The notes beneath the pieces were generated by a model. The model saw only the letters and a list, made by a program, of their open reading frames with translations. It was not told the origin of the DNA and did not search any database. Source: an uncultured archaeon (GTDB lineage Archaea; Asgardarchaeota; Lokiarchaeia; Sigyniarchaeales; SOKP01). Taken from it: a DNA stretch of 64,000 nucleotides. The position numbers and the translations under genes were made by a program. The stretch spans positions 192,001 to 256,000 of the forward strand of contig CAZALK010000003.1 of NCBI GenBank assembly GCA_964486045.1, given 5' to 3'. Shown in pieces: positions 1 through 64,000 of this stretch. Each line of letters begins with the position of its first letter. The stretch's first letter is position 1.

Positions 1-1651
1 GATTTTTCCATCTGGAATTGTGAATTTCATATACATCAAAGATCTCTTTTTTGGTATTTTCAAGTAACGTGTCTATTTCAGGGGATATATCTAAATTTTT
101 TATCCAGTTGAATAATTCTAAATTATAATCAAAGGATGCATGAATAATATCTGTCCCAAAAAGGATTAATTCAATTAGTTCTTCTTTAGTTGATTGATTT
201 CCTGGCGTATTTAAATTTACTTTTATTTCTTCTAAAAGTTTGATTGCACTTCCCAATCTTGTATATATTCCTTTATGGATTTCAGGCCATAACTTCAATA
301 TTAGGGAACTGTCTAATACTGAGAGTAAATAAGATATTGACATACTCATGCCAATAACTCTTTTTAATTCTGTAGAATCACAATATTCAACAGTATCCAT
401 TGAAGAATGATAATAGGGATCCTCATGTCCAAACATAAGTGAGGGTATTCCAAAGTAAGAGTCTACAAAGAGAATATGATCACTTCCGCCTTCAAAACTT
501 GCCAATCGATAACTCATTGGGACTTTTGTCCCGTTAATAGCTATGCCTTTGGGGTGATCAGCTATTTTTTCAATAAAAAGTGATGCAATATCATTAAGGA
601 TTGACGGAGTAGAATAGGGGGCTAAATTTATTTCTAAGGGATACCCTATTTTAAGGCGATGTTCTCCAATCATATCCAAATTAAGACATGATAATACATT
701 ATTAACAGTAGCCTCATGATATTTCATCCAGGGGACGGTCCCCCCAAATTCTGGTACCCAAAGAAACCGAATAGTTCGTTTAGGGGGAATCAATGTTTTT
801 TGTTCAATTAATTGTTTCAACGCTCTTGCGAGTTCTAATAAACCTGCAGCTCCACTAGCATTATCATTTGCACTTGGAAATGGGTGGCATAAATGTGCAA
901 TAATAATGATTTCTTTCTCAGGATTTTCCTTTCCTTTAATACAAGTACTTATGACCTCCATATTGCCATCCAAAAATTTTGCATTTATTTTTGCATGAAC
1001 TTTAACTGGTCCTTTTTCTAATAATTCTTTTAAATAATATGCTTGTTTGTAAGAAATACTAAATCCGAATTTTGCTTTATCAAGTCGATCTTGAGTAGTG
1101 AAAAAACTGTTATAAATTCGTTTATCTAATTGATCTCCTGTTCTCTTTAAATCAGGATAATATATTACACCTAATGCTCCTGAATTTTCGATGTAGGAAT
1201 GATACATATGTGTTGAGCTGCACATTAGTATTATTTTTTTATCAATGTCCTTTTCATCATAATCTTCCTTATTATCCCCTTTTCCTATGTCCACTATTTC
1301 AGCTAGGACATCACACGATTTTGAATGGGTTACAATGGATGTCTGAATATCATCAAAATCACAAAGCTTTAATCTTTCCGGTTCGGTAATCCAAAGCTCC
1401 CCTGACTCGATTTCCCACTGGAAAGGTGCTACAGATCCCCAAGTATTATTTTTCCCATCCGCGGGTGATTTAAAATGCTCAATCTCACTATAACCAATTT
1501 TTAATAATTCTTTTTTAATGATTTCAGCAATTTCATGATATCCGTGGGACGCTTGTATTCTGCTAAATTGTGAAATCTTTGCTGTCCAATCCCAAGCTCT
1601 CTGTCCATTAACTACAGAAAGAATATCATTAAGATAATTTTTAATATCCAT
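1..1651 (-). CDS. M28-family aminopeptidase (DUF4910-like), 3' end runs off the window
   Basis: Manual translation from ATG 1651 (MDIKNYLNDIL...). Motifs HLCHPFPSANDNASG, WVPEFGGT, LNLDMIG, GGSDH, YYHSSMD. Absent from the ORF track because there is no stop in the window. Confidence 0.85.
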   Translation of the reverse strand, partial: MDIKNYLNDILSVVNGQRAWDWTAKISQFSRIQASHGYHEIAEIIKKELLKIGYSEIEHFKSPADGKNNTWGSVAPFQWEIESGELWITEPERLKLCDFDDIQTSIVTHSKSCDVLAEIVDIGKGDNKEDYDEKDIDKKIILMCSSTHMYHSYIENSGALGVIYYPDLKRTGDQLDKRIYNSFFTTQDRLDKAKFGFSISYKQAYYLKELLEKGPVKVHAKINAKFLDGNMEVISTCIKGKENPEKEIIIIAHLCHPFPSANDNASGAAGLLELARALKQLIEQKTLIPPKRTIRFLWVPEFGGTVPWMKYHEATVNNVLSCLNLDMIGEHRLKIGYPLEINLAPYSTPSILNDIASLFIEKIADHPKGIAINGTKVPMSYRLASFEGGSDHILFVDSYFGIPSLMFGHEDPYYHSSMDTVEYCDSTELKRVIGMSMSISYLLSVLDSSLILKLWPEIHKGIYTRLGSAIKLLEEIKVNLNTPGNQSTKEELIELILFGTDIIHASFDYNLELFNWIKNLDISPEIDTLLENTKKEIFDVYEIHNSRWKN

Positions 1652-1852
1652 GATTTTCACATTTTGAAATGGTTTTAAACTATTTTTCTCCTTTTGGATT
1701 AATTATTATTTTCCAATTCATACCTTGTCAACTTTTGAGTATTGCGAATACTAATAATTGAGCTACATTTTATAAGAATGTTTATTTTCATCAAAATAAG
1801 TATTTCTATTAAAAATTTAAAAATAAAAATTAAAACAGAAAGAATCCTGAGC

Positions 1853-4075
1853 TTATTCTACTCTCACAAACTTACCTATGTTTTTATTTAGTGTATCTAA
1901 AACTTTCTCCTCTAATTCTTCTGGAATATGCCTGAAGGAAAAATTCTCTAATTCTGGTAAAAGATTTTGAATGGTTAATCTAGTAATATAATTCAATTGA
2001 TCACCTAAAGCAAGTAATTGAAAATGAGGTGAATTTTCTATTAATAAAGCACCCCGACTCACAGTATAATAGTGATTTTGTTGTTGCACCAATAGACTTT
2101 TTCTTAAGTTGACCCAAAGATCATGAATACCTACTAGATAATTTGTCTCATCAGAAGAACCACTCTTTTCATTTTGTAAGATCAACCTCCATGCTGAATT
2201 TTGTGTTCCTATAAATATGGTATAAATCACACTTTTCTTTGTCGATTCTTTTTTTTCTGTTTTCCTGAATGTTAACCTCTTAAACATTCGTCGTAATAGA
2301 GAGTTTGTAGATTTCTCTATGATACCTTTATTTATATGTTCCAAATTTTCAAGAATTTCTTTTTTAAGATTTCCTAAACTATAATCTTGTGCTGTTTGTA
2401 AAGCTTCTTCAAAATAAGTCCTAGCTTGATCGGTTAAATTACTTTCTGCCGCGATCAACCCTTTAATCATTACTAGTCTACAGAGATCAAGATAGCTTTG
2501 ATTCTCTATAGCAATTGTCTTCGCTAAATCTAAGTGATTATGGGCTTGATTTAAGTGTTCTAACTTCTCTGTTTCTTGAAAGTATTTAAAATATGCATCA
2601 GCTAGTCGAATTTCAATATCGCTCGCACCCTCAACAGAAAGATTTATTAACATAACTTCTCGTTCATTTTTTAAGTTATCAATTAACTTTACCCAGTTGT
2701 TGTGTAATTCCCCATCGATAGCCTCCAAATCAAAACTAAAAATATGACCTACTGGTGAATCCATGAAATCGGAATCTTTTGGTAAATTGGATCGAACAAA
2801 TTCTAAAAGTTCAATGGAACCAGTTTTACCAGCAATTCTTTTAAGAGTAGAGAGAACATCAACTTTATAATAAGTAGGTACATTTTCTTCTTGAAGGAGA
2901 CTTTGGCATACCCTTCTTGATGCATCATATTTTTCGGAAATAAAAAGCGTTTCAGCATAAATGCTCATAATAGAAATTTTTAAGAAAAATTCTGCTTGAA
3001 CAACTGGGAGTGTTAGAATTGTTTGCTGTCGATTCAACGCTTGATCAAATAATCCTTGTCTAGATTCAATTACAGACATATTGGTGGAAATAACTGCCTT
3101 TGTTCTTTCATCACCGAGTTCTTCACTAACTCCCAGTACAATCTCAAAGATTTTTAGGGCTTTTTCTAGATCTCCACTAGATTGGATGACTGCTGCATAA
3201 AAATTACCTGTTACGCTTATAATCTCACGATTTTCTAAAATTTGACCGAAATTAAAGACCGGTTCTATTATCTTTATGGCCTCATTAATTTTTCCAAGAA
3301 AATACAACCTAAAACCATAATAACCTTGCAAAAGCATTAATCCAGACTTAACTTCTAAAGAAGTATTATCACTCCATTTTTTTTGACTAGTATCATATAA
3401 TTCTTCTAAAAGATCATAAGCGCTTAATCGAAGATAAACTTCAGCTTTAGCTAAAGTTGCTTCTAGTTGAATAGGAAGTGATTTAGAATCAAAATTCATT
3501 TTTTTTGCTTGTTCTATTAATTCCGAAGAGGATTTAAATCTTGCTAACAACCGTAAATATGTGGGATAACTCCAAGAATCATGCTCATAAGAATATTCTA
3601 TGAGTTCTTTACCTTTTCCAATTATAAAACCCCATTTTACAGCTAAAAAAGTTAGCAATTGACTTTTTGGATTAGCATGCCTTAGATTAGAGAAGTTTTC
3701 ATACCATTCATTTAGAGTTTTATTATGTGGATTAGATATTTGAGTAAGAATCTCTCTCTCTTTTCGATTTGCTAAAAATAGGTAACCTCGGAGTTCCGAG
3801 GGAATTGTCTGCTTTAAATTACTCCATAAAGAGGGGGCGCCTTTTCCATTTTTTTTTTCTTCATAGTAATCTTTGTGAGCGCGATAATCTCCCAGTTCAT
3901 CGATGACCACAACATTGATGTGTATTGAGTCTGAATAAGATGAATGACCTATTCGAATAGTAAATAACTTTCCAATCATTGAGTTTCCTGATTCAGATTT
4001 ATGGATATAAGTATGTGGGTTATTAATGTTGAAATTAATCTTTGTATCACATAATTTACATTGAATCTCTGTCAT
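1853..4075 (-). CDS. TPR-repeat protein with N-terminal CxxC domain, Asgard-type
   Basis: 740 aa ORF with TPR-like helices (GDLEKALKIFE, GLFDQALNRQQ) and N-terminal CKLC. Lies directly downstream of a small GTPase. Confidence 0.7.
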   Translation of the reverse strand: MTEIQCKLCDTKINFNINNPHTYIHKSESGNSMIGKLFTIRIGHSSYSDSIHINVVVIDELGDYRAHKDYYEEKKNGKGAPSLWSNLKQTIPSELRGYLFLANRKEREILTQISNPHNKTLNEWYENFSNLRHANPKSQLLTFLAVKWGFIIGKGKELIEYSYEHDSWSYPTYLRLLARFKSSSELIEQAKKMNFDSKSLPIQLEATLAKAEVYLRLSAYDLLEELYDTSQKKWSDNTSLEVKSGLMLLQGYYGFRLYFLGKINEAIKIIEPVFNFGQILENREIISVTGNFYAAVIQSSGDLEKALKIFEIVLGVSEELGDERTKAVISTNMSVIESRQGLFDQALNRQQTILTLPVVQAEFFLKISIMSIYAETLFISEKYDASRRVCQSLLQEENVPTYYKVDVLSTLKRIAGKTGSIELLEFVRSNLPKDSDFMDSPVGHIFSFDLEAIDGELHNNWVKLIDNLKNEREVMLINLSVEGASDIEIRLADAYFKYFQETEKLEHLNQAHNHLDLAKTIAIENQSYLDLCRLVMIKGLIAAESNLTDQARTYFEEALQTAQDYSLGNLKKEILENLEHINKGIIEKSTNSLLRRMFKRLTFRKTEKKESTKKSVIYTIFIGTQNSAWRLILQNEKSGSSDETNYLVGIHDLWVNLRKSLLVQQQNHYYTVSRGALLIENSPHFQLLALGDQLNYITRLTIQNLLPELENFSFRHIPEELEEKVLDTLNKNIGKFVRVE

Positions 4076-4138
4076 CCTAACACCTCATCTTACTTTTTAT
4101 CGAGAAGATGAGAGTTTCTATTATGATATAGAGCTACC

Positions 4139-4744
4139 CTAATTATTAAGGAGATTTTTACCAATTTTAGTAATCTCATCTAGTAAGTTATCAATACCTC
4201 TTCCATCTAATGAACAAGTTTCTACATATTTTTGAAAATATTTATCCTTACCTACTATGGAGTTGATTAATTCATCGGAGATATTTCTTTCCAAGTCAAT
4301 TTTATTACCTACGAGAACTAAGTCCGAATGGCCATTTGTATGATTGTTACTAAGATCCATTAGTTCTCTCCAACCATTTATATTTTCAAATGATTTATAC
4401 ACGTCAACTGAGAAGACGAAGATATATATGTCTATAGATTTAGTTACCTGATTCCTCATAAGATCTAAAGGATGAGTTCCGGGAATTAATTGTCCTGTTA
4501 AGTCATAGCATTGAAATAACAAATCTTTATAAACCCAAGTTTCTATTTCCATAAAAGGAGTACGAGTTATCTCTTTGTTCTTTAATACTTGTGCCCCATT
4601 CGATTCGTCTATATAATTTATTGTTTTTTGAATTAAAGCTTGTACTAATGTCGTCTTTCCGACTGCACCATCCCCTACAATGGTCATACGTACTAATTTT
4701 TTTGATTTTTTTAATCTTTTTATGAATTGAGATAATTTCCCCAT
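4139..4744 (-). CDS. Ras-superfamily small GTPase (Rab/Roc-like)
   Basis: G1 GDGAVGKT, G3 DLTGQ, G4 NKID, G5 CSL. ATG at 4744 preferred over TTG at 4759. Confidence 0.9.
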   Translation of the reverse strand: MGKLSQFIKRLKKSKKLVRMTIVGDGAVGKTTLVQALIQKTINYIDESNGAQVLKNKEITRTPFMEIETWVYKDLLFQCYDLTGQLIPGTHPLDLMRNQVTKSIDIYIFVFSVDVYKSFENINGWRELMDLSNNHTNGHSDLVLVGNKIDLERNISDELINSIVGKDKYFQKYVETCSLDGRGIDNLLDEITKIGKNLLNN

Positions 4745-5090
4745 GTTAAAAACACCCAATAAGTTATTACATTTATTGTTGAAATATTAACCCTATTAAT
4801 GATGTAACCATAAAGTTTTTGTTGATTTAGAGATTTAAATGTAGGTTTTAAAGATTTTGTACGTGTTAGTCAGAGAGACAAAGAATTAATCAAATATTTC
4901 ATTTGACAAAAATGAATTTGCTAAGTATAAATTGAAACACCAGTTGCATAAGACTTATAATCGAGGCTGATAATTGAATTTAAATTAGTTCCTTATATTA
5001 TAAAAACCGTGTATTATTGGTATATATTAAGAATTGAGGAATTTCAATTTCAAGGAGGAGGTGCCTTATTTTTTTCAATTTTAAGTTTTT

Positions 5091-6371
5091 TCATTCAAAA
5101 CTAAAAATTGATTTAAAATCCAAATATAAATTAAACTCCCTCCTTTCTTTATCAAGATCTTGTGTTGCACTTTTGATAATTTTATCTAGAGTATGATGAT
5201 TAAGTTCCTTTTTAAATTTTCTATCCCACTTCCACCAATTAGGTAATCCTAGAAAATGAATATTCCACAAAACCTTATTTTCTTTTGTTGATCTTTTGTT
5301 GATTTCTTTAGAAAGCAAAATCCAAAATACAACAAGATTGCTCGAGATCTTCTCATTTCTTTCAATTGGTCCTCTAAAAAATTTACCAAATGCAAGGAGC
5401 ATGAGAACCGCAAGTCCGTATTTCATCTGAATTCTAGATGTCTCTGGTAAAATAAGTTCCTTTATCATATTCCAACTGTCCACGCCTGATATTTTCTCTA
5501 CATCCTCATTAATGCTCTCTTTTATTTTATTGAAATAAAATTCCTCTTTTAAGTAAGATCTAGTATTAACATATTGAAAGATCCGAAGAGCTCCAGCAAT
5601 CCTCCATTCTATCCATTGTTGAGAATATTCTAATGCCATTTTTAAGGCTGCTTCTTTATCCGACCAATAGCTTAAAATGTTTTTTAATGTAAAATTAATT
5701 TGATCATAATAATCTACATAATGATCATAAATACGAGCATAAGAATAGCCCAATATATCAATGTAAGTAAAAATTTCTAATAGATCGATAAATTTATTAA
5801 AATTTTGTTCACTAGTTCCTATTTTATTAAACTCAGAATCGTATATTACAGAATATATCCCAAAAAAAGTAGACTCACCTGTATAAATAGAAGCAAATAA
5901 TAAATGATACTGAATTACTTTTTTTATTAGTAATTTATCAATCTCAGAAAGATCAAATAGGTTAAGCATGTTTTGTTTTGAGATTAGCAAATAACTTTGG
6001 TAAGGATGCTTTTTCTTATTAAATAGTCTCCCTATATCATGATACATCAAAATTATTGGTAGGATTAACCGGTTCGGTAAGTTTTGATTAAATAATTTTT
6101 CTCGAATTATATTTAAAGAATCATCTGATATCGTATCGTGAGAAAACTTTCCGGATTTTATTAGAAAGTATATTTTAAAAGACCTAAATATATGTCTTAT
6201 TGTTCTTTGAAACTCCTCCGGGTCATTTTTTGTACCATCCTGAAAAACTGTTCTCAAATTTGGAAAAATCGATAAAACCTGAGTGTAAGCATCAGATTTA
6301 TCAATTTCAGATGAAGAGTCAATCCATGAGAGTTCCAAACTATCGAACAGTTTCGAAAGAGATTCAATCAT
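5091..6371 (-). CDS. hypothetical protein with HD-like motif
   Basis: 426 aa ORF with YHDIGR and HPYQS. Overlaps the dehydratase stop by 1 nt. Confidence 0.6.
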   Translation of the reverse strand: MIESLSKLFDSLELSWIDSSSEIDKSDAYTQVLSIFPNLRTVFQDGTKNDPEEFQRTIRHIFRSFKIYFLIKSGKFSHDTISDDSLNIIREKLFNQNLPNRLILPIILMYHDIGRLFNKKKHPYQSYLLISKQNMLNLFDLSEIDKLLIKKVIQYHLLFASIYTGESTFFGIYSVIYDSEFNKIGTSEQNFNKFIDLLEIFTYIDILGYSYARIYDHYVDYYDQINFTLKNILSYWSDKEAALKMALEYSQQWIEWRIAGALRIFQYVNTRSYLKEEFYFNKIKESINEDVEKISGVDSWNMIKELILPETSRIQMKYGLAVLMLLAFGKFFRGPIERNEKISSNLVVFWILLSKEINKRSTKENKVLWNIHFLGLPNWWKWDRKFKKELNHHTLDKIIKSATQDLDKERREFNLYLDFKSIFSFE

Positions 6372-7330
6372 TATTTTAAAATACGATCTTTTAATAATTG
6401 AAAAAATGGTTCAATATCAATATTTCCCCCACTCAAAATAAGTCCCACTTTTTTATCCTTAATCTGAATTTTATCTGAGAGTAGGGATGCTAGAGGAACT
6501 GCACCCGAAGGTTCAACAATAATTTTCATTCGATTCCATAGAAACCTCATTGCATCTATTATCTCCGTTTCTGAAACAGTTAATATCTGGTCAACATATT
6601 TTTGAATGAAATTAAACGTTTTCATACAAATTGATGTACGTAGACCGTCAGCAATTGTGTTTGGATAAGTACTCGGAATTATATGTCCTGATTGGATAGA
6701 TCTTAAGGCATCATCTGCTAGTGATGGTTCTACTCCAAAAACTCGGGCTTTTGGGCATAGTCCTTTAGTTGCAAGGGCTGTCCCACTCAATAACCCTCCA
6801 CCGCCAAGTGGAGTAATTATGACATCAAAATCTCCTTTTTCCTTTATTAATTCATAAACTGCTGTTCCTTGACCGTTGATTACATTGTCATTATCATACG
6901 GATGAATTAAAATGTAGTTATTCTTCTTTATTAAGTTATCAGTTGTTCTCATCCTTGATTCGAGAGTATTGTCGCAAAAAACTATATCAGCACCATAATC
7001 TTTTGTTGCATTAATTTTATTTAAAGGAGCTCCCTTAGGCATCACAATTATAGCCTGAATGCTTAACAAAGAAGACGCAAGTGCGACTGCTTGTGCATGA
7101 TTACCACTTGAATGAGTAATAACTCCTCGCTTTTTTTCTTCCTCAGTAAGTAAACTTAAAGCATTATAAGCGCCCCGAAATTTGAAAGCTCCAACTCTCT
7201 GAAAGTTTTCGCATTTTAAATAAATTTTTGCTTGTACGAGAGTATTTAATGACCTTGAAGTCATAACGGGTGTGTTATTAACTATATTTTTTATCCTACT
7301 ATACGACTCTTCTATACCAATAAATGACAT
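6371..7330 (-). CDS. PLP-dependent serine/threonine dehydratase / serine racemase family
   Basis: KCENFQRVGAFKFRGA, SSGNHAQ, GGGGL, SGGNID motifs. Confidence 0.93.
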   Translation of the reverse strand: MSFIGIEESYSRIKNIVNNTPVMTSRSLNTLVQAKIYLKCENFQRVGAFKFRGAYNALSLLTEEEKKRGVITHSSGNHAQAVALASSLLSIQAIIVMPKGAPLNKINATKDYGADIVFCDNTLESRMRTTDNLIKKNNYILIHPYDNDNVINGQGTAVYELIKEKGDFDVIITPLGGGGLLSGTALATKGLCPKARVFGVEPSLADDALRSIQSGHIIPSTYPNTIADGLRTSICMKTFNFIQKYVDQILTVSETEIIDAMRFLWNRMKIIVEPSGAVPLASLLSDKIQIKDKKVGLILSGGNIDIEPFFQLLKDRILK

Positions 7331-7418
7331 TTTTATTTAATTCTCTCCCATGTACATGAAAAATCAATCTTTTTTGAAGTAATTAGACCTATCAGAAAAA
7401 AATAATAGAGATAGTTGT

Positions 7419-8549
7419 TTATACGTCCTTAAATGACATACATTGGACACCCTTTCCAGAATACCCAGGCCCAAAACATTTCAAACATGATATACATCTC
7501 GCAGGGGTCTGGTTTCCAGTTTTTGCTTCTAAATTCCATCGCTCAATTAGATCTGGTTCACTTATTAATGGTCGACAAAGTTCAATCGCATCAAACTTCG
7601 CTATTTTCTCTCCATCACCCGTCAGTAACCTCACTATTGTTTCTGGGGAACGAATCCCACCAACTAATACAAAGAATATACTTGTATCCCCTACGGTCTC
7701 CTTAATAACTTTAGCCTTCTCTAAAAAATATGCTTCACCTACTTTTTTTGGATCTTGAGTAGCATTTGAACCACTTATCGTGACGAGACATGCTCCAGCG
7801 TCAGCTATTTTCTTTATTAATTCACCTACCTCTTCTGGTTTTGTTCCAGTTGAGCTTGAATTAACTTTTACAAAAATGGGTACATCAACAACTTTTTTTA
7901 CTGCCAAAATCACCTCTATCATAGCTTTTGAGCGTCCTTCTAAAGTTGTACCTGTGTAGGGATCATCAACAGGTCGTTTGTTTATGGCAGGATCAAAAAA
8001 TTGCCAGAGTTGGTAACCATGAGCACCATGAATATTAATCGCATCAAAACCGGCATCAACTGCTCTTTTCGCCCCTATAGCATAAGATTGTGTCACCTCT
8101 TCAATCTGTTCAATGGTCATAGCTTTAACCTTAATTTTACTACCTGTTGGAGTTGGTTTCTCTTCATCACTAGGGCCAAAAGCTACTTCTCCTCCCCAAA
8201 ACACTGGATTAGCAGCCCTACCACAATGAACTAGTTGAGCTCCAGTCAAACTTCCTGTTGAATGGATCACATCAGCTAATCTTTTTAGGCCCTCAGAATC
8301 TTCTGGCTTTGAGTTTGAGATCTGACCCGGAAGAGATTTTCCTTCTGGACTGACATATTGAAAACTCGTTAATACTAAACCCGCCTTAATTTTACTATAG
8401 GTATCTATTAAGGTATCATTAATGGTTCCATCGGGATTTGCCATCCCCATCCAAGTGGCAGCTCGCCATATTCGATTTTTCACGGTTAATTGACCTGGTA
8501 ATTCGAACTCCTTTAGTACAGTATTATCCCATACGTCCTTATTTACCAT
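7419..8549 (-). CDS. NADH:flavin oxidoreductase (Old Yellow Enzyme family)
   Basis: KNRIWRAAT, QLVHCGR, AGFDAINIHGAHGY, C-terminal CISCLKC. Confidence 0.9.
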   Translation of the reverse strand: MVNKDVWDNTVLKEFELPGQLTVKNRIWRAATWMGMANPDGTINDTLIDTYSKIKAGLVLTSFQYVSPEGKSLPGQISNSKPEDSEGLKRLADVIHSTGSLTGAQLVHCGRAANPVFWGGEVAFGPSDEEKPTPTGSKIKVKAMTIEQIEEVTQSYAIGAKRAVDAGFDAINIHGAHGYQLWQFFDPAINKRPVDDPYTGTTLEGRSKAMIEVILAVKKVVDVPIFVKVNSSSTGTKPEEVGELIKKIADAGACLVTISGSNATQDPKKVGEAYFLEKAKVIKETVGDTSIFFVLVGGIRSPETIVRLLTGDGEKIAKFDAIELCRPLISEPDLIERWNLEAKTGNQTPARCISCLKCFGPGYSGKGVQCMSFKDV

Positions 8550-8789
8550 ATTTTTTATCTCCTATATCTGTTAATTTTGTCTTTTTATTTTTTTTCCTAT
8601 ATATAACTTCTTTCTTATTGAAATCCTTTTACTTATTAATATCCTTTTAATTAGAATTAGAGCCTAAATTAATATTTTGTGAGTTTAAATTACTTAGTTA
8701 GCAATATTTTAAATGAAAACCAACTTATTTTAAAATTTTATAATTTTATATAGAATTCTAGATTAGTTTAATTCTTAAGATTGACCTAA

Positions 8790-10145
8790 ATGGGATTTAA
8801 AGATTTAATATTATTAAAGAAGAAGGAAAACCTGGTTTTTGTAGTTCTTTTATCCTGGATGTTAATAGGGCATTTTTCAAACATCTTTATCCCATTTAAT
8901 ATATTTTTTGTTTTTTTGCCTTTATTGACTTATTCAAGTTTTTTATTTGCGCTCTCAGCTTTTCAAAACAAAGATATCCTACATATGAGTTTTGCTGAAC
9001 ATATCAAATCATTTTTAATTTCATTAGTTTTAGGTCTTATGCCTCTTTTTATTCTTGCAATTAATTTTATCCTATTTTTAATCGTTATTTTTATCATTTT
9101 TCTGGGATTGCTTATTTTATATCTTTTATTACCAAACTTTCAAAAAAGGGATCTATTATTTTATTCACTATGGTTTATAATTTGGATAGGATTTGTTTTT
9201 GTTTCATTTATCTTTATTCTGCTTTTTATTCCATTAATGATATTACAGAGAGTTCGCCAAAAAGCAGAAAAAAACGACCTTAAAATAGTGAATTATCGAT
9301 ATTCAACAACACTGCAATTTTCTGAATTTATTGGAGGAAATATATTAGCATTTATTATCCTCTCTTTTGCTTATCTAATTTCTGTATTAATGATAAAAAC
9401 ATATGGTGTAGTGGAATTTGATTTGCCTGGAATGTTAGAAGGTATGATAGGTTTCATGAGTTTTGTATTATTCATGGGAATCTTCTTTTTATTTTTCGGA
9501 ATTCTGAATTCATGGCTAGGTGTGTTTAACATAATCGTAGGAGTGTATTCTTTTTATTTAATGGTTAAAGCGTATTATAAGTTGAGTATATCCATAGGAA
9601 TACTAGGAGGAATTATCCCAAACTTGGCAACTATTCAATATCTTATTGACATTGGATTATTAATTATTAATTTGCTGTTTTTTTTATATGTTATAGGAGA
9701 TATTAGCGGGAAGATGACAATAGTGGTAGGTGAAAAATTGAAATCCTGGAAGACTGAAACAATAATAATATGGTTAATACTTTCAAATAGCACGGATGAA
9801 TTCGTACACATCGTTGCTGGGATTGAAATAATGGGTGTCAAGGAAGGCGTCGAATTAGCACTTTTTCTTTTAGTAGGATTCGTGGGGATTCAGGGTATGA
9901 TTTCATTTAGTAAAAAACAGCATAAAGGAGAATTTTTTAAGTCAAGAAAATCAACTATAATCTTTATCATATTGCTTTTTATTACATTTAGTGGATTTAC
10001 TACAATAAATAATTTTATAATTTCAATTTTTCCAATATTAGGTCCATCAGAAATTCCTATATTATCTCCCTCTTTTATTCTTCTCCTTTTACTATTTGGA
10101 TTTATTGCTGTAATATTTTTTTACAAAGATACAGTTAAAAAATAA
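8790..10145 (+). CDS. multi-pass membrane hypothetical protein
   Basis: 451 aa, many hydrophobic segments. Confidence 0.7.
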   Translation: MGFKDLILLKKKENLVFVVLLSWMLIGHFSNIFIPFNIFFVFLPLLTYSSFLFALSAFQNKDILHMSFAEHIKSFLISLVLGLMPLFILAINFILFLIVIFIIFLGLLILYLLLPNFQKRDLLFYSLWFIIWIGFVFVSFIFILLFIPLMILQRVRQKAEKNDLKIVNYRYSTTLQFSEFIGGNILAFIILSFAYLISVLMIKTYGVVEFDLPGMLEGMIGFMSFVLFMGIFFLFFGILNSWLGVFNIIVGVYSFYLMVKAYYKLSISIGILGGIIPNLATIQYLIDIGLLIINLLFFLYVIGDISGKMTIVVGEKLKSWKTETIIIWLILSNSTDEFVHIVAGIEIMGVKEGVELALFLLVGFVGIQGMISFSKKQHKGEFFKSRKSTIIFIILLFITFSGFTTINNFIISIFPILGPSEIPILSPSFILLLLLFGFIAVIFFYKDTVKK

Positions 10146-10263
10146 AGGTTCTTTTTAGATAAACTACCAAGCAAGATCACGAATAGGATAATACTAATCA
10201 TTATAAAGCCAACTATTGCAAACATTTTTGAAGAATCACACGTTGTTCTCACTTTTTTTGATT

Positions 10264-12144
10264 TTAGAACCATCCACCTACAGCCCCAACTCCCACAACG
10301 TTAGAAATAACAACTGAGAAAAACAGTTGGATTATGTCAAAAGAGCATAGCAAGACAAAACTGAAAGCCCTTGTTTTTTCATAAATAATCGTATTAAAGA
10401 CTGTTGTAATTAAGAGAATAAAGTAAATAAATAACACAGAAGGTAAATATGAAATCCCCATGGTTATCAACATTAAATTGGCATATATGATAATCGCACA
10501 AACTATTATAATTTTAGATTTTGAGGATTCTGATTTTACAAAATTCAATTGTGGATATAACACTTTTCTAAATAAAATCTCAAGGGAAAGATATACAGGG
10601 AATATTAATAGTGCTAACAATTGAGCATCCCAACTAGCTGGCCACATGAAAGCAAAAGGATAGGAATATGAAAAGATTAAATAGATACCAATAAAATAAA
10701 AAGAACTGAGTAGCGCAAATATTATATACTTAAATTTGAATTCTTTTATTAAAAATCTTTTTACTTCATTTGAGTTAAACTTTACTCTCTCATTTCTTAA
10801 TTTTATAAAGTAGAGTAAGGTATGGATAAGTACATAAATACTACAGAAAATAAGAGAAGAATATAAAATTCCTATTACGCCAAAGTAATAAGCGAAAACT
10901 TGCCAATTAATAATAAAAAAGGCTGAGAATAGTATTATAGCGCTTATTTTTACTGGTTTTTTAATCTTTGATATTAAATTAATATCAAGCATTAGTAGTT
11001 GTCTATGGGATTTTTTTTCTTTGGTGAAAAAAATTGAAGAATAAGAGATTAGAGTTAAAATTATTATAACTAATATAATCAAGTTAGTGAAAATGAGAAT
11101 GTAATTCCATATATATGATAAATAGATGGGACCATTAATCGTTTCAGATTTAAAAAAATTCAATTCAAACCAATTAATTGTTTTAAAAAGAACAACGTCT
11201 GAATACAGCTGATGCCCACCACCTAATAATGGACCTGTTACATTTATCACAGAACAATCTGTTAATTCTTGAGCTTTCAACGCATTCTCTGTAAAATTTA
11301 GAATTTCATCGTTCACATGCATTATAATAAGAAGATTGAAAGAGTTTGTTTCATTTATCAAGTTGACAGGGATGTAATTTTCAAATTGTACATTCGCTTT
11401 AAATCCAAATAAAGGGGGCACAAAATTAACTAAAGGGGCCCACGCTACAGTAACATTAAATCGAGGATCTAAGGCTTGATTCATAAGAACAACCATACCC
11501 CCAAGTGAGTGACCTACTAATCCAACTTGAGATGTATTTACATCATTAATATAAAATGACATAGTTTCCAGTTTATCTAATAATTTAGAACAATCTTGAG
11601 CAAGTCCCGGAATATTTGTTGTGCTATCTATTTTGTTAATGTTTCCACTGCTTTCCCCATGTCCCTGATAATCAAGAGCAGCTACATAAAAACCTCTTTT
11701 CGTAAATTCTATAGGGATCCTTAAATCAAAGTCGCGTTTACTCCCAATTCCGTGGGCATAGATAATCAGAGGTTTTTTTTCTTGATTAGAAAGAGATTTC
11801 GCTGGATAAAATAAATTTGCATAAAGGGTAGATCCCGCAGAATTAAACTGAATTCGCTCATATTTATTGTAGCTTATAGATCTATTAAGATTTAGAAATA
11901 CTAAGGATAAGGTTATTAGAATAAGCAGGACAATAAATTTTTTAAAATAGGGATATTCTTTTTTTGTTATCTGATCTGTGAAAAAAGCTCTAAGTTTTGG
12001 TTTTGATTTATTCTTAAGAATTTTCCACCCTTTCTTGAGATTTTCTATTATTTTATCGATTCTTTTTAGCTCTGATGACTCTTGTGTCTCTGATGATTCT
12101 GGTGACCTTGATGACTCTGGTGACCCCGATGACTCTTCGTTCAT
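10264..12144 (-). CDS. membrane-anchored alpha/beta hydrolase
   Basis: HGIG, DYQGHGES, GHSLGG nucleophile elbow; C-terminal TM bundle. Confidence 0.85.
   Translation of the reverse strand: MNEESSGSPESSRSPESSETQESSELKRIDKIIENLKKGWKILKNKSKPKLRAFFTDQITKKEYPYFKKFIVLLILITLSLVFLNLNRSISYNKYERIQFNSAGSTLYANLFYPAKSLSNQEKKPLIIYAHGIGSKRDFDLRIPIEFTKRGFYVAALDYQGHGESSGNINKIDSTTNIPGLAQDCSKLLDKLETMSFYINDVNTSQVGLVGHSLGGMVVLMNQALDPRFNVTVAWAPLVNFVPPLFGFKANVQFENYIPVNLINETNSFNLLIIMHVNDEILNFTENALKAQELTDCSVINVTGPLLGGGHQLYSDVVLFKTINWFELNFFKSETINGPIYLSYIWNYILIFTNLIILVIIILTLISYSSIFFTKEKKSHRQLLMLDINLISKIKKPVKISAIILFSAFFIINWQVFAYYFGVIGILYSSLIFCSIYVLIHTLLYFIKLRNERVKFNSNEVKRFLIKEFKFKYIIFALLSSFYFIGIYLIFSYSYPFAFMWPASWDAQLLALLIFPVYLSLEILFRKVLYPQLNFVKSESSKSKIIIVCAIIIYANLMLITMGISYLPSVLFIYFILLITTVFNTIIYEKTRAFSFVLLCSFDIIQLFFSVVISNVVGVGAVGGWF
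12071..12142. repeat. 4 x 18-bp tandem repeat encoding (x)ESS(x)(x) units at the hydrolase N-terminus
   Basis: tctgatgactcttgtgtc / tctgatgattctggtgac / cttgatgactctggtgac / cccgatgactcttcgttc. Confidence 0.85.
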
Positions 12145-12358
12145 TTTTTTATTGGTATCTCTATTTTAAAATCGATTTTGGGTGTATTTTTCAAGGTATT
12201 TAATAGAAATTCGTCTTATAAGTTTAAATAGTTACATTTTTTAACTTCTCAGAAGAAACTTTTAAATGCTTAGAGACAATCGAATGAAAAATTAAAATCA
12301 AATCCTAGCCACAATAAGAAAAAAAAAAAGATTTAGCTTGGGTTTTTGGTTGAAGTTT

Positions 12359-13699
12359 TCATTTTTTTCTTGTTAGAAACGCAAGTAATAGATGTACTCC
12401 CAATCCAAATCCCCATCCTCCTAACGCAATTGCACTCCACAGTAGTGTAGGGGTAAATAATATGTTAGTGACCACTAATAGAGGTATACCTCCGATATAC
12501 GCAGCACTATGAAGTACAGCTGTCCACATTAGAAAAGCGTTTATTTGTTTTAGTGCAATAAAATACATAGCCCCATGAACCAATAAGCCGATCAACCATC
12601 CGAATGCGACGATACTCAAGAAAGAAGTAAAATCTATTGTCAGAGGAGGTGGTATAAATGCTATAATATCATTAACTAAGGGAGATATGAGGATAACTCC
12701 AAGGATATAGGCAAATATATGAGCTATGAATGTAAACCGCCAAAATAATAGCCAATACGTCAACCTTTGATATTTATATTCTTCAAGTCCTTCTCGGGAT
12801 CGTCCCTTAACTTTTTCAAGAGCACTTGGATTTATAGAATCCCATTTTAGGGTAACAAAAATATGGATTCCTATAAAAAAAAGCCATAAAATGACAGGGA
12901 TGTGCCACCAGAATAATGTTTGACCTGGAGATAGTTGTTCCCAAAGACCGATGAAGATAAGTCCTACGTATGCTATAATGTGGAGAATTAAGCCTTTCAT
13001 TACTATCGTTAATTTCTCGTTGTAATTAAAAAGATAGTATGCTAAAATATGCAAACCCAGAAAAAGTGTCCATCCTATTGTAGTTTGAAGTACATTCTCA
13101 ATTGTAAGGCTAAAGATTATCCAAATTTGAGTTACATATGTTAAAACGGCAATTACAACGAAGTACGTAATATGCATTAATAATATTTCGATTCCTAGAA
13201 GCTTTGAAGATGCAAATTCTTTTAATCTTTCATCCGAATAATCAGGGTGTTTTTCACGTATTTTAGTTTTTTGAGCTTCTAAAGCCTTATCCCAAGTAAA
13301 GAAACCAAATGCATGGAAAGCGAAAGCAATACCCCAACCTCCTAACGGCCATATAAACCATATCAAGTTAGGGGTCGTTATTAAATCAAGAATCAAAAGG
13401 AAAATGTTTATACTACCATAGAACCAAGCGTGAAAAATGAAAGCTATTTTGAACCCAGATTCTTTTCTTAATTCTGACAAGTATTTGACTTTATCGTTAT
13501 ACATTAGCCAAACCAGCGCGTGAAAACCAATCCCAAATCCCCAACCGAAAATAGGAAAGAAAGGAATAAAACCAGTGTCTGGTGGAAGTAATGGTATCGA
13601 CACCGCCCAAATCAAGATAAGTAATAGATTTACCCCTACGTAGGCAAAGAGATGGATAAAAAACAAAATTCGATTTGATAATATCTTTGTTAAACTCAT
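12359..13699 (-). CDS. membrane protein with repeated 2TM domains
   Basis: Repeated H..(A/F)Y..VN..L and WP..GWG.G...H units. Confidence 0.8.
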   Translation of the reverse strand: MSLTKILSNRILFFIHLFAYVGVNLLLILIWAVSIPLLPPDTGFIPFFPIFGWGFGIGFHALVWLMYNDKVKYLSELRKESGFKIAFIFHAWFYGSINIFLLILDLITTPNLIWFIWPLGGWGIAFAFHAFGFFTWDKALEAQKTKIREKHPDYSDERLKEFASSKLLGIEILLMHITYFVVIAVLTYVTQIWIIFSLTIENVLQTTIGWTLFLGLHILAYYLFNYNEKLTIVMKGLILHIIAYVGLIFIGLWEQLSPGQTLFWWHIPVILWLFFIGIHIFVTLKWDSINPSALEKVKGRSREGLEEYKYQRLTYWLLFWRFTFIAHIFAYILGVILISPLVNDIIAFIPPPLTIDFTSFLSIVAFGWLIGLLVHGAMYFIALKQINAFLMWTAVLHSAAYIGGIPLLVVTNILFTPTLLWSAIALGGWGFGLGVHLLLAFLTRKK

Positions 13700-13855
13700 A
13701 ATATTCAGTTTTTTTTATTTATATTCAAAGAGATCTTTAGATTTTATAAAGATCGTTGGTTACATGTCTTTTCTTTTGTTTAAAAACTTTTAACTATTTA
13801 TTATTAAAAAAAAAATAAGTTAGTGTGTGGTTGGCTCTTTTTATGACTGAAAATA

Positions 13856-14605
13856 TCACCTATTCAATAGAGTTTTCATATCGTTAAGGATAAAATTGAT
13901 CTCAGCATCAAATTTTTTTACTTGATCAATAAATAGATTATTTACTTGAATTAGTTGGGATACGGCAAACTCAGGAGATTGGGAAATTTGTTTTGCCATT
14001 TTTATTGCCTCATCCAGAGCTTCTCCTTTCTCAACAAGTTTATTTAATATATTCAGTCTATAAGCCTCTTCAGAAGTAATATAGGTTTCTCGCGTTCCGG
14101 TATTTAAAACAAGTTCAAGTGCTTTTCCACGACCCACCAAAGTTAAATAAGGATAAAATAAAGGACAAGCCCCGAATCGTATCTCAGGGTGTCCAAATAA
14201 CGATCCTTTTGATGCCACTCGTAAATGGCAAATAGCTGCAAGATCAAAAGCCCCGGCTAATGCATATCCATTTATGGCTGCGATTAGTAGTTTTGGATAA
14301 TCAAAGATAGTCTGATGGAAAAGATGATTGGAATCAACAAACTTTTGGTAATCCCCCTCTCCTTGGATTACAGCCTGAACTTCATCCCTATCAAATCCCG
14401 CTGAAAAGAAATCTTCCCCTCCATAGAAAATTATTGCTTTTATTCTTTTTTCATCCTTTAAAGCCATTAGTGCGTCAAGTATTTCCGTTCTCATTGCTTC
14501 ACTAAATGCATTTTTCTTTTCTGGTCTATTAAATTTTAAAATAGCGACCTTACCTTTTCTTTCAATTATAATAAACTGATAGGTTTGCTTTTCTATTTTT
14601 TTCAC
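13856..14605 (-). CDS. enoyl-CoA hydratase/isomerase family
   Basis: FNRPEKKNA, FSAGFD, IAAINGYALAGA, GHPEIRFG. Confidence 0.92.
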   Translation of the reverse strand: MKKIEKQTYQFIIIERKGKVAILKFNRPEKKNAFSEAMRTEILDALMALKDEKRIKAIIFYGGEDFFSAGFDRDEVQAVIQGEGDYQKFVDSNHLFHQTIFDYPKLLIAAINGYALAGAFDLAAICHLRVASKGSLFGHPEIRFGACPLFYPYLTLVGRGKALELVLNTGTRETYITSEEAYRLNILNKLVEKGEALDEAIKMAKQISQSPEFAVSQLIQVNNLFIDQVKKFDAEINFILNDMKTLLNR

Positions 14606-14716
14606 CTCAAAAATTAAAAACTCATTAATTAAGATTTAGTCAAAACAACTTAAATGTCTTTTAGAATATAACAAGAAAAGTTAAAGTTAGAAATAATAAT
14701 TTATATATATATTTTA

Positions 14717-15139
14717 ATACTAGAACGAGGAGATACCGGATGTTTTCTATGTACTGCCTACATCGAAAATTACTTCGAAATATTTTGTGATGAAGATGAA
14801 ACGCTTAAAATTGGAAGCTTTTCAGAAGAATATGAATATATCGTTATTATCCATTGTTTGATCAGTGAGAAAGCTAAAGCAAAATACTATGATTTAAGAA
14901 AAAAGCGAATAAGAGAATATAAAGATCAAATTCAATGGCTCAGTGTTTATCATAATACCTATAACACAAATGAGTTTACCGCATATATGGGATTTTTAAA
15001 TGAGGATGAGTTTAAGAACGTCAAGAAACCTGATGAGTTCTTTTTGGAAGAATATTTATTTACCGGCTTGAGAAATCCTCTTGGTATGTCTTATATTGCC
15101 AGTTACAATCAATTTATTTGTAAATCAATTAGATTTTAA
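14717..15139 (+). CDS. hypothetical protein, start uncertain
   Basis: The frame of the 14858 ORF stays open upstream (ILERGDTGCFLCTAY...) with no ATG/GTG/TTG. ATA at 14717 is a possible start. Confidence 0.45.
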   Translation: MLERGDTGCFLCTAYIENYFEIFCDEDETLKIGSFSEEYEYIVIIHCLISEKAKAKYYDLRKKRIREYKDQIQWLSVYHNTYNTNEFTAYMGFLNEDEFKNVKKPDEFFLEEYLFTGLRNPLGMSYIASYNQFICKSIRF

Positions 15140-15150
15140 AAAAAATTATA

Positions 15151-15393
15151 ATGAGACCTCCCATATGCTGTATTTGTGATAAGAAGCTAGTAGATCTGGA
15201 TGAAGGCGGTTTGATATACTTTAAAAAACGCCTTTCTGATAAAGAATGGGAAAGAAAAATGAAAGAAATTGGAGGGGTAGGGCATCCACCATATGCAGAA
15301 TGGTTCTGTAAAAAGCATTATGAGAGAGCTAATAAATTGAGTCACTTAACTATTGATGTTGCTCTAAAAATTTTATCGTCCGAGACAACTTGA
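15151..15393 (+). CDS. small putative zinc-binding protein
   Basis: MRPPICCIC and GHPPYAEWFCKKH. Confidence 0.7.
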   Translation: MRPPICCICDKKLVDLDEGGLIYFKKRLSDKEWERKMKEIGGVGHPPYAEWFCKKHYERANKLSHLTIDVALKILSSETT

Positions 15394-15435
15394 TTAGTTT
15401 TACTCGTTTCCACAAAAAAAAATTGAAGATTATTC

Positions 15436-15750
15436 ATGTTTTGCGAGAATTGTGGTGTAGAGATAAGGAATCCAAATCAACCATTTTGTTTGAAATGTAG
15501 AAATTCATTGATAAAAGGTGAGGAGGAATTACAAGAATTATTAGATTCAGGTAACGTACGAATATTTGTAGATGGTGCTAGACATCGAGTTTGGATTTGG
15601 AAGGGAAGTAACATTGTTGCCCGAAAGAAATTTAAGAGTTTTAAGATCGCACCTAGCATTCGAGATAGACAGGGAATTAGATATGAAATAGTCTCTGTCA
15701 ATGAGGGTAATGAACCTTCTGAATTTTTGGAATTCATACAAGGAAAATAG
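15436..15750 (+). CDS. zinc-ribbon + single gelsolin-like domain protein
   Basis: N-terminal CENC/CLKC, then IFVD...RVWIWKGS...KF...IRD...VNEGNEPSEF, typical of Loki one-domain gelsolins. Confidence 0.72.
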   Translation: MFCENCGVEIRNPNQPFCLKCRNSLIKGEEELQELLDSGNVRIFVDGARHRVWIWKGSNIVARKKFKSFKIAPSIRDRQGIRYEIVSVNEGNEPSEFLEFIQGK

Positions 15751-15823
15751 TTGCCCACTCATAAAGTTATATATTGATATTAATGTAGATGATAAATATA
15801 TAAAATTAAGTGACCATAATATA

Positions 15824-18589
15824 TCAATCAATTATAGTAGCTGATTCTGTCTTTTCAGGACTTTTTCTAAGTTCCTCAGTGTTTACTCTCTCTAGGAAGT
15901 AAGGATCTATAATTTTTGAGATTTGTTTAAAGTCGTAATGTTTAGCATCAATGGCTTTTAATCGACAAACTGATGAGCATTTTCCGCATCCTTTACAGAG
16001 AGCTGAATTGATGACAGCTTTTTTAATAGGTAAGCTAACATCTTCATAATTTCTTTCAGCATCTACAAGATCAATGGCATTGAAAGCACAAACTTCTTCG
16101 CATCTCCCACAACCATTACATTTATCGGGATTAACGATTAAGTCCTTGAAAAAGCATTCTATTGATAGTAGAGATGATAAGTACTCTAACTTTGTTGTAG
16201 ATATTTGTTTTCGGCTTAAAAATCTGCTTGCTCTTCCAGCAGCCCCTTTTGCTTGAGCTATTGAATCTTGTATATTCTTTGGAAACTCGGCACTACCACA
16301 AATGAAAACTCCATTAGTCACAAAATCTAGCGGTCTCAATTTCTCATGGGCTTCAGGAAAAAAGCCATTTTCATCCAACGGAACATCTAACATTTCGGCT
16401 AATTCTATTAAATTTGGAGAAGGAACTAAAGGAGTAGCTAATACAATGAGATCGGTTTCATGATCAATTAGATTATTTAAATCGTCACGTACTTTTATAT
16501 GATACTTTTCGGGGATTTTGGTAACCTGAGTTATTTCGGGAATATTATCTAAATTATACCTTAAGCAATTCGCAATTGTGTTCTGTTCATTAAAGATATC
16601 TTCGAATTCTGTTTTCACGGTATGAAGATCTCTGTAAAATACAAGCATTTCTAGCTCAGGTTTTAATTCTTTTAGGAGATTTATGTTCTTCAAAGCATTG
16701 GTGCAACACACATTAGAACAATATGGCAATCCATCCATTTGTCTTGAGTTAACACACAAAATAGTTGTAATATGATAAATTTTATCAAGCCAAGATCGAT
16801 CTTCATTTTTTAATTTTTGTTCTAACTCTAATAACGTTATTACATTCTGGTTTTCTTCATTATATTGAAATAACCGTTTTGGCTTAAATTCTTGACTTCC
16901 CGTTGCTACTATAATAACTCCAATATTTAAACTTTGAAGCTTTCCATCGTTATTTCCGGTTTTTACTAAATAATTTCCAATACTTCCATTAATTTCTCTA
17001 ACCTGGGAATTTAACAAAACATGAATCTTTTTACAATCTTCAATTTCTTTGATTATATCGTTTAAAAACTCAGATGCTTTTTGTTGGGTAGGAGATATTA
17101 TGTTCACATCATTTAACATTCCCCCAAGAATCTTTTGTTTTTCTACAATATATGTTTCAAAACCTTGTTTGCTTATATTTAGAGCTGTCGTCATCCCTGA
17201 AACGCCACCACCTATTATTAAAGCAGAAGGTGTAATATCTATTATATTTTCTTTTGGTAATATATCAATTTCTCGTTCTTTAATTTGAGAATATTTAGCA
17301 GAGGGTAATAAAGCAGCAATTTGCCCTGCAACTCCACTTGCATTAACTACTGTTTCAGAAATATTCATTGGGCCCTTACACAAACCAGATAAGAAGATTC
17401 CATCTCTTGAGGATAAAGAATTATTAGAGTAAGATCTCTCCTTAAAAAAATTGTAGTTATTTAATTCAATCCCTAAGATTTTAGCTAAATCTTTTGAACC
17501 ATTAGAAGGAATCAATGGAGCAGAGAGCACTACTAAGTTTGCTCGAAAGTTTTTTGATTGCCCTGCTTTTAAATCATCGTAATGGATAATTAAATCATTT
17601 GTTTCCTCATCTTCTTCAATTTCCCTAATTAAAGAATGAACAAATTCAATTTCGTAATCATCATGGGCATTTTTAGTATACTCATAGAAGTTTTTTCCAA
17701 AAACTCTGATATTGTGACGGAATACCGTTATCTCTGAGTTTTCAGCGCTTATTTTTGTATTAACTGCGTTTTTTGTGGTATACATACAACACACGCGAGA
17801 ACAATAGGGAGCAGCTTCCTCTGACATAATACATGAGATAAATGCAATTTTTTTAGGTTCTTCTTCGTCGCTAGGCCTTAAAATATGTCCTCCAAAAGGA
17901 CCTGAGGGACTTATTATTCTTTCGTACTCCAAAGCGTTGACAACATTTTTAAATTGATAACCCCATTTTGATGATAATTCCTCACCAAGCATTTCAAATC
18001 CAGTAGAAACCACAATTGCTCCTACATTCAACTCAATTTCTTGGGATTCTTGTTCGAAATCGATAGCTCCGGAATTTCCAGCCTTACAGACTTTTTTGCA
18101 CACTCCACACACATTTCTTTGTAAATACAGACATAAATCAGGATCTATTAGATACACAGGGGGAGTTGCTTGTGGGAAGGGTATATATGCTGATTTTCTT
18201 TTTCCCAGATTCATATCAAATAGATTTGGTACTTGAATTTTAGGGCATTTTGCTGCACAGTCTCCGCATCCCCTACATAGTGCCTCGTCTACATAGCGTG
18301 GCTTTTTGAGAATTTTTACTGTGAAATTACCAACTTCTCCGGTAACTTCCTGAAGTTCACTCAAAGTTAACAGTTCAATATCTGGGTTCCTATGAACGGC
18401 CACCATTTTAGGTGCAAGAACACACAAACTACAATCATTCGCAGGGAATAATTTATCAAATTGCGCCATTCTACCTCCGATTGATGGTTCTTTTTCTATC
18501 AAATAGACTTTAAATCCTAATTCCGTTAAATCTAGGGATGATTGAATACCCGCGATTCCTCCACCAATAACTAATACAGATCCTTCCAT
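15824..18589 (-). CDS. hdrA: heterodisulfide reductase subunit A-like flavoprotein (double FAD domain, Cys form)
   Basis: Two GGG(I/V)xG FAD motifs, FPANDCSLC, ferredoxin motifs, YCSRVCC, EAHEKLRPLD. Confidence 0.92.
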   Translation of the reverse strand: MEGSVLVIGGGIAGIQSSLDLTELGFKVYLIEKEPSIGGRMAQFDKLFPANDCSLCVLAPKMVAVHRNPDIELLTLSELQEVTGEVGNFTVKILKKPRYVDEALCRGCGDCAAKCPKIQVPNLFDMNLGKRKSAYIPFPQATPPVYLIDPDLCLYLQRNVCGVCKKVCKAGNSGAIDFEQESQEIELNVGAIVVSTGFEMLGEELSSKWGYQFKNVVNALEYERIISPSGPFGGHILRPSDEEEPKKIAFISCIMSEEAAPYCSRVCCMYTTKNAVNTKISAENSEITVFRHNIRVFGKNFYEYTKNAHDDYEIEFVHSLIREIEEDEETNDLIIHYDDLKAGQSKNFRANLVVLSAPLIPSNGSKDLAKILGIELNNYNFFKERSYSNNSLSSRDGIFLSGLCKGPMNISETVVNASGVAGQIAALLPSAKYSQIKEREIDILPKENIIDITPSALIIGGGVSGMTTALNISKQGFETYIVEKQKILGGMLNDVNIISPTQQKASEFLNDIIKEIEDCKKIHVLLNSQVREINGSIGNYLVKTGNNDGKLQSLNIGVIIVATGSQEFKPKRLFQYNEENQNVITLLELEQKLKNEDRSWLDKIYHITTILCVNSRQMDGLPYCSNVCCTNALKNINLLKELKPELEMLVFYRDLHTVKTEFEDIFNEQNTIANCLRYNLDNIPEITQVTKIPEKYHIKVRDDLNNLIDHETDLIVLATPLVPSPNLIELAEMLDVPLDENGFFPEAHEKLRPLDFVTNGVFICGSAEFPKNIQDSIAQAKGAAGRASRFLSRKQISTTKLEYLSSLLSIECFFKDLIVNPDKCNGCGRCEEVCAFNAIDLVDAERNYEDVSLPIKKAVINSALCKGCGKCSSVCRLKAIDAKHYDFKQISKIIDPYFLERVNTEELRKSPEKTESATIID

Positions 18590-19004
18590 ATTATATTTTC
18601 CTCTATTAGTTCAATTTTGAAAAAAAGTTTAGATAATTTTTGCTATTCATAGTTATGTAAAATCATTAATTTAAATATTACTCTTTTAAAATGACGGAAT
18701 TTAAAAAAAGATTCTAGTTTTGCGATCCAGTCTGATAATTTCTACTATCATTTGAAGGGTTTCAGACATTATTATTTTTTATTTTACCGATCTCAGTAAA
18801 TATGCATGATAGTAATAACTTTGGTTAAATATGTGATGTATTTCTTACAAATTTGCTGATAAATTACTGTTATGGAGCAAAGCAGATTTAGAAGGTGATC
18901 ATTTTCCAACACTTACTACCCTTAAAATTTTGAATTTTCAGAAAAATTTTAACTTTACAGAAATAATATTACTTTGAAGTTTCGGTAAATTTTTTAATCC
19001 GAAA

Positions 19005-19262
19005 TTGCACAAATACTTTAGAAACAGCAAACAAAAGCAGGGATGTAACCCAAAAATGGATAAAAAATTAAAAGTTGCATTAATCTCTTTTGCGATTGGT
19101 ATGATTCTATTAATTTTCTTTTTCATATTACCATGGGGGCAACCATTTTTAGGTATAAAAGTAGTTTTGTTAATTTTTATGGTAATTTGCTTCTTTATAG
19201 CAATTTATATGATATTGGAAAAATTAGGTGTTGTTGAAGTATTAGATGATATATTTAACTAA
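19005..19262 (+). CDS. small 2-TM membrane protein (true start probably the internal MDKKLK ATG)
   Basis: Two hydrophobic helices. Confidence 0.55.
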   Translation: MHKYFRNSKQKQGCNPKMDKKLKVALISFAIGMILLIFFFILPWGQPFLGIKVVLLIFMVICFFIAIYMILEKLGVVEVLDDIFN

Positions 19263-19462
19263 AAAAAGTGTTAAAAATATAAATACCGCAATCATTCCAA
19301 ACAAAAATTTAGATCTTGGAACTCTTTTATACAATTGGAAATACACAAACCTAAAACGCATTTATTGGTGAACTTTTCACCAAATTTGTTGATAAAATGT
19401 GAAGAAATATTAAAAATATCTAATTAGTTATATTTGAACTAAATTTTGAATTTTTAAAATCT

Positions 19463-20185
19463 TCATTCAGTTGGCGATCTCACTTCAGCTTTAATAGTTT
19501 TAGATTTTTTCTTTTTTACATATATTATCCCGATAATTGATATGACTCCTATAAGACCAACAATTAATAGAATTAAAAGAATATTTATCGGTTCAGGAAG
19601 GTTTGGAACTGAAAATTTTATCATCTGCATATAAATATCGGAGTTTAAATTTCTCCGATCTTCCCATACTATGAATATGTTGTCTTCTGCATTCATTACC
19701 ATTTGCATATATCGCTGACTGTTGTTCGCATCAGATATAACCATCCCGTTCTCCTCCCAAAGTGAATCACCATTAGAATCAATTCGTTGAGCATAAATGT
19801 CTGAGTTACCATTTCTATCATCTTGCCATGTAATAATTGCGCCACCAGTTTCACTCGGGATAAGTTCAGCATCCCTTTGGTCTCCACTAGCGTTAGTCAG
19901 CTCTTTACCATTTAAACCCCATTTCAAGATGCCATTAGAATCGACATTTTGAAGGTAAATATCATAACTCGAACCACTTCTGCGGTCTTCCCAGGCGACA
20001 ATAACTCCTCCTGAATTATCAGTTATTAATTTCGGAGATTCTTCATCACTACTAAGATTTGTAATTTGGATATCATTTGTTGTCCACTCTTATGTAGCAA
20101 AAGCCTCTGTGTATAGCACAAACTCAGGAGAGAGAACTATTAAAATAATAATGGTAAAGCTAAATCGATTTCCTACTTTAATCAT
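19463..20185 (-). pseudogene. secreted/membrane-anchored repeat protein interrupted by TAA
   Basis: ATG 20185 and signal peptide, in-frame TAA at 20090-20092, then three W(E/Q)DxR..(S/Y)DIY repeats and a C-terminal TM with basic tail, all in one frame. Confidence 0.7.
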
Positions 20186-20231
20186 TGAATATCAGATAAT
20201 ACTTTATTGTTTATCTAAATGTTTGTGTTTA

Positions 20232-20681
20232 CTACGCTATAGGTCCTAATTTTTTTATTTGATCAGTAAATTCCGTGATTAAATCTGCAAAACGTTTACC
20301 TTCAGAAGCGCTTATCCACTCAAGCTTAACCCGTCTGCCGTCAATTCCTAGTTGTTGAATAATAATACTATGTAATCTTTTAAACCGTTCTTCTGTATAT
20401 TCATTTCCGGATATATAGTGACAATCTCCTATGTGACATCCAGAAATCAAGATTCCATCTGCTCCACTTTTTAAGGCCTTTATGATAAATGAGGGATCAA
20501 CCCTTCCTGAGCACATAACACGCACTATTCTCATATTAGGAGGATATTGAAATCGAGAAACTCCTGCTAAATCGGCTCCAGCATAAGAACACCAATTACA
20601 ACAAAACACGAGCAGCTCTGGTGACCAAATATTTTCTTCCATTTTGGAAGGTTTTTTATTAGATATATTAGAATTTGACAT
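20232..20681 (-). CDS. mvhD: MvhD/FlpD [2Fe-2S] hydrogenase iron-sulfur subunit (Cys form)
   Basis: FCCNWCSYAGAD, RVMCSGRVD, GCHIGDCHY, WISASEG. Confidence 0.95.
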   Translation of the reverse strand: MSNSNISNKKPSKMEENIWSPELLVFCCNWCSYAGADLAGVSRFQYPPNMRIVRVMCSGRVDPSFIIKALKSGADGILISGCHIGDCHYISGNEYTEERFKRLHSIIIQQLGIDGRRVKLEWISASEGKRFADLITEFTDQIKKLGPIA

Positions 20682-20929
20682 TGAGAGTCACATCAGCTTT
20701 AATATCTATTCATCTTGTTTTTAAATTAGTTTTTATTAATAAAAAGATTTATTTTTAATATTAATAGTAGTGTCAAGTATCTATTAAATTTATTTTTAGT
20801 TTCGGAATTAAGTAATCTTGCCTTTAAATTTAATTAATTCATCAATACTCATAGAATCTAAATCTTCGTAAGAAATATTAGAAGATCCAAAGAAATTAAT
20901 GAAATGAGTAGCGCTCTTTTGTTCAGATT

Positions 20930-22045
20930 TTAACTTTTCAAAAAGTCCTCCAATTTCCGTCGTGGTGAGTGCGGTGTTGACTTTGCATGCCCAATCCTAA
21001 AAAGCAATTGAGGAACACCTTTATAAGGGCTAATTATCTCCAAAAACCTTTTTTGTACTTCAACTAATTCTTCATATTCCTCCAATATCTGACTCATCAT
21101 TTGCATAGATAGATTTAGTTTTGTAGCCATCAAATGAACTCGTGCATATCTTCTGCCAATTTCTACCTGTTCTATTCGGTTATTTTCTTGAGTGAACATT
21201 ATTCCAAATGCTTTGGCTGTATGCGCGTTCTTATCAACAGAATTCAAAGTTCTCTTCTTGAATGACTCACTGAAGGCCTTGTCTCGCCCAGAAAACTTTT
21301 CTGCGAAAAACTTAACGTTTCCAGTTACACCCATATTCTCATAACTAAAACCATCTCGGTACGTGGCAACTTCATTGGCATTGAATCTAAACATTTTTGG
21401 AGTTACAGCATAAGTTCGCTCTGTATTTATTTCTATCTTAAAGGCTTCAGTCATAAGATTTGCTATCTTGCTTATTTTCTCAGCATCTGTAATAAATCTC
21501 AAAGGGTAATTTTCCACGTTATAACTTTTTTGGAGTATATTTAATTCTTCTACAGTTATTGGAGGTCCTTTGTAAGGGCGACGATTTGTAACTCTTAATG
21601 GTATCTGATTGAACAGATCATCTTTTTCAACTTTTGTTTTCGCGATTATGATCCTTGCAACAGGTGATTTTCCTGTCTTTTCGACAGGGTCAATTCCTTC
21701 AGGGAATAACTGTATACTTGGTTTATACCCAAATTCCTTGGCTGCAATGGATAGCAATTCGAGAAACGTTCCCTGACTGGCGTAAATCAGACGGTGTAAA
21801 GGGTCTGTCATCGGTAATAACCGATCTGGGTCAATGTATAGGCTGATTTCATTTGTATTTTTCAAAAGTAATTGCCATGGTTGTTTGTTAAATGGATTTG
21901 GTGCAAGAATAGCATAACTGAGCATTTTCAATCGGACATCATCATATTGAACCACTATTTTTTCAGGGTCCCATGCTTCCCTCGCCACTTGTAGTAACTT
22001 TTTAGATTTAGGTTTTTGTGTCATTTTTTTATCACAATTATACAA
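20930..22045 (-). CDS. Acg-family nitroreductase-like FMN-binding protein
   Basis: LAPNPFNKQPW, TDP, RVTNRRPY, FRIGH..TPHSPRR. Confidence 0.85.
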   Translation of the reverse strand: MYNCDKKMTQKPKSKKLLQVAREAWDPEKIVVQYDDVRLKMLSYAILAPNPFNKQPWQLLLKNTNEISLYIDPDRLLPMTDPLHRLIYASQGTFLELLSIAAKEFGYKPSIQLFPEGIDPVEKTGKSPVARIIIAKTKVEKDDLFNQIPLRVTNRRPYKGPPITVEELNILQKSYNVENYPLRFITDAEKISKIANLMTEAFKIEINTERTYAVTPKMFRFNANEVATYRDGFSYENMGVTGNVKFFAEKFSGRDKAFSESFKKRTLNSVDKNAHTAKAFGIMFTQENNRIEQVEIGRRYARVHLMATKLNLSMQMMSQILEEYEELVEVQKRFLEIISPYKGVPQLLFRIGHAKSTPHSPRRKLEDFLKS

Positions 22046-22223
22046 TATGACTTTACATTATTTAAATTCTCTACTCCATTAAATTCACTAACTTCACAAC
22101 CCTATGAATGCAAGTTTTAAGTTTATTAAAAATAAGACAGTACCAAAGGATTCAAACAATCGTAAACGGAGCTTTTTTACCTGTGTTAGTTAAATTAAAA
22201 TATTGAATATCGTCAATGAAAAG

Positions 22224-22568
22224 TCAAAAGGTTCTTCCATTCCAACCCCACATTGATCCGTTTGCATTGACAAACTCGATGTAAATTCTTTCTTTAGTGA
22301 CCCCGAATTCTTCTTCTGCAAAATCACATAATGATTTAGAAAGATCAGCTGTTTTTGATTCTGCAAGTCCAATACTCTTAAGTTCCATGAATATTGTCGG
22401 TTCGCCTACTCCTGCAAAAACCATCTTTGTTGATGGTTCAAGTGCGACCATCACAATACTTTCAGGTTTACCTAATCCCGTTGCAACAAGTTTTGAAGCT
22501 TTCTCTACTATTTCTAGTTTCTTTCCATCTTCTACATCTTGATTTGTTTGTATTTTTAGATATGGCAT
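22224..22568 (-). CDS. MIF / phenylpyruvate tautomerase family
   Basis: ATG at 22568 gives M-P-YLKIQTN (catalytic Pro1). Also GKPESIVMV and WGWNGRTF. Confidence 0.9.
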   Translation of the reverse strand: MPYLKIQTNQDVEDGKKLEIVEKASKLVATGLGKPESIVMVALEPSTKMVFAGVGEPTIFMELKSIGLAESKTADLSKSLCDFAEEEFGVTKERIYIEFVNANGSMWGWNGRTF

Positions 22569-23008
22569 AAATATTCCTCCCATTACAAATTTCTTAAAGA
22601 TTACTTAATAGAGAATAAGATAACAAAATCCCTTATAAATTTATTTTTGGATTAGAGTATTTGTAGATTTTTCGGAATATGCGAAAAGTTCATTCCAAGA
22701 TCATTCCAAGATGTTAATCGAAGTAGTTTTACCCGAAAAAGCAGGACCGATTATACGATCTTTATGCTTATTATTTTCTCGCTATGATTATAGATTACTA
22801 ACAAATTTAAATATATACCCCGATAAATACTTATAATTTTTTTTGAGTTCACTATCTGTTGACCATCCCACATTTCTCTTTTTGATGTGGTTTTTCCTAT
22901 GTCGGATATTTTTATTAAAGTTATTAAAGTTATTCTTATTGTTGGCTTGGAGTTAATATGTATTATTTGAATTAGCTATCATAAGTAAAGATAATTGAAG
23001 ATTAATGT

Positions 23009-23251
23009 GAAAAATACGGACCACCGGATGTTCTTCAGCTCAAAGAGGTAGAAAAACCTACTCCCAAGGACAATGAAGTACTAATAAGAATATATGCGAC
23101 AACAGTAACAGCAGGGGACTGTGAGATACGAAGTCTCAAATTGTGTCTCTTGTTAAGGTTCTTTATGCGATTAGGATTTGGTTTCAGAGGACCAAGAAAA
23201 GAATTTTCTATACTAGGGCAGGAGTTAGCCGGGGAAATTCGCGATACATAG
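23009..23251 (+). pseudogene. fragment of zinc-type NAD(P)-dependent alcohol dehydrogenase/quinone reductase
   Basis: [38 protein letters not shown]...[10 protein letters not shown] then stop; no start codon. Confidence 0.8.
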
Positions 23252-23859
23252 CTTATTAAAAAAAAATTTTTCCTATTTATTCAAATTATTCCTCCAAGGG
23301 TTGCAATATTTATTCAAAGATATGAGTGATAATTCTGGTCAAGATAATGATAAATTGTAGAAAATGTGGTAAAGAGATAAGGTTGGAGCTTTCGGATTCA
23401 AGGGCACTTTGTAAGCAGTGTCGAAAAACTACGATAGTACTTGAAAAAAAAAATGGAAATACTTAGGCCATCTTTATTAGGAAACCGAAAATTTTAAACG
23501 TTCAATAAAGGCATATAAGCGTGTGGTAAAGCTTGATGCTAATGATTTCGAAGGGCGGTTTTTATTAGCCACTCAATCAATTAAGATTCAATTTCTCGAT
23601 GGGAGAAGAATTGGTTGGTGTATAAAGTTTATAAAAATTTTCATCAAATATGACGAAGTTAGAAAGTCCAGTTGAAAGAGTTAGGATTGGAATAGTAAAC
23701 AGAAAGCTAATACCAACGAAAACTATTATATAAATTAGGATGATCCTTTTATTCACCATCTTTAGATCAATACAGATCGAATTGAGAATCTTATAATTAT
23801 TTAGATAAGAGAAAATAATATTTAAATTAAATCCTAAGGAATAAAATCCTATTGCTCGA

Positions 23860-24156
23860 TTAAAAAAATTCTTTTAAATTCTCATAACCTTCAACCAAAT
23901 CTTCTTTACTTATTTTAGATTTGATTCCTAAATCCATTATTAAATCCATAAATTCTGATAATGGAAGATTTGCAAGATAAGATGCTTTTCCAATGGAATA
24001 TTCTCCTTTTGCATATCCTTTTATAGCTAAATATACACTACCGTTATTAATTAAATTCCTTATTATATCTGATTGTTCTTCTTTTTTTTCTTCTGAATAT
24101 CTTTTAATAATTTCTTCTAAATTGTCATTAATTCTTACAGATATGACCTTACCCAT
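23860..24156 (-). CDS. UPF0175-like antitoxin with N-terminal RHH
   Basis: VISVRI RHH strand; YAKGEYSIGKASYLANL HTH. Confidence 0.8.
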   Translation of the reverse strand: MGKVISVRINDNLEEIIKRYSEEKKEEQSDIIRNLINNGSVYLAIKGYAKGEYSIGKASYLANLPLSEFMDLIMDLGIKSKISKEDLVEGYENLKEFF

Positions 24157-24159
24157 TTT

Positions 24160-24678
24160 TTAGACCTTCAAATTCTCTATTCTATTTTTAAACTCTAAGA
24201 TTAAATCTTCTTTATACCATCCAAACTCTTGTAATTCTTCATATTTTGCGATTGACTTATTTTTTGAAAGTTTATTCTTTGAATAACATAGAAAAATAAA
24301 CAAAGGAGTTGTAAAATATTTAATATTAAGAATTTTACACACTTTTAACGTTTTATAATCATCAGTTCCTAAGAACATTGCTTTTTTTTCTAAATATAAA
24401 ATTAAAGCTTCTGATTCACCTTCATGTAGATTAAAATTTCTCATAAGGTTCGCTTTTTCGGTTAAATCTTTTATTTCTTTGACCAATATTTTTTGATCAT
24501 TAATTCTCTTTTCTATTAAAAATGCGTCTATTTTTTTTAATTTTTTACCTTGGTCAACAGATTCTATAAAGACACTATGTGGTATCATAATATTTTCAAA
24601 TATTTCAATTAACAAATCAAGCAACTCGAGTTTTGATATTAACACTAAAAATGAAGAATCGCAAATAACAATGGTCAT
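24160..24678 (-). CDS. PIN-domain (DUF3368/VapC-like) toxin
   Basis: ICDSSFL, LHEGESEAL, GTDD. Confidence 0.85.
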   Translation of the reverse strand: MTIVICDSSFLVLISKLELLDLLIEIFENIMIPHSVFIESVDQGKKLKKIDAFLIEKRINDQKILVKEIKDLTEKANLMRNFNLHEGESEALILYLEKKAMFLGTDDYKTLKVCKILNIKYFTTPLFIFLCYSKNKLSKNKSIAKYEELQEFGWYKEDLILEFKNRIENLKV

Positions 24679-24825
24679 CTATTAATTTAAAACTAGTTTA
24701 CATTTTTAAATTTTTGTATACAATTCTTAATTACATTTTCTACGAAAAGCAAATTTAATCTTTGCCAACAAAGTTAACTTTTTAAATACAAAGAATTAAA
24801 ACCTAAGTATACCCACAATTTCTGG

Positions 24826-25710
24826 ATGTTAAAGTTTCGAATTAATGACTACCTTGAGCTTAGATTTGAGGATAGTAAAACGAATATCTATGTAGATAAT
24901 GAGTTATTCATCCAGTGTAAATATTTACTATTGAATTTCTCAACTAATAATTGTGGAGATTATGAGGATATTCATTCGATTGATGAGGCAATTGAAACAT
25001 TAGACAAATCATTTGAATTTTCCAAAACGGAAAGAAACTCAATCCCTCCAAAGGTTCAATTTTGGGGGCATTGTTCTAATTTACAGGCATGGTGTGAGAA
25101 TCAATATAACTCATCTTTAATCCATAGCAATTTAGCTTTTCCTCTGCTTAGAAAACTTGCCGAAGCAGGGAATTTCCTAGCAATTAAGGTATTTAAAGAA
25201 GAAATCGCAAAAAGGTTCGAGTCTGGATATATACCCACAGTGACATTTCTTCTCTATAATGGATATTTAAACTGTTTAGATAAAGAAGAACTTAATTGTG
25301 TTTTTGCTCAATCAGCTTCTAAGCTTATTCAAAAAATAATTAAGGAATTAAGTAGATTTATGGTTTCGTACTTTGAAAATTATAAAAGGATTAAAGAGTT
25401 AATTGATTTAGTCTTGTTTATTGATTTAAAGTTTAATCAAAATTTCCTAATTGATATAGTCAAACATATGCCTCAAGAGTCAAGAGTAGCCTTTACTAAA
25501 TTTGCAATACTACATATGAATTATAAAGAATTTGTAGGATATACGATTCCATTTGGAAAATATTATATATATTTTGAGCAAATGATTGATTTTCTATATG
25601 AATATTATACTCACTTTGGTGATATGCTTAAATTGCTCGATTCTGGCTTTTATAATTCCCCGCTTTCTTTAGATGAAAAACTCTCATTTGGTTCAGTTTC
25701 ATATGAATGA
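24826..25710 (+). CDS. Lokiarchaeia-expanded hypothetical family protein
   Basis: FRINDYLELR...QCKYLLLN, FWGHCSNLQAW, HSNLAFPLLRKL, FKEEIAKRF signature. Confidence 0.75.
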   Translation: MLKFRINDYLELRFEDSKTNIYVDNELFIQCKYLLLNFSTNNCGDYEDIHSIDEAIETLDKSFEFSKTERNSIPPKVQFWGHCSNLQAWCENQYNSSLIHSNLAFPLLRKLAEAGNFLAIKVFKEEIAKRFESGYIPTVTFLLYNGYLNCLDKEELNCVFAQSASKLIQKIIKELSRFMVSYFENYKRIKELIDLVLFIDLKFNQNFLIDIVKHMPQESRVAFTKFAILHMNYKEFVGYTIPFGKYYIYFEQMIDFLYEYYTHFGDMLKLLDSGFYNSPLSLDEKLSFGSVSYE

Positions 25711-25922
25711 ATTGATGAAAATAATAATTAATAATTATATGCAAAATGCTATAAAGAGATTAGAAAATCTCAAAAATTAGAAATGTTATGATAAGATTAA
25801 AAATAAAATCTCTTCTCTATAATTATTAATAATAATTTTTCCGTTTTCCTAACTCATCTATTAAAAAAATTCGTCTTCTACTTCATTTTTCTTTGATTTT
25901 GACATTAGTCTCAACTTCTTTT

Positions 25923-28900
25923 TTAATTATATTTATCTAAATACGTTTCAATCATGGATATAATTTGATCAAAATCGTAATGCTTTACTGCTATTGCTCC
26001 ATTTGGGCAAGTTGCTGCACAAGTGCCACATCCTTTACACAGTGCAGGATGAATAAAAGACTTTTTTACAACTAAGCTAACCTCTTCATAATCTTGTGTA
26101 GTCTCAATAAGTTCTATTGCGTTATAGGGGCAAATCTCGACACACTTACCACATCCAATGCACACGTCAGGATTTGATTCAGCTACAATTCCGGAAGTCG
26201 TAATTTGCTTCGCACTTAAAAAGCGACTTGCCCTTCCAGCAGCTCCATTAGCTTGAGCTATTGAATCTTGTATATTCTTGGGCCACTGTGCACATCCACA
26301 GAGAAAAATTCCTTCCGTAGCAAAATCTAAAGGTCTTAATTTAACATGAGCTTCTAAAAAGAATCCATTTCTATCTAAGGGTACTTTCAGTTTTTTTGCC
26401 AATTCTCCTAAATTATCTGCGGGAACTATCGGTGTTGATAACACAATCAAATCTGTATCAAACTCAATAGATTCTTGTAAATTTGTATCAAATACTTTTA
26501 TTCCATATTTTTCTGGGTTACTACTTTTCACAGTAACTTCTGGGATACTATCTAAATCATATCTCAAAAACATTGCATCTTTTCTCCGATCACGATAATA
26601 TTCCTCGTATTTCTTTTTAGCCATTTGAAGATCTCTGTAAAGCACAACTATTTCAAGCTCAGGTTTTATTTCTCTTAAAAAACTTATATTTTTAATGGCA
26701 TTACCGCAGCAGGTGTTAGAACAGTAAGTTAAACCTTTTCCTTCATTTTGCCGTGCATTCACACACAAAATTGTGGTTACTCGATTAATATTCTCAAGCC
26801 AGGTTTTTGCTCCATTCTTTAATTTTTGTTCTAACTCTAATTGAGTTATTACATTTTTATTATTTTTACCATATTGAAAAAGGCCTTTAGGTTTAAATTC
26901 TTGGCCTCCTGTAGCAACAATAATAGTTCCAATTGTGAGATCATGCTCTTTTTCCGAGTTTGTAACAGTAATCTTATAATTGCCAATGTAACCTTTAACA
27001 TTCTTCGCTTCAGATTCAAGGAAAACTTTAATATTTTTATTCTTGTGAACTAGATCTTTAGTTTTTTCAAGAAGAATTGAAGCATCTTCATGAATAGGAT
27101 AAAGTTTGTTTAAATAGTTTAGATTACCTCCTAAGAACTTCTCCTTCTCAACAATATAGGTTTGAAATCCTTGATTCGCTAAATTCAATGCGGCAGTTAA
27201 TCCTGAGATCCCCCCACCAATTATTAATGCGGTTGGGGTAATTTCTAATAATTCTTCTTTTAAAGGTTTCAATAGCCTTGATTTAGCAACGGCCATTTCA
27301 ATTAGATCTTTCGCCTTGGCTGTAGCAGCTTCGAACTCTTTCATATGGACCCAAGAACACTGATCGCGAATATTAACCATCTCAAATAAATATTTATTTA
27401 AACCGATTTCCTCGCAAGTTTCTTGAAAAAGAGACTCATGTGTTCTTGGAGTACATGAAGCAACAATGAATCTGTTCAATTTATGTTCTTTAATTAATTC
27501 CTTAATTTTTACTTGAGAATCAGAACTACAAGAATATAAATTATCTTCGCAATGAACTACGTTAGGAAGTGTTCGGATATATTCCGCTACGTTAGGGACA
27601 TTTACATATTTTCCAATATTAATACCACACCAACAAATTAAAACGCCAATTCGAGGTTTATCTGTAATTTTTACTTCTTTTTCAACCTCTTCCACTACTT
27701 TTTCATTCATTTGAGTGAATTTAACAGTATTCAATAGCATAGCTACTTGAGATGCTACTCCGCTAGCATCAGAAACGGTTTCTGGAATGTCCATTGGACC
27801 TTGACAGAATCCACATAAAAATATTCCCTCTTTTGACGATATTGCTTTATCATAATATGATTTTTCTTTGAAGAACTGATAATTATCCAGTTCTAAATCT
27901 AATATTGATGCTAATTCTTTAGTCCCTTTTGAAGGCACTAATGGTGTGGCTAAGACAACGAGATTTGCCTTGAATTTACTAAATTTTCCCGTTTTCAGAT
28001 TTTCATAACGAATAATCAAATCATTTGTTTCAACATCTTCATCAATTTTACTAATTTTTGTCTGGAAATATTTTACTCCATACTCACTTTGTGCTCTTTG
28101 AGTAAATTCATAGAAGTTTTTACCATATGCCCTGATATCGTGCCTAAAAACATAACAATTAGAATGTTCAGAATGTTCTTTTGTAACAATTGCCTCTTTA
28201 GCTGTATACATACAACAAACTGAGGAGCAATATGGGACATTTTCATGTAAATCTCGCGAACCCGCACATTGAATAAAAGCGATATTTTCGGGTTCTTTTT
28301 CATCACTCGGTCTTAATACTTGACCTCCAAATGGTCCAGAAGCAGATAGAATTCTTTCATATTCAAGGGCACTCACAACATTTTTAAATTTATAACCCCA
28401 TCTAGATGATAATTCTTCACCTAGCATATCAAATCCAGTTGCTACTACAATGGCTCCAACATTTAATTTAATTTCTTGAGGTTTTTGCTCATAATTAATT
28501 GCCTTTGGTTCACACACCTTCTCACAAACCCCACAAACACCCTTCGTAAGCTTTAGACAAAGCTCAGGGTCAATTAAATAGACTGGAGGAACCGCTTGAG
28601 GAAAAGGGATATAGACAGATTTTCTTTTACCCAAGTTCATGTCGAAGATATTCCCAACCTCAATTTTGGGGCATTTTGTGGCACAGTCACCGCATGCCTT
28701 ACATTTATCCTCTTCGATAAACCTAGGTTTCTTTAAGACGGTAACATTAAAGTTTCCGGATTTTCCAGAAATTTCTTTAACTTCGTGATAAGTCATCAAT
28801 TTGATGTTAGGATTCCTATAGACTTCAACCATTTTTGGTGCTAAAATACAGAGGGAACAATCATTTGTCGGAAAAGTTTTATCAAGTTGAGACATTCTAC

Positions 28901-29015
28901 CTCCAATTGAAGGATCTCTTTCAACTAAATAGACCTTGAATCCTAATTCAGTTAGATCCAGTGATGTCTGGATTCCAGCAATTCCTGCGCCAATGACCAA
29001 AACTGAACCTTCCAT
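25923..29015 (-). CDS. hdrA: HdrA-like polyferredoxin flavoprotein (permuted, double FAD, Cys form)
   Basis: FPTNDCSLC, QCAGSRD, YCSSVCC, internal ICWCG / YSCS / ASCTPRTHE / NIRDQCSWVH domain. Confidence 0.95.
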   Translation of the reverse strand: MEGSVLVIGAGIAGIQTSLDLTELGFKVYLVERDPSIGGRMSQLDKTFPTNDCSLCILAPKMVEVYRNPNIKLMTYHEVKEISGKSGNFNVTVLKKPRFIEEDKCKACGDCATKCPKIEVGNIFDMNLGKRKSVYIPFPQAVPPVYLIDPELCLKLTKGVCGVCEKVCEPKAINYEQKPQEIKLNVGAIVVATGFDMLGEELSSRWGYKFKNVVSALEYERILSASGPFGGQVLRPSDEKEPENIAFIQCAGSRDLHENVPYCSSVCCMYTAKEAIVTKEHSEHSNCYVFRHDIRAYGKNFYEFTQRAQSEYGVKYFQTKISKIDEDVETNDLIIRYENLKTGKFSKFKANLVVLATPLVPSKGTKELASILDLELDNYQFFKEKSYYDKAISSKEGIFLCGFCQGPMDIPETVSDASGVASQVAMLLNTVKFTQMNEKVVEEVEKEVKITDKPRIGVLICWCGINIGKYVNVPNVAEYIRTLPNVVHCEDNLYSCSSDSQVKIKELIKEHKLNRFIVASCTPRTHESLFQETCEEIGLNKYLFEMVNIRDQCSWVHMKEFEAATAKAKDLIEMAVAKSRLLKPLKEELLEITPTALIIGGGISGLTAALNLANQGFQTYIVEKEKFLGGNLNYLNKLYPIHEDASILLEKTKDLVHKNKNIKVFLESEAKNVKGYIGNYKITVTNSEKEHDLTIGTIIVATGGQEFKPKGLFQYGKNNKNVITQLELEQKLKNGAKTWLENINRVTTILCVNARQNEGKGLTYCSNTCCGNAIKNISFLREIKPELEIVVLYRDLQMAKKKYEEYYRDRRKDAMFLRYDLDSIPEVTVKSSNPEKYGIKVFDTNLQESIEFDTDLIVLSTPIVPADNLGELAKKLKVPLDRNGFFLEAHVKLRPLDFATEGIFLCGCAQWPKNIQDSIAQANGAAGRASRFLSAKQITTSGIVAESNPDVCIGCGKCVEICPYNAIELIETTQDYEEVSLVVKKSFIHPALCKGCGTCAATCPNGAIAVKHYDFDQIISMIETYLDKYN

Positions 29016-30295
29016 TAATCTTTTGCTCCTTGATTTTCCTTAACATTGACTAAGTTTATTAAGTCTGCGATAAACTCTGAAAAATCTAAAATCTGAACCG
29101 AAGCAAGATCCTCATAATCCTCTTGAAGACACTGCAAATGAATTCGACATTTAGGACAAGAGGTTACCATTATCGTTCCTGCTGCTTTTGCTTCTATTAC
29201 ACGTTTGTATCGTAACGCCTTAGATTTTTCATTACAATTCATCCAAGAATTAACACCACAGCATAACGCATCTTTTTTATTGTGAGCCATTTCATTAAAT
29301 TCGTAGCCCTGATCTTTTAACTGGTCAAAAATCTCTCTTACTTGTTCCATTATCATATCGTCTTTTGATAAAAACCTACTTAATCTGCACGGATCATGAT
29401 ATGTAAATTTAATTTTTTCTTCTTCTTGATTTGGATTCTTGAACTCAATTTTTCCTTGCTTCCAACTATCATAGATATACTCAATAATATGGACGACTTT
29501 GAATTTTTTATTGAAATCATCGAAAAGATTTTGATAGTCAATTTTAAAAGTTCTATAACACTCCGCGCATGCTGTAACGATTGTAGTTATTCCTGAGCTT
29601 TCGAAAGCTTTCACATTCTTTTCTGCTAATCTTATAAATGTTTCTAAGTCGCCTTGACCCCAATATAAATCGTGTCCACAACAAATTTCATCCTTCTTAA
29701 CGACAATTGGTTCCTTCTCGATTAGGCATAATAATTTTAATGTATTTTCCGAAATTGAATCTAAATTCTCAAATTCAAATTTAAAATAAGGTAAGCATCC
29801 AACATAATATAAAATATCCCCTTTATCGGAAGTTTTGCATTCTTTTGGTATCCAATCAAGGTTTCTCTTTGGAGTGATGCTTGATTGACTCATAATCTCC
29901 GATATTGTAGTATATATTCCCTTATGAGCAATATAATCATCAACATTATGAGTACGTAATTTTCTCATTTTATATTTCGCGACTCGTGCTAAATCTGCAA
30001 AACTAATATCCTCCGGACAATAAGTCATGCATGTGTTACAAGTCAAACAATCCCATAAAACACCACTCTCAAGGACTTTATCTTCAAATCCTTCAAAAAT
30101 CAATTGAATAATCTTACTTGGTGTGTATTTTTGTACTTTTGAAATCTGGCACACCCCAGAGCACCGTCCACATTGGTAACAGCGCTTTATCATGTTACGC
30201 AGATCTTCTTCATAGATCCTCCTTAGATAATAATCAGTTTTCTCTATTCCCTTCTCCGAGGCATTTTGTGGCTTCTTTCCTATCATTATTCCCAC
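29015..30295 (-). CDS. HdrD/GlpC-like Fe-S oxidoreductase (ferredoxin + two CCG domains)
   Basis: CYQCGRCSGVC, CLTCNTCMTYCP, CCG, TYHDPC, CCG, SCPKC. Translationally coupled to hdrA. Confidence 0.9.
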   Translation of the reverse strand: MGIMIGKKPQNASEKGIEKTDYYLRRIYEEDLRNMIKRCYQCGRCSGVCQISKVQKYTPSKIIQLIFEGFEDKVLESGVLWDCLTCNTCMTYCPEDISFADLARVAKYKMRKLRTHNVDDYIAHKGIYTTISEIMSQSSITPKRNLDWIPKECKTSDKGDILYYVGCLPYFKFEFENLDSISENTLKLLCLIEKEPIVVKKDEICCGHDLYWGQGDLETFIRLAEKNVKAFESSGITTIVTACAECYRTFKIDYQNLFDDFNKKFKVVHIIEYIYDSWKQGKIEFKNPNQEEEKIKFTYHDPCRLSRFLSKDDMIMEQVREIFDQLKDQGYEFNEMAHNKKDALCCGVNSWMNCNEKSKALRYKRVIEAKAAGTIMVTSCPKCRIHLQCLQEDYEDLASVQILDFSEFIADLINLVNVKENQGAKD

Positions 30296-30344
30296 TTCTT
30301 TATTTTAAAATTTTAAACAAGATTAGTGATTCTTAATCTTTTTT

Positions 30345-30560
30345 CTTATCCATCTTAATATAAACTCAATGATTTACTATATTAATGGACTATATTATAT
30401 TAAGAAAATGGTTAATCAAAAAAAAGTTTTTCAAATACAAGCTTATTTATTATTATTTTGTCTTATTCCACAAGCTGAAATTAAATACTAATTTAAAGCC
30501 GAAACATTAATACCTTAAAACAAAAACCTCTAAGTTCACATATCAATGCATTTATCCTAA
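30345..30560. repeat. dispersed non-coding element, copy 1 of 3
   Basis: Shares tatatta(a/g)tggac and tatattatattaagaaaat(g/a)gttaatcaaaaaaaag with 34235-34470 and 36747-36960. Confidence 0.8.
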
Positions 30561-30596
30561 AAGGGCAGGAAACGGTAGTAATCCTTCAAAGTCTAA

Positions 30597-30962
30597 TCAT
30601 ATGACACACTCACATAACTCACTGAGCTCTAACTCTCCGCCGCAATCAACACAATACCACTCCTTAAACTTAAGATTGTATGACATGTCTTTATTAGCGG
30701 AATGACACATTCGACAAAAACAAATTGATTTCCTCATAAAAAACATATATTTTCTTAATTCAACGTCCAACTTACTAACTTCCCCTTTCTCCATAACTGT
30801 CAGTAATCGGAGACTTCCGTCTTTATTAATTTGAAGCTTCCTCATTCGAGCTGAAATCTTTTCCTCACGATCCACGCATTCGAGTATTAAGATTTTACGT
30901 AAGTTGTCCCGAATCTTCCTTAACTTAGGATCCTTTATAATTATAGTTTTTGCTCTCTTCAT
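30597..30962 (-). CDS. hypothetical protein with C-terminal zinc finger
   Basis: CFCRMC...WYCVDC. Confidence 0.65.
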   Translation of the reverse strand: MKRAKTIIIKDPKLRKIRDNLRKILILECVDREEKISARMRKLQINKDGSLRLLTVMEKGEVSKLDVELRKYMFFMRKSICFCRMCHSANKDMSYNLKFKEWYCVDCGGELELSELCECVI

Positions 30963-30999
30963 TATACTATAAATGGTAAAAAAAATATTTAAATCTAGT

Positions 31000-32065
31000 C
31001 TAAATCTTGAAATATCGTTTCAAAAGGTCAGTATCAGCGTCTGTGAATAGATAGGAAAAGTCGTAATCATCCATGAGTAAGAGAAAAGAGTTGATAGTTT
31101 CTTTTGTATGAGACCAAAACCTCCTTAAGACAGGATTACTTCCGTCATTAAAACTAAATCTGTTACTTAAAAATTCAATAAATTTACCCTCTTGTATCAA
31201 TTGTCTATCTATATTCCAATCGGCTAATAACCTTAGGATCTGCATTTGGTGCATTTCCTCTAAGAATGGGGAGGATCATTATTCCATCTTCAGGTGTGAT
31301 GACAAAGTTTTCATTATCAACCCTTCTTCCATTTACTAAGACACCAATCCTATCGTTTCCGTAAAGATTGGCTTCAGTTAACATTTCTTTAATCGTCATC
31401 TCTCTCTTAGGGTGATACTCCTCAAATTCTCCTGTCGATTTAATGCTTTCCCTGAGCTCTTGAGACCATTTAGGCATTCTCTCTGTGGACTTAACATTGT
31501 CTTGAGTATTTCTGAAATCATTTCGTATAATATTTGAGGGGGAGTCCTGAGAGACAGTCTTGAGTGGCTGAAACGTATTAAGTTTCTTGGCAATTTCATC
31601 ACGTGATTGGATGTCTGTAGAACTCTTTTGAGGGTTTATAGAAGTGAGAACATTTACTAAAGGCGGACTTTGTGAGTCTTCGAATCCGTTATTAACATCC
31701 ACTTTTTTAACATCTAAATCTGAGGGTCTCTTTAAATAAGCCTTCAATCCCTTCCATTTAAATCGGGAGTTTTTTCCACTAAGTTTCTCCATCATCTTTT
31801 TCTTAAAAGCATTCACCTTAGTGTTAAACTCGGTAAAGCTTTCAAGAGCAAGGTCGAGTGAACCTTTGCCAATAGTTGTGAGCCCTTTCAGTGTCATAAA
31901 GCTGAATTTACCCATTAAGATGGAAGGAATAACCATAAAGATTCCCTTTAAGAACCCAGATTTGAGTAGTTTTGTCCATGTGCTTTTTTGTTCCGCATCT
32001 TTTTGTTGTTGTTCTTGTTGTTTTTGTAGGACTTTGTCGATTCTTTCTCCAAATTTGGCAATATC
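31000..32065 (-). pseudogene. 5'-truncated remnant of a larger protein containing a ThiS/MoaD-like ubiquitin-fold domain
   Basis: The frame of ORF 31205-31936 stays open to about 32065, the edge of the duplication. C-terminal GVLVNGRRV...PEDGIMILPILRG. Overlapping ORF 31000-31254 may be a frameshifted continuation. Confidence 0.5.
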
Positions 32066-34180
32066 TTACATACTAAATGTGTTACAGAAGTGATTGAGAA
32101 CTATATTGTTATAATTGAACTGAGCGTAATATTTATAAGCATAATTTTACTAAAATCTTTTAGTAATAATTTTTATGGCAAAATAATAGATAAAATCCCC
32201 AAAAATATTGGAATTCTAAAAAGTTTTCGAATATATTTTGAAACCAAAATGTTTATAAAAAATTGATAGAAATCTAGGTGGTTGGATATAAAAAAGAGAA
32301 ATCTTAAAGCAATTTTCATGGTACTGTCGTTTTTTTTTATGAATCTGAGTACCATTCCTTATATTTACGCTGCACAGGAAGAGACGGCCTCATTCTCGTG
32401 GGCTGTAACTACATTCTCGACATCAATGTCAAAAGTCTGGGCTGGTGAACCAACGCTTCAAAACTTTACCGGATCATTTATAAACTTCTTCACTTACATC
32501 GATCATTATATAAACCATTCTGATAACACCTATATTGAAGAAAAGCGTAGCGTTGATTATAGCGCGAATTACACCTATTTCTATAACTACACAATGGACG
32601 GGAGCCTCGATACGATTATTGATATAACAGTTTATAGAGTAGATGTCGATTATGGAAGTAGCGCACAGCTAATTTGGATGGCTTTAAAGAAGGGATTTTA
32701 TGAGATCGATTTGTACAGGGAAAATTTTATCTATAATTATGAATATAATGAATCCAGCCATCAAACAGTAGATAAAGAAATAAAAAAATATGATCTGGAT
32801 ACATTAGAACTGCTGGATTCTTGGAATGTGACGGAAGAAATAAATAAAACAGTGAGTTTTTCATATGGACGTTCCCAACAATCAATAAATGACCGTAGAA
32901 TATTTAATGAGACGTTTACCAAACCCCTTTTTCTTACATTCCAGATATATGAGACTGAAAAAGGAGATAGAATTGCATGGGCAAGTACATTTTCGGAATT
33001 CTTGGTTTTTAAGGATAAAAATGGGGACGGGATATATTCCGTTGGCGAGTTCGATTCCACGCCAACGGGACCACTGAATATGCATTCTTCTTCTGAATAT
33101 GCAGGTAGTTTTATCCCGACAGCATATGAGCAGGGACTTTTTATGGAAAGCCAAATACATAACGAGACTACTACAATTAGTTTTCCTTCCGATAAGACTG
33201 TTGATCAAGTCGTATCTGGTATTGAGTTTACTCCACCGTCTTTGGATGGAAACGATACAGTCGTGTGGGATATCAACTATCGAGGCTTTCCTCTAAAGGT
33301 CCATATTGGCACTAATGACATCCCTTTTGAGCAGCATATCAACCCTGGGTCACTATATAATGACGTTCTCCCAAGTGATTATTCTTATGGATTTGATTAT
33401 AAAATAGGAGGGGGAAAAGCAGATCTGAGTTTAACTTTAGGGCTTCCCGCTTTAACTGATATTGATACTTACAATATACTAGAGACAGAGAATTATGGAT
33501 TGTCTCTCCCACGATATGACTATTTTATCTCCTCATTCGACATTAAGGAAAAGAACCCAAGAAAAGTGACCATGCCAGCTGAAAGTTTTGTTTTTGAATC
33601 AAATAACCAGACCGTAGCTGAGATAAATCTAATCAACCCCATTAAGGAAAATTATACTTTATATGATTACCCAAATATAGGAGATAATATATCTGTTGAA
33701 TCACGAGGAGCAAGTATTAATAATCTAATTATCGCTTCTAATAGTTTACAAGTGTGGGAACCGGAGGTATTATTTTTATATACTATTGAAGATCTTGTCA
33801 GTAATATTCCGGGGTTTACCGTGGTGGACGAGTTAGCTCATATACACACAGAAAATTATCCTGTGTGGGCGGGGAAAAAATTAGTACATGATCCCACTAA
33901 TACAATTTACTTTAAGAATATAACCATGCCGTTTCGAGTGGCGGCAGCGGGAATCATCTCAGGATATGATGTTGGTGTCATTTTTGGTTCATTGAGTCTA
34001 GTGGTTTTATTTATAACCATAAAACGGAAGAAATTAAAAAAAAAGTAGCCTTCTTTTTTTATAAATTCTATTTTCATTTTTTTTGTAAAAAGAAAGTTAT
34101 CTCCTTGCGATCAAGTTAGATTTTCTCTAACTTTCTAAAAAAATTAGCTATTTGAGAATAAATTTTTTCATTTTTATCAT
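32062..34180 (+). repeat. about 2.1 kb duplicated segment, copy 1
   Basis: Upstream region near-identical to 39151-39370, paralogous CDS, and similar downstream region (gctatttgagaataaat) at about 34150 and 41250. Confidence 0.9.
32288..34048 (+). CDS. secreted surface glycoprotein with Loki-CTERM-type anchor (paralog 1)
   Basis: Signal peptide, many NxS/T sequons, C-terminal ISGYD-TM-KRKK. Start is TTG 32282 or ATA 32288. Confidence 0.85.
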   Translation: MKKRNLKAIFMVLSFFFMNLSTIPYIYAAQEETASFSWAVTTFSTSMSKVWAGEPTLQNFTGSFINFFTYIDHYINHSDNTYIEEKRSVDYSANYTYFYNYTMDGSLDTIIDITVYRVDVDYGSSAQLIWMALKKGFYEIDLYRENFIYNYEYNESSHQTVDKEIKKYDLDTLELLDSWNVTEEINKTVSFSYGRSQQSINDRRIFNETFTKPLFLTFQIYETEKGDRIAWASTFSEFLVFKDKNGDGIYSVGEFDSTPTGPLNMHSSSEYAGSFIPTAYEQGLFMESQIHNETTTISFPSDKTVDQVVSGIEFTPPSLDGNDTVVWDINYRGFPLKVHIGTNDIPFEQHINPGSLYNDVLPSDYSYGFDYKIGGGKADLSLTLGLPALTDIDTYNILETENYGLSLPRYDYFISSFDIKEKNPRKVTMPAESFVFESNNQTVAEINLINPIKENYTLYDYPNIGDNISVESRGASINNLIIASNSLQVWEPEVLFLYTIEDLVSNIPGFTVVDELAHIHTENYPVWAGKKLVHDPTNTIYFKNITMPFRVAAAGIISGYDVGVIFGSLSLVVLFITIKRKKLKKK

Positions 34181-34234
34181 TATTTATTTTTCTCTCTATC
34201 ATAGTTGTTTTCATGTGTTATTTTTAGTTTTTCC

Positions 34235-34470
34235 TCTTATCCATCAATTAATTTAATTCAAACCTGACAATAACATTTACTATATTAGTGGACCATATTA
34301 AAAAAGACTGCTAAATCAAATTTATATTATATTAAGAAAATAGTTAATCAAAAAAAAGATTTGTAATTCAAGACAATAAGTTTTTCAAATATAGACTTAT
34401 TTATTATAATTTCACACCTTAGCTTTATTTTCAAAAGTTGAAATTAAATACAAATTTTAGACAGAAATAT
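34235..34470. repeat. dispersed non-coding element, copy 2 of 3 (orphan)
   Basis: Same blocks as 30345 and 36747. Confidence 0.8.
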
Positions 34471-34724
34471 ACTGTAATTTGAGTCTGTTCTAACTCGTAT
34501 CATATTTATCAATAATATTTTGAATTTTAGGACCTGAATTTCCTCAATATCAAACTTTTTAAGTCATTTCTGTAACGGTCCAAATGTAGTACCAACTTTA
34601 CCAATAGCAATTTGCTCTGTTTCTGCTGTCCGTAGTAGTGAATCGCTCCAAAATACACCTGTTATTTCGAATTCAAAATTTTCTAAAATGGCATGTTCGA
34701 TTGCTTTGTAATCGTATATATTCT

Positions 34725-35372
34725 TTATTTTAACATTTTTTTCTTTACAATATAAAGAATAGTTACGCCTGCAATAGCAGTTAATCCTATCAATATTGGA
34801 AGATCATATCCTGGAATTGATGAAGATGAAGCCGACCTACTTAGAACATGCACCGTAGTATTACCTGTTTCAGCCTCCCATTTAAACAGAACCCCATTAG
34901 CGTCATATGTTGAAGTATAGTGGAATGATTGAAAAATTTCGAACAACTTCATTCCAGAACTTGAGAAACCAGAGTTAGCTTCAGCAAATGCAGCGAGATA
35001 ATCACTAACGGGGGTAAGTACAAAGTAAAAAGGATCTGGCATATAGCCACTAGAAGGATCTCTATAAAGATTCGTCCAATACGAATCATCTGCGGTAGAA
35101 TTGAATGATTCACCTTCAGATATCCAATCCCAACTGTCATATTTTACCTCAAAATAATCTGATTCCCCCGTAATATCTGTAATATTAATTTTATGTTTAT
35201 CACCGAGACTAGATCCCATAAGCGACATTATATTCAATGTAACTGTATAAACAAACTCATCTCCCTCTTTTACTTTACAGGTATAAATTGTTTGTCCGAG
35301 TACATTTGTTAATATTGCTGAAAGTGATAGACTAAATAGAATCACAAAAATTAATTTTTCTTTTTTTTCCAT
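34725..35372 (-). CDS. small secreted protein with Loki-CTERM anchor
   Basis: Signal peptide, VKEGDEFVYTV, C-terminal IPGYD-TM-KKKMLK. Confidence 0.85.
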   Translation of the reverse strand: MEKKEKLIFVILFSLSLSAILTNVLGQTIYTCKVKEGDEFVYTVTLNIMSLMGSSLGDKHKINITDITGESDYFEVKYDSWDWISEGESFNSTADDSYWTNLYRDPSSGYMPDPFYFVLTPVSDYLAAFAEANSGFSSSGMKLFEIFQSFHYTSTYDANGVLFKWEAETGNTTVHVLSRSASSSSIPGYDLPILIGLTAIAGVTILYIVKKKMLK

Positions 35373-35586
35373 TTTAGATTTTCAACCTTATCTTTTTTTA
35401 ATAATTACATTATATATAGATTAATTATAAATAGCCACTTCTTTTAATCACGGTTCGACTTTTTTAACTACAATTTAAAATTTGTTTGAAATATTTTGAG
35501 TCTTGAAATTTAACAAAAAGTTCTTATTGAGTGATTTCTCAAGCGAATTTCTATATCTTATTTTTAATCTCTTTTTGACTCATTTA

Positions 35587-36693
35587 TTAGAGGTTTTTCA
35601 TAAATTGCACTTTTCGGGCAATTTTTGAACGTGAGAATTGAGTTATTAATTCAATCATTTTGTTCTTTTTTGATTCATCCAATTTTGATGCACGTATTAC
35701 TCCATCATTGATAGCTTTTGAAAAAATCTTTTCTCCTTTATCAGTTCGAGTAAGAACAGTAGTATATTTATCTGGAGAACTTAATCCCCCAAAAGAAATA
35801 TCAGCATATATGTTAGTGAAATCATCGCACGCTCGACATGCCGGCCTCATATAATTCTCTAATTGATTAAAAGGTATGTGAACTACTTTTTCCCCTGTCC
35901 CGTTATCTTTTAACCTAAAAATTAAATCTTCTTTTATATTTAATTTTTCAATATTTTCAAATGAAATATTAAAATCTGCTTCAAACTTTTCTATTTGCTT
36001 TTTATCAAACAGAAAATTCTCAAAACAAAATAAACCTAAGGAAATTTCGATGTGTTCTGAAGGGGTAACCGCTAAATCCTGCATACACCGAATAGTGTAT
36101 ATTTGGCAAGGTGTTCCCACCACAGCTAATTTCTTAAATTTATAATGATTTAATTTCTGAATTGAATTTGTATAGGTGGAATACCTTTGAATCTCATCTA
36201 AATGAGGAGACACATCAAGTTTGGCTCCAGAAGTTTTAATTAAATCATATTTACTATCTGCAAAATTAGCTTCTCTTGAAAATGGGGCATTAGTTTGTGC
36301 TACAATAGCACCGTCGATTAATTTCTTTTCTATCATATAATTAATTAATGAGTTTACAACCCCCCCATCGGTTCCATACTTTAGAAATTCTTCATCAGTG
36401 GCTTGACAAGAATAAATGCCTTTAAAATTTCCAAGCGGCATAGAATCATAGTTTTCAAACCCATATGTCTTATTAAGCTCATTATCTAAAATTTTTGTTT
36501 GGGGGCATATATAATAACAAATACTACATTCTTGGCACTGATCTTTATGGACATAAACGGGAGGAGAATATTGGTCTCTAAAAGCGATCACATTTTCAAA
36601 GTTTGCAGAGCAGAATGATGTACATCCGCCACACATTTGACAGATACCTTTCTCATGAACTTCTTTGATTAAATCTTTAAAAGACCGTACCAA
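35587..36693 (-). CDS. frhB: coenzyme F420 hydrogenase/dehydrogenase beta subunit (FrhB/FdhB family)
   Basis: Ferredoxin motifs, GTDGGVV, VVGTPCQ, GLFCFENF, CRACDDF...ADISFG. Confidence 0.9.
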   Translation of the reverse strand: MVRSFKDLIKEVHEKGICQMCGGCTSFCSANFENVIAFRDQYSPPVYVHKDQCQECSICYYICPQTKILDNELNKTYGFENYDSMPLGNFKGIYSCQATDEEFLKYGTDGGVVNSLINYMIEKKLIDGAIVAQTNAPFSREANFADSKYDLIKTSGAKLDVSPHLDEIQRYSTYTNSIQKLNHYKFKKLAVVGTPCQIYTIRCMQDLAVTPSEHIEISLGLFCFENFLFDKKQIEKFEADFNISFENIEKLNIKEDLIFRLKDNGTGEKVVHIPFNQLENYMRPACRACDDFTNIYADISFGGLSSPDKYTTVLTRTDKGEKIFSKAINDGVIRASKLDESKKNKMIELITQFSRSKIARKVQFMKNL

Positions 36694-36746
36694 CTCTCAA
36701 TCACAATTGCTATATTATATTGATATTTAATTTAATAGATATTTAA

Positions 36747-36960
36747 AATATAAATTCACTGATTTATTATATTAGTGGACCATATTAAAAAAGACTGCTA
36801 TATTATATTAAGAAAATAGTTAATCAAAAAAAAGATTTGCAATTTAAGATATTAAGAGTCTTAAAACAAACTTATTTGTCTTGATTTCAAAGTTTTAGCA
36901 GAATTTATTAGATTAGGTTTTAAATTTTTGTAAGTTCACAGGACAGTGTACTTATTCTGA
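36747..36960. repeat. dispersed non-coding element, copy 3 of 3
   Basis: Same blocks as copies 1 and 2; directly upstream of minus-strand frhB. Confidence 0.8.
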
Positions 36961-36979
36961 AATAAAAACATCTTGAATT

Positions 36980-37097
36980 AAAATATTTCGAAACATATCC
37001 TAAAAAGGCTAAAGCAATAAGTAGATCTAGAGAAATAGATGAACTTTCTAAGCAAGAGAAAGAAGAAATAATCAAATCTATAGGAATTGATATTTAA
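36980..37097 (+). pseudogene. C-terminal remnant of a GIY-YIG nuclease-like protein
   Basis: KYFETYPKKAKAISRSREIDELSKQEKEEII resembles the C-terminal half of small GIY-YIG proteins; no start codon. Confidence 0.4.
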
Positions 37098-37506
37098 ATT
37101 TACTTTTTAAGCTGATATATTAATTAGATGAAAAATAAGCAAGAGCAGGAATATTTATAATAAAAGCAGAAGTGTTTGAGGAAGCTGGGGAAAATATAGC
37201 AAAAATAAAAGAAATCCAATCTAAAAAGGATAATAACTAACTTACTATTTTTTTATTCTCTTATTTTTTAGATCGATATCTACAATAAATAAATCATTTT
37301 AGTTCAATTTTGACAACAAAATTTATTCCACCAGTACAACTATTCTTTAAATCTCTAACTATTGGTTTTAGTGAGGGGTTACTAGAATTCTGTATCACTG
37401 GCAAAAGTGATGAAAATCACAGATTTACACCAGTCCCTACATATAAATAACAAGATCGTCATTTTTGACCTAAATCAAAATTCAAGATCCAAATTTTTCT
37501 TTATAT

Positions 37507-38740
37507 ATGTTTGAATATACACTCTCTGAAAAAGCAAATTTTGGAGTGTTCTCATTCGAAATTTGGATTTTGAGAATTAATATTCGAAAGGTAAAAATCG
37601 TGTCTGAAAAAATAAATCTTGGAGTTAAAGTTCGTGGTTTCGAAGATCGTATGGTAACCGAGAATATCCCTCTCAAGTATTTTAAAAATAACTTTCTCAT
37701 CTCTGGGGGTGTTCGTAATGAAAGAACAGCATTATTGTCTCATGTTCTGAATCAATTTTACGCAGAATTTCCTGATATTGGTGTTCTTTTAATCCAATTA
37801 GGCTCAAATGAAGATACTTACCTCTACCATCTTGATAAGGTGTATGAATATGGCGATACTGAATTAGTTATTCCCTATTCTACAGGTCAACAGTTCAATG
37901 AGGTAATTAGGGAACGGTTTATGCGGTATTTGACTGCAATCTTTGGGTTTCATTATGAAATGAAGTTTGTAATCGCAAACCTGTCTCGACATTATAAAAG
38001 TGGAGGATTACCCAGCTCAATCGTGGATTTCTTAGAAGACTTGAAGGAGTACCTCATAAAAAATCATTATAGTGAAGATTTTACAAAGAGTAATGTAGCG
38101 AGTATTGAAAAAACAATTGAAATCTTTGAGGAAGATCCGGTTTTAGAAAGTACGGTCTCGATACCTCTAGAAGTCATTCCGGAATGGTTAAGTTTATGGG
38201 GTAAAGGGGAAAAGGTATGCATCGATTTAACCAACTGTAGCATCTATCATCAAAAGCTATTAGTTACCCTGATTACCCAAGCCATTAATATTTATATAGA
38301 TATCAATGATTCACATATTCCTACCGGGGATTGTAGTTATAGAGGACGCCGATAATGTTCTGGAGAAACCACCTCATGATGAGTATAGAAAGAATTATGA
38401 AGCCAATAAAGAACAAACTGTATTAAGTTTCCTTGTTGACAACAATATTCCTCGAAGAGATTATATAGAAGCTGGAAGAATTATGCATTTATGTCCTAGT
38501 AAGAGTATCAAATTTAAGAAATATCCGCTATTAACATATGAAAATGTATATAATTGGTATTGGGAAGAAAAACCTCCATGGTCCACGACAGATATTGCAG
38601 AGAAAATAGGGTGTAGTCAAGCTAATGTCTCGAAATTTATGAGAGAAAATATCATTCCTCGAAGAAACAATAAAGATGCTGCGTTAAATATTTTTGAATG
38701 TCCTTCTAAGAAAAAACATTATAAGTTATCCAATGAATAA
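37507..38740 (+). pseudogene. degenerate HerA/DUF87-like ATPase fragment frameshifted into an HTH-containing segment
   Basis: Eroded Walker A (LISGGVRNERT). The Walker B-like IVVIEDAD lies in the second, overlapping frame, followed by HTH WSTTDIAEKIGCSQANVSK. Confidence 0.5.
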
Positions 38741-38755
38741 AAGCAAAAGATATCA

Positions 38756-39046
38756 TTGAATATGAAAGATCAGATAAGTAATACACAAAGAATAATTTTA
38801 CAAGAATTGGGAAAAAATAAAAGTATGTTCATAGACGAACTAATAGAACATCCTAATTTCAAAGACTTAAGAAAAACGAGAGCATTAAGGGGCTCAATGT
38901 ATTGTATATTTAAAAGAAATTTAGTAAAGAGAATATTAGATTATAATCCAAAAAGTAGACCAAACTATCATAACCAATACAAGTATATGATAACAGCAAA
39001 AGGTGAAGAAATTTTATCTAAATCATTGAAAAAAATAAGCTCTTAA
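38756..39046 (+). CDS. winged-helix DNA-binding protein
   Basis: ISNTQRIILQEL...NLVKR...YMITAKGEEIL. Confidence 0.6.
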   Translation: MNMKDQISNTQRIILQELGKNKSMFIDELIEHPNFKDLRKTRALRGSMYCIFKRNLVKRILDYNPKSRPNYHNQYKYMITAKGEEILSKSLKKISS

Positions 39047-39150
39047 TAACCTCTCCTTAAATTTTCAATTATTCACACATTTAATCTTTTTTGATTATAT
39101 AAATGATATGTCCATGTTGTTTAATATAAATATTATACTAATATATGCAT

Positions 39151-41280
39151 TATCTTACACATTAAATGTGTTACAGAAGTGATTGAGAACTATATTATTA
39201 TAATTGAACTAAGCGTAATATTTATAAGCATAATTTTACTAAAATCTTTTAGTAAAAATTTTTATGGCAAAATAATAGATAAAATCCCCAAAAATATTAG
39301 AATTCTAAAAAGTTTTCAAATATATTTTGAAACCAAAAGGTTGTAAAAAATTGATAAAAATCTAGGTGGTAAAATATAAAAAAATATTATAAAACATCCC
39401 TTATTGTTTCGCTTCTTTTTATCTTAAACATAAGTGCTATCCCTTATATTAATGCTGCAAACGAAGAGTCTGCCTCGTTTTCGTGGGCTGAGACTACCTT
39501 CTCTACATCGCTGTCGAAAGTATGGAGTGGAGATCCAATATTCCAGAACTTTACAGGTTCATATTCAGACGTCTTTATAATTGAGGATCACTATATCAAT
39601 CATACTGACAACACATATATAGAGGAAAGGCGTATTATAGATTATAACGCGAATTATTCATATTATTATAACTATAGTCTAAAAGGAAACTTTGATTTAG
39701 ATATTGATATTACAGTTTATAGAGTAAATGTAGACTATGGGAGTAGCGCACAGTTAATTTGGATGGCTCTAAAAAAGGGGTTTTATGAATTAGATTTATA
39801 TAGAGAGACATTTGGATTCTATCAAGAGTATAATGAAACCAATCATCAAATAATTGATAAGGAGAAGAAAAAATATAATCTAGATACATTTGAGTTATTA
39901 GATGTGTGGAATGAGACTGAAATTGTCAATGAAGCAATGAACTTTTCATATGGTCAACCAGTTGAGGTAGTAGACGATCACCAAATCCTTAATGAGACAT
40001 TTACTAAACCATTCTTTCTTACTTTCCAAACTTATGAAACAGAAAAGAATGATAAAGTTGCATGGGCTAGTATTTTCTCAGAATTCTTAGTTTTCATAGA
40101 TAAGGACGGAGATGGAATATATTCAGTCGGTGATTTTGAAAGTCCTCCAATGTCTCAACTTAGTATTTATTCCTCGTCCGAATATGCCGGTAATTTTATA
40201 CCAGAAGTATTTGAGTATGGAGAATTTAGAGAGGGTTCAATCTTTAACATTACCAATACTGGTAGCTTTCCCTTCGATAAAACTGTCGATGAGATCGCGG
40301 CTGGCATTGTATTCACTCCACCTACGTTAGTGGGAAACGACACAGTTGTATGGGATATTAGCTATCGAGATTTTCCTATAAATGCCTTTATCGGTGAAAA
40401 AAGCATCCCATTTGCGCAAATGATTCGCCCTGGAGCAGATCCCTTGTATGCCGACCTTTCCCCAAGTGATTTCAACTATGGGTTCGACTATAAAATAGGG
40501 GGCGGGAAGGCAGATCTGAGCCTTACTTTAGGGCTTCCCGCACTAAGCGACCTCGACACTTATAATATCTTAGAACGACAAAATTACGGATTATCGATTC
40601 CACGGTATGACTATTTTCTCTCTTCATTTGAAATTAATGAAAGAAATCCAAAAGAAATTACTTTCCCATCAAATGGTTTTGTTTTTGAATCAAATAACCA
40701 GACAGTCGCTGAGATAAACTTGATTAATCCTATTAAGAAAAACTATACGTTATATGATTATCCAAATGTGGGAAACATTACATCAGTTGAATCCCAAGGA
40801 GCAAGTATTAATAATCTAGTAATGTCTCAAAGTAACCTACAGACTGGAGTTCCTGAAATTAACTTTCTTTATGCAATTGAGGAGATCGCTAATAATATCC
40901 CAGGATTTACCGTCGTAGATGATCTTTATCATGTGCATACAGAAAATTACCCTGTATGGGCAGGAAAGAAATTGATTCATGACCCAACAAATACGATTTT
41001 CTTTAAGAATATAACCATGCCGTTCAGAGCACCCTCAGCCAGCATCCCCGGATTTGAGACAGGTATCTTTTTTGGTTCATTAGGCTTAGTAGTTCTAGTC
41101 ATAACCTTGAAACTAAAGAAATCTAAGAAGAAATAATTGGTCTTAAATTTTATTTTTTTTCTAATTTTGTTTTTAAACCCGTCATGTACGGATCTATTTT
41201 TTCCCATCGATTTAGAGTTAAACTTTCTCGAACTTCCTAAAAAAGTCGGCTATTTGAGAATAAATCTTCTCATTTTTATC
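39151..41280 (+). repeat. about 2.1 kb duplicated segment, copy 2
   Basis: See copy 1. Confidence 0.9.
39376..41136 (+). CDS. secreted surface glycoprotein with Loki-CTERM anchor (paralog 2), probable ATA start
   Basis: Frame open from 39373 and collinear with paralog 1, including the signal peptide. No ATG/GTG/TTG until 39763. C-terminal IPGFE-TM-KLKK. Confidence 0.85.
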   Translation: MKKYYKTSLIVSLLFILNISAIPYINAANEESASFSWAETTFSTSLSKVWSGDPIFQNFTGSYSDVFIIEDHYINHTDNTYIEERRIIDYNANYSYYYNYSLKGNFDLDIDITVYRVNVDYGSSAQLIWMALKKGFYELDLYRETFGFYQEYNETNHQIIDKEKKKYNLDTFELLDVWNETEIVNEAMNFSYGQPVEVVDDHQILNETFTKPFFLTFQTYETEKNDKVAWASIFSEFLVFIDKDGDGIYSVGDFESPPMSQLSIYSSSEYAGNFIPEVFEYGEFREGSIFNITNTGSFPFDKTVDEIAAGIVFTPPTLVGNDTVVWDISYRDFPINAFIGEKSIPFAQMIRPGADPLYADLSPSDFNYGFDYKIGGGKADLSLTLGLPALSDLDTYNILERQNYGLSIPRYDYFLSSFEINERNPKEITFPSNGFVFESNNQTVAEINLINPIKKNYTLYDYPNVGNITSVESQGASINNLVMSQSNLQTGVPEINFLYAIEEIANNIPGFTVVDDLYHVHTENYPVWAGKKLIHDPTNTIFFKNITMPFRAPSASIPGFETGIFFGSLGLVVLVITLKLKKSKKK

Positions 41281-41408
41281 GTCGTTTAATTGTGTTAAAT
41301 AATCTATCAAATTATCTTTAACATTCAGAGCTTTTAATAATAAGGAGAGAAAACTGGTGAGTTCTTTATTGGTTTTTTCAGTAAAAGAATAGTGATATTT
41401 CCTTCCAC

Positions 41409-42080
41409 CTAAAGTTCCTGCTTTGGATATCTTTTCTCAATTACATGATCCAAGGTGTCTACAGTATTTATGTTTCCAATCGGAATATCAATTATTAAAT
41501 GTTTGCAGATTATATACAGTTTCTTCGCAATATAGATCATTGTCTCCCCTCTCCTCAATTTAACAACAATATATTCGTTTATCCTAAATGAAGCTCTTCT
41601 TACTCCTGAGAACAAGGATGGCATGGAAATAATTCCTCCAACAAATATAATTACCGTTCCAGGTCCCTGTTCGAACCCTTCTACAAAGAATATTAGGATA
41701 TAGATATAGCCGGCTAATCCTCCAAGCAAGAGGAGCGGACTGTTAGTTATCCATTTTAAATTGTTCCGTTTTTTGTTTTTTAGATCATATGAGAATATAA
41801 TAAGAAACACACAACACACGCAAATCAAAAGAGTGCTTACAATACCTAGGCTCACTATAAAAAGAAATAAAAAAATAAAGGTATGTCCATGCAGTATTTC
41901 CAGATATTCCACAATATTTGGTTTCACTTCACCAACCCCCAACATCCAGAAGTCTAACTTCCCATATAAACTTCCGGAGGGGAAACATAAACCCAATAAT
42001 GCCACCGCAGCCCCTAGTGCTGGAAAAATAAATTTGTATTTTATAGGTGTGAGATTTGTGTCTACTATCGAGCTCATCAA
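41409..42080 (-). CDS. membrane protein with truncated Loki 'FRINEY...CKHL' domain
   Basis: About four TM helices, then the start of the domain seen in 24826-25710. Confidence 0.55.
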   Translation of the reverse strand: MMSSIVDTNLTPIKYKFIFPALGAAVALLGLCFPSGSLYGKLDFWMLGVGEVKPNIVEYLEILHGHTFIFLFLFIVSLGIVSTLLICVCCVFLIIFSYDLKNKKRNNLKWITNSPLLLLGGLAGYIYILIFFVEGFEQGPGTVIIFVGGIISMPSLFSGVRRASFRINEYIVVKLRRGETMIYIAKKLYIICKHLIIDIPIGNINTVDTLDHVIEKRYPKQEL

Positions 42081-42260
42081 TATAAGTATTGTTTTTCATA
42101 TATTTAAGCTTTCAGATGGTGTATATCCCTTAATTGGATTTATCATTTGTAAGGAATAAATTTCAGCTCGTTGAAAAACACTGAATTTTGCACTTTCACA
42201 TAATTTTTCTTTTATATATGATTGTAAACAAAACAAAAATGATAGAGGTGATTTTTGGGA

Positions 42261-42860
42261 TTAGTCTTCCTTCATTTCCTTTGAGTCATCTTTGATAATA
42301 CTGCCCGGAATCCAAAATTTACCAGGCTTGAAAGTTCTCAATCTTTGTTTTCTAAATTCATCAGGAATCGTCATCCTTTTCATAACTTCTGAACTCAGGA
42401 TTCGAGCTCGATCAATTGGTTTTATCCACCTCATTGATTTCTCGAGTTTTGCAAACCTCTTCTGAAGTGGCTTTAGATTTTGGGCATTGATATAATCAAG
42501 AAATTGAACTAATTTACTTTCAAACCGTTTTACTAGTCCAGACTTGGTCTTTATGACAATTTTAGGATCCATTTTCTTGTGTATCATAGGGTAGACCAAA
42601 TCTCTCACGCTCCTTAACACCTCATAGACTTTACCCCTGATAATTGGTTCTTCAGCAAATTCCATCCAGAATCGGGGATCACCAAAAGACTCACAGAAGT
42701 CTATTCCATAAGGTAGTATCTCTATAAATTCACATATATCTTTCCAGATGAAAGTAAATGTAAATTCCTTGAAAAAGGAGAAATTACCAAAAAATCTAGG
42801 TACAATGGCAATGTTATCGGAGCATTCTGGAATATTTTGCAGAAAGCTCTGTCCGTACAA
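42261..42860 (-). CDS. hypothetical protein
   Basis: 199 aa ORF; start uncertain. Confidence 0.5.
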   Translation of the reverse strand: MYGQSFLQNIPECSDNIAIVPRFFGNFSFFKEFTFTFIWKDICEFIEILPYGIDFCESFGDPRFWMEFAEEPIIRGKVYEVLRSVRDLVYPMIHKKMDPKIVIKTKSGLVKRFESKLVQFLDYINAQNLKPLQKRFAKLEKSMRWIKPIDRARILSSEVMKRMTIPDEFRKQRLRTFKPGKFWIPGSIIKDDSKEMKED

Positions 42861-43064
42861 TCCCTGTGTAAATATACTCTGACTTGGTGTTAACCATAGA
42901 CATTGAACCTTTTCTCGTTTTAGTTTTTAATTTAGATTATCCTCTCCATGGTTTTTTCCATAGCGTTTTAGGATCTAACCCGTTTTTAAGCTGATTTTAG
43001 AGCCGAATATTATATTTTCGCTGAAATATTAAAAAAAGTAATAAAAGGTTATATTCGCATTAGG

Positions 43065-43301
43065 TTATTCCACAGAGCTGGGCACAGGGTCGGTGTATGT
43101 GGAATCACAGTGGGCACATACTTTATATCCTTTTGTAAAGTCCAACTCTTCTATTTTCCCACAGTATGGGCATTTTGGCATATTCCGTCTTTTTCGTTCC
43201 TTTCGTTTATTTAACCATTGATTTAGAAAGCGTTGAACAACGATTACAATAACTCCTGAAGTAATCCCTGAAATCATCCCTGTTATTATAGCTTCGAGCA
43301 T
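43065..43301 (-). CDS. small TM + zinc-ribbon protein
   Basis: N-terminal TM helix, CPYC...CAHC. Confidence 0.65.
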   Translation of the reverse strand: MLEAIITGMISGITSGVIVIVVQRFLNQWLNKRKERKRRNMPKCPYCGKIEELDFTKGYKVCAHCDSTYTDPVPSSVE

Positions 43302-43348
43302 AATAATTATCAAATTTCATTTCATACTAATAAGGTTAACTATTCATT

Positions 43349-43598
43349 TGCCACCACTTGTGGTTAATTAAAAAAAGAAGAAAAATATTATTTTTTATTA
43401 AAAATCCAATTCAATCTCTATATTCTTCTTTTATTAAAGGCACACCATTAATATTATCAATACCTATCATATCATTTACTTTTTTAACAATAATCTCTTC
43501 AATCTTTTTTATTTGTTCTTCAGTAAAGATTTCACTCATCTTTCTTTCTCACCCCCTTAATTGTTTCTGCCACCGCTGGTGGTTAATTAAAAAAAGAA
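43349..43598. repeat. pair of 31-bp direct repeats (43349-43379, 43568-43598)
   Basis: tgccacc(a/g)ct(t/g)gtggttaattaaaaaaagaa, 29/31 identical. Confidence 0.85.
43411..43539 (-). CDS. 42-aa hypothetical protein
   Basis: MSEIFTEEQIKKIEEIIVKKVNDMIGIDNINGVPLIKEEYRD, preceded by SD-like GGGGGTGA. Confidence 0.6.
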   Translation of the reverse strand: MSEIFTEEQIKKIEEIIVKKVNDMIGIDNINGVPLIKEEYRD

Positions 43599-43877
43599 AG
43601 AAATTAAGGTTTATTTTAGGAATAAACAATCGAGCGTTTATCCCCTTAAAAGCCTACGATTTGACGATTTGGAGACCACACACAAGAAAATAATAATCCA
43701 AATCCTCAAGACCGAATTATAATCATAAGTTCACTACCTAATGCACTTATTATTAGATGGACGAAGTAAAACGGGGATCGGCTTTTAATCTTAGTTCCCA
43801 ATGTTCTTCCTTATTAAAATATATAATAGATTTTGAAAAGTTTTAATGCTCATAATATCTTATTTTGGTTGTTAAAA

Positions 43878-45380
43878 CTATTCTTTTTTATTATCTAAAA
43901 TTATTGGTTTACATCCTTTTCGTTTTGATCCGGCTATTCGTTCCAACAGGGCTAATCCGGGTTTAATTTCTTTTAGATTTTTGGATTCAATTAAACCAGC
44001 TTTAACTGCATCATTAAAGATTTTATCACCTTGCTTAGATCGGGTTATAACGGAAGACCATCCACTCGGAGACCCTATTGATCCCACAGAAATGTCAGCA
44101 TAATCTGCTGTAAGGTCTTCACAAAATCCGCAATTTGGTCTAGCATATGATTTTACCTCTTTAAGAGGGACTTTTTCGACTTCTCCAGATTTCAAGGATA
44201 TAATAAACTTGCCACCACTTATGTCCATTTTTGTTATTTCGTTAAGTTTTTTCTCGAATTTTTCTCCTGATAATTTAAAAACATTTTCAAACGAAAAAGC
44301 TTCCATACAAAATAGTCCAATTGTGTATTTGATATTTTTAAAGAATGGCAATCCCCCTGGATAAAAACTTCCTTTCTGAAGAGCAGTTATCATACATGGA
44401 GTACCAACAACAGCGATATTTTCATATTTTTTTGTTTTACTAATAATTGCTAAAGTTGACGCATTTGCATATTTAGTTCCACCCGTTTCATATAAATCTT
44501 TTACATCATCAACAATAACTGGTTCTGGTCTCCATAAATCATCAGCATGTTTCACAGCTACTATGGCATCTACTAACTTTTTTTTTAGTAAAAATTCGAG
44601 TAGAGCAGTGACTATTCCTCCGTCTTGTCGGACCTTTTTAATCTCTTCATTAGTAGTTGATGCTGAATAAACATTTTTGTATCCATTTATCTTAGCTGAA
44701 AATGTCAATGACTTATCGACTTTGCTAATACTTAGACCTGCTTGTGCAATTGAAAACGATTTACTGCACACGGAATAACATATTCCACATTTCATACAAA
44801 TTTCGTCATCAATTTCAAGCGTATCTGCTGTAACTGTTATGGCATCTACTGGACATACAGATGAACACCAACCACAATTACAACATACTCCGGAATCGAA
44901 CACAAGGGAAACAGCGTCAAAAAAATTCTCAATAAAATCATCTGCTAAAGGTTTCAACTGATATCTATAAAAGTAACTTTTGACTTCAACTTCTTTTTCT
45001 ACTCCCTTTACTTTCTTTGTGATTTTTTTTACCTTTACTTCAATATGTTCATCTACATACCCTTGCTCTTTTAAATAAATAACATCACGAATTACATTAG
45101 CAGCGGGAAATTCTTCAATTTTTTGTGCGATTTCTTCTAAGAATAACGGCTCTAAACCCTTTAATCTCTCCAAAATTAATTTACGTTCCGTCTCAGCGTC
45201 AATCATTGAGTCCAGAATTTCATAGAACTCATTTTCATCATATTTTCCAATATTAAGAATCTCGCCCTTTGCTTCAAAAAAAGCTCGAACTTGAAAATTT
45301 GCTGATCCTTGATATGTAGCTTCCATTAACTCCTTTGGAGATATTTTGGTAAATAATTTGTTATTTACAGTTTCGACCAT
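43878..45380 (-). CDS. frhB: FrhB-family protein with N-terminal helical/winged-helix extension and ferredoxin
   Basis: CCNCGWCSSVCP, CMKCGICYSVC, QDGGIVT, VGTPC, GLFCME, CGFCED...ADISVG. Confidence 0.9.
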   Translation of the reverse strand: MVETVNNKLFTKISPKELMEATYQGSANFQVRAFFEAKGEILNIGKYDENEFYEILDSMIDAETERKLILERLKGLEPLFLEEIAQKIEEFPAANVIRDVIYLKEQGYVDEHIEVKVKKITKKVKGVEKEVEVKSYFYRYQLKPLADDFIENFFDAVSLVFDSGVCCNCGWCSSVCPVDAITVTADTLEIDDEICMKCGICYSVCSKSFSIAQAGLSISKVDKSLTFSAKINGYKNVYSASTTNEEIKKVRQDGGIVTALLEFLLKKKLVDAIVAVKHADDLWRPEPVIVDDVKDLYETGGTKYANASTLAIISKTKKYENIAVVGTPCMITALQKGSFYPGGLPFFKNIKYTIGLFCMEAFSFENVFKLSGEKFEKKLNEITKMDISGGKFIISLKSGEVEKVPLKEVKSYARPNCGFCEDLTADYADISVGSIGSPSGWSSVITRSKQGDKIFNDAVKAGLIESKNLKEIKPGLALLERIAGSKRKGCKPIILDNKKE

Positions 45381-45445
45381 TCTTTCTTCAATTTCCTATT
45401 AATTTTAATATATTTTTAATACTATTTTTATAAAAACTTGTAAGA

Positions 45446-45513
45446 ACCCCTTCCTTTGCAGGGCTAGTCATCTTATAACTAAAATTTTTTTATAAGATTC
45501 ATTCAGCAGGGGT
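45446..45513 (-). promoter_or_regulatory. eukaryote-type SECIS element (core 45463-45507) within a putative three-way junction
   Basis: mRNA: ACCCCU GCUG A AUGA A UCUUAUAA [AAAAAUUUUAG] UUAUAAGA UGAC UAGC CCU[GCAA]AGG A AGGGGU. Shows helix I, AUGA/GA core, perfect 8-bp helix II and an A-rich loop. Confidence 0.85.
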
Positions 45514-45960
45514 AATTAATGATTCTTCTTTCTTTTTTGAAATTTTTACTCCTAATTTTTTTATCGGATTGGGACCTTCTCTTTCTACCTTTTCGTATGC
45601 ATCTTCTACGCTTTTCACGAATTTCTCACTTTCAGCTCCGCTTAACCAGTACATATTTACTCTCTGATGTCCAAAGCCTCTAGAAGCTAATATCCTATTT
45701 GCTAAGTCTACATGTGTTTGTGCGGAAAAGTTTCCTTGTTTGTATTGGCATTCATTGGGGCGTCATCCTACTACCATGACTCCATCTGCTCCCGACAAAA
45801 TGGTATAGAGAATATGCTTTAAATCGACTCTTCCTGTACATCGCACTTTGATTATTTTCACCGAAGTGGTATATTTCAACCGAGAAACACCTGCTAAGTC
45901 GGCAGCACTATACCCTCATTTCAAGCAAGCAAATGCAATTATCTGGTAGTTATTTTCCAT
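45499..45960 (-). CDS. mvhD: selenoprotein MvhD/VhuD (Sec15, Sec66), 153 aa
   Basis: MENNYQIIAFACLK-U-GYSAADLAGVSR...VRCTGRVD...GVMVVG-U-RPNECQY. UGAs at 45916-45918 and 45763-45765 align with Cys in the paralog at 20232-20681. Confidence 0.93.
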
Positions 45961-45964
45961 TTGT

Positions 45965-47941
45965 TTATACACCTCCTAAAAGACCAGTAATTTCAGCGAA
46001 TAATTGATAGTCTCGATAATATAATATATCGATCGCTTGAGTAGGACAACACGTAGCGCAAATACCGCAGCCATCACAGTTTATAGTATCTACAAAAGCT
46101 CCAATTTCCTTATCGATTTTTATAGCATTCTTTGGGCAAGCCTTTTCACAACGTCTACATGAAATACAATATTCACTTGCTACTTGAGCAGTAATCAGTT
46201 CAATATCTACTTCTCCAGGTGATGTTAATTCAGCGACTTTACTTGCTGCCGCTCTAGCTTGTGATACTGAATATGCTATATTTTTCGGTCCTTGTGCGAA
46301 GCCAGCAATATATATCCCTTTTGTTTTAGTTTCTTGAGGCATTAAACCAAAGTGAGATTCAGTAAGGAAACCATATATATTAGTATCAAGGTTCAATACT
46401 TTGGCAATTTGGTTCGTACCTTTTGAAGGGAGTGCTGCTGAGGAGAGTATTACTAAGTCCGCATCAATTTTAATGATTTCGTCAGTTAACGATGAATACA
46501 CTCGAAGATTAACATTTTTTGTTTCAGGATCTTCAGAAATCTCCCCAACTTTACCGCGAATCATCCTAATACCAGAATCTTTGGCACGTTGGTAATATTC
46601 TTCAAAACCTTTTTCACCAGCCCTGATGTCAATGTAACAGATAGTAATATTCGCGTCAGGAAATTCTTCTAACAATAATTTTCCATTCTTAAGCGATAGC
46701 ATACAGCAAACCCCGCTACAGTAAGTTCTTTCTGTAGTTCTACTCCCTACGCATTGTATGAATACGATTTCTTTCGGTTTTTTTTTATCATCAGATAGTC
46801 TTCTTACATGCCCTTCTAATGGTCCGTTCGGAGCTAGCATTCGTTCTAATTGAACTTGAGTTATAACATTGTCAAATTCTCCGTATCCGTATTCCCCAAA
46901 TGGTTCATACATATCCCAACCAGTTGCGATTATGATTGAACCGACATCTAGATTAACTTCTTTTGGTAATTGACTAAAATCAATAGTACCTAATTCGCAA
47001 GCGTCTATACATGCGAAACACTCAACACAGGCATTTCTATTTATGTCATAGAGAAAGGGTACAGCTTGACCAAATGCTATATCAATTGCTTTTCGTGCTC
47101 CTAAATTTTCATCAAAGAAGTTTGAAGTATAGACAGGGCACACTTCTGAGCATGCACCACAACCATTACACTCATCCGTAACAAAGCGCGGTTTCATTTC
47201 TACTTTTACTCTATAATTACCGACATACCCTTCGACTTCCTTCACTTCACTATAACTTAAAATCTCAATATTCTCGTTTCTATTGACATTTAGCATCACA
47301 GGTCCGCATATTCAAATCGAACAATCATCCGTGGGAAATGTACGATCCAGTTGGGCCATCCGTCCCCCTATAGTGGTTTTGTTTTCCACAAGATAAACTT
47401 TTATGCCTTGATTCGCAAGATCTAGAGCCGCGTTCATCCCAGCAATCCCAGCTCCTACAATTAAAGAAGCCTTTGTAACTGGAACGGTTTTGACAGGTAT
47501 ATCTTCTAAGTTCTTTGCCCGTTCTATCCCGCTTTTTACCAAAATTTTTGCTTTCTCTAAAGCCTCTGAGTTATGTTTTGTACACCATGAAACATGTTCC
47601 CGTATATTTACCATTTGGAAGTAATAGGGACTTAGATCTGTCTTTTTAATCGTGCTTCGATAAATAGGTTCATGTGTGCGTGGTGTTCATGCAGCAGCGA
47701 CAATACGATTCAAGTTTTTCTCTTTGATATCTTCCATAATTTCATTCTGCGCAGCTTCAGTTCATAGAAAACCGTTCTTTTTTGATAATACTATTTCATC
47801 CCCTAAACTTTGAGCATAATCTACGAGCGCATTAACATCTATTTTGCTTTTAATGTTAACTCCTCACTCACAAGAATAAAATCCAATCCGTAGTTCTTCA
47901 GTTTCTTTATTTTCACTAGTTTCATTCCGTTGACTATTCAT
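45965..47941 (-). CDS. hdrA: selenoprotein HdrA with four Sec (U26, U60, U85, U210), 658 aa
   Basis: Single frame from ATG 47941 with UGA at 47864-66, 47762-64, 47687-89 and 47312-14. Each aligns with Cys in paralog 25923-29015. Joins ORFs 47312-47614 and 45965-47299. Confidence 0.93.
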
Positions 47942-48218
47942 TTTTTACACCTTTTTTAAATTTCCACCTCAATTATTGATTATCAATTTCAACCATAAGG
48001 TTGATTTTAATTTTAATTTTCAAAATTAAATCACTTCTAATTTAAATTTTATTGATTTTTAAAACTTTTAATCTTTTTGTTTATCAAATTAAACAAGATT
48101 TTGTGGATTGCTTACTTACTTAAACCATTTTTAATGGGATCGGTTTAAAATTTCGGAAAGCATGAGAAATTAGGATGATGAATGATCAATAAGTATAGTG
48201 CGAAAAAACTTTGTAAAT

Positions 48219-49514
48219 TTAAATACTTAGAATTTCTTTTATAAGAGAGATTATTGTTTTTGTATTGAAAACAGATGTTTCTGCTGTTTTAATAAATTCT
48301 TTTATTTGATCATGATAATGTTTTTCAAAATGATTAAGAAAGTAAACTAATCTCTCTTTTAAACTTTGATTAGCGGATTTAGACAAAAATAAAGCTAATT
48401 TTATAAATTTACCATATGTTGCATGGATGTATAAGCCTTTATAATTAATTTCTTCCATAGAAGTAGTGCCCCCTAGTTGCGACATAAAAGAATCCATAGC
48501 TGACAAAAATCCTGATATTAGCTCTTTATCAACAGGGTAGTCTTCGCTTGCATGAGATACCATGTTTACCCCTGATATTTTATCAATGATTAATAGGCTT
48601 CTGAAGATATCATTGAATTTTGGCTTAACAGCTATTGAATGCTCCTCGGCAAGTAAAATTTTGCTGGGAAGTAATTCATACATAGTATAAGATTTAGATT
48701 TGTAAGCTTCCTTTTCTTTAAAATAATAACTGGATATAGTAGTTAATCGGGATGGTGCTCGAATTGGTTCATGTGGTAATTTTTTAATATACTCATCTCG
48801 CAACCTTGTGTCATGATCTTTAGATTTTTTGCCTTTAGTTATACCATAAATTTTCTGATGAATAGGATCAACTACGTAAAACCAAGCACGTAATTTCTGC
48901 ATATCTGAAACCAATCTTTTAAATCCAATATTTCGAACACCCCTGGGAGTGGTAACAAAAACAGTCCATAGAACTATTTTTGAGGCTTCACTGATCTGAT
49001 AAAAAGTGTCTTTATAATTTTCTTCTGTCAGTTCCTCTCCAGTCCTTATAAATACACCTTCAGTTCTTAATAATGGTTTTTTCTTAATTAAATAAAGATC
49101 TATTAAAAAATCTTTGATATCTGATGCATTGTAGACAATTATTCCCCAATCCGCTCCCTGATCTGCAAATGCGTCAATTAATTCTTGTTTGGAGATAAAA
49201 TCAAATCGTGTGATGTAATCACTTAGTTTCTCATCTTTTGTGATAGTATCTCCAATGAATGTTAAAAAAGTAGAATATTTCATCTGGAGATCAGGACTAG
49301 TTTGATATTTCTTAAAAAGATGAATGGATATAAGATCAAGTAATTCTAATTTAGTTAATGACTCATCCTCTGGGGTTGGAATATTATTTGTTTCCATGAA
49401 ATCATAAATTTCCTTGAACCTACTTCTTACGATTAAACAGTTCAAACATAAAATACCAATTTTCCCTTCGTTTTCTTTTTGAATCGTTTCTAAAATTTCA
49501 GTTGAGGATGGCAA
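48219..49514 (-). CDS. hypothetical protein with C-terminal longin/roadblock-like domain
   Basis: C-terminal LLIIDKISGV...LISGFLSAMDSFMSQL, typical of Asgard longin-like domains. Confidence 0.7.
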   Translation of the reverse strand: MPSSTEILETIQKENEGKIGILCLNCLIVRSRFKEIYDFMETNNIPTPEDESLTKLELLDLISIHLFKKYQTSPDLQMKYSTFLTFIGDTITKDEKLSDYITRFDFISKQELIDAFADQGADWGIIVYNASDIKDFLIDLYLIKKKPLLRTEGVFIRTGEELTEENYKDTFYQISEASKIVLWTVFVTTPRGVRNIGFKRLVSDMQKLRAWFYVVDPIHQKIYGITKGKKSKDHDTRLRDEYIKKLPHEPIRAPSRLTTISSYYFKEKEAYKSKSYTMYELLPSKILLAEEHSIAVKPKFNDIFRSLLIIDKISGVNMVSHASEDYPVDKELISGFLSAMDSFMSQLGGTTSMEEINYKGLYIHATYGKFIKLALFLSKSANQSLKERLVYFLNHFEKHYHDQIKEFIKTAETSVFNTKTIISLIKEILSI

Positions 49515-49761
49515 CGTTTCGTAGTCTATATTGGTTATTTTATTTTTTAGGTTTTAAAATATTCTCAAAATGAAAATAGATAAGTTATTTTATAGCATAT
49601 TCCTTGCTTATAATATATCTTCAGCATTTAATTACTCTTAGTTCTCTTTTTATTTTTATATATTTTCGTTATCACTACTGATTACCTACTAAAAAGCTGT
49701 CATTAGATTTAAAAATATTTTGAATAAAAATAAGTAAAAAAAAAATTAATGATTTAAGAAT

Positions 49762-51795
49762 TTATGCTCTTCTTCTCTTCAGGAAAATATATACCGCCGT
49801 AGCACCCATTATGCTTCCAATTATTATGGCTAAATCGAATCCAGGAATAGCTGCTTCAGGGGTAGTAGGAGGAGTTCCATAATATTTATCGATAGCTTCT
49901 TGATAAGTCTCGGTTGGTGAAGTATATCCAAAAGAGAAACTTGACCAACCTGTCAATATAAACTCGTTAGCTGCGTACATTCCTAAATCAGTGTAGTAGG
50001 TATAATCTGTTATTGACCATGTACCTGTCGTTGAAATAAGTTGGATTAACCCAGCAGGCATCGGAGCAGTACCATAGGTAGCACCATTTGCAGTTTGCAT
50101 TGGAGGTGCTGGGATGCCATCACCATCAGCTTGTCCTCCCGTGGCATCTGCTTCTGATTGTTGAAAACCAGATTTGTCTACAGCCTCTTCAAAGAATTGT
50201 ACGAGACGATAATGAGATATTGGTTTATAGGTTGCATTAGCGAGTGCCATTATCTCACGTAAAGCCCCAATGACAGCACCGATACTTTTTGGTGTATATA
50301 CATAGGTCGTAGCTCCTTCAGAACTTTTATAAACCCCATTGTTGTCATCCCATAATTGTCTTTCTAAGAAATCGAACGCTAGAAGTGCAGCGTTTTTATA
50401 TTTTGCATCATTAGTCACCTTATATGCTGCTAATAGACCTCGGATTGCTCCAGCTTGTGTTTCTAAGGTTCTTGCTGAAGTTGAAGCTGAACCTGCTAAT
50501 AAATCATAGCTGTTTTCAAAACCACCATCAGTTGGATCTTGAAGGTTGTTAATAAGAAAATCTGCTTGATCTGCTATGTACGTATTTTGGCCGAGCATAT
50601 TCATTGTTACACTACTCCATTCCTCTATTGCAGCAATTGCAAGTCCGGCATCGGCAGTAGATATGATATTTCCAGGAGTTAAAGTCCCAGGGCTGTAAGT
50701 AGAAGTATCCACGAATGTGTTGGAAACACTGTTCCAATGACCGCTTAAGAGCGTTGACCATATTGTCATTGCTAGCCCTTTCGATAAGTCCTCTGGACCT
50801 GGCATTCCAGTCTGAATCATGTTCCCTGGAAATGGCTGTTGTCCCATTCCAGTTCCATTGAAAATGTCATCCTGTGCTGGATCAGCAGACCACCCGTGGA
50901 ATCTTGCGCTCATCCATAATAATGACAATTGATCCCATAGTGTACTTGAACTATCGACCACAGAATAATTTTCAGGTTTTGGCATCGGCATCATACCACC
51001 TTCAGGTACGAAAGTATTGTTGATATCATAGGTGTATCGATGTGGAAAATAATGAGTAGAGGCATCAGTCATCGGGTCAAGCCCCATGTCAAGCATACCT
51101 GAAGAAATATTCACCGCAATCATTCCTTTTAGGAGCTTCATCTTGTTAATAACTTCGGCTGTCAAAACAAAACCACGGAAACCTTGTGTATTCCAATCCA
51201 TTCCATTAGTTGGTCCCAAACCTAATGCTATAGTAGCCCCTGCCTGCGTATAATTTAGCATGGGAGATGTATCAGGTGGTAATTGAGTTACAGAACCATT
51301 TGTTATATAATGGTTCCAACCAAGAAAATCTTCCGCCCATAATACATTTTTCAAGCCAGCTTGACCCAAAACAGCTGGATAAAGATCCTTATCGGCACCT
51401 GAGAGGTCCCATCTCAAAGTCGTGAAATTTTTCGCAGAATTAATAACATCTACAGCTTGGGCATATTTTGGTGTTGCTGACGCAAATTCCGCAAAAATTA
51501 CCCAAGCATTTATTGCTGGACCTCCAGCAGTCAGATTTGCGGCAGTACCGACTTTCATCATCATCATCGTCATATTTCCCATAAAAGACGGATTATATAC
51601 CATGTGGAGACCCATACCGGACATCATTACCGTATTTCCGAGATAATATCTCGAATACCAGTAACTTTCATTCGCAACGACTCCCCAGCTTTTTGTAGGC
51701 CCTGTATTTGTAGCTGCAATCGCAAAATTTGATGAGAACCCTTGGATTAAAAAAATGCTAATCAAAACTGTTAAAACTAATCTATTTCTTTTCAT
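49762..51795 (-). CDS. Met-rich secreted protein with alpha/alpha-toroid-like region and Loki-CTERM anchor
   Basis: Signal peptide, NESYWYSRY, Met clusters, AAYKVTNDAKYKNAA, C-terminal IPGFD-TM-KRRRA. Confidence 0.8.
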   Translation of the reverse strand: MKRNRLVLTVLISIFLIQGFSSNFAIAATNTGPTKSWGVVANESYWYSRYYLGNTVMMSGMGLHMVYNPSFMGNMTMMMMKVGTAANLTAGGPAINAWVIFAEFASATPKYAQAVDVINSAKNFTTLRWDLSGADKDLYPAVLGQAGLKNVLWAEDFLGWNHYITNGSVTQLPPDTSPMLNYTQAGATIALGLGPTNGMDWNTQGFRGFVLTAEVINKMKLLKGMIAVNISSGMLDMGLDPMTDASTHYFPHRYTYDINNTFVPEGGMMPMPKPENYSVVDSSSTLWDQLSLLWMSARFHGWSADPAQDDIFNGTGMGQQPFPGNMIQTGMPGPEDLSKGLAMTIWSTLLSGHWNSVSNTFVDTSTYSPGTLTPGNIISTADAGLAIAAIEEWSSVTMNMLGQNTYIADQADFLINNLQDPTDGGFENSYDLLAGSASTSARTLETQAGAIRGLLAAYKVTNDAKYKNAALLAFDFLERQLWDDNNGVYKSSEGATTYVYTPKSIGAVIGALREIMALANATYKPISHYRLVQFFEEAVDKSGFQQSEADATGGQADGDGIPAPPMQTANGATYGTAPMPAGLIQLISTTGTWSITDYTYYTDLGMYAANEFILTGWSSFSFGYTSPTETYQEAIDKYYGTPPTTPEAAIPGFDLAIIIGSIMGATAVYIFLKRRRA

Positions 51796-52101
51796 AATTT
51801 TTTATCAATTTTTAAAATTTTTTAGTGATATTATATATTATTTTAAGGTTCTATATAAACTTAGTTTTTTTAAAGTATTATTAATTATTACTTTAAAAAA
51901 CGATAATGAAAAAAAAAAAGGTATGTGATTTTTAGGTTTTTTTCATGAAATGTTAATTAAAGAAAGAAATGCAAGATTGATTTTATAAAACTTTAAAACC
52001 TTGAAAAAATTTGATCTAATATCAGATTAGGCATTTAAAGAATATAGAAAAGAAGAATTGATAATTAAAAATATAAAAATTAATCAGTAAATCCTCAATT
52101 T

Positions 52102-53208
52102 ATGAGTTTAGGAAAAGAAATTGAAATAAGGGACGAACTAATAAGAATCTTTAATGAAGTTCAAGGAGATAAGGTTTACGATTTCATTCTTGATGTTGTA
52201 TTAAAAGTCTTAGAAAGCACTTACGGTGTATTTTGCTATCTAAACTACGATCGTAAAATCGTTTGTCTCTCCATAGAAAAAAATTCTTGGACCGAGCATC
52301 AATTACCTGAAAAGGCAATGCTTCTAACTCAAGATGATTGGTTAGATATTTGGGGACGATCTGTTCTTGAAAAAGATACATTCGTTTCGCATGATCCATT
52401 TAATATGCCCGGAAGTAAAATTATTATTCAAAACCTGCTAGATGTCCCTATTTCGCATCGAAAGACCGTTCTAGGTCATATTCTTATAGCAAACAAATCA
52501 TCAAATTTTACTGATAAAGATACAAGTCTATTAGAAACTATTACAAATTATATTTTTCCTCTGTTAAAGTTAAGATTAAAACAGGAGAGTACTCAAAAGA
52601 AATTAATAGAATCCAAAAGAGCCTTAAAGAAATATAGGGAAAAATTTGATGAAGTCGATAAACAAATAATGTATCAATTATATTTAGATGGGAAAAAAAG
52701 CCCGCTTCATATGGAAAATGATGTTTTTAAAGCAAATAAGAAAAAAATGAGTCATGTGGGAATAAAGAATCGAATAGCAAAATTATTGGATTCTAAGACT
52801 TTAAACATTCAAGGAAATGTAAATTTTAAAAAAATTGGGGTTAAAGCCGCTTTTATTAAGTTTGAATTTGAAAATTTTGATTTTATTGATGATTTTATTG
52901 AGAAGTATACTCATTGTCCCCGAGTATTTATGATATCAAAAATTACTGGCCAATTTCATATTATAATATGTGTAATGGGTATGAGTTTAGCAGAGATAAA
53001 TGATTTTGTTAATCAGCGAATTTTAGAGGATAAAAAACAAATTAAATCTTCAAGCACGGTGTTTGCTTCAGAATTGATAAAGCCACAATTCTTTCCTCTA
53101 AAGATAGTTGGAGATTTTTATGAAAATATATATTTAAATAAAACTTGCAAAGCATTTTCTAAAAATCTCTGTAATGGATGCAATATTTTAAAATTTGATG
53201 GAACCTAA
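52102..53208 (+). CDS. GAF + Lrp/AsnC transcriptional regulator
   Basis: N-terminal GAF (LLDVPI...LGHILIANK...FTDKD), then DEVDKQIM...IKNRIAKL HTH, HCPRV and C-terminal C..C..C. Confidence 0.8.
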   Translation: MSLGKEIEIRDELIRIFNEVQGDKVYDFILDVVLKVLESTYGVFCYLNYDRKIVCLSIEKNSWTEHQLPEKAMLLTQDDWLDIWGRSVLEKDTFVSHDPFNMPGSKIIIQNLLDVPISHRKTVLGHILIANKSSNFTDKDTSLLETITNYIFPLLKLRLKQESTQKKLIESKRALKKYREKFDEVDKQIMYQLYLDGKKSPLHMENDVFKANKKKMSHVGIKNRIAKLLDSKTLNIQGNVNFKKIGVKAAFIKFEFENFDFIDDFIEKYTHCPRVFMISKITGQFHIIICVMGMSLAEINDFVNQRILEDKKQIKSSSTVFASELIKPQFFPLKIVGDFYENIYLNKTCKAFSKNLCNGCNILKFDGT

Positions 53209-53282
53209 AAAAAGTGGAATGACAATTTCTAAAAAAAATGATAATATATGGATTATTTAAACCACCGCAGAATTTTGTTATA

Positions 53283-53891
53283 CTATAACAGGCCATCAAT
53301 TTCAGTTGTAACTTTGCTATAAAAGTTATCGGTTCCAACAATTTTTTTAATAAAATTACCGTTTTTGTCCATAACTATTGTTGTAGGAGTATAGGAAACG
53401 CTCCATGGACTACGACTACTAATTGAATGCGAAATATCATCTCGTACAATATCCCAATTAGCATTAAGTGTATTCCTCCAATTATATAAACCACCATTAG
53501 AATCCGCGGGATCGATAGTTATAGTTAGGATGTAGAGTTGAGTGTTTGAATAATCATCTTCGATAACTGCCAAATAAGGATCCGCGACTTTACAGTAAGG
53601 ACAATTAAGATAAAAGAAATAAAGAAGAACTACTTTTCCTTGATGAGATGATAATTTAATTGTACTTCCATCAATATCTTGAAAAGTTATACCAGAGGGA
53701 TTTAATTCCTCCTCAATATTTCTACCAGAATAATCGATTGCAATTCCAATAACAAGTGCGATAGAAATTACTCCAATAATGATAAATAAAGGTGTAAATT
53801 TCTTAGATAACGCTTTTCCTTCTTTTTTTCGGATTCTACTTTCGTATCTTTTTTTTGCATCTCTTGCTTCCTTAGGGTTATACTTTGGCAT
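53283..53891 (-). CDS. membrane-anchored TlpA/ResA-like thiol-disulfide oxidoreductase
   Basis: TM helix, GKVVLLYFF..CPYC, YTPTT. Confidence 0.85.
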   Translation of the reverse strand: MPKYNPKEARDAKKRYESRIRKKEGKALSKKFTPLFIIIGVISIALVIGIAIDYSGRNIEEELNPSGITFQDIDGSTIKLSSHQGKVVLLYFFYLNCPYCKVADPYLAVIEDDYSNTQLYILTITIDPADSNGGLYNWRNTLNANWDIVRDDISHSISSRSPWSVSYTPTTIVMDKNGNFIKKIVGTDNFYSKVTTEIDGLL

Positions 53892-54373
53892 CCTTTATCA
53901 ATTTTTATTTTATGGTTAATTTTGAACTTTTTTTTTAATTAGACTTAATAACTAAAAAGACAATTTTGTAAATCGTATTTAAATGTAATGTTTATACTCC
54001 ATAATTTCACTCTTGCAGTGTGCGCAAGCAATATTTTCAGCTCAAATGGTTGGAAAACAACTGTTTATAATAATTGCTCTGTACGCAGTTTTAATGATGA
54101 TAACCTATATTCACTCTTTGATATTGACTTTCCTCATGACTTAACTTTTCATTAAAGGTTTTATCTAATCTATTCTAAAATCATTGAAAAATTTCTTGGA
54201 TATATTTTATTTTTGAGTTATATATAGAAATATATATTCTTTTAATTTTATAAGATAAGGTAATAATTTCAAGTGAAAAACGCTAAAGTAATCAAAACTT
54301 TTAAATATATAGTTTTATATATAATAATTGGAGATTGTTAATAAATCTTAATGGGGTGATAAAGCACAAGAAA

Positions 54374-54478
54374 ATGAACGCTAAAATGATGTATGAGATT
54401 ATTATGGCAGCAATTGGGCTATCTTCACTTGCCATGCTTGGCTATGTCTTGTTGCTACTTCTCGGGATCTTTCTGTAA
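54374..54478 (+). CDS. 34-aa single-TM small protein
   Basis: MNAKMMYEIIMAAIGLSSLAMLGYVLLLLLGIFL with GGGGTGAT SD at 54353-54360. Confidence 0.55.
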   Translation: MNAKMMYEIIMAAIGLSSLAMLGYVLLLLLGIFL

Positions 54479-54910
54479 AAATTTAGTTCTGTAAAACTTA
54501 ATCTATCCTCATAGATAGCTACTGAATTTCTTAATAACCAAAAAAATAGATCTTCAGTTTGAAAAATAATGATCTTTCTAAAATCAAAATCCTTTTCAAT
54601 ATCAAAATTAAGGAAGGACTAAGGGAACTAGGTTTAATAAAATGATTTCCCCTTTTTCTTCTCCCATCTAATATTAATTCTAAGTGCATTAGGTAGTGAA
54701 CTTATCTTTTTAGCTAATGAGTAGAATGAAATTAAAAAAATTAAAAAGCCTAAGATAAGATCTGATGTGGTTAAATATATCAATAAATCTCCACAAGGAA
54801 TTAAAGTTGACTCATTCATACAAAGAAATTATCTAATGATAAATAATTAAATTAATTTACAAAAATGAGAGTTGAAATTGATTATTAACTTTTACAGCTT
54901 CCCTTTTATA

Positions 54911-55648
54911 TCATTTTGGGATTATTCTTGGCTTTATTAAAGCCGTAAGTGAAAGAGGGATTACCCAGATCAGGATTGAGAAAAGTAACATCCACTCTAA
55001 TAATGGAGTACTGTCTATTAGATTCAAAATAGAAACAATTAATGGTCCAAATATTCCATAGACCCCTAGAATTTTGGGAATTTTAGTATCATATAAAACA
55101 ATTAACCAGCCCATAAAGAAAGCACCAAAAGTAAATCCACCAAAAGCTAGATACGACATAATACCATGAGGTCCCTGGCCTAAAATGGACAAGACTTCAT
55201 AGTCACGGTCTGCAGAAAAGATACCTACTCCAATATACCCTATATTTCCGATTATACTGAATAAAAAGGCAAAACTACTTAATCGAAAACGCAATCGAGA
55301 ATGGTGCCGATCTCTCAAATCTGTTTCTTTAGGTAATGGAGCAAGTGTTTTTTCCATGTAGAAAGTAAGCGGAATAGTCATAGATCCAGCAATTATACAT
55401 GCAATATCATATAAAATTGGGGCAGGAGTGTGATTGAATGATCCAAGATCAGAAATCCAGTTATCCCAAATAGTATATCCATCTGGATCGAAAATCGCAG
55501 CTATGAGAACTCCTATTATAAGCAGTGATATATAGCCTACCATAACAACCATGGCGCAGCGTTTCACTAAAGTGGGATTAGTAACAACATTGTAGAATCT
55601 TGCCCTACCTTTATTAATTGATTGCCGAATTGTCATAACGTATTTCAT
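54911..55648 (-). CDS. DUF998-like membrane protein
   Basis: GYTIWDNWISDLG, GVGIFS, H...S.LAF. Confidence 0.8.
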   Translation of the reverse strand: MKYVMTIRQSINKGRARFYNVVTNPTLVKRCAMVVMVGYISLLIIGVLIAAIFDPDGYTIWDNWISDLGSFNHTPAPILYDIACIIAGSMTIPLTFYMEKTLAPLPKETDLRDRHHSRLRFRLSSFAFLFSIIGNIGYIGVGIFSADRDYEVLSILGQGPHGIMSYLAFGGFTFGAFFMGWLIVLYDTKIPKILGVYGIFGPLIVSILNLIDSTPLLEWMLLFSILIWVIPLSLTALIKPRIIPK

Positions 55649-55935
55649 AATGTATATAACTTAAATAGAATGTAAAAATGTCCTTGCCTTTATAGTAGTA
55701 AAATCCTAATTAATGGTAAAAGCATAGAATTAAAACTAAAGAAAAAATGCATTTATTGTAGTTTGATTCAGGTTTTATAATCGAATACCACTTAGAAGCA
55801 CAAATTTCTAACGGATCCAGTAGTAATAAACTGTGGTTATGTCATATTTGGTAAATATTTTTATAGGTCATGATCTATTTTGATAATAGTTGAAGCTAAA
55901 AATAAAATCTCTCAAAAATACTGTAGGCTTATTGA

Positions 55936-57534
55936 ATGACAAAACCAAAGATTCTCCCAAGTGAAATATACCAGAGAATAGAAGAATTTGGATTAAAAAC
56001 TTCAGTAGGTATGCTAACAGATATAATTGAATTAGATAGAGACGATAAAAGAAGGATAGAATCACTCAAATATTTAGCATTAATGAGCCATAACTCGCCA
56101 TCAATCGAGACCGAGTGCTATGACATATTTGAAAGTATATTAGTGTCTGAAGAAAAGGTTGGAATAAGATGCGAAGCCGCGAAAGCTTTAGGAACAATAA
56201 AACATGAAAAAGGATTAGACCCATTAAAATGGGTATTAGAACAAAACCAAATTAACAATCAAACGAAATTGTCTGTTTTAAATGCAATTAGAAAAATCAG
56301 GTTTCAAGAACCAGAAGCTCAACTCTTTATTAATGAATTAGATAGCAATTTTGGGTCAATAAAGGAATATGTTTCAATTCAGTTATTAAGCTTAAATCCT
56401 GAAATATTAATACCTGTGCTATTAGATTCGTTAAAAAACAAAGATTATTCAAATCAACACAAAATCGAATTAGTAAAATTACTTGGGTTAAAATTAACAA
56501 GTATCAATATATCTTCTGATAACGTCAGCGATATAATAGGTGATAATCATCAGATTTTAACTAATCTAATTCAAAACAAAATAAATTTACTTGACATAAT
56601 TACATTGATATTAAGAGAAGAAGATAAGGAATTAATGAATTCTGCTATTACAATTTTAAAAATATTGGAAGAAGAAATTGAAACTAATTTAATAGAACTG
56701 GCATTAATCGATGATTTTAGGGTAAAGAAGAACGCTATTGTTTTAATTGGTAAATTAAAACTTAAGAATGCTGTCGATTTACTCATTACTAATTTAGATA
56801 ATATCTATAATGAGGTTATTATTGCTTCAATTGAAAGTTTAAGCGAAATTGGAGATATATCAGCTGTACCTGAACTGTTAAATATTTTAGATATTGAAGA
56901 TGCAAGTTTTGAATTCTTAGATTTTAGTTTTTTTTCATATATTTTAGACGCAGTGAAGAAAATTTATTTAAATAATAAAAATACTCCCTATGATTATTTG
57001 TATGCGTCTTTAGCTAAAGATAATAACGTTCTTAAAGAGAGCATAGCCTATATTTTCGGGGAACTAGGGGAAGACGAGTTTATCGGTCCATTAACAGATT
57101 TATTGAGCGTTCCAAACTTAGATGTGAAAAAAAATGCAATCATCGCATTAGGAAAAATAGGAAATGTCACTCCGTTAGAGCATTTGATTAATGTATTAAC
57201 TGATGATAATTCTTATTGGTTGATAAAAAAGGTAACAGTTGATGCAATCTATACCATATTTCAGAATAATTGGTATAGAGTACAAGACGATGTGAAGGAT
57301 ATCCGAAGAATTTTAAATAAAAATATTGCTGAGTTAGTTGACTATTTAGGAAATTCAGGAGAAGAAAACTTTAAAGTTAAATTAAGTTTAATTAGGCTAT
57401 TGGAAACTTATGGAGATGACCATTCATTAAGTGCCTTACTTAAAAGGGTTAACGATTTCCATAGAATTGTCAGGATTCGTGCTTCTGATGCTATTAAAAG
57501 GATCCAAGAAAGACTTGAATTAGAAAATAATTAA
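55936..57534 (+). CDS. HEAT-repeat protein
   Basis: Repeated (R/K)..A..ALG.(I/L) PBS/HEAT units. Confidence 0.88.
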   Translation: MTKPKILPSEIYQRIEEFGLKTSVGMLTDIIELDRDDKRRIESLKYLALMSHNSPSIETECYDIFESILVSEEKVGIRCEAAKALGTIKHEKGLDPLKWVLEQNQINNQTKLSVLNAIRKIRFQEPEAQLFINELDSNFGSIKEYVSIQLLSLNPEILIPVLLDSLKNKDYSNQHKIELVKLLGLKLTSINISSDNVSDIIGDNHQILTNLIQNKINLLDIITLILREEDKELMNSAITILKILEEEIETNLIELALIDDFRVKKNAIVLIGKLKLKNAVDLLITNLDNIYNEVIIASIESLSEIGDISAVPELLNILDIEDASFEFLDFSFFSYILDAVKKIYLNNKNTPYDYLYASLAKDNNVLKESIAYIFGELGEDEFIGPLTDLLSVPNLDVKKNAIIALGKIGNVTPLEHLINVLTDDNSYWLIKKVTVDAIYTIFQNNWYRVQDDVKDIRRILNKNIAELVDYLGNSGEENFKVKLSLIRLLETYGDDHSLSALLKRVNDFHRIVRIRASDAIKRIQERLELENN

Positions 57535-57671
57535 TCTAATTTTTTCTAGAAATGTGCTCTCAATTGTTCTAATCTCAAAAGTGAATTTAACCATAATTTT
57601 CTTATGCTCTATTTTATGTTAATTTCGGATTTTGAGATGCAAATCTGGGTTTAGATTATTTCTGGTCCACA

Positions 57672-59115
57672 TTTTCTGTAGAAATATATTTGTGTGGTAT
57701 TGTAAAAATTTGTACGGAAAGCTTAAATATTCTGGAGTAATTAAAATGCTTACTTGCACTCATTTAAAAACTAGAGTTGAACATGTTTATTCCCAATCAC
57801 AAGTTCGGTCAAATAACCGTTGCGAAAGTAAACAACTCCGATGAATTAAAGCAGATATTGACTGATCCTTGGCTCGAATCCGAGACCATCATTATCAAAC
57901 CGAACTGGGGGTCAAATCAACCAGCCCAATTCAACGATTCCAAGACTATAAGAATGATTTTAGAGACCTTTGACTCCCATATCGTGGTCACGGAGTCACA
58001 CGTACATTCCTTTAGTCCTCCTAAGGAGGGAGGGAGTATCACCATCGGAGATAAAGAAGTCAACTGGGAATGGGTCCTAAAGGGTGAGGGATGGAACTGG
58101 CTCATCGAAAACCCAGACTGGGATTGGCTCAAGAAAGACGAGTACTGGAATCAGCTCAAAAAGGCGGAAAAAGCCTTCCTTGACGAATTTGGTTTCACCG
58201 ATCTCTTTAAAGAGTTCGGTGTCAGCTACATCAATGTGACTGATGAGTTCTGGAATGAAAGGATAGCCGATCCAACAGAAGTTAAGAGTTTAGTAGAAGC
58301 ACGCTTCAAACCGGTCAAAATAGATAAGCTTTATAGTATGGTCCCGAAGAAACTTTACGATCTGCGTGGATCGACATTTATCAGCTTAGCTAAGCTGAAA
58401 CATTATGCCTCTTTTACTATAAAGAACATTTTTGGAATGATACCTGATCCGATAAGACCTTGGTGGCATGGACCAAAAAATAGTAGGATTGTTACAAGCA
58501 TTATCGATATCAACAAAATTTACCATTCTTTATTCAATGTTTATGGGATATGTGACGCTTTGAACGCTACTGCTTTCCCTCACCCCGAAGGCAAGTTTGA
58601 ATTTATTGGTAAGTATAACATTATAAAGGCCTTTGGGGTTGTGGCCTTTGGTAGACATCTTGTATCTCTTGACGCTATCCTCCTTAACCTCACTGATCAA
58701 TGGATTACGGTGGTACCAAAGTTAAATAAAGTACCAATTGACATCGCCCAAAAGGAGTTCGGACCCTATGATAAGGAATTCCTCAAAGAATCAAAATTGA
58801 AGGTGGGGGACTGGTTATCGCCCTAGCTATACTGACGAAATCTAATTGTATTTTTATTTTTATGAAGAATTTAATTGTCTAATATTGTTGCCTCTTAAAA
58901 CTTAGAGAAGATCCTCATCTAAATCTTTATTAAATTTCATAAAATGTTTGAGTTATAGTTATGATGCAAATGCGAACATCCAGAAGTGATTAGTGGTCAG
59001 GATGTCTGTGCTAAAAAGAATTTGAGTGAGGAAGATAGTTTATTAACTTTTCAGTAGAAATATATTAGTGTGGTATCGTAAAAATCTAAATAAAAAACTT
59101 AAATATTTTGGAAGT
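57672..59115 (+). repeat. about 65-bp diverged direct repeats (57672-57738, 59048-59115) flanking the DUF362 gene
   Basis: ttttc(t/a)gtagaaatatatt(t/a)gtgtggtat(t/c)gtaaaaat...cttaaatatt(c/t)tgga. Confidence 0.8.
57777..58826 (+). CDS. DUF362 domain protein
   Basis: IIIKPNW, ISLAKLK...TIKNIFGMIP. Confidence 0.75.
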   Translation: MNMFIPNHKFGQITVAKVNNSDELKQILTDPWLESETIIIKPNWGSNQPAQFNDSKTIRMILETFDSHIVVTESHVHSFSPPKEGGSITIGDKEVNWEWVLKGEGWNWLIENPDWDWLKKDEYWNQLKKAEKAFLDEFGFTDLFKEFGVSYINVTDEFWNERIADPTEVKSLVEARFKPVKIDKLYSMVPKKLYDLRGSTFISLAKLKHYASFTIKNIFGMIPDPIRPWWHGPKNSRIVTSIIDINKIYHSLFNVYGICDALNATAFPHPEGKFEFIGKYNIIKAFGVVAFGRHLVSLDAILLNLTDQWITVVPKLNKVPIDIAQKEFGPYDKEFLKESKLKVGDWLSP

Positions 59116-59203
59116 GTATGACAGTATAATCTAGTCTTCCCCCTGATTTTCGATATTATCTTTTTCAATAGACGCATCAAAAATATCGAAGATTTTGATT
59201 TAT

Positions 59204-59896
59204 CTATATATCTTGCATCCATACTCTAAAGTTTGAAAACTTAATACTAAATTCTTTAAACTTATTTACAACCAGTAATAATCCTTTTTCAGGTATAATA
59301 AATGAACCCCGTCCTAATTTCATTCCCTGCAATTTTTTTACTATCCCTTCTTTTTTATATTTGTATAATTTCTCTGAATATTTCTTAGTAGTTTTATATC
59401 CATATAGTATTCTTTTTAGTTTCATTTTATCCGAACTATTAAGTGCTCTTAGATTTAAAGTTATGATTTGATATGGCTTAAATTCAAGAGTTTTTATTAA
59501 AATTTCATAATAATTAGAATTCCCATAAAGCAATTGTCCTTCTGCCAAGATATTTTCAATAAAAATTCTATCCCAGTTATTTATATCCTCCGGTAAAAAG
59601 AACACACATTGGATGGAGAGGTTTAAATCTTTTCCTAGGCTTAAAAAATAGTTAAAAATAGTATTTTGCAACATTTTAGGAGTATTTTGCTTAAATAAAA
59701 TACAGATGTCAATATCACTCTCCTTATTAAATTTTCCTGAAGCCAAAGAGCCAAATAATACAATACTTTCAATCTCTTTAAATTCGGAGAGTTTGCTGCC
59801 TATAAAATTTTTGATTTTATTTATAAGCTTCTCCAATTTTGGATTTTTTCCATAATCTTCAATCTGGTTTTTTTCAAATTTTATATTAAGAGCCAA
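59204..59896 (-). CDS. minimal nucleotidyltransferase (MNT) with C-terminal extra domain
   Basis: VLFGSLASG...SDIDI. Confidence 0.85.
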   Translation of the reverse strand: MALNIKFEKNQIEDYGKNPKLEKLINKIKNFIGSKLSEFKEIESIVLFGSLASGKFNKESDIDICILFKQNTPKMLQNTIFNYFLSLGKDLNLSIQCVFFLPEDINNWDRIFIENILAEGQLLYGNSNYYEILIKTLEFKPYQIITLNLRALNSSDKMKLKRILYGYKTTKKYSEKLYKYKKEGIVKKLQGMKLGRGSFIIPEKGLLLVVNKFKEFSIKFSNFRVWMQDI

Positions 59897-59897
59897 C

Positions 59898-60257
59898 TTA
59901 TAACACCTTTTTACATATCTCTTCTAATTTGTAATATTTCTCCTTTAATTCATTAAAATCATCATCTGTCCAACTAAATCCATAAGTAAATTTTGGACGA
60001 ATTTTATTTTCAATATCTTGAAATAATCGCCATACATTTTCTGTTTCCTTTTCAAAGATATTAGGATTATTTTCTAAAACGATCCTTACTTTTTGATGTT
60101 TGTTAACATGTATTCGATATTTCGCAGCGCAGCATTCAATTAAATGAAATATCGAAAGAAAATATAATTCTGCTCTAGAAGGCTTTGAATTAACCTCATT
60201 TTCAGCATCTTTTTTAAAATTCAAATATGATTTTTTATGATTTTCAAATTTACTCAT
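59898..60257 (-). CDS. HEPN-like protein (MNT-HEPN pair)
   Basis: Small helical protein with ELYFLSIFHLIE, HQKVR and RPKFTYG; 1 nt from MNT. Start at ATG 60257. Confidence 0.7.
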   Translation of the reverse strand: MSKFENHKKSYLNFKKDAENEVNSKPSRAELYFLSIFHLIECCAAKYRIHVNKHQKVRIVLENNPNIFEKETENVWRLFQDIENKIRPKFTYGFSWTDDDFNELKEKYYKLEEICKKVL

Positions 60258-60452
60258 ATTTAACATCAATTCATTTTTCGTAATATAATAATGCGAAAGA
60301 ATATATAAATATTTACCCTTATTTTTTATGCAATTTAAAGCCATAGGGAAGTGCATAACATAATTTAATATATTCTCGTAATGAAAATTTGTTTGAAGGA
60401 GAACATTCTTTATATCCTTGATTTCATTTTTTTTTATTTAGATTTATAACTC

Positions 60453-61613
60453 ATTTCTAATTAGGAGAGAGTTAGTTTCTTCTCATTATAATAATCTTTT
60501 TTTAACATAATCTATAATATTTATTTGAAATTTTTAATTTTGTAATTTCAAACTTTAGTTTACAAGAATTATCATGACAGAGGTTAAAGGTAAAATGAAA
60601 GCGATTTTATACGCCAAATACGTTAAATTGGAGAATTCTGTATGAAAGTTGAAATGTTCTTATCTGGTTTTCTCTTTCTGTTTATTATAATTACAAACAT
60701 TGCAAGTGTGAGATTTGGGAATAAAACTTTTAGTGATTTGGACTCAGATGCTAAACTGCAGGAGATTAACAATGATCCAAAAAAATTCAAAATTAGTATC
60801 GTGTTAATACTCATAGAGCACGTTAGCATAATATCTCTTGCTGTAACGTTGTTTATTGCTTTTAGTCCATATAACGTAATACTTGGAATTGTTTGGGCTA
60901 TCTTTCGAATAGGAGAAGGTTTGATCCAAATCTACAATAAGAAAAACTTTTGGGGACTTCTCAATATAGCAAAACAATACTCAAGTACTAGTGGTGCTGA
61001 AAAAAATGCGTCAATTGATTCAGGTCGTAGCATTCTCAAAACAAAAAACTCTAGTTTCACATTTGCCCAAATCTTATTCTCCATTGGTACTCTTGCATAC
61101 TCAATCCTGTTTGCTACATATGGAGTTGTACCCGCATTTATTGGTTGGTTTGGGATTGTTGCTAGCATTCTCTATGGTGCCGGTGCGGGTATAACACTGG
61201 TTAAACCTGACTTTAAAGTCCTGTGGAAAATCGGGGGTTTGTTAATTTTGCTTTATGAAATAGTCTTAGGAGGATGGCTATTGTTATCTCCACTCTTCGT
61301 CCCATAACGGACTTGATAAATGCGTTTCTCCTCCGGGGAAGCTAAAATTTTGATATAGGTTGACCCATCAAATTCTAAAAAAGTTCAAAAATATTATCTT
61401 TTTTACTCATGTTGATAAATACTACCTAAAAAAATACTAAAATTTGCAGGTTTTTTTATTTTTTTTAAGCTTTTAATTTATTTCTAAAAAAGAGTGAGAA
61501 GGTTTTTCTCATTATACTAATCTTTTTCTTACATAATTTATTATATTTATTTGAAATTTTAATTTTCTTAATTCATATTCTAGTTTTCAAGAATTATCAT
61601 GACCGAAGATAAA
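60453..61613 (+). repeat. about 135-bp diverged direct repeats (60453-60588, 61480-61613), promoter plus first codons
   Basis: ttctcattata(a/c)taatcttttt...atatttatttgaaatttt...caagaattatcATGac; encode MTEVK and MTEDK. Confidence 0.85.
60642..61307 (+). CDS. DUF4386-like membrane protein
   Basis: FRIGEG, VPAFIGWFG, YEIVLGGWLL. Confidence 0.8.
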   Translation: MKVEMFLSGFLFLFIIITNIASVRFGNKTFSDLDSDAKLQEINNDPKKFKISIVLILIEHVSIISLAVTLFIAFSPYNVILGIVWAIFRIGEGLIQIYNKKNFWGLLNIAKQYSSTSGAEKNASIDSGRSILKTKNSSFTFAQILFSIGTLAYSILFATYGVVPAFIGWFGIVASILYGAGAGITLVKPDFKVLWKIGGLLILLYEIVLGGWLLLSPLFVP

Positions 61614-63080
61614 ACTGACGAAGAAAAGACCAAATATGAATATTCATTTGATTATATTCAGAGAAAACTCGAAGGAAAAAAAGACAGCTACGGACTATTA
61701 GTCAAGGATATCATTAGAACAGGAATTTGTACAGAATGTGGGACTTGCGCAGCAGTATGTCCAGTTTTAGAATGGGATCAAATTGCAGGGCAACCAAAGC
61801 TTATAGGAAAATGTAATGGATGTGGAATTTGTTATAACCAATGTCCTCGAACAATAACGGATCCTGTCCAGCTAATGGGAGAATTTAAAACTGGTTATGT
61901 TTCAAATACTAACATTCCTGAGATAATTGGAGCACAAGACGGTGGGACAGTAACATCTCTTTTATCTTATTTATTTGATGAACATCTTATTGATGCTGCA
62001 ATTGTAACAATGAAAGATCCCAATCATCCATGGAACCCAGCAGCACAAATCATAACTAATAAAACTGACTCGATAAGAGCTGCTGGTTCAATCTATACTC
62101 ATTCTCAAACAGTAGAAGCTTTAATGGAAGCTATTCGACAAGAATATCGATCAATAGCCTTTGTTGGCACTCCTTGTAATATTGATGCTGTTGATAAAAT
62201 GATAAATTCACCAGCGGGAATGTTGCGTTATTTTATGCGGGCAAATGTCTTTAAAATTGGCTTATTTTGTATGGATGCCTTTTCACCAGAAACACTTTAT
62301 GCAAAATTTGAGAAAGATGGAATCGATTTAACTAAAGTTGTGAAGATGGACATAAATAAGGGAAAATTTCATATATATTATGTAAATCAAGAAGAACCTG
62401 TAAAATCATACCCTATCGCTTCATTGCATAAGTTTAAATCACCAAGTTGTACTTTCTGTACAGATCTAACTGCGGAAAATGCTGATCTCTCAGTTGGATC
62501 AGTTGGAAGTGGGGCAAAGAAAAATACAGTTTTTGCAAGAACTGGGATTGGAGCTGAAATTTTAGAAGATGCCGCAAAAAAAGGTTATATTACAATTGAA
62601 CCATATAATGCAATTAATTTAAATGCAGTGTTAAATTTATGTAAACGAAAAAAGTCTGCTCAGTACAATATTCAGAAAAGAAAGGTATTTGTTGTAAGAG
62701 ACACTCTGGATGATGAGGACGAAGAAGAAGTATCTAACATCGAAACAATGCCCGAAGTTGAGAAACCAAAACCCCTAAAAGGTACCAGGAGAGCGATAAG
62801 CGTGACAAAAAAATTAAACGAAAAAAAGAAAACTTTAGATCTCACTATTACAAATACTGTAGGATTTGCATTAGATGATATAAAAATTAGGGTGGCTGCT
62901 GTCGACGAAATTTTTGAAACAAAACCATGGATAACTACGATAAAAGAAATGTTTCCATTTGAAACGATTGAAATTCCTTACCCACTAGAATCATTGGAAG
63001 GAAGTGTGTTAGTTGAGGCGACGTCTAAAACGTATGGAAAAATTTTCTCGCGGACATTGAAATATTCACCAGCAAAATAA
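61599..63080 (+). CDS. frhB: FrhB-family protein with C-terminal extension
   Basis: CTECGTCAAVCP, CNGCGICYNQCP, QDGGTVT, VGTPC, GLFCMD, CTFCTD. Confidence 0.9.
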   Translation: MTEDKTDEEKTKYEYSFDYIQRKLEGKKDSYGLLVKDIIRTGICTECGTCAAVCPVLEWDQIAGQPKLIGKCNGCGICYNQCPRTITDPVQLMGEFKTGYVSNTNIPEIIGAQDGGTVTSLLSYLFDEHLIDAAIVTMKDPNHPWNPAAQIITNKTDSIRAAGSIYTHSQTVEALMEAIRQEYRSIAFVGTPCNIDAVDKMINSPAGMLRYFMRANVFKIGLFCMDAFSPETLYAKFEKDGIDLTKVVKMDINKGKFHIYYVNQEEPVKSYPIASLHKFKSPSCTFCTDLTAENADLSVGSVGSGAKKNTVFARTGIGAEILEDAAKKGYITIEPYNAINLNAVLNLCKRKKSAQYNIQKRKVFVVRDTLDDEDEEEVSNIETMPEVEKPKPLKGTRRAISVTKKLNEKKKTLDLTITNTVGFALDDIKIRVAAVDEIFETKPWITTIKEMFPFETIEIPYPLESLEGSVLVEATSKTYGKIFSRTLKYSPAK

Positions 63081-63157
63081 ATTTGTCAAAATCCTTTTAT
63101 TAACAAGCACTATAATAAAGTATTAAATAATAAAAATTTTGAAGATGAAATTCAACA

Positions 63158-64000
63158 ATGAAAATTGCATTAATAGGATTGGCTGGTTGTGGTAAAACGA
63201 GCCTCTATTTGATAGGATTTACAGAAGCAACCCCAGAACAAACAAAATCATTATCTCCTACAATATTGTATGAGACTCGGCGCCATCCATTCTTAGGCTT
63301 AAATGTGGGCATCTGGGATATGGGTGGTCAAGAACAATACAGAAAGGATTATATGGAACACTCAGAACCCTTAAAAGGGACTGACATCCTTATTCCTGTA
63401 GTAGATTTACACGATCCTGATAATTTTGAAACGGCAAAAGAGTACTTTCTTGGGTTATTGGATATTTATCGAAAGAATAATGAGAAACCTAAGATCTTCC
63501 TCTTTTTACATAAATATGATACACAAGATTTTCAGAAAGAGCTTTTAGATACAAACGTAAAGAAAGCAAAAGAGATTTTTTTAGACCTTTTCAAAACATA
63601 CGATTTTGATTTTACTTTTACAAGTATATATGAACAAGATAAATTAGCTAAAGTATTCCGAAACCTTTTAATGACTTCATATACTGAATTGAAAAATAAT
63701 GTTGAAAGAGCTGATAAACAACTTGAAGAAATTAAAGCAAAGATCATTATTTCTGATATCTCTGGGAATGTACTTTCTCACAATATTGCTGGTGTAACTA
63801 GTGGTTTAACATTAAGAAGTGATCTTAGAGATTTTATTAATGCAAGTAATGTCATACGAGAAAATATTTTTATGAATGATTCAGCAAATTTTAAAGGTGA
63901 AGATGAAGATGGAAAGCAAATTGAATTGTATATTTTTAAATATATAATATCAGTATTAATAATGAAATCAGGAGAATTGGATGTGGAATCACAAGAAAAA
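63158..64000 (+). CDS. Rag/Gtr-like small GTPase with probable C-terminal roadblock domain, runs off the window
   Basis: Manual translation: MKIALIGLAGCGKTS, WDMGGQ, HKYD, TSIY, then KIIISDISGNVL. Confidence 0.85.
   Translation, partial: MKIALIGLAGCGKTSLYLIGFTEATPEQTKSLSPTILYETRRHPFLGLNVGIWDMGGQEQYRKDYMEHSEPLKGTDILIPVVDLHDPDNFETAKEYFLGLLDIYRKNNEKPKIFLFLHKYDTQDFQKELLDTNVKKAKEIFLDLFKTYDFDFTFTSIYEQDKLAKVFRNLLMTSYTELKNNVERADKQLEEIKAKIIISDISGNVLSHNIAGVTSGLTLRSDLRDFINASNVIRENIFMNDSANFKGEDEDGKQIELYIFKYIISVLIMKSGELDVESQEK

Follow-up and report, generated by a model that had tools for sequence, protein, structure and literature searches.

A lokiSECIS element on a covarying three-way junction, with the vhuD stop codon in its core, in an Asgard archaeon

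Positions 45446 to 45513 on the minus strand of the window (the whole stretch of 64,000 nucleotides analysed here) hold an element that is a lokiSECIS, or Asgard type I eSECIS-like element, at the 3′ end of a bicistronic hdrA-vhuD mRNA. The three-way junction that this element forms with an outer helix (P1) and a small 3′ hairpin (P3) is general and not peculiar to vhuD: P1, a helix I with its G-C pair, and P3 recur with strong covariation. These results refine the description of a known family, that of the lokiSECIS / type I eSECIS-like elements. We consider it probable that the Sec signal is a kink-turn arm borne on the three-way junction and that the stop codon inside it is read by a release factor; as part of that whole explanation, the element would in all likelihood direct Sec insertion at the six UGAs that lie upstream of it.

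The element and its predicted fold

The text of Mariotti 2016 (PMC4989117) defines the lokiSECIS by an AUGA followed by a stem of 9 bp, by a loop of 11 nt with As at its beginning and AG as its last bases, and by a GA after the stem. In the window, the AUGA core (45502-45499, minus strand) stands just 5′ of the main stem and the GA of the tandem G.A core (45469-45468) just 3′ of it. The stem, helix II, is built from the 5′ arm AUCUUAUAA (45490-45498) and the 3′ arm UUAUAAGAU (45470-45478), covaries among orthologs, and is capped by the 11-nt apical loop AAAAAUUUUAG (45479-45489), which has an A-rich start and an AG end. An earlier, sequence-only reading of this DNA had recognised here the eukaryote-like SECIS layout reported for Lokiarchaeota, and every published defining feature is indeed present, including the A-rich loop that it described. 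Its perfect helix II is likewise there, but has a length of 9 bp rather than 8, since the flanking A and U are paired as well.

Below the core, helix I joins GCUG (45504-45507), the C stem of the kink-turn, to the strand C-UAGC (45463-45467). P1 pairs ACCCCU (45508-45513), which codes for Thr-Pro, with AGGGGU (45446-45451), and P3 is the hairpin CCU-GCAA-AGG (45453-45462), all on the minus strand. The letters that the sequence-only reading wrote out for 45446-45513 are all found at those positions, and the three-way junction as it was drawn is both the minimum free energy and the centroid structure of 45440-45520 (minus strand; RNAfold) at −19.9 kcal/mol, against −11.9 ± 2.7 kcal/mol for 200 dinucleotide shuffles (z = −3.0), of which one was equally good. 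A covariance model (CM) built from 59 vhuD elements scored the element at 98.7 bits (E 1e-21 in its own genome), and this was the single match to a lokiSECIS-type element in the whole window. An Rfam cmscan of 43000-49000 at E ≤ 10 returned no SECIS family (SECIS_1 to SECIS_5), which suggests an element that would work like a eukaryotic SECIS while standing outside those families. The matches that the scan did return, SNORA16 and TeloSII, were at chance level.

Helix I, the kink-turn and P3

The pair that lies just below the 3-nt bulge is made by the base two before AUGA and the base right after GA (the −1b:−1n pair). It was G-C in 78 and A-U in 11 of the 89 non-vhuD elements and unpaired in none of them, while in vhuD elements it was G-C in 70 cases and G-U in one; the next helix I pair covaries (AU 45, UA 11, GC 9). 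The two bases concerned in the window are G45504, the conserved −1b base, and C45467, which pair with each other in most relatives. The helix I proposed from the sequence, GCUG/UAGC, does form in the window fold and suits the closest relatives, but it proved to be a local register shifted by one, in which UAGC is paired and C45467 left bulged, and it was about 55% paired in orthologs.

The bulge is N-A-U (A-A-U in the window), and GA/GA is invariant. At sequence level the C stem, the 3-nt bulge and the tandem G.A/A.G pairs thus present the features of a kink-turn, and the putative turn resembles known ones (PMC4005666) in these three parts, in the canonical order of the tandem G.A and in its association with a three-way junction. 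A k-junction has its third helix inserted right at the k-turn, where it is coaxial with the C helix (Wang 2014, PMC4005666); here the junction falls 2-4 bp below the bulge, so the arrangement would be a k-turn adjacent to a junction and not a k-junction.

The GNRA tetraloop hairpin of the sequence-only reading is not conserved. P3 in most relatives is a CC-N-N/N-N-GG stem around a GCR triloop or a YGCRA pentaloop, and the CCU-GCAA-AGG of the window is a local version shifted by one base from this majority register. A strict GNRA tetraloop was found in none of 160 elements (best-hairpin parse), and the string G[CU]RA occurred in 62/71 vhuD and 50/89 other elements. The third P3 pair was UA in 30, UG in 17, AU in four and CG in three vhuD elements and CG in 29, UA in 24 and UG in 17 of the others; because the first CM had used the P3 register of the window, the counts were redone with the majority register. 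By eye, the apical loops showed no complement of GCRA with which the loop of P3 could form a kissing interaction.

Conservation and covariation of the three-way junction

The proposal that the outer helix ACCCCU/AGGGGU and the small hairpin close a junction held up, both being real, conserved and covarying across about 160 elements. Eight of the ten paralogous elements of the same genome folded unaided into an outer helix, a SECIS arm and a 3′ hairpin, and their outer helices differ (CUCCAAA/UUUGGAG, AACCGAA/UUCGGUU, AUGUGUU/AACACAU). Across 98 non-vhuD elements, P1 was 87% paired, every one of the six pairs occurred in four to six types, and the helix reached a covariation score of 0.77 against 0.24 for column shuffles, a value attained by 0/500 shuffles, and against 0.06-0.19 for a control in which the partners were slid by 1-3 columns; these figures are to be read with the tendency of CM-derived alignments to lean to the structure they were fitted to and with the inflation of shuffle statistics by kinship among the sequences. 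An alignment-free helix search recovered 90 distinct complementary P1 strand pairs. Among 71 vhuD orthologs, the variable P1 positions were solely the third codon positions of Thr and Pro, and these covary with the 3′ UTR strand (CG 43, UA 16 and UG 11; UA 37 and CG 20).

RNAalifold recovered P3 from a plain MAFFT alignment and, with RIBOSUM scoring, P1, helix II and P3 together in both the vhuD and the non-vhuD set. With default scoring it returned helix II and P3 and no P1, from the ungapped MAFFT alignment as well as from the CM alignment, since the variable linker ahead of the P1 3′ strand misaligns that strand. Thermodynamic support was moderate, with a mean z of about −2 per element for mononucleotide flank shuffles. 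The 5′-flank swap (−16.8 vs −14.9 kcal/mol) discriminated poorly, with 30% of swaps being equally good, because many paralogs carry similar CCGAA-type P1 strands.

Under lenient criteria, 40-50% of the flank shuffles still branched three ways somehow, as might be expected if the fold of the window were a chance by-product of GC-poor sequence around a simple hairpin SECIS. Against such an origin stand the compensatory changes by which P1, helix I and P3 stay paired over about 160 elements, the synonymous sites that are matched in the UTR, and the GC-rich strands of P1 and P3 within a genome of 31% GC, and we disfavour it as extremely improbable.

Covariation proves that pairing has been selected and does not prove its purpose, and P1 and P3 could be a structure of the mRNA 3′ end, serving exonuclease protection or aiding termination at a U tract, that merely encloses the SECIS. 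P1 does close the element, a run of four or more U follows 18-50 nt from the GA in 51 of the 71 vhuD elements, and in the window a U5 tract (45432-45436, minus strand), possibly an archaeal termination signal, comes 10 nt past P1. A U tract was near just 40 of the 89 non-vhuD elements, however, and the geometry is tight and constant, with junction linkers of 0-1 nt and a P3 that always begins 2-4 nt past the conserved GA-C. The CC/GG stem and the GCR loop are moreover kept across unrelated selenoprotein genes, where a generic stabiliser would need neither, and the arrangement apparently also surrounds the GAA_A-type stem of the Methanococcales vhuD SECIS. We think a 3′-end role unlikely and prefer to regard the junction as part of the Sec signal.

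In their text, figures apart, Mariotti 2016 (PMC4989117) mentions neither P1 nor a G-C-anchored helix I nor P3, and Huang 2024 (PMC11227280) describes no third helix and no junction; the words 'three-way' and 'hairpin' are absent there, and 'junction' occurs in one cited title alone. The accessible part of the supplementary material of Huang 2024 holds no SECIS structures, and a full-text literature search on SECIS and three-way junctions gave, among its titles and abstracts, none on Asgard SECIS.

The hdrA-vhuD gene pair and its neighbours

The first gene, hdrA (45965-47941, minus strand), contains four in-frame UGA (Sec) codons and stops at UAA, and 4 nt separate this UAA from the ATG of vhuD (45960) in the window. 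The vhuD/mvhD coding sequence (PF02662; 45499-45960, minus strand) has Sec codons at 15 and 66 and ends at the core UGA. The six in-frame UGAs upstream of the element are accordingly the four of hdrA and U15 and U66 of vhuD, at distances from the element of 263 nt to about 2.4 kb. U15 and U66 align with W (UGA under code 4/25) of database homologs at CxxC-type positions; the in-frame UGAs occupy Cys positions of homologs, and the single element 3′ of vhuD serves hdrA as well.

Public entries of vhuD homologs (P0002-P0121) have W at both Sec sites and a C-terminal ...EW[IFV]L, so TGA was evidently taken as W when the genes were predicted. Such calling mis-translates the Sec sites and reads through the core UGA as far as the UAA in the stem.

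Between the SECIS and an frhB-like ORF (43878-45380) lies a spacer of 65 nt (45381-45445, minus strand), which holds the U5 tract and then UAUAAAAAUA. The first might signal the termination of hdrA-vhuD, and the second might be a TATA-like box of the downstream gene.

The stop codon inside the AUGA core

With TGA read as U, the vhuD frame runs ...LITPAE-UGA(45501-45499)-AUC-UUA-UAA(45492-45490), that is, ...PAE-UGA-I-L-UAA, so that the UGA of the core is the earliest in-frame stop of vhuD and an in-frame UAA follows three codons on, within the 5′ arm of helix II. The residues T-P-A-E are coded by the P1 5′ strand and helix I, and about the first third of the conserved RNA, counted from its 5′ end, falls within coding sequence. 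This bears out the claim of the sequence-only reading that the core UGA is the in-frame terminal codon of the gene and that T-P-A-E is written into the 5′ arm. That reading did not recognise the overlap of stop and core as described, and it inferred that this UGA terminates because the ribosome must unwind the SECIS to reach it; the overlap and the blocking of recoding by proximity are both published. The Discussion of Mariotti 2016 (PMC4989117) describes a VhuU.1 whose AUGA doubles as the stop and argues that SECIS proximity blocks recoding; the same text places UGA stops close to or within the element and has HdrA never ending in UGA. The text of Huang 2024 (PMC11227280) has UGA stops often overlapping the AUGA motif. 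What is new here is that the core-UGA stop has been quantified for vhuD, the arrangement itself being already in the literature.

For this quantification, 59 distinct Asgard vhuD loci with their 3′ flank were assembled from genome and metagenome contigs, and these also supplied the elements for the CM. Exactly one core stood right behind vhuD in 59/59 of them. By the pattern used, no core was found in two Asgard-type loci (L042 and L043), nor was such a core found in about 95 bacterial or Methanococcales vhuD loci. The expectation that the stop stays inside the AUGA core was realised in 47/59 orthologs and failed in 12/59, which end at a UAG or UAA 4-18 nt upstream, mostly at the UAG of the helix I strand (...UAG-A-AUGA). 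Since all 59 stops fall within the 5′ half of the element, VhuD ends within a few residues of one common point whichever stop serves.

The hdrA-type upstream ORFs of the orthologous loci stop at TAA in 44 cases, at TAG in ten and at TGA in none (0/54), which enlarges the published no-UGA observation. The core UGA also serves as the stop in 15/89 non-vhuD elements, and no candidate Sec UGA comes closer to the core than about 80 nt upstream, the nearest ones being in small unverified ORFs. Stop positions and Sec UGA spacing fit a distance rule, as a correlation and not as a test.

When the core UGA occupies the A site, the 5′ half of the SECIS should, judging from the size of a ribosome footprint, be inside or behind the ribosome. 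This argues against a partial decoding of the core UGA as Sec, by which VhuD would end in ...PAE-Sec-Ile-Leu and its true stop would be the UAA three codons on. Two observations would suit such decoding: of the 47 orthologs whose frame runs as far as the core UGA, 39 have an in-frame UAA or UAG at +10, and the public gene calls with TGA=W all end in ...EW[IFV]L. The ...UAUAA stem is equally present, however, in the 12 orthologs that end earlier, at a UAG or UAA between −4 and −18, so the UAA comes with the stem sequence rather than having been selected as a back-up stop; those 12 do without the tail, and where there is a tail its residues vary just as the stem allows. We hold partial Sec decoding to be very unlikely and favour termination by a release factor at the core UGA.

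Sec machinery and further elements in the same genome

The genome contains a tRNA-Sec gene with anticodon tca (C15:137829-137921) and a gene for SepSecS (C15:139200-140357; 390 bits), 1.3 kb apart on the same contig, and its selD contains Sec. A PF01248 (L7Ae-family) search of the genome found just two genes, of about 128 aa and ribosomal size, and no larger SBP2-like protein.

An initial loose pattern gave 376 matches in the genome, mostly spurious, and a strict pattern was used instead. This strict pattern found ten such cores in the 5.18 Mb, to which the CM added three, for at least 13 elements. Nearly all of them lie directly 3′ of ORFs with in-frame UGA, and the ORFs ahead of them comprise selD, two Prx-like genes, three vhuD paralogs and several small ORFs. 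The vhuD paralogs at C7:190189 (L004) and C17:6547 (L007) each have a SECIS of their own; the core UGA is in frame in the former, and the latter stops at a UAA/UAG 22 nt upstream. Further elements stand behind small or unassigned ORFs at C35:3783, C3:142939, C25:39050 and C11:149404 (L009, L003, L008 and L005), among which are a hydrophobic ORF of about 78 aa that ends at the core UGA, one with ...GNUSC..., and one with two adjacent UGAs (HADUUADVM). These four may represent unassigned selenoprotein families. A locus of a genus relative (L224; G007:C17:9010-15632) has five SECIS in 5.5 kb, all on the same strand and each preceded by a small ORF with an in-frame UGA, which gives the impression of small selenoprotein genes arrayed in tandem.

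Distribution and likeness to Methanococcales elements

Searched with the CM, 15 genomes of the genus yielded 3-11 matches of full length apiece. Matches occurred in 25/25 sampled genomes of the family, as against 2/125 other genomes of the phylum. The two outliers, L287 (G065:C6:186385-186468) and L288 (G047:C1:826911-827002), belong to two other Asgard families, stand behind vhuD and have the same junction in a GC-rich form. In L287 a Glu-UGA is again in frame at the core, and in L288 the gene terminates in a tandem UAA-UAG that directly precedes A-AUGA.

Four vhuD 3′ UTRs of Methanococcales type (L066:1892-1990, L074:1893-1990, L122:1388-1475 and L140:1388-1475) were compared with these elements. 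All four have the branch order AUGA, GAA_A-type main stem, GA/AA-C and a hairpin of 5-7 bp, with hairpin strands that differ (CCCCU, CCUCCU, CCUCC and CCUUCU); the closing helix stands out clearly in L066 and L074 but is less distinct in L122 and L140. From these four sequences, compared without statistics, the Methanococcales vhuD SECIS apparently shares the branch order of the junction.

Discussion

The functional centre of the element would be the kink-turn, composed of helix I, the A-A-U bulge, and the tandem G.A/A.G pairs contributed by AUGA and GA. The 9-bp helix II and the 11-nt A-rich loop would cap it, and below helix I would come the junction with P3 and P1. These two helices may form a scaffold by which the kink is fixed, stabilised or presented to a binding protein, although this assignment is pure inference. 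When a ribosome arrives with the core UGA in its A site, P1 and helix I would already have been unwound and the 5′ arm of helix II would be in the channel. The SECIS would thus be absent at the moment of decoding, and a release factor would read the core UGA. The same reasoning would cover those orthologs, a minority, whose stop is the helix I UAG.

The coupling of ribosome traffic to Sec insertion that the sequence-only reading had suggested as a possibility would follow logically from the overlap. Translation extends through the core and the 5′ strands of P1 and helix I, so each ribosome completing vhuD would melt the sole SECIS of the operon. In an unlikely, distinctly speculative extension of this, the element would have to refold before Sec could be inserted by a ribosome waiting at any of the six UGAs upstream, and Sec efficiency in hdrA and vhuD would become tied to ribosome spacing, with the junction acting as a fast-refolding device. 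If true, there would be a feedback between translation flux and recoding, beyond the stop-versus-Sec discriminator that the sequence-only reading had envisaged.

The element agrees with the lokiSECIS of the Lokiarchaeota hdrA-vhuD (PMC4989117) in its core, 9-bp stem, 11-nt loop and GA, and also in that one element behind vhuD serves hdrA, with up to six UGAs over about 2 kb. Whereas the text of that paper gives core, stem and loop alone, the window element adds P1, the G-C-anchored helix I and P3. With the Asgard type I eSECIS-like elements as worded in the text of Huang 2024 (PMC11227280), it shares the GA_[G/A]A quartet, an upper stem within 7-15 bp and a loop within 8-20 nt. The lower stem and internal loop given there, with family-specific pairs such as UGG_CCA, match the helix I described here, but that text has no third helix, and the P3 region would sit outside or below its lower stem.

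In common with the eukaryotic SECIS (form 1), there are an AUGA/GA kink-turn core with helix I below and helix II above, unpaired As in the apical loop, placement at the 3′ end, a presumed effect over a distance and a lower limit to the spacing of UGA and SECIS. The window element differs in its shorter helix II (9 bp), its overlap with the coding sequence, and a three-way junction in place of a two-helix hairpin. The VhuD SECIS of Methanococcales and Methanopyrus is depicted in Mariotti 2016 (fig. 4B) as of the archaeal GAA_A type with AUGA...GAC. The Methanococcales elements share the AUGA before the main stem and the GA/AA-C after it, but have a GAA_A bulge and a GC-rich upper stem where the window element has a 9-bp stem and an A-rich loop.

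The stop within the core matters for annotation, since in public vhuD entries made with TGA=W the Sec sites are given as W and the protein gains a spurious EW[IFV]L tail. The lokiSECIS is a proposed bridge from archaeal to eukaryotic Sec decoding. If the junction is its true architecture, search models that consist of core, stem and loop only are incomplete, and what the archaeal SECIS-binding factor recognises may go beyond the kink-turn. The branch order common with the Methanococcales vhuD SECIS would, if confirmed, provide a structural character for the proposed descent of lokiSECIS from the archaeal VhuD SECIS.

Follow-up and report, generated by a model that had tools for sequence, protein, structure and literature searches.

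How can in-frame UGA codons be recoded in a gene without a 3' UTR? The question is raised by two adjacent genes, hdrA and mvhD (vhuD), on the minus strand of the 64-kb stretch of DNA from a Loki-type (Asgard) archaeon analysed in this study (the window). The first-pass annotation had proposed that a single distal SECIS behind mvhD serves six UGAs across both cistrons. A shared-SECIS arrangement is already known from Lokiarchaeota, in which Mariotti et al. described in 2016 one lokiSECIS common to HdrA-VhuD, with as many as six UGAs spread along about 2 kb of a polycistronic mRNA (PMC4989117). Huang et al. took up the hypothesis in 2024 and widened it to Asgard archaea (PMC11227280). The interpretation is supported by the present locus and is not new.

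The coordinates of the features are collected in Table 1. The hdrA product contains Fer4 and FAD/NAD-binding domains (Pfam) and aligned over its full length with solved HdrA chains (645 bits with 9sfi_A and 619 bits with 5odc_A). As had been annotated, the hdrA stop and the mvhD start are 4 nt apart, and therefore hdrA lacks its own 3' UTR. Synonymous diversity falls across the junction, over the ~20 final codons of hdrA and the initial ones of mvhD, as would be expected for a translation-coupling region.

Table 1. Features of the hdrA-mvhD locus in window coordinates; the last five rows give Sec-related genes of the same genome.
Feature	Coordinates	Strand	Remarks
hdrA, heterodisulfide-reductase subunit A-like flavoprotein	45965-47941	-	658 aa with UGA = Sec, UAA stop
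hdrA Sec codon 26 (UGA)	47864-47866	-	aligned to Cys of 9sfi_A; TGA in 42/42 aligned orthologues
hdrA Sec codon 60 (UGA)	47762-47764	-	aligned to Cys of 9sfi_A
hdrA Sec codon 85 (UGA)	47687-47689	-	aligned to Cys of 9sfi_A; TGA in 43/43 orthologues
hdrA Sec codon 210 (UGA)	47312-47314	-	canonical HdrA Sec position; TGA in 45/45 orthologues
Cistron junction	45961-45976	-	read directly from sequence
Shine-Dalgarno-like GGAGGUG	45976-45970	-	within hdrA 3' end
hdrA stop UAA	45967-45965	-	
Spacer ACAA	45964-45961	-	4 nt
mvhD start ATG	45960-45958	-	
mvhD/vhuD	45499-45960	-	153 aa plus UGA stop; Pfam FlpD (PF02662), 143 bits
mvhD Sec codon 15 (UGA)	45918-45916	-	TGA in 46/46 orthologues
mvhD Sec codon 66 (UGA)	45765-45763	-	TGA in 46/46 orthologues
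Helix I 5' strand ACCCCU	45508-45513	-	within last mvhD codons; pairs with 45451-45446
lokiSECIS core	45468-45502	-	strict pattern found nowhere else in the 64-kb window
SECIS AUGA	45502-45499	-	its UGA = mvhD stop
Helix II 5' arm	45498-45490	-	
11-nt loop AAAAAUUUUAG	45489-45479	-	starts AAAAA, ends AG
Helix II 3' arm	45478-45470	-	
Core GA	45469-45468	-	
Side hairpin CCU-GCAA-AGG	45453-45462	-	between core GA and helix I 3' strand
Helix I 3' strand AGGGGU	45446-45451	-	permutation test and compensatory variants
U5 run	45432-45436	-	10 nt past helix I; read directly
FrhB/FdhB-like gene, downstream	43878-45380	-	500 aa; Pfam FrhB_FdhB_N, FrhB_FdhB_C, Fer4
tRNA-Sec	C15:137829-137921		
SepSecS	C15:139200-140357		
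SelB-like gene	C15:132874-133761		near tRNA-Sec; 231 bits, just under the cut-off of the bacterial model
KTI12/PSTK-like gene	C1		
Sec-containing SelD	C1		followed by SECIS

Of the six in-frame UGAs, four are in hdrA and two in mvhD, at the codons listed in Table 1. Codon 210 of hdrA was aligned with a residue of 9sfi_A written X, which we read as Sec. For both mvhD codons, the aligned residue is X (again taken as Sec) in 9sfi_K; in 9sw2_D it is Cys. At hdrA codon 60, TGA was found in 27 orthologues and TGT or TGC in 17, a pattern that reads as the classic Sec/Cys exchange. The six UGAs almost certainly encode selenocysteine. The genome is also that of a Sec-decoding organism, with genes for tRNA-Sec, a PSTK-like protein, SepSecS, SelD, and a SelB-like factor. 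All six lie upstream of the SECIS AUGA (45502), at 2364, 2262, 2187, 1812, 416, and 263 nt in the order of translation, in agreement with the distance of about 2.4 kb given earlier for the first UGA. A seventh UGA (45501-45499) lies within the AUGA core and is the stop codon of mvhD.

The element behind mvhD was matched by a strict SECIS pattern in which AUGA is followed by a 9-bp stem with its 11-nt loop and then by GA or AA, with at most one mismatch. All nine pairs of helix II are Watson-Crick. RNAalifold recovered the identical nine pairs unprompted, and each of them is changed on both sides among paralogous elements. The AUGA column was invariant across 10 paralogous elements, as were columns A18-A20, A25, and G26. 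In the description of the lokiSECIS by Mariotti et al. in 2016, AUGA lies directly 5' of the main stem, the stem has 9 bp and the apical loop 11 nt, the loop has an A-rich stretch of five nucleotides at its start and a final G that usually follows an A, GA (AA in some genes) lies directly 3' of the stem, and the element is positioned right behind the selenoprotein CDS. Each of these features is present here, with the AUGA overlapping the mvhD stop, and the predicted element therefore fits the published lokiSECIS in every feature (AUGA, 9-bp stem, 11-nt loop with A-rich start and AG end, GA). The MFE fold of 45400-45500 alone was uninformative (z = -0.5), and the SECIS was visible in the centroid structure only. 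The first-pass annotation had placed the SECIS correctly; the position 45446 that it gave as left edge is where an outer closing helix ends, and the core itself spans 45502-45468.

The same annotation had stated that this was the only convincing SECIS of the locus. A covariance model (model R1) was built from ten SECIS elements of the same genome and run with filters off. In the window it gave one strong match, at 45504-45466 (54.5 bits, E about 1e-11), over a background of 34 matches of 9-17 bits. In 43700-48300 the next best match reached 11.2 bits; such 11-bit runners-up are noise, and no second SECIS was found in mvhD, in hdrA or upstream of hdrA in that region. The statement was thus borne out. 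No SECIS family of Rfam was detected at the gathering score in the whole window, or in 43000-49000 when E values up to 10 were admitted; the only Rfam matches seen, to SNORA16 and TeloSII_ncR30, were dismissed as chance. A model match of 15 bits at 19426-19468 of the window was also dismissed, as it lies at the end of a UGA-free ORF and combines a 15-nt loop with two mismatches. Synonymous diversity was flat through the body of hdrA, at about 0.9-1.0 of expectation, including the surroundings of all four UGAs. When 24 orthologues were folded to a consensus, both CDS stayed above -2 kcal/mol and the SECIS block had z = -9. Neither the synonymous-site scan nor consensus folding revealed a further conserved RNA element inside hdrA or mvhD.

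We examined the arrangement in 46 orthologous loci from Promethearchaeota MAGs, none of which had been used in model training. In 46/46 loci, exactly one strong SECIS match (34-54 bits) was found at the mvhD end, and the model scan of these loci gave no credible match in or upstream of hdrA. The gap between hdrA and mvhD in orthologues is 2-30 nt, and overlap also occurs among orthologues and paralogues. Two paralogous Sec-type hdrA-mvhD pairs of the genome have the same layout, with a single SECIS behind mvhD; the three Sec-type pairs show a 4-nt gap and apparent overlaps of 23 and 26 nt. The element was present behind all three Sec-type mvhD genes of the genome, whereas none of six Cys-type MvhD genes had a SECIS match. 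Genome-wide, 12 SECIS matches scored at least 30 bits, and 11 of these were directly behind UGA-containing ORFs. Weaker matches inside hdrA of orthologues (best in locus L023, 2394-2432, 20.6 bits) fall in a conserved coding stretch, RMIRGKVGE, with unconserved pairing and were attributed to chance; the equivalent site of the window scored 5.7 bits. Orthologue matches ~2.3 kb downstream (up to 27 bits) lack AUGA, also lie in a conserved coding stretch, and were dismissed.

We consider it likely, from this comparison of sequences, that hdrA and mvhD share one mRNA on which a single 3' Loki-type SECIS decodes all six UGAs. We infer co-transcription, the cis action of the SECIS over such a distance, and its protein partners. 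In the proposed mechanism, both genes would be transcribed as a single mRNA with one Loki-type SECIS at its 3' end. Within a three-way junction, this element would combine a kink-turn-like AUGA/GA core with a helix of 9 bp and an A-rich loop of 11 nt. Presumably acting with the archaeal Sec-specific elongation factor plus a binding protein, the SECIS would recode the two mvhD UGAs 263-416 nt away and, past the cistron boundary, the four hdrA UGAs 1.8-2.4 kb away. The seventh UGA would work as the mvhD stop because a ribosome reaching it has already unwound the element.

Could the two genes instead be read in other ways? The UGAs of hdrA might be true stops, and the gene a decaying pseudogene or one coding for short fragments; indeed, table 11 splits hdrA into ORFs of 444 and 100 aa. 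However, the frame is open across 658 codons, every UGA falls on a conserved Cys/Sec position of solved HdrA, and the UGA codons are kept in 42-45 orthologues. In 40 non-redundant orthologues, amino-acid identity of hdrA was 80%, and third-position identity within identical codons was 52%, which indicates that hdrA is under strong purifying selection past its UGAs, with synonymous sites near saturation. These conservation data in effect refute the pseudogene reading, to which we assign next to no probability. Transcription of hdrA and mvhD as separate mRNAs is also very unlikely. The SECIS would then have to act in trans, or hdrA would do without a SECIS, its UGAs being read through with, for example, Cys or Trp. 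The constraint over the final 60 nt of hdrA would be compatible with an internal promoter, but a spacer of 4 nt, with a Shine-Dalgarno sequence lying within hdrA, is what coupled operons typically show at a junction, and the genes are 2-30 nt apart or overlapping in orthologues and paralogues. To our knowledge, a trans-acting SECIS is known from no domain, and SECIS-independent read-through of three to five successive UGAs would be very inefficient. The choice of stop codon argues in the same direction. If the SECIS acts in cis on a shared mRNA, UGA is expected to be avoided as the hdrA stop; the stop was UAA or UAG in 46/46 orthologues, never UGA, which accounts for 16.8% of long-ORF stops genome-wide.

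It may also be asked whether hdrA has a cryptic signal of its own that is not a lokiSECIS, such as a methanogen-type GAA_A element, a hairpin of the bacterial kind placed just 3' of each UGA or a 5'-leader signal, with the element behind mvhD serving mvhD only. A SECIS in the 5' UTR has been reported for one methanogen selenoprotein gene, and synonymous diversity is low at hdrA codons 1-18, with a conserved block upstream of hdrA. However, this dip sits in the first ~18 codons, which are poorly aligned and, like the leader, were assessed less cleanly than the remainder of hdrA, and the upstream block resembles a promoter with a Shine-Dalgarno sequence. For a hairpin over the start codon of hdrA the consensus energy was 0.0, and the hdrA N-terminus of the window differs. 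The Rfam, synonymous-diversity, and consensus-folding results described above likewise speak against an additional signal near the four UGAs or elsewhere in either CDS, and RNAz found no other structure in the study of Mariotti et al. (PMC4989117). We therefore regard a separate hdrA signal as unlikely. One 3' SECIS for both cistrons, as originally proposed, is favoured by the comparative evidence from the 46 orthologues, the paralogues, the Cys-type controls, and the choice of stop.

The core is enclosed in a larger structure. Together with a closing helix (helix I) and a GCAA-loop side hairpin, it forms a three-way junction, in which the closing helix is well supported, by covariation. Twelve paralogous elements were examined by a position-constrained permutation test, in which matched flanks scored 13.2 and mismatched flanks 7.6, and none of 20000 permutations reached the observed total. 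Numerous compensatory variants of helix I were observed among orthologues, and the 3' end of mvhD, where the helix I 5' strand is located, shows a dip in synonymous diversity. The test failed when left unconstrained (p = 0.64), owing to chance pairing of the A/T-rich flanks. MAFFT and RNAalifold recovered helix II alone from the extended elements, since the flanks were out of register. By inspection, a small hairpin, mostly with a GCAA or GCGA loop, was found at the equivalent site in 12/12 SECIS of the genome and in the orthologues, the side hairpin being seen in every element inspected.

These observations raise the possibility, which we put forward tentatively and hold somewhat less probable than its converse, that the functional Loki SECIS is a ~68-nt three-way junction (45513-45446) and not the 35-nt hairpin of the literature. 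Such an element would comprise a closing helix with its 5' strand inside the mvhD CDS, the AUGA/GA core with helix II, and the GCAA/GCGA-loop side hairpin. The side hairpin and three-way junction may be undescribed, as the main texts on the lokiSECIS give a 9-bp stem, a loop, and a generic lower stem. If the larger element is the functional one, ribosomes terminating on mvhD would unwind the junction and could gate how often it is free for hdrA ribosomes 2 kb upstream. A related observation runs against a shared SECIS: each ribosome that ends translation at the mvhD stop has to open the SECIS core and helix I, which are needed meanwhile by hdrA ribosomes.

The locus is another genome's example of the published Lokiarchaeota HdrA-VhuD tandem (PMC4989117) and shows no difference in kind from it. 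Gene order, strand, and the very short junction are the same, as are the multi-Sec HdrA, which includes the canonical position near 200, the VhuD with two Sec, the single lokiSECIS solely behind vhuD for a maximum of six UGAs in about 2 kb, and the absence of UGA as the hdrA stop. A stop codon within the SECIS AUGA has been published for VhuU.1 (PMC4989117); here it is the mvhD stop. The overlapping pair of the published study shares 28 nt, whereas the pairs of this genome show the gap and apparent overlaps given above, and the span here is 2.36 kb. The VhuD SECIS of Methanococcales and Methanopyrus is methanogen-type with an extra AUGA...GAC/AAC motif; it resembles the present element in lying 3' of vhuD, in serving two Sec codons 50 codons apart, and in its AUGA/GA (PMC4989117). 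In methanogens, however, hdrA has its own SECIS (PMC11227280), and the architecture is that of a GAA_A bulge.

Eukaryotic SECIS (Rfam RF00031, SECIS_1) are likewise 3' of the CDS and act at a distance, but the Rfam model had no match here even at E up to 10. The present element has an upper helix of just 9 bp and a conserved AG at the end of its loop, and a side hairpin replaces the 3' internal loop. The mRNA here would be bicistronic and prokaryotic, and SBP2 is known from nowhere in the lineage; it was not found in Loki (PMC4989117). In the vertebrate selenoprotein P mRNA, multiple UGAs are also decoded from distal 3' elements, but this is a eukaryotic mRNA with a single cistron and two SECIS (as summarised in PMC4989117).

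The Loki vhuU SECIS was inactive in Methanococcus maripaludis (PMC11881835), and function has therefore so far been demonstrated for no Loki SECIS; we found no transcript or protein evidence in the literature searched for any Lokiarchaeial hdrA-mvhD pair. The three-way junction, if it is required, might account for the failure of the minimal Loki SECIS in M. maripaludis. If the shared SECIS is real, recoding of six UGAs over a cistron boundary and up to 2.4 kb would be the longest-range and only inter-cistronic case known, and the arrangement would be a plausible intermediate toward the eukaryotic 3'-UTR SECIS, as has been argued since 2016. The locus leaves existing knowledge unchanged. It is a clean and very well conserved example with an internal natural control, the Cys-type pairs lacking SECIS, and it sharpens the definition of the full RNA element, which may help in the design of a first functional assay.

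Downstream of the SECIS, the FrhB/FdhB-like gene has zero in-frame UGAs and its ORF is intact under table 11; it is independent of the SECIS. Many orthologues have four or five U immediately 3' of helix I, and the U5 run of this locus is a possible archaeal oligo-U terminator.

hdrA and mvhD (also called vhuD) had been described in the first-pass annotation as adjoining genes with a 4-nt gap and six internal UGAs. The junction and all six UGAs (four in hdrA, two in mvhD) were found at the expected places, and the distance from the first UGA to the SECIS, given as about 2.4 kb, was exactly 2364 nt. hdrA encodes Fer4 and FAD/NAD-binding domains (Pfam), and its product aligned over the full length to solved HdrA structures (9sfi_A, 645 bits; 5odc_A, 619 bits). 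mvhD matched Pfam FlpD with 143 bits.

Coordinates of the hdrA-mvhD pair, its SECIS element, and the Sec machinery, with codon counts in orthologues
Feature	Position	Strand	Remark
hdrA	47941-45965	minus	658 aa, UGA read as Sec
hdrA UGA codon 26	47866	minus	TGA 42/42, TGT/TGC none
hdrA UGA codon 60	47764	minus	TGA 27, TGT/TGC 17
hdrA UGA codon 85	47689	minus	TGA 43/43, TGT/TGC none
hdrA UGA codon 210	47314	minus	TGA 45/45, TGT/TGC none
Shine-Dalgarno-like GGAGGUG	45976-45970	minus	within hdrA 3' end
hdrA stop UAA	45967-45965	minus	
Spacer ACAA		minus	between hdrA stop and mvhD start (ATG, 45960)
mvhD	start 45960, stop UGA 45501-45499	minus	153 aa
mvhD UGA codon 15	45918	minus	TGA 46/46, TGT/TGC none
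mvhD UGA codon 66	45765	minus	TGA 46/46, TGT/TGC none
SECIS AUGA	45502-45499	minus	directly at mvhD stop
SECIS 9-bp helix	45498-45490 with 45478-45470	minus	perfect
SECIS GA	45469-45468	minus	3' of helix
Helix I 5' strand ACCCCU	45513-45508	minus	encloses SECIS element
Helix I 3' strand AGGGGU	45451-45446	minus	pairs with ACCCCU
Side hairpin CCU-GCAA-AGG	45462-45453	minus	between core GA and helix I 3' strand
SelB-like factor	C15:132874-133761		4 kb from tRNA-Sec
tRNA-Sec	C15:137829-137921		
SepSecS	C15:139200-140357		adjoins tRNA-Sec

Gene content indicates that this genome is able to decode Sec. It contains tRNA-Sec, SepSecS, a SelB-like factor, a PSTK-like gene, and a SelD that itself contains Sec. 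The SelB-like factor, tRNA-Sec, and SepSecS are clustered within 8 kb on one contig (C15:132874-140357). In alignments with solved structures, hdrA codons 26, 60, and 85 were opposite Cys in 9sfi_A, and codon 210 was opposite a residue written X in the chain sequence, which we read as Sec. mvhD codons 15 and 66 were opposite X in 9sfi_K and Cys in 9sw2_D. The codons at these positions were also compared in 46 orthologous hdrA-mvhD loci from MAGs of Promethearchaeota (Loki-type), as given in the table. Downstream of the first UGA, mean amino-acid identity of hdrA was 80%, whereas third positions in identical codons were only 52% identical; this difference implies a translated gene under selection rather than a pseudogene. 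These comparisons indicate that the Sec codons of both genes are genuine.

The element at the mvhD stop shows every lokiSECIS feature given by Mariotti et al., with an 11-nt apical loop, AAAAAUUUUAG. The strict SECIS pattern had one match in the window. Since it had 74 matches in the 5.18-Mb genome versus 44-58 in shuffled genomes, the bare pattern is unspecific. Ten of the 74 matches shared a loop motif, and nine of these ten lay just 3' of UGA-containing ORFs; the preceding ORFs included three mvhD genes, selD, two Prx-like genes, and several small proteins. A covariance model, R1, was trained on these ten elements, so that pairing within the set is partly by construction; loop conservation, gene context, and matches outside the set are not. 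Genome-wide, R1 found 12 elements of at least 30 bits, clearly separated from the next match at 21 bits, and both elements beyond the training set follow UGA-containing ORFs. The first-pass annotation had regarded the SECIS after mvhD as the only convincing one, and a scan of 43700-48300 with R1 (filters off) bore this out: the element at 45504-45466 scored 54.5 bits, and nothing else on either strand exceeded 11.2 bits, the background level of the window. Rfam returned no SECIS, either in the window at the gathering score or in 43000-49000 at E up to 10.

One alternative to a single distal SECIS is a further element inside hdrA or mvhD or upstream of hdrA. In all 46 orthologous loci, one R1 match (34-54 bits) was present at the mvhD end. 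A few weak internal matches in orthologues fell on a conserved coding stretch, and their pairing was not conserved. Synonymous diversity in the hdrA body (40 non-redundant orthologues) was about 0.9-1.0 of expectation, also around every UGA; dips were confined to the 5' end, where alignment was poor, the hdrA/mvhD junction, and the 3' end of mvhD, the site of helix I. Sliding-window RNAalifold found no conserved fold below -2 kcal/mol inside hdrA or mvhD, and the SECIS block gave z = -9. The other two Sec-type pairs of this genome each had a single R1 match, after mvhD, and none was found by R1 at its six Cys-type MvhD genes. The hdrA stop was UAA or UAG in 46/46 orthologues, UGA being 16.8% of the long-ORF stops of this genome; in about two thirds of the orthologues, by contrast, mvhD stopped at the UGA within the AUGA core. 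This choice of hdrA stop further supports a SECIS acting in cis across the boundary. Upstream of hdrA, an A/T-rich block and a Shine-Dalgarno sequence are both conserved, and many orthologues have a U4-U5 run 3' of the SECIS; the upstream block and U-run are compatible with a bicistronic unit ending at the SECIS. Taken together, strong comparative sequence evidence supports the proposed action of one SECIS after mvhD on both cistrons.

This reading is already known: it is a hypothesis published in 2016, reached here again from raw sequence. The text of Mariotti et al. 2016 (PMC4989117) describes Lokiarchaeota HdrA and VhuD as always tandem, with very short spacing and only a single lokiSECIS, 3' of VhuD, which can serve as many as six UGA codons over about 2 kb. 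In the same text, UGA is never the HdrA stop, and a stop codon can fall inside AUGA. The present pair is alike in tandem order, short junction, one lokiSECIS after VhuD, six UGAs, non-UGA hdrA stop, and stop within AUGA. The main text of Huang et al. 2024 (PMC11227280) extends the shared SECIS of HdrA-VhuD across Asgard archaea. The sole functional test found in the literature showed a Loki vhuU SECIS to be inactive in M. maripaludis (PMC11881835); thus, a reporter for a Loki SECIS would need Loki factors.

We found that the SECIS forms part of a three-way junction (45446-45513, minus strand). In a position-constrained flank test of helix I with 12 paralogous elements, matched flanks gave 13.2 versus 7.6 for mismatched flanks (sd 3.2), and the observed total was reached by 0 of 20000 permutations. 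Orthologues had many compensatory variants, such as ACUCCC/GGGAGU, GCCUCU/AGAGGU, and AAUCCC/GGGAUU. By eye, a side hairpin was present in all elements inspected, and its loop was mostly GCAA or GCGA. Neither the 2016 nor the 2024 paper mentions the hairpin, helix, or three-way junction in its main text; Huang et al. refer to a lower stem and an internal loop in generic terms only. Judged on these main texts, the three-way-junction architecture is the sole part that may be absent from print.

Several other observations were made. The A/T-rich block (48041-48097, minus strand) lies about 100-150 nt before the hdrA start, is common to most orthologues, and in the window carries an inverted repeat (TTGTTTA…TAAACAA) and, after it, a TATA-like stretch; the block probably serves the hdrA-mvhD unit as promoter or operator. 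The other Sec-type pairs are located at C7:190153-192670 (L003) and C17:4067-6583 (L008), with three and two Sec in HdrA, and their mvhD start apparently overlaps the hdrA end by 23 and 26 nt, respectively. Two of the six Cys-type MvhD-domain genes are HdrA-MvhD-like fusions, whose open frames span 1155 and 815 aa. In the window itself, 25 kb from the Sec pair, lie a Cys-type MvhD gene (about 20232-20693, minus strand) and a gene for a protein of 927 aa that has two HdrA-like halves (15806-18589, minus strand); since the genes at 15806-20693 lack a SECIS, they are to the Sec pair a natural counterpart of the Cys type. SECIS elements also followed small unfamiliar UGA-containing ORFs (C11:149404, C25:39050, C35:3783, and C3:142939), and one further element (C16:46380) was without an obvious upstream selenoprotein ORF. 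One such ORF is Cys-rich, with about 86 aa and four Sec; another SECIS-linked small protein has adjacent Sec-Sec (…DUUAD…), and two are membrane proteins with one Sec each. These small ORFs are possible new Asgard selenoprotein families.

Follow-up and report, generated by a model that had tools for sequence, protein, structure and literature searches.

A predicted four-selenocysteine HdrA encoded in tandem with VhuD, and a shared eukaryote-like SECIS element, in a Lokiarchaeota-type Asgard archaeon

Organization of the locus

The window analysed here is a single stretch of 64,000 nucleotides, and the gene under study is read on its minus strand, from 47941 to 45965. Translation of this strand with TGA rendered as selenocysteine (Sec, U) yields a single frame of 658 residues, with U at positions 26, 60, 85 and 210 and no TAA or TAG before the TAA stop at 45967..45965. 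The features of the locus, together with those of a paralogue elsewhere in the window, are as follows.

45965..47941, minus: coding sequence of hdrA, with 658 codons before the TAA stop, in which four UGA codons are predicted to be read as Sec (translation, structure matches and Pfam)
47866..47864, minus: in-frame TGA, codon of U26 of hdrA
47764..47762, minus: in-frame TGA, codon of U60 of hdrA
47689..47687, minus: in-frame TGA, codon of U85 of hdrA
47314..47312, minus: in-frame TGA, codon of U210 of hdrA
45499..45960, minus: vhuD/mvhD (FlpD family), 153 codons, starting 4 nt past the hdrA stop
45918..45916, minus: in-frame UGA, predicted Sec codon U15 of vhuD
45765..45763, minus: in-frame UGA, predicted Sec codon U66 of vhuD
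45501..45499, minus: UGA stop codon of vhuD (translation)
45446..45513, minus: predicted eukaryote-like lokiSECIS, common to vhuD and hdrA (RNA fold)
43878..45380, minus: frhB/fdhB-like gene situated downstream of the SECIS; its product has 500 aa, with a 4Fe-4S motif in the N-terminal part
25923..29015, minus: all-Cys HdrA paralogue, 1030 aa without any stop, a fusion of two HdrA units lying outside the selenoprotein operon

A sequence-only reading of this DNA had described one frame with four UGAs and without TAA or TAG, and the translation confirms that description. The coordinates of the frame were also given correctly there; its strand was missing, and the plus-strand translation of 45965-47941 contains many stops.

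At the GC content of the window (32%), the probability that a random frame of 658 codons is free of TAA and TAG is about 5e-15, and a chance origin of the open hdrA frame is excluded. TGA is a normal stop in the window, since it closes six of the 33 long ORFs, and translation table 11 splits the hdrA frame into a 444-aa ORF (45965..47299) and a 100-aa ORF (47312..47614). BLASTP of the hdrA product against the 1030-aa paralogue gives matches in three segments, with Cys opposite each U, which reproduces the four U/Cys pairs that the sequence-only reading had listed (SCE-U-G with ICW-C-G, FL-U-T with YS-C-S, AA-U-TPRTHE with AS-C-TPRTHE, and DCSI-U-I with DCSL-C-I).

Identity of the encoded protein

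The read-through protein matches the HdrA of M. maripaludis (9sfi_A) over its full length, from residue 17 to residue 656 (E 7.8e-193, 645 bits), and 5odc_A (E 7.7e-185), 8rvu_a and 7bkb_A likewise align with it from end to end. Pfam places Pyr_redox_2/NAD_binding_8, the FAD/Rossmann part of HdrA, at 160-256, and two ferredoxin domains (Fer4 families) at 251-317 and 585-640. The product would be a complete HdrA, composed of an N-terminal [4Fe-4S] domain, an FAD-binding thioredoxin-reductase-like domain with its own cluster, an inserted ferredoxin domain and another at the C-terminus. The Cys residues at 258/261/264/268, 305/308/311/315 and 397/408/412/413, and in the C-terminal part those at 592/595/598/602 and 622/625/628/632, are kept in at least 90% of 81 orthologues, and all of the Fe-S Cys motifs expected of an HdrA are conserved across the orthogroup.

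Residues C24, U26, U60, U85 and the C207/U210 pair align with invariant Cys of the five solved HdrAs, and Sec occupies four of these positions. The residue of 9sfi_A opposite U210 is X (Sec), within DDCAMX, and U210 is the canonical Sec197 position of Methanococcus HdrA, in the DCxxC/U pair beside the bifurcating FAD. The earlier assignment of the protein to HdrA, and of its fourth UGA to the methanococcal Sec site, is borne out by this alignment. No hdrBC genes stand beside hdrA, whose neighbours are vhuD and the frhB-like gene, and an HdrA-type bifurcating activity of the window copy is putative.

Codons at the Sec positions in relatives

When forty relatives are searched with stops read through, an hdrA orthologue with four TGA codons and about 80% identity is found in at least 15 species of the same genus. 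A broader scan of species-representative genomes yields 80 hdrA loci of 72-82% identity, or 81 sequences when the window copy is included; these loci come mostly from MAGs titled Promethearchaeota or Promethearchaeia, and a few are labelled with other Asgard phyla. TGA stands at site 26 in 78 of the 80 loci, at site 85 in 79 and at site 210 in all 80; at site 60 TGA occurs in 56 loci and Cys in the remainder, and a fifth Sec, at site 625, is present in a single locus. Across orthologues and paralogues the codons at columns 26, 60, 85, 210 and 625 are TGA, TGT or TGC only. The stop codon of hdrA is TAA or TAG in 78 of 78 loci, and the genome of the window holds two further Sec-HdrA paralogues, with two and three TGA codons, beside all-Cys ones.

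The vhuD gene, the SECIS element and the frhB-like gene

The product of vhuD is recognized by the Pfam FlpD model (E 5e-42), and among solved structures it is closest to chain 9sfi_K, the VhuD of M. maripaludis (E 7.7e-36), where both of the matching positions are X (Sec). U15 aligns with Cys16 of M. marburgensis MvhD. A fold shared between VhuD and HdrA's N-terminal domain was sought by BLASTP, which gave no significant match, and by profile-profile comparison of two alignments, which returned a probability of 2.4% and an E-value of 0.019, with U85 opposite U66.

The element predicted at the end of vhuD has an AUGA core (45502..45499) that takes in the vhuD stop UGA, a perfect 9-bp stem in which 45498..45490 pairs with 45478..45470, an 11-nt loop AAAAAUUUUAG at 45489..45479, a GA at 45469..45468, and then a closing lower helix; the fold has an energy of -19.9 kcal/mol and a z-score of -3.0. 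The same pattern appears at the expected place in all 75 loci whose available sequence reaches far enough downstream; the background rate is 0.027 hits per kb. In these 75 loci AUGA is present throughout, the opposing dinucleotide is GA in 62 and AA in 13, the loop has 11 nt in 71, and AAAAA is the commonest loop start. Changes on both sides of the stem are seen at pairs 1, 2, 4, 6 and 7, and the paralogous operons have quite different SECIS stems with the same 9-bp/11-nt geometry. Behind L022 and L023, two paralogues of the all-Cys kind, no element of SECIS type is found. Rfam gives no match in 43000-49000 at E-values up to 1, a miss that carries little weight for the assignment to lokiSECIS.

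About three SECIS-like patterns are expected by chance in the window. A second one, at 32493 on the minus strand, was rejected: it lies within, and antisense to, a plus-strand ORF of 588 aa, and no frame upstream of it resembles that of a selenoprotein.

The frhB-like product is matched by FrhB_FdhB_C (1e-42) and FrhB_FdhB_N (2e-21), and 74 of the 80 orthologous loci have a homologue downstream in the same orientation. Comparative evidence shows that the predicted genes and element hdrA-vhuD-SECIS-frhB form a conserved module, in which the FrhB-like protein is the likely electron-input partner.

The Sec machinery of the genome

The genome to which the window belongs comprises 5.18 Mb in 45 contigs, with 99% completeness and an estimated contamination of 7.8%, and its Sec machinery lies on contigs other than that of the window. 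The tRNA-Sec gene scores 63.5 bits, over the cut-off, and has the anticodon UCA (ARAGORN). A SepSecS gene (390 bits, over the cut-off) lies 1.3 kb from it, and on the opposite side, at 4 kb, lies a SelB/EFSec-like GTPase gene that scores 231 bits against a cut-off of 242. A PSTK-like gene is found with an E-value of 1e-40, below the curated cut-off; for both PSTK and EFSec the curated cut-offs belong to models built for other lineages. SelD is over its cut-off, and there are two SelD genes, each of which has an in-frame TGA. The search for Sec machinery that had been proposed as a check finds tRNA-Sec, SepSecS and SelD above their cut-offs and PSTK-like and EFSec-like matches below theirs.

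In three of four single-contig relatives a tRNA-Sec over the cut-off and a TGA-containing hdrA occur on one contig. The fourth, G006 (CP070831.1), a single contig of 90% completeness with a four-TGA orthologue, gives no tRNA-Sec match above the cut-off.

Decoding of the UGA codons

On the strength of this comparative evidence we hold with high confidence that the gene is a functional hdrA of a Promethearchaeota (Lokiarchaeota-type Asgard) archaeon in which the four UGAs are decoded as Sec. Decoding would follow the archaeal/eukaryotic-type pathway of the genome, with tRNA-Sec(UCA), PSTK, SepSecS, SelD and EFSec, and recoding would be directed by the one eukaryote-like SECIS at the end of vhuD. 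The distance from the SECIS core upstream to the six UGA codons of hdrA and vhuD is 263 to 2364 nt; the single element would serve all six (four in hdrA, two in vhuD) over 0.26 to 2.36 kb of what is probably one hdrA-vhuD transcript, and the UGA within its core would terminate vhuD. For this the SECIS would have to act over as much as 2.4 kb and past the boundary between two cistrons, and Sec insertion at all six sites from one element has been proposed previously (PMC4989117).

A different outcome is conceivable in which the UGAs terminate translation, either always or conditionally when selenium is scarce, so that only fragments are made, such as the 444-aa C-terminal ORF from the GTG at 47299, which has no N-terminal domain. 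Table 11 does provide 444-aa and 100-aa ORFs, the N-terminal domain is naturally missing from some HdrA units (for instance unit 1 of the fused paralogue), and Sec decoding is not known ever to be fully efficient. The 444-aa fragment, however, begins past the FAD-binding GxGxxG motif and the DCxxU pair, and the TGA sites are fixed at invariant Cys columns in the 80 loci, toggling only with Cys codons, next to a conserved SECIS and in the presence of a complete Sec machinery. The codons upstream of each TGA are, moreover, as strongly constrained as the rest: against orthologues, the dN of hdrA is 0.09-0.29 and the dS is at least 1.6 or saturated in all three segments, and dN is low relative to dS also in the stretches upstream of TGA codons (codons 17-84 and 86-209). 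We regard termination as very improbable.

Still less probable is a reading in which UGA does not stand for Sec but has been reassigned to Trp, Gly or Cys, or in which a near-cognate tRNA reads through it. Stop-codon recoding is reported for some Asgard lineages (PMC9723677), but in the window TGA closes long ORFs in the ordinary way and most genes are intact under table 11; in-frame TGA is limited to the known selenoprotein families HdrA, VhuD and SelD, where it always falls at Cys columns, and a dedicated tRNA-Sec and a SECIS are present. A decaying hdrA pseudogene with accumulated nonsense mutations, which might be suspected from the four in-frame stops under the standard code, from the many other hdrA paralogues that could compensate for its loss, and from the absence here of Cys 36 and 117, which more than 90% of orthologues keep, has a negligible probability given the lack of any TAA, TAG or frameshift over 658 codons and the retention of the same four TGAs in many species whose proteins are about 80% identical, with a dN much smaller than dS.

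Returning to Sec decoding, the interchange of UGA with Cys codons only, and the purifying selection on both sides of the UGAs, mark the frame by comparative criteria as a genuine selenoprotein gene; the presence of selenium in the HdrA protein is predicted from genes and comparative genomics. The sequence-only reading had asked for a tblastn-type comparison across Asgard orthologues, and this comparison finds TGA or Cys codons only at the Sec sites, under purifying selection. Neither of the two situations which that reading regarded as fatal to its proposal, namely a genome that lacks Sec machinery and orthologues with non-Cys, non-UGA codons under relaxed selection, is observed.

The N-terminal cluster and the selenol relay

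HdrA's N-terminal domain carries a mobile [4Fe-4S] “shuttle” cluster, A3 or HA3, to which Cys197 of the partner subunit contributes one ligand (PMC9012536, PMC13518236); in the first of these papers Cys197 is described as a ligand of the partner subunit's N-terminal cluster. Newer cryo-EM work describes the DCxxC/U pair instead as a dynamic relay and not as a fixed ligand (PMC13580544, PMC13518236). Two cryo-EM papers from 2026 place the pair between the [2Fe-2S] cluster of VhuD/MvhD, A3/HA3 and the FAD (PMC13518236, PMC13580544), with selenylsulfide-like density at the pair in one (PMC13518236) and a bound ligand of unknown identity there in the other (PMC13580544). Cys16 of MvhD is named as an “additional conserved cysteine” in the relay (PMC13580544), and by alignment U15 of VhuD is at this relay position.

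In each of the five solved HdrAs the N-terminal domain has four invariant Cys/Sec, which are the counterparts of positions 24, 26, 60 and 85 of the window protein. HA3 needs four ligands, for which there would be five candidates (24, 26, 60, 85 and, from the partner subunit, 210'), four of them Sec; if the ligands all come from these five, at least three of the four would be selenolates. Counted along the alignment, the five candidates would be Cys11, Cys13, Cys46, Cys71 and Cys197' of 5ODC. It had been suggested from the letters alone that three Sec in this domain would produce a largely selenolate-ligated cluster. The placement of three Sec among the four invariant Cys of the HA3-bearing domain stands, while the ligation of iron by them is plausible. 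We regard it as possible rather than probable that HA3 in this orthogroup is held mainly by selenolates, with U60, U85 and possibly U26 as ligands, U210 of the partner as a further one in a crystal-like state, and selenols also in the FAD-side relay (C207/U210) and at U15 of VhuD. Iron in this natural iron-sulfur site would then have three or four Fe-Se(Cys) bonds, and the site would probably be tuned so that ligands exchange quickly or the potential is low during electron bifurcation. A targeted search of the literature on Sec HdrA and the shuttle cluster listed no paper that uses the word “selenolate”.

The HdrA, the VhuD and the downstream FrhB-like protein would most likely constitute a flavin-based electron-bifurcating or confurcating module, in which selenols may take the place of thiols at cluster and relay positions that move during catalysis.

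A further proposal of the sequence-only reading, that the Cys of the usual NIR(D/E)QCSWVH motif is displaced in this protein, does not hold. The alignment of NIREHVSWC with NIRDQCSWVH is reproduced, but Cys120 is an extra Cys, and the usual Cys117 has been lost from the window copy. The orthogroup motif is V(R)EHCSWC, with both Cys117 and the extra Cys120, and CSWC is found in 71 of the 80 loci. The window copy has Val at 117 and Val at 36, and it is the only one of the 81 sequences without both Cys36 and Cys117. Position 117 holds no conserved ligand, since the solved HdrAs have D, C, N or D there. The orthogroup also has an extra Cys212 (UICGP).

Significance

The hdrA-vhuD locus may be taken as a textbook case of two published ideas, that of the most Sec-rich archaeal enzyme and that of a single eukaryote-like SECIS which recodes six UGAs over two cistrons, and its shared lokiSECIS bears on the origin of the eukaryotic Sec system. 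Standard gene callers still break such genes: hdrA becomes ORFs of 444 and 100 aa, and vhuD goes uncalled altogether. When the metabolism of Asgard archaea is reconstructed, such genes can be missed for this reason. The only advance of the present analysis past the published papers is the mapping of the Sec sites onto HdrA structures solved after 2017, which turns “unusual redox chemistry” into a testable hypothesis of a selenium-ligated shuttle cluster and a selenol relay.

Comparison with known systems

The HdrAs of the Mvh/Elp/Fdh-Hdr complexes (5ODC, 8RVU/9SW2, 7BKB) have the same fold and cofactor motifs as the window protein, and their invariant Cys correspond to its C24, U26, U60, U85, C207 and U210. 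They are, in contrast, methanogen proteins without selenium, and in them position 117 is variable (D, C or N).

The HdrA of M. maripaludis (Sec197; PDB 9SFI; PMC13518236) has the same domain order and a Sec at the same DDCxxU site, and its partner is a VhuD with two Sec at positions that match those of the window's VhuD. It has one Sec, whereas four are predicted here, and its N-terminal CxC, C and C are all Cys. Its SECIS is of euryarchaeal type according to the papers, whereas that of the window is eukaryote-like, and its working partners are Vhu hydrogenase, Fdh, HdrBC and Fwd; beside the window's hdrA there is no gene for any of them.

The closest comparison is with the Lokiarchaeota system, for which Mariotti et al. 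2016 (PMC4989117) reported HdrA with up to four Sec at five positions, an hdrA-vhuD tandem and one SECIS for six UGA codons. An Asgard-wide survey from 2024, which covers 227 Sec-using Asgard genomes, also catalogues the multi-Sec HdrA arrangement (PMC11227280). That multi-Sec proteins are known in Lokiarchaeota, as had been stated in the sequence-only reading, agrees with the 2016 paper; the novelty implied there for a multi-Sec HdrA does not, and the four-Sec HdrA arrangement is already known and published. According to the 2016 paper the Sec sites of HdrA are not cluster ligands; it appeared, however, before the HdrA structures, and structural work published since then assigns the N-terminal sites to the HA3-binding domain.

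Compared by description (PMC4989117, PMC11227280), the two systems share the multi-Sec HdrA with its tandem VhuD; a single lokiSECIS past vhuD, built from an AUGA...GA core, a stem of 9 bp and an A-rich loop of 11 nt; the end of hdrA in TAA or TAG; an AUGA core that doubles as a stop; and one element for six UGA codons over about 2 kb. There is no categorical difference between them: the window holds the copy of another species, one that has lost Cys36 and Cys117. The “five possible positions” of 2016 are 26, 60, 85, 210 and 625, all of which are recovered in the relatives.

Genes adjacent to hdrA

The selenocysteine-containing hdrA gene is followed on the same strand by two genes that lie on either side of the SECIS element:

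45499-45960, minus strand: vhuD/mvhD, with two Sec residues (U15 and U66), uncalled under table 11
43878-45380, minus strand: FrhB/FdhB-like gene, 3' of the SECIS

The two Sec residues of VhuD occupy the same positions as those of M. maripaludis VhuD, and the UGA within the AUGA core of the SECIS doubles as the vhuD stop codon. The downstream location of the FrhB/FdhB-like gene is kept in 74 of the 80 orthologous loci. Neither a hydrogenase gene nor hdrBC was found next to this three-gene module in the window.

A further SECIS-like pattern was considered elsewhere in the window:

32450-32493, minus strand: GUGA, a stem of 9 bp in which one position does not pair, and GA

This pattern, which lies antisense within a plus-strand ORF of 588 aa, was judged to be a chance match.

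Residues 36 and 117 of HdrA

Two codons of the window hdrA specify valine:

47834-47836, minus strand: codon 36
47591-47593, minus strand: codon 117

Valine at both positions is found only in the window copy among the 81 orthologues compared, and in the remaining sequences the two residues are nearly always cysteine together, a hint that the two are paired within HdrA's N-terminal domain.

Selenoprotein genes in the same genome and in relatives

Further selenoprotein loci were located in the window's own genome (G000) and in the genomes of relatives (other G numbers; C, contig; L, locus):

G000:C17:4085-6034 (L020) and G000:C7:190697-192655 (L021): Sec-HdrA paralogues with 2 and 3 TGA
G000:C1:756646-759741 (L003/L004): two SelD genes side by side, carrying 1 and 2 in-frame TGA
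G011:C38:4590-6521 (L043): hdrA orthologue whose fifth Sec occupies column 625 (CDGUG)
G023:C1:1502307-1504241 (L053): HdrA paralogue with a TGA just past its NLREHCSFVS motif
G031:C209:9538-11505 (L054): HdrA frame of 828 residues, with four extra TGA past the usual C-terminus

L020 and L021 each have their own vhuD and their own SECIS, with differing stem sequences. The fifth Sec of L043 falls in the last ferredoxin motif of HdrA; the TGA of L053 is possibly a sixth Sec position, outside the five published. The extended frame of L054 may represent either a fusion or read-through into the next gene. The single-contig genome G006 (CP070831.1), which is 90% complete, has a four-TGA hdrA orthologue; a search of it for tRNA-Sec returned nothing over the Rfam cut-off, the best score being 43 bits.

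The all-cysteine paralogue

The window also encodes an HdrA paralogue in which cysteine is used throughout:

25923-30295, minus strand: all-Cys HdrA paralogue and the protein preceding it

The preceding protein, of 426 aa, combines a CCG domain with a 4Fe-4S dicluster domain and is HdrB/C-like or HdrD-like. The 1030-aa paralogue itself consists of two fused HdrA units with complementary parts, the first of which retains DCSLC and lacks the N-terminal domain. This arrangement is similar to the self-heterodimer pattern known from ANME and Moorella, although the order of the units is the reverse of that in the ANME fusions described in PMC9012536.
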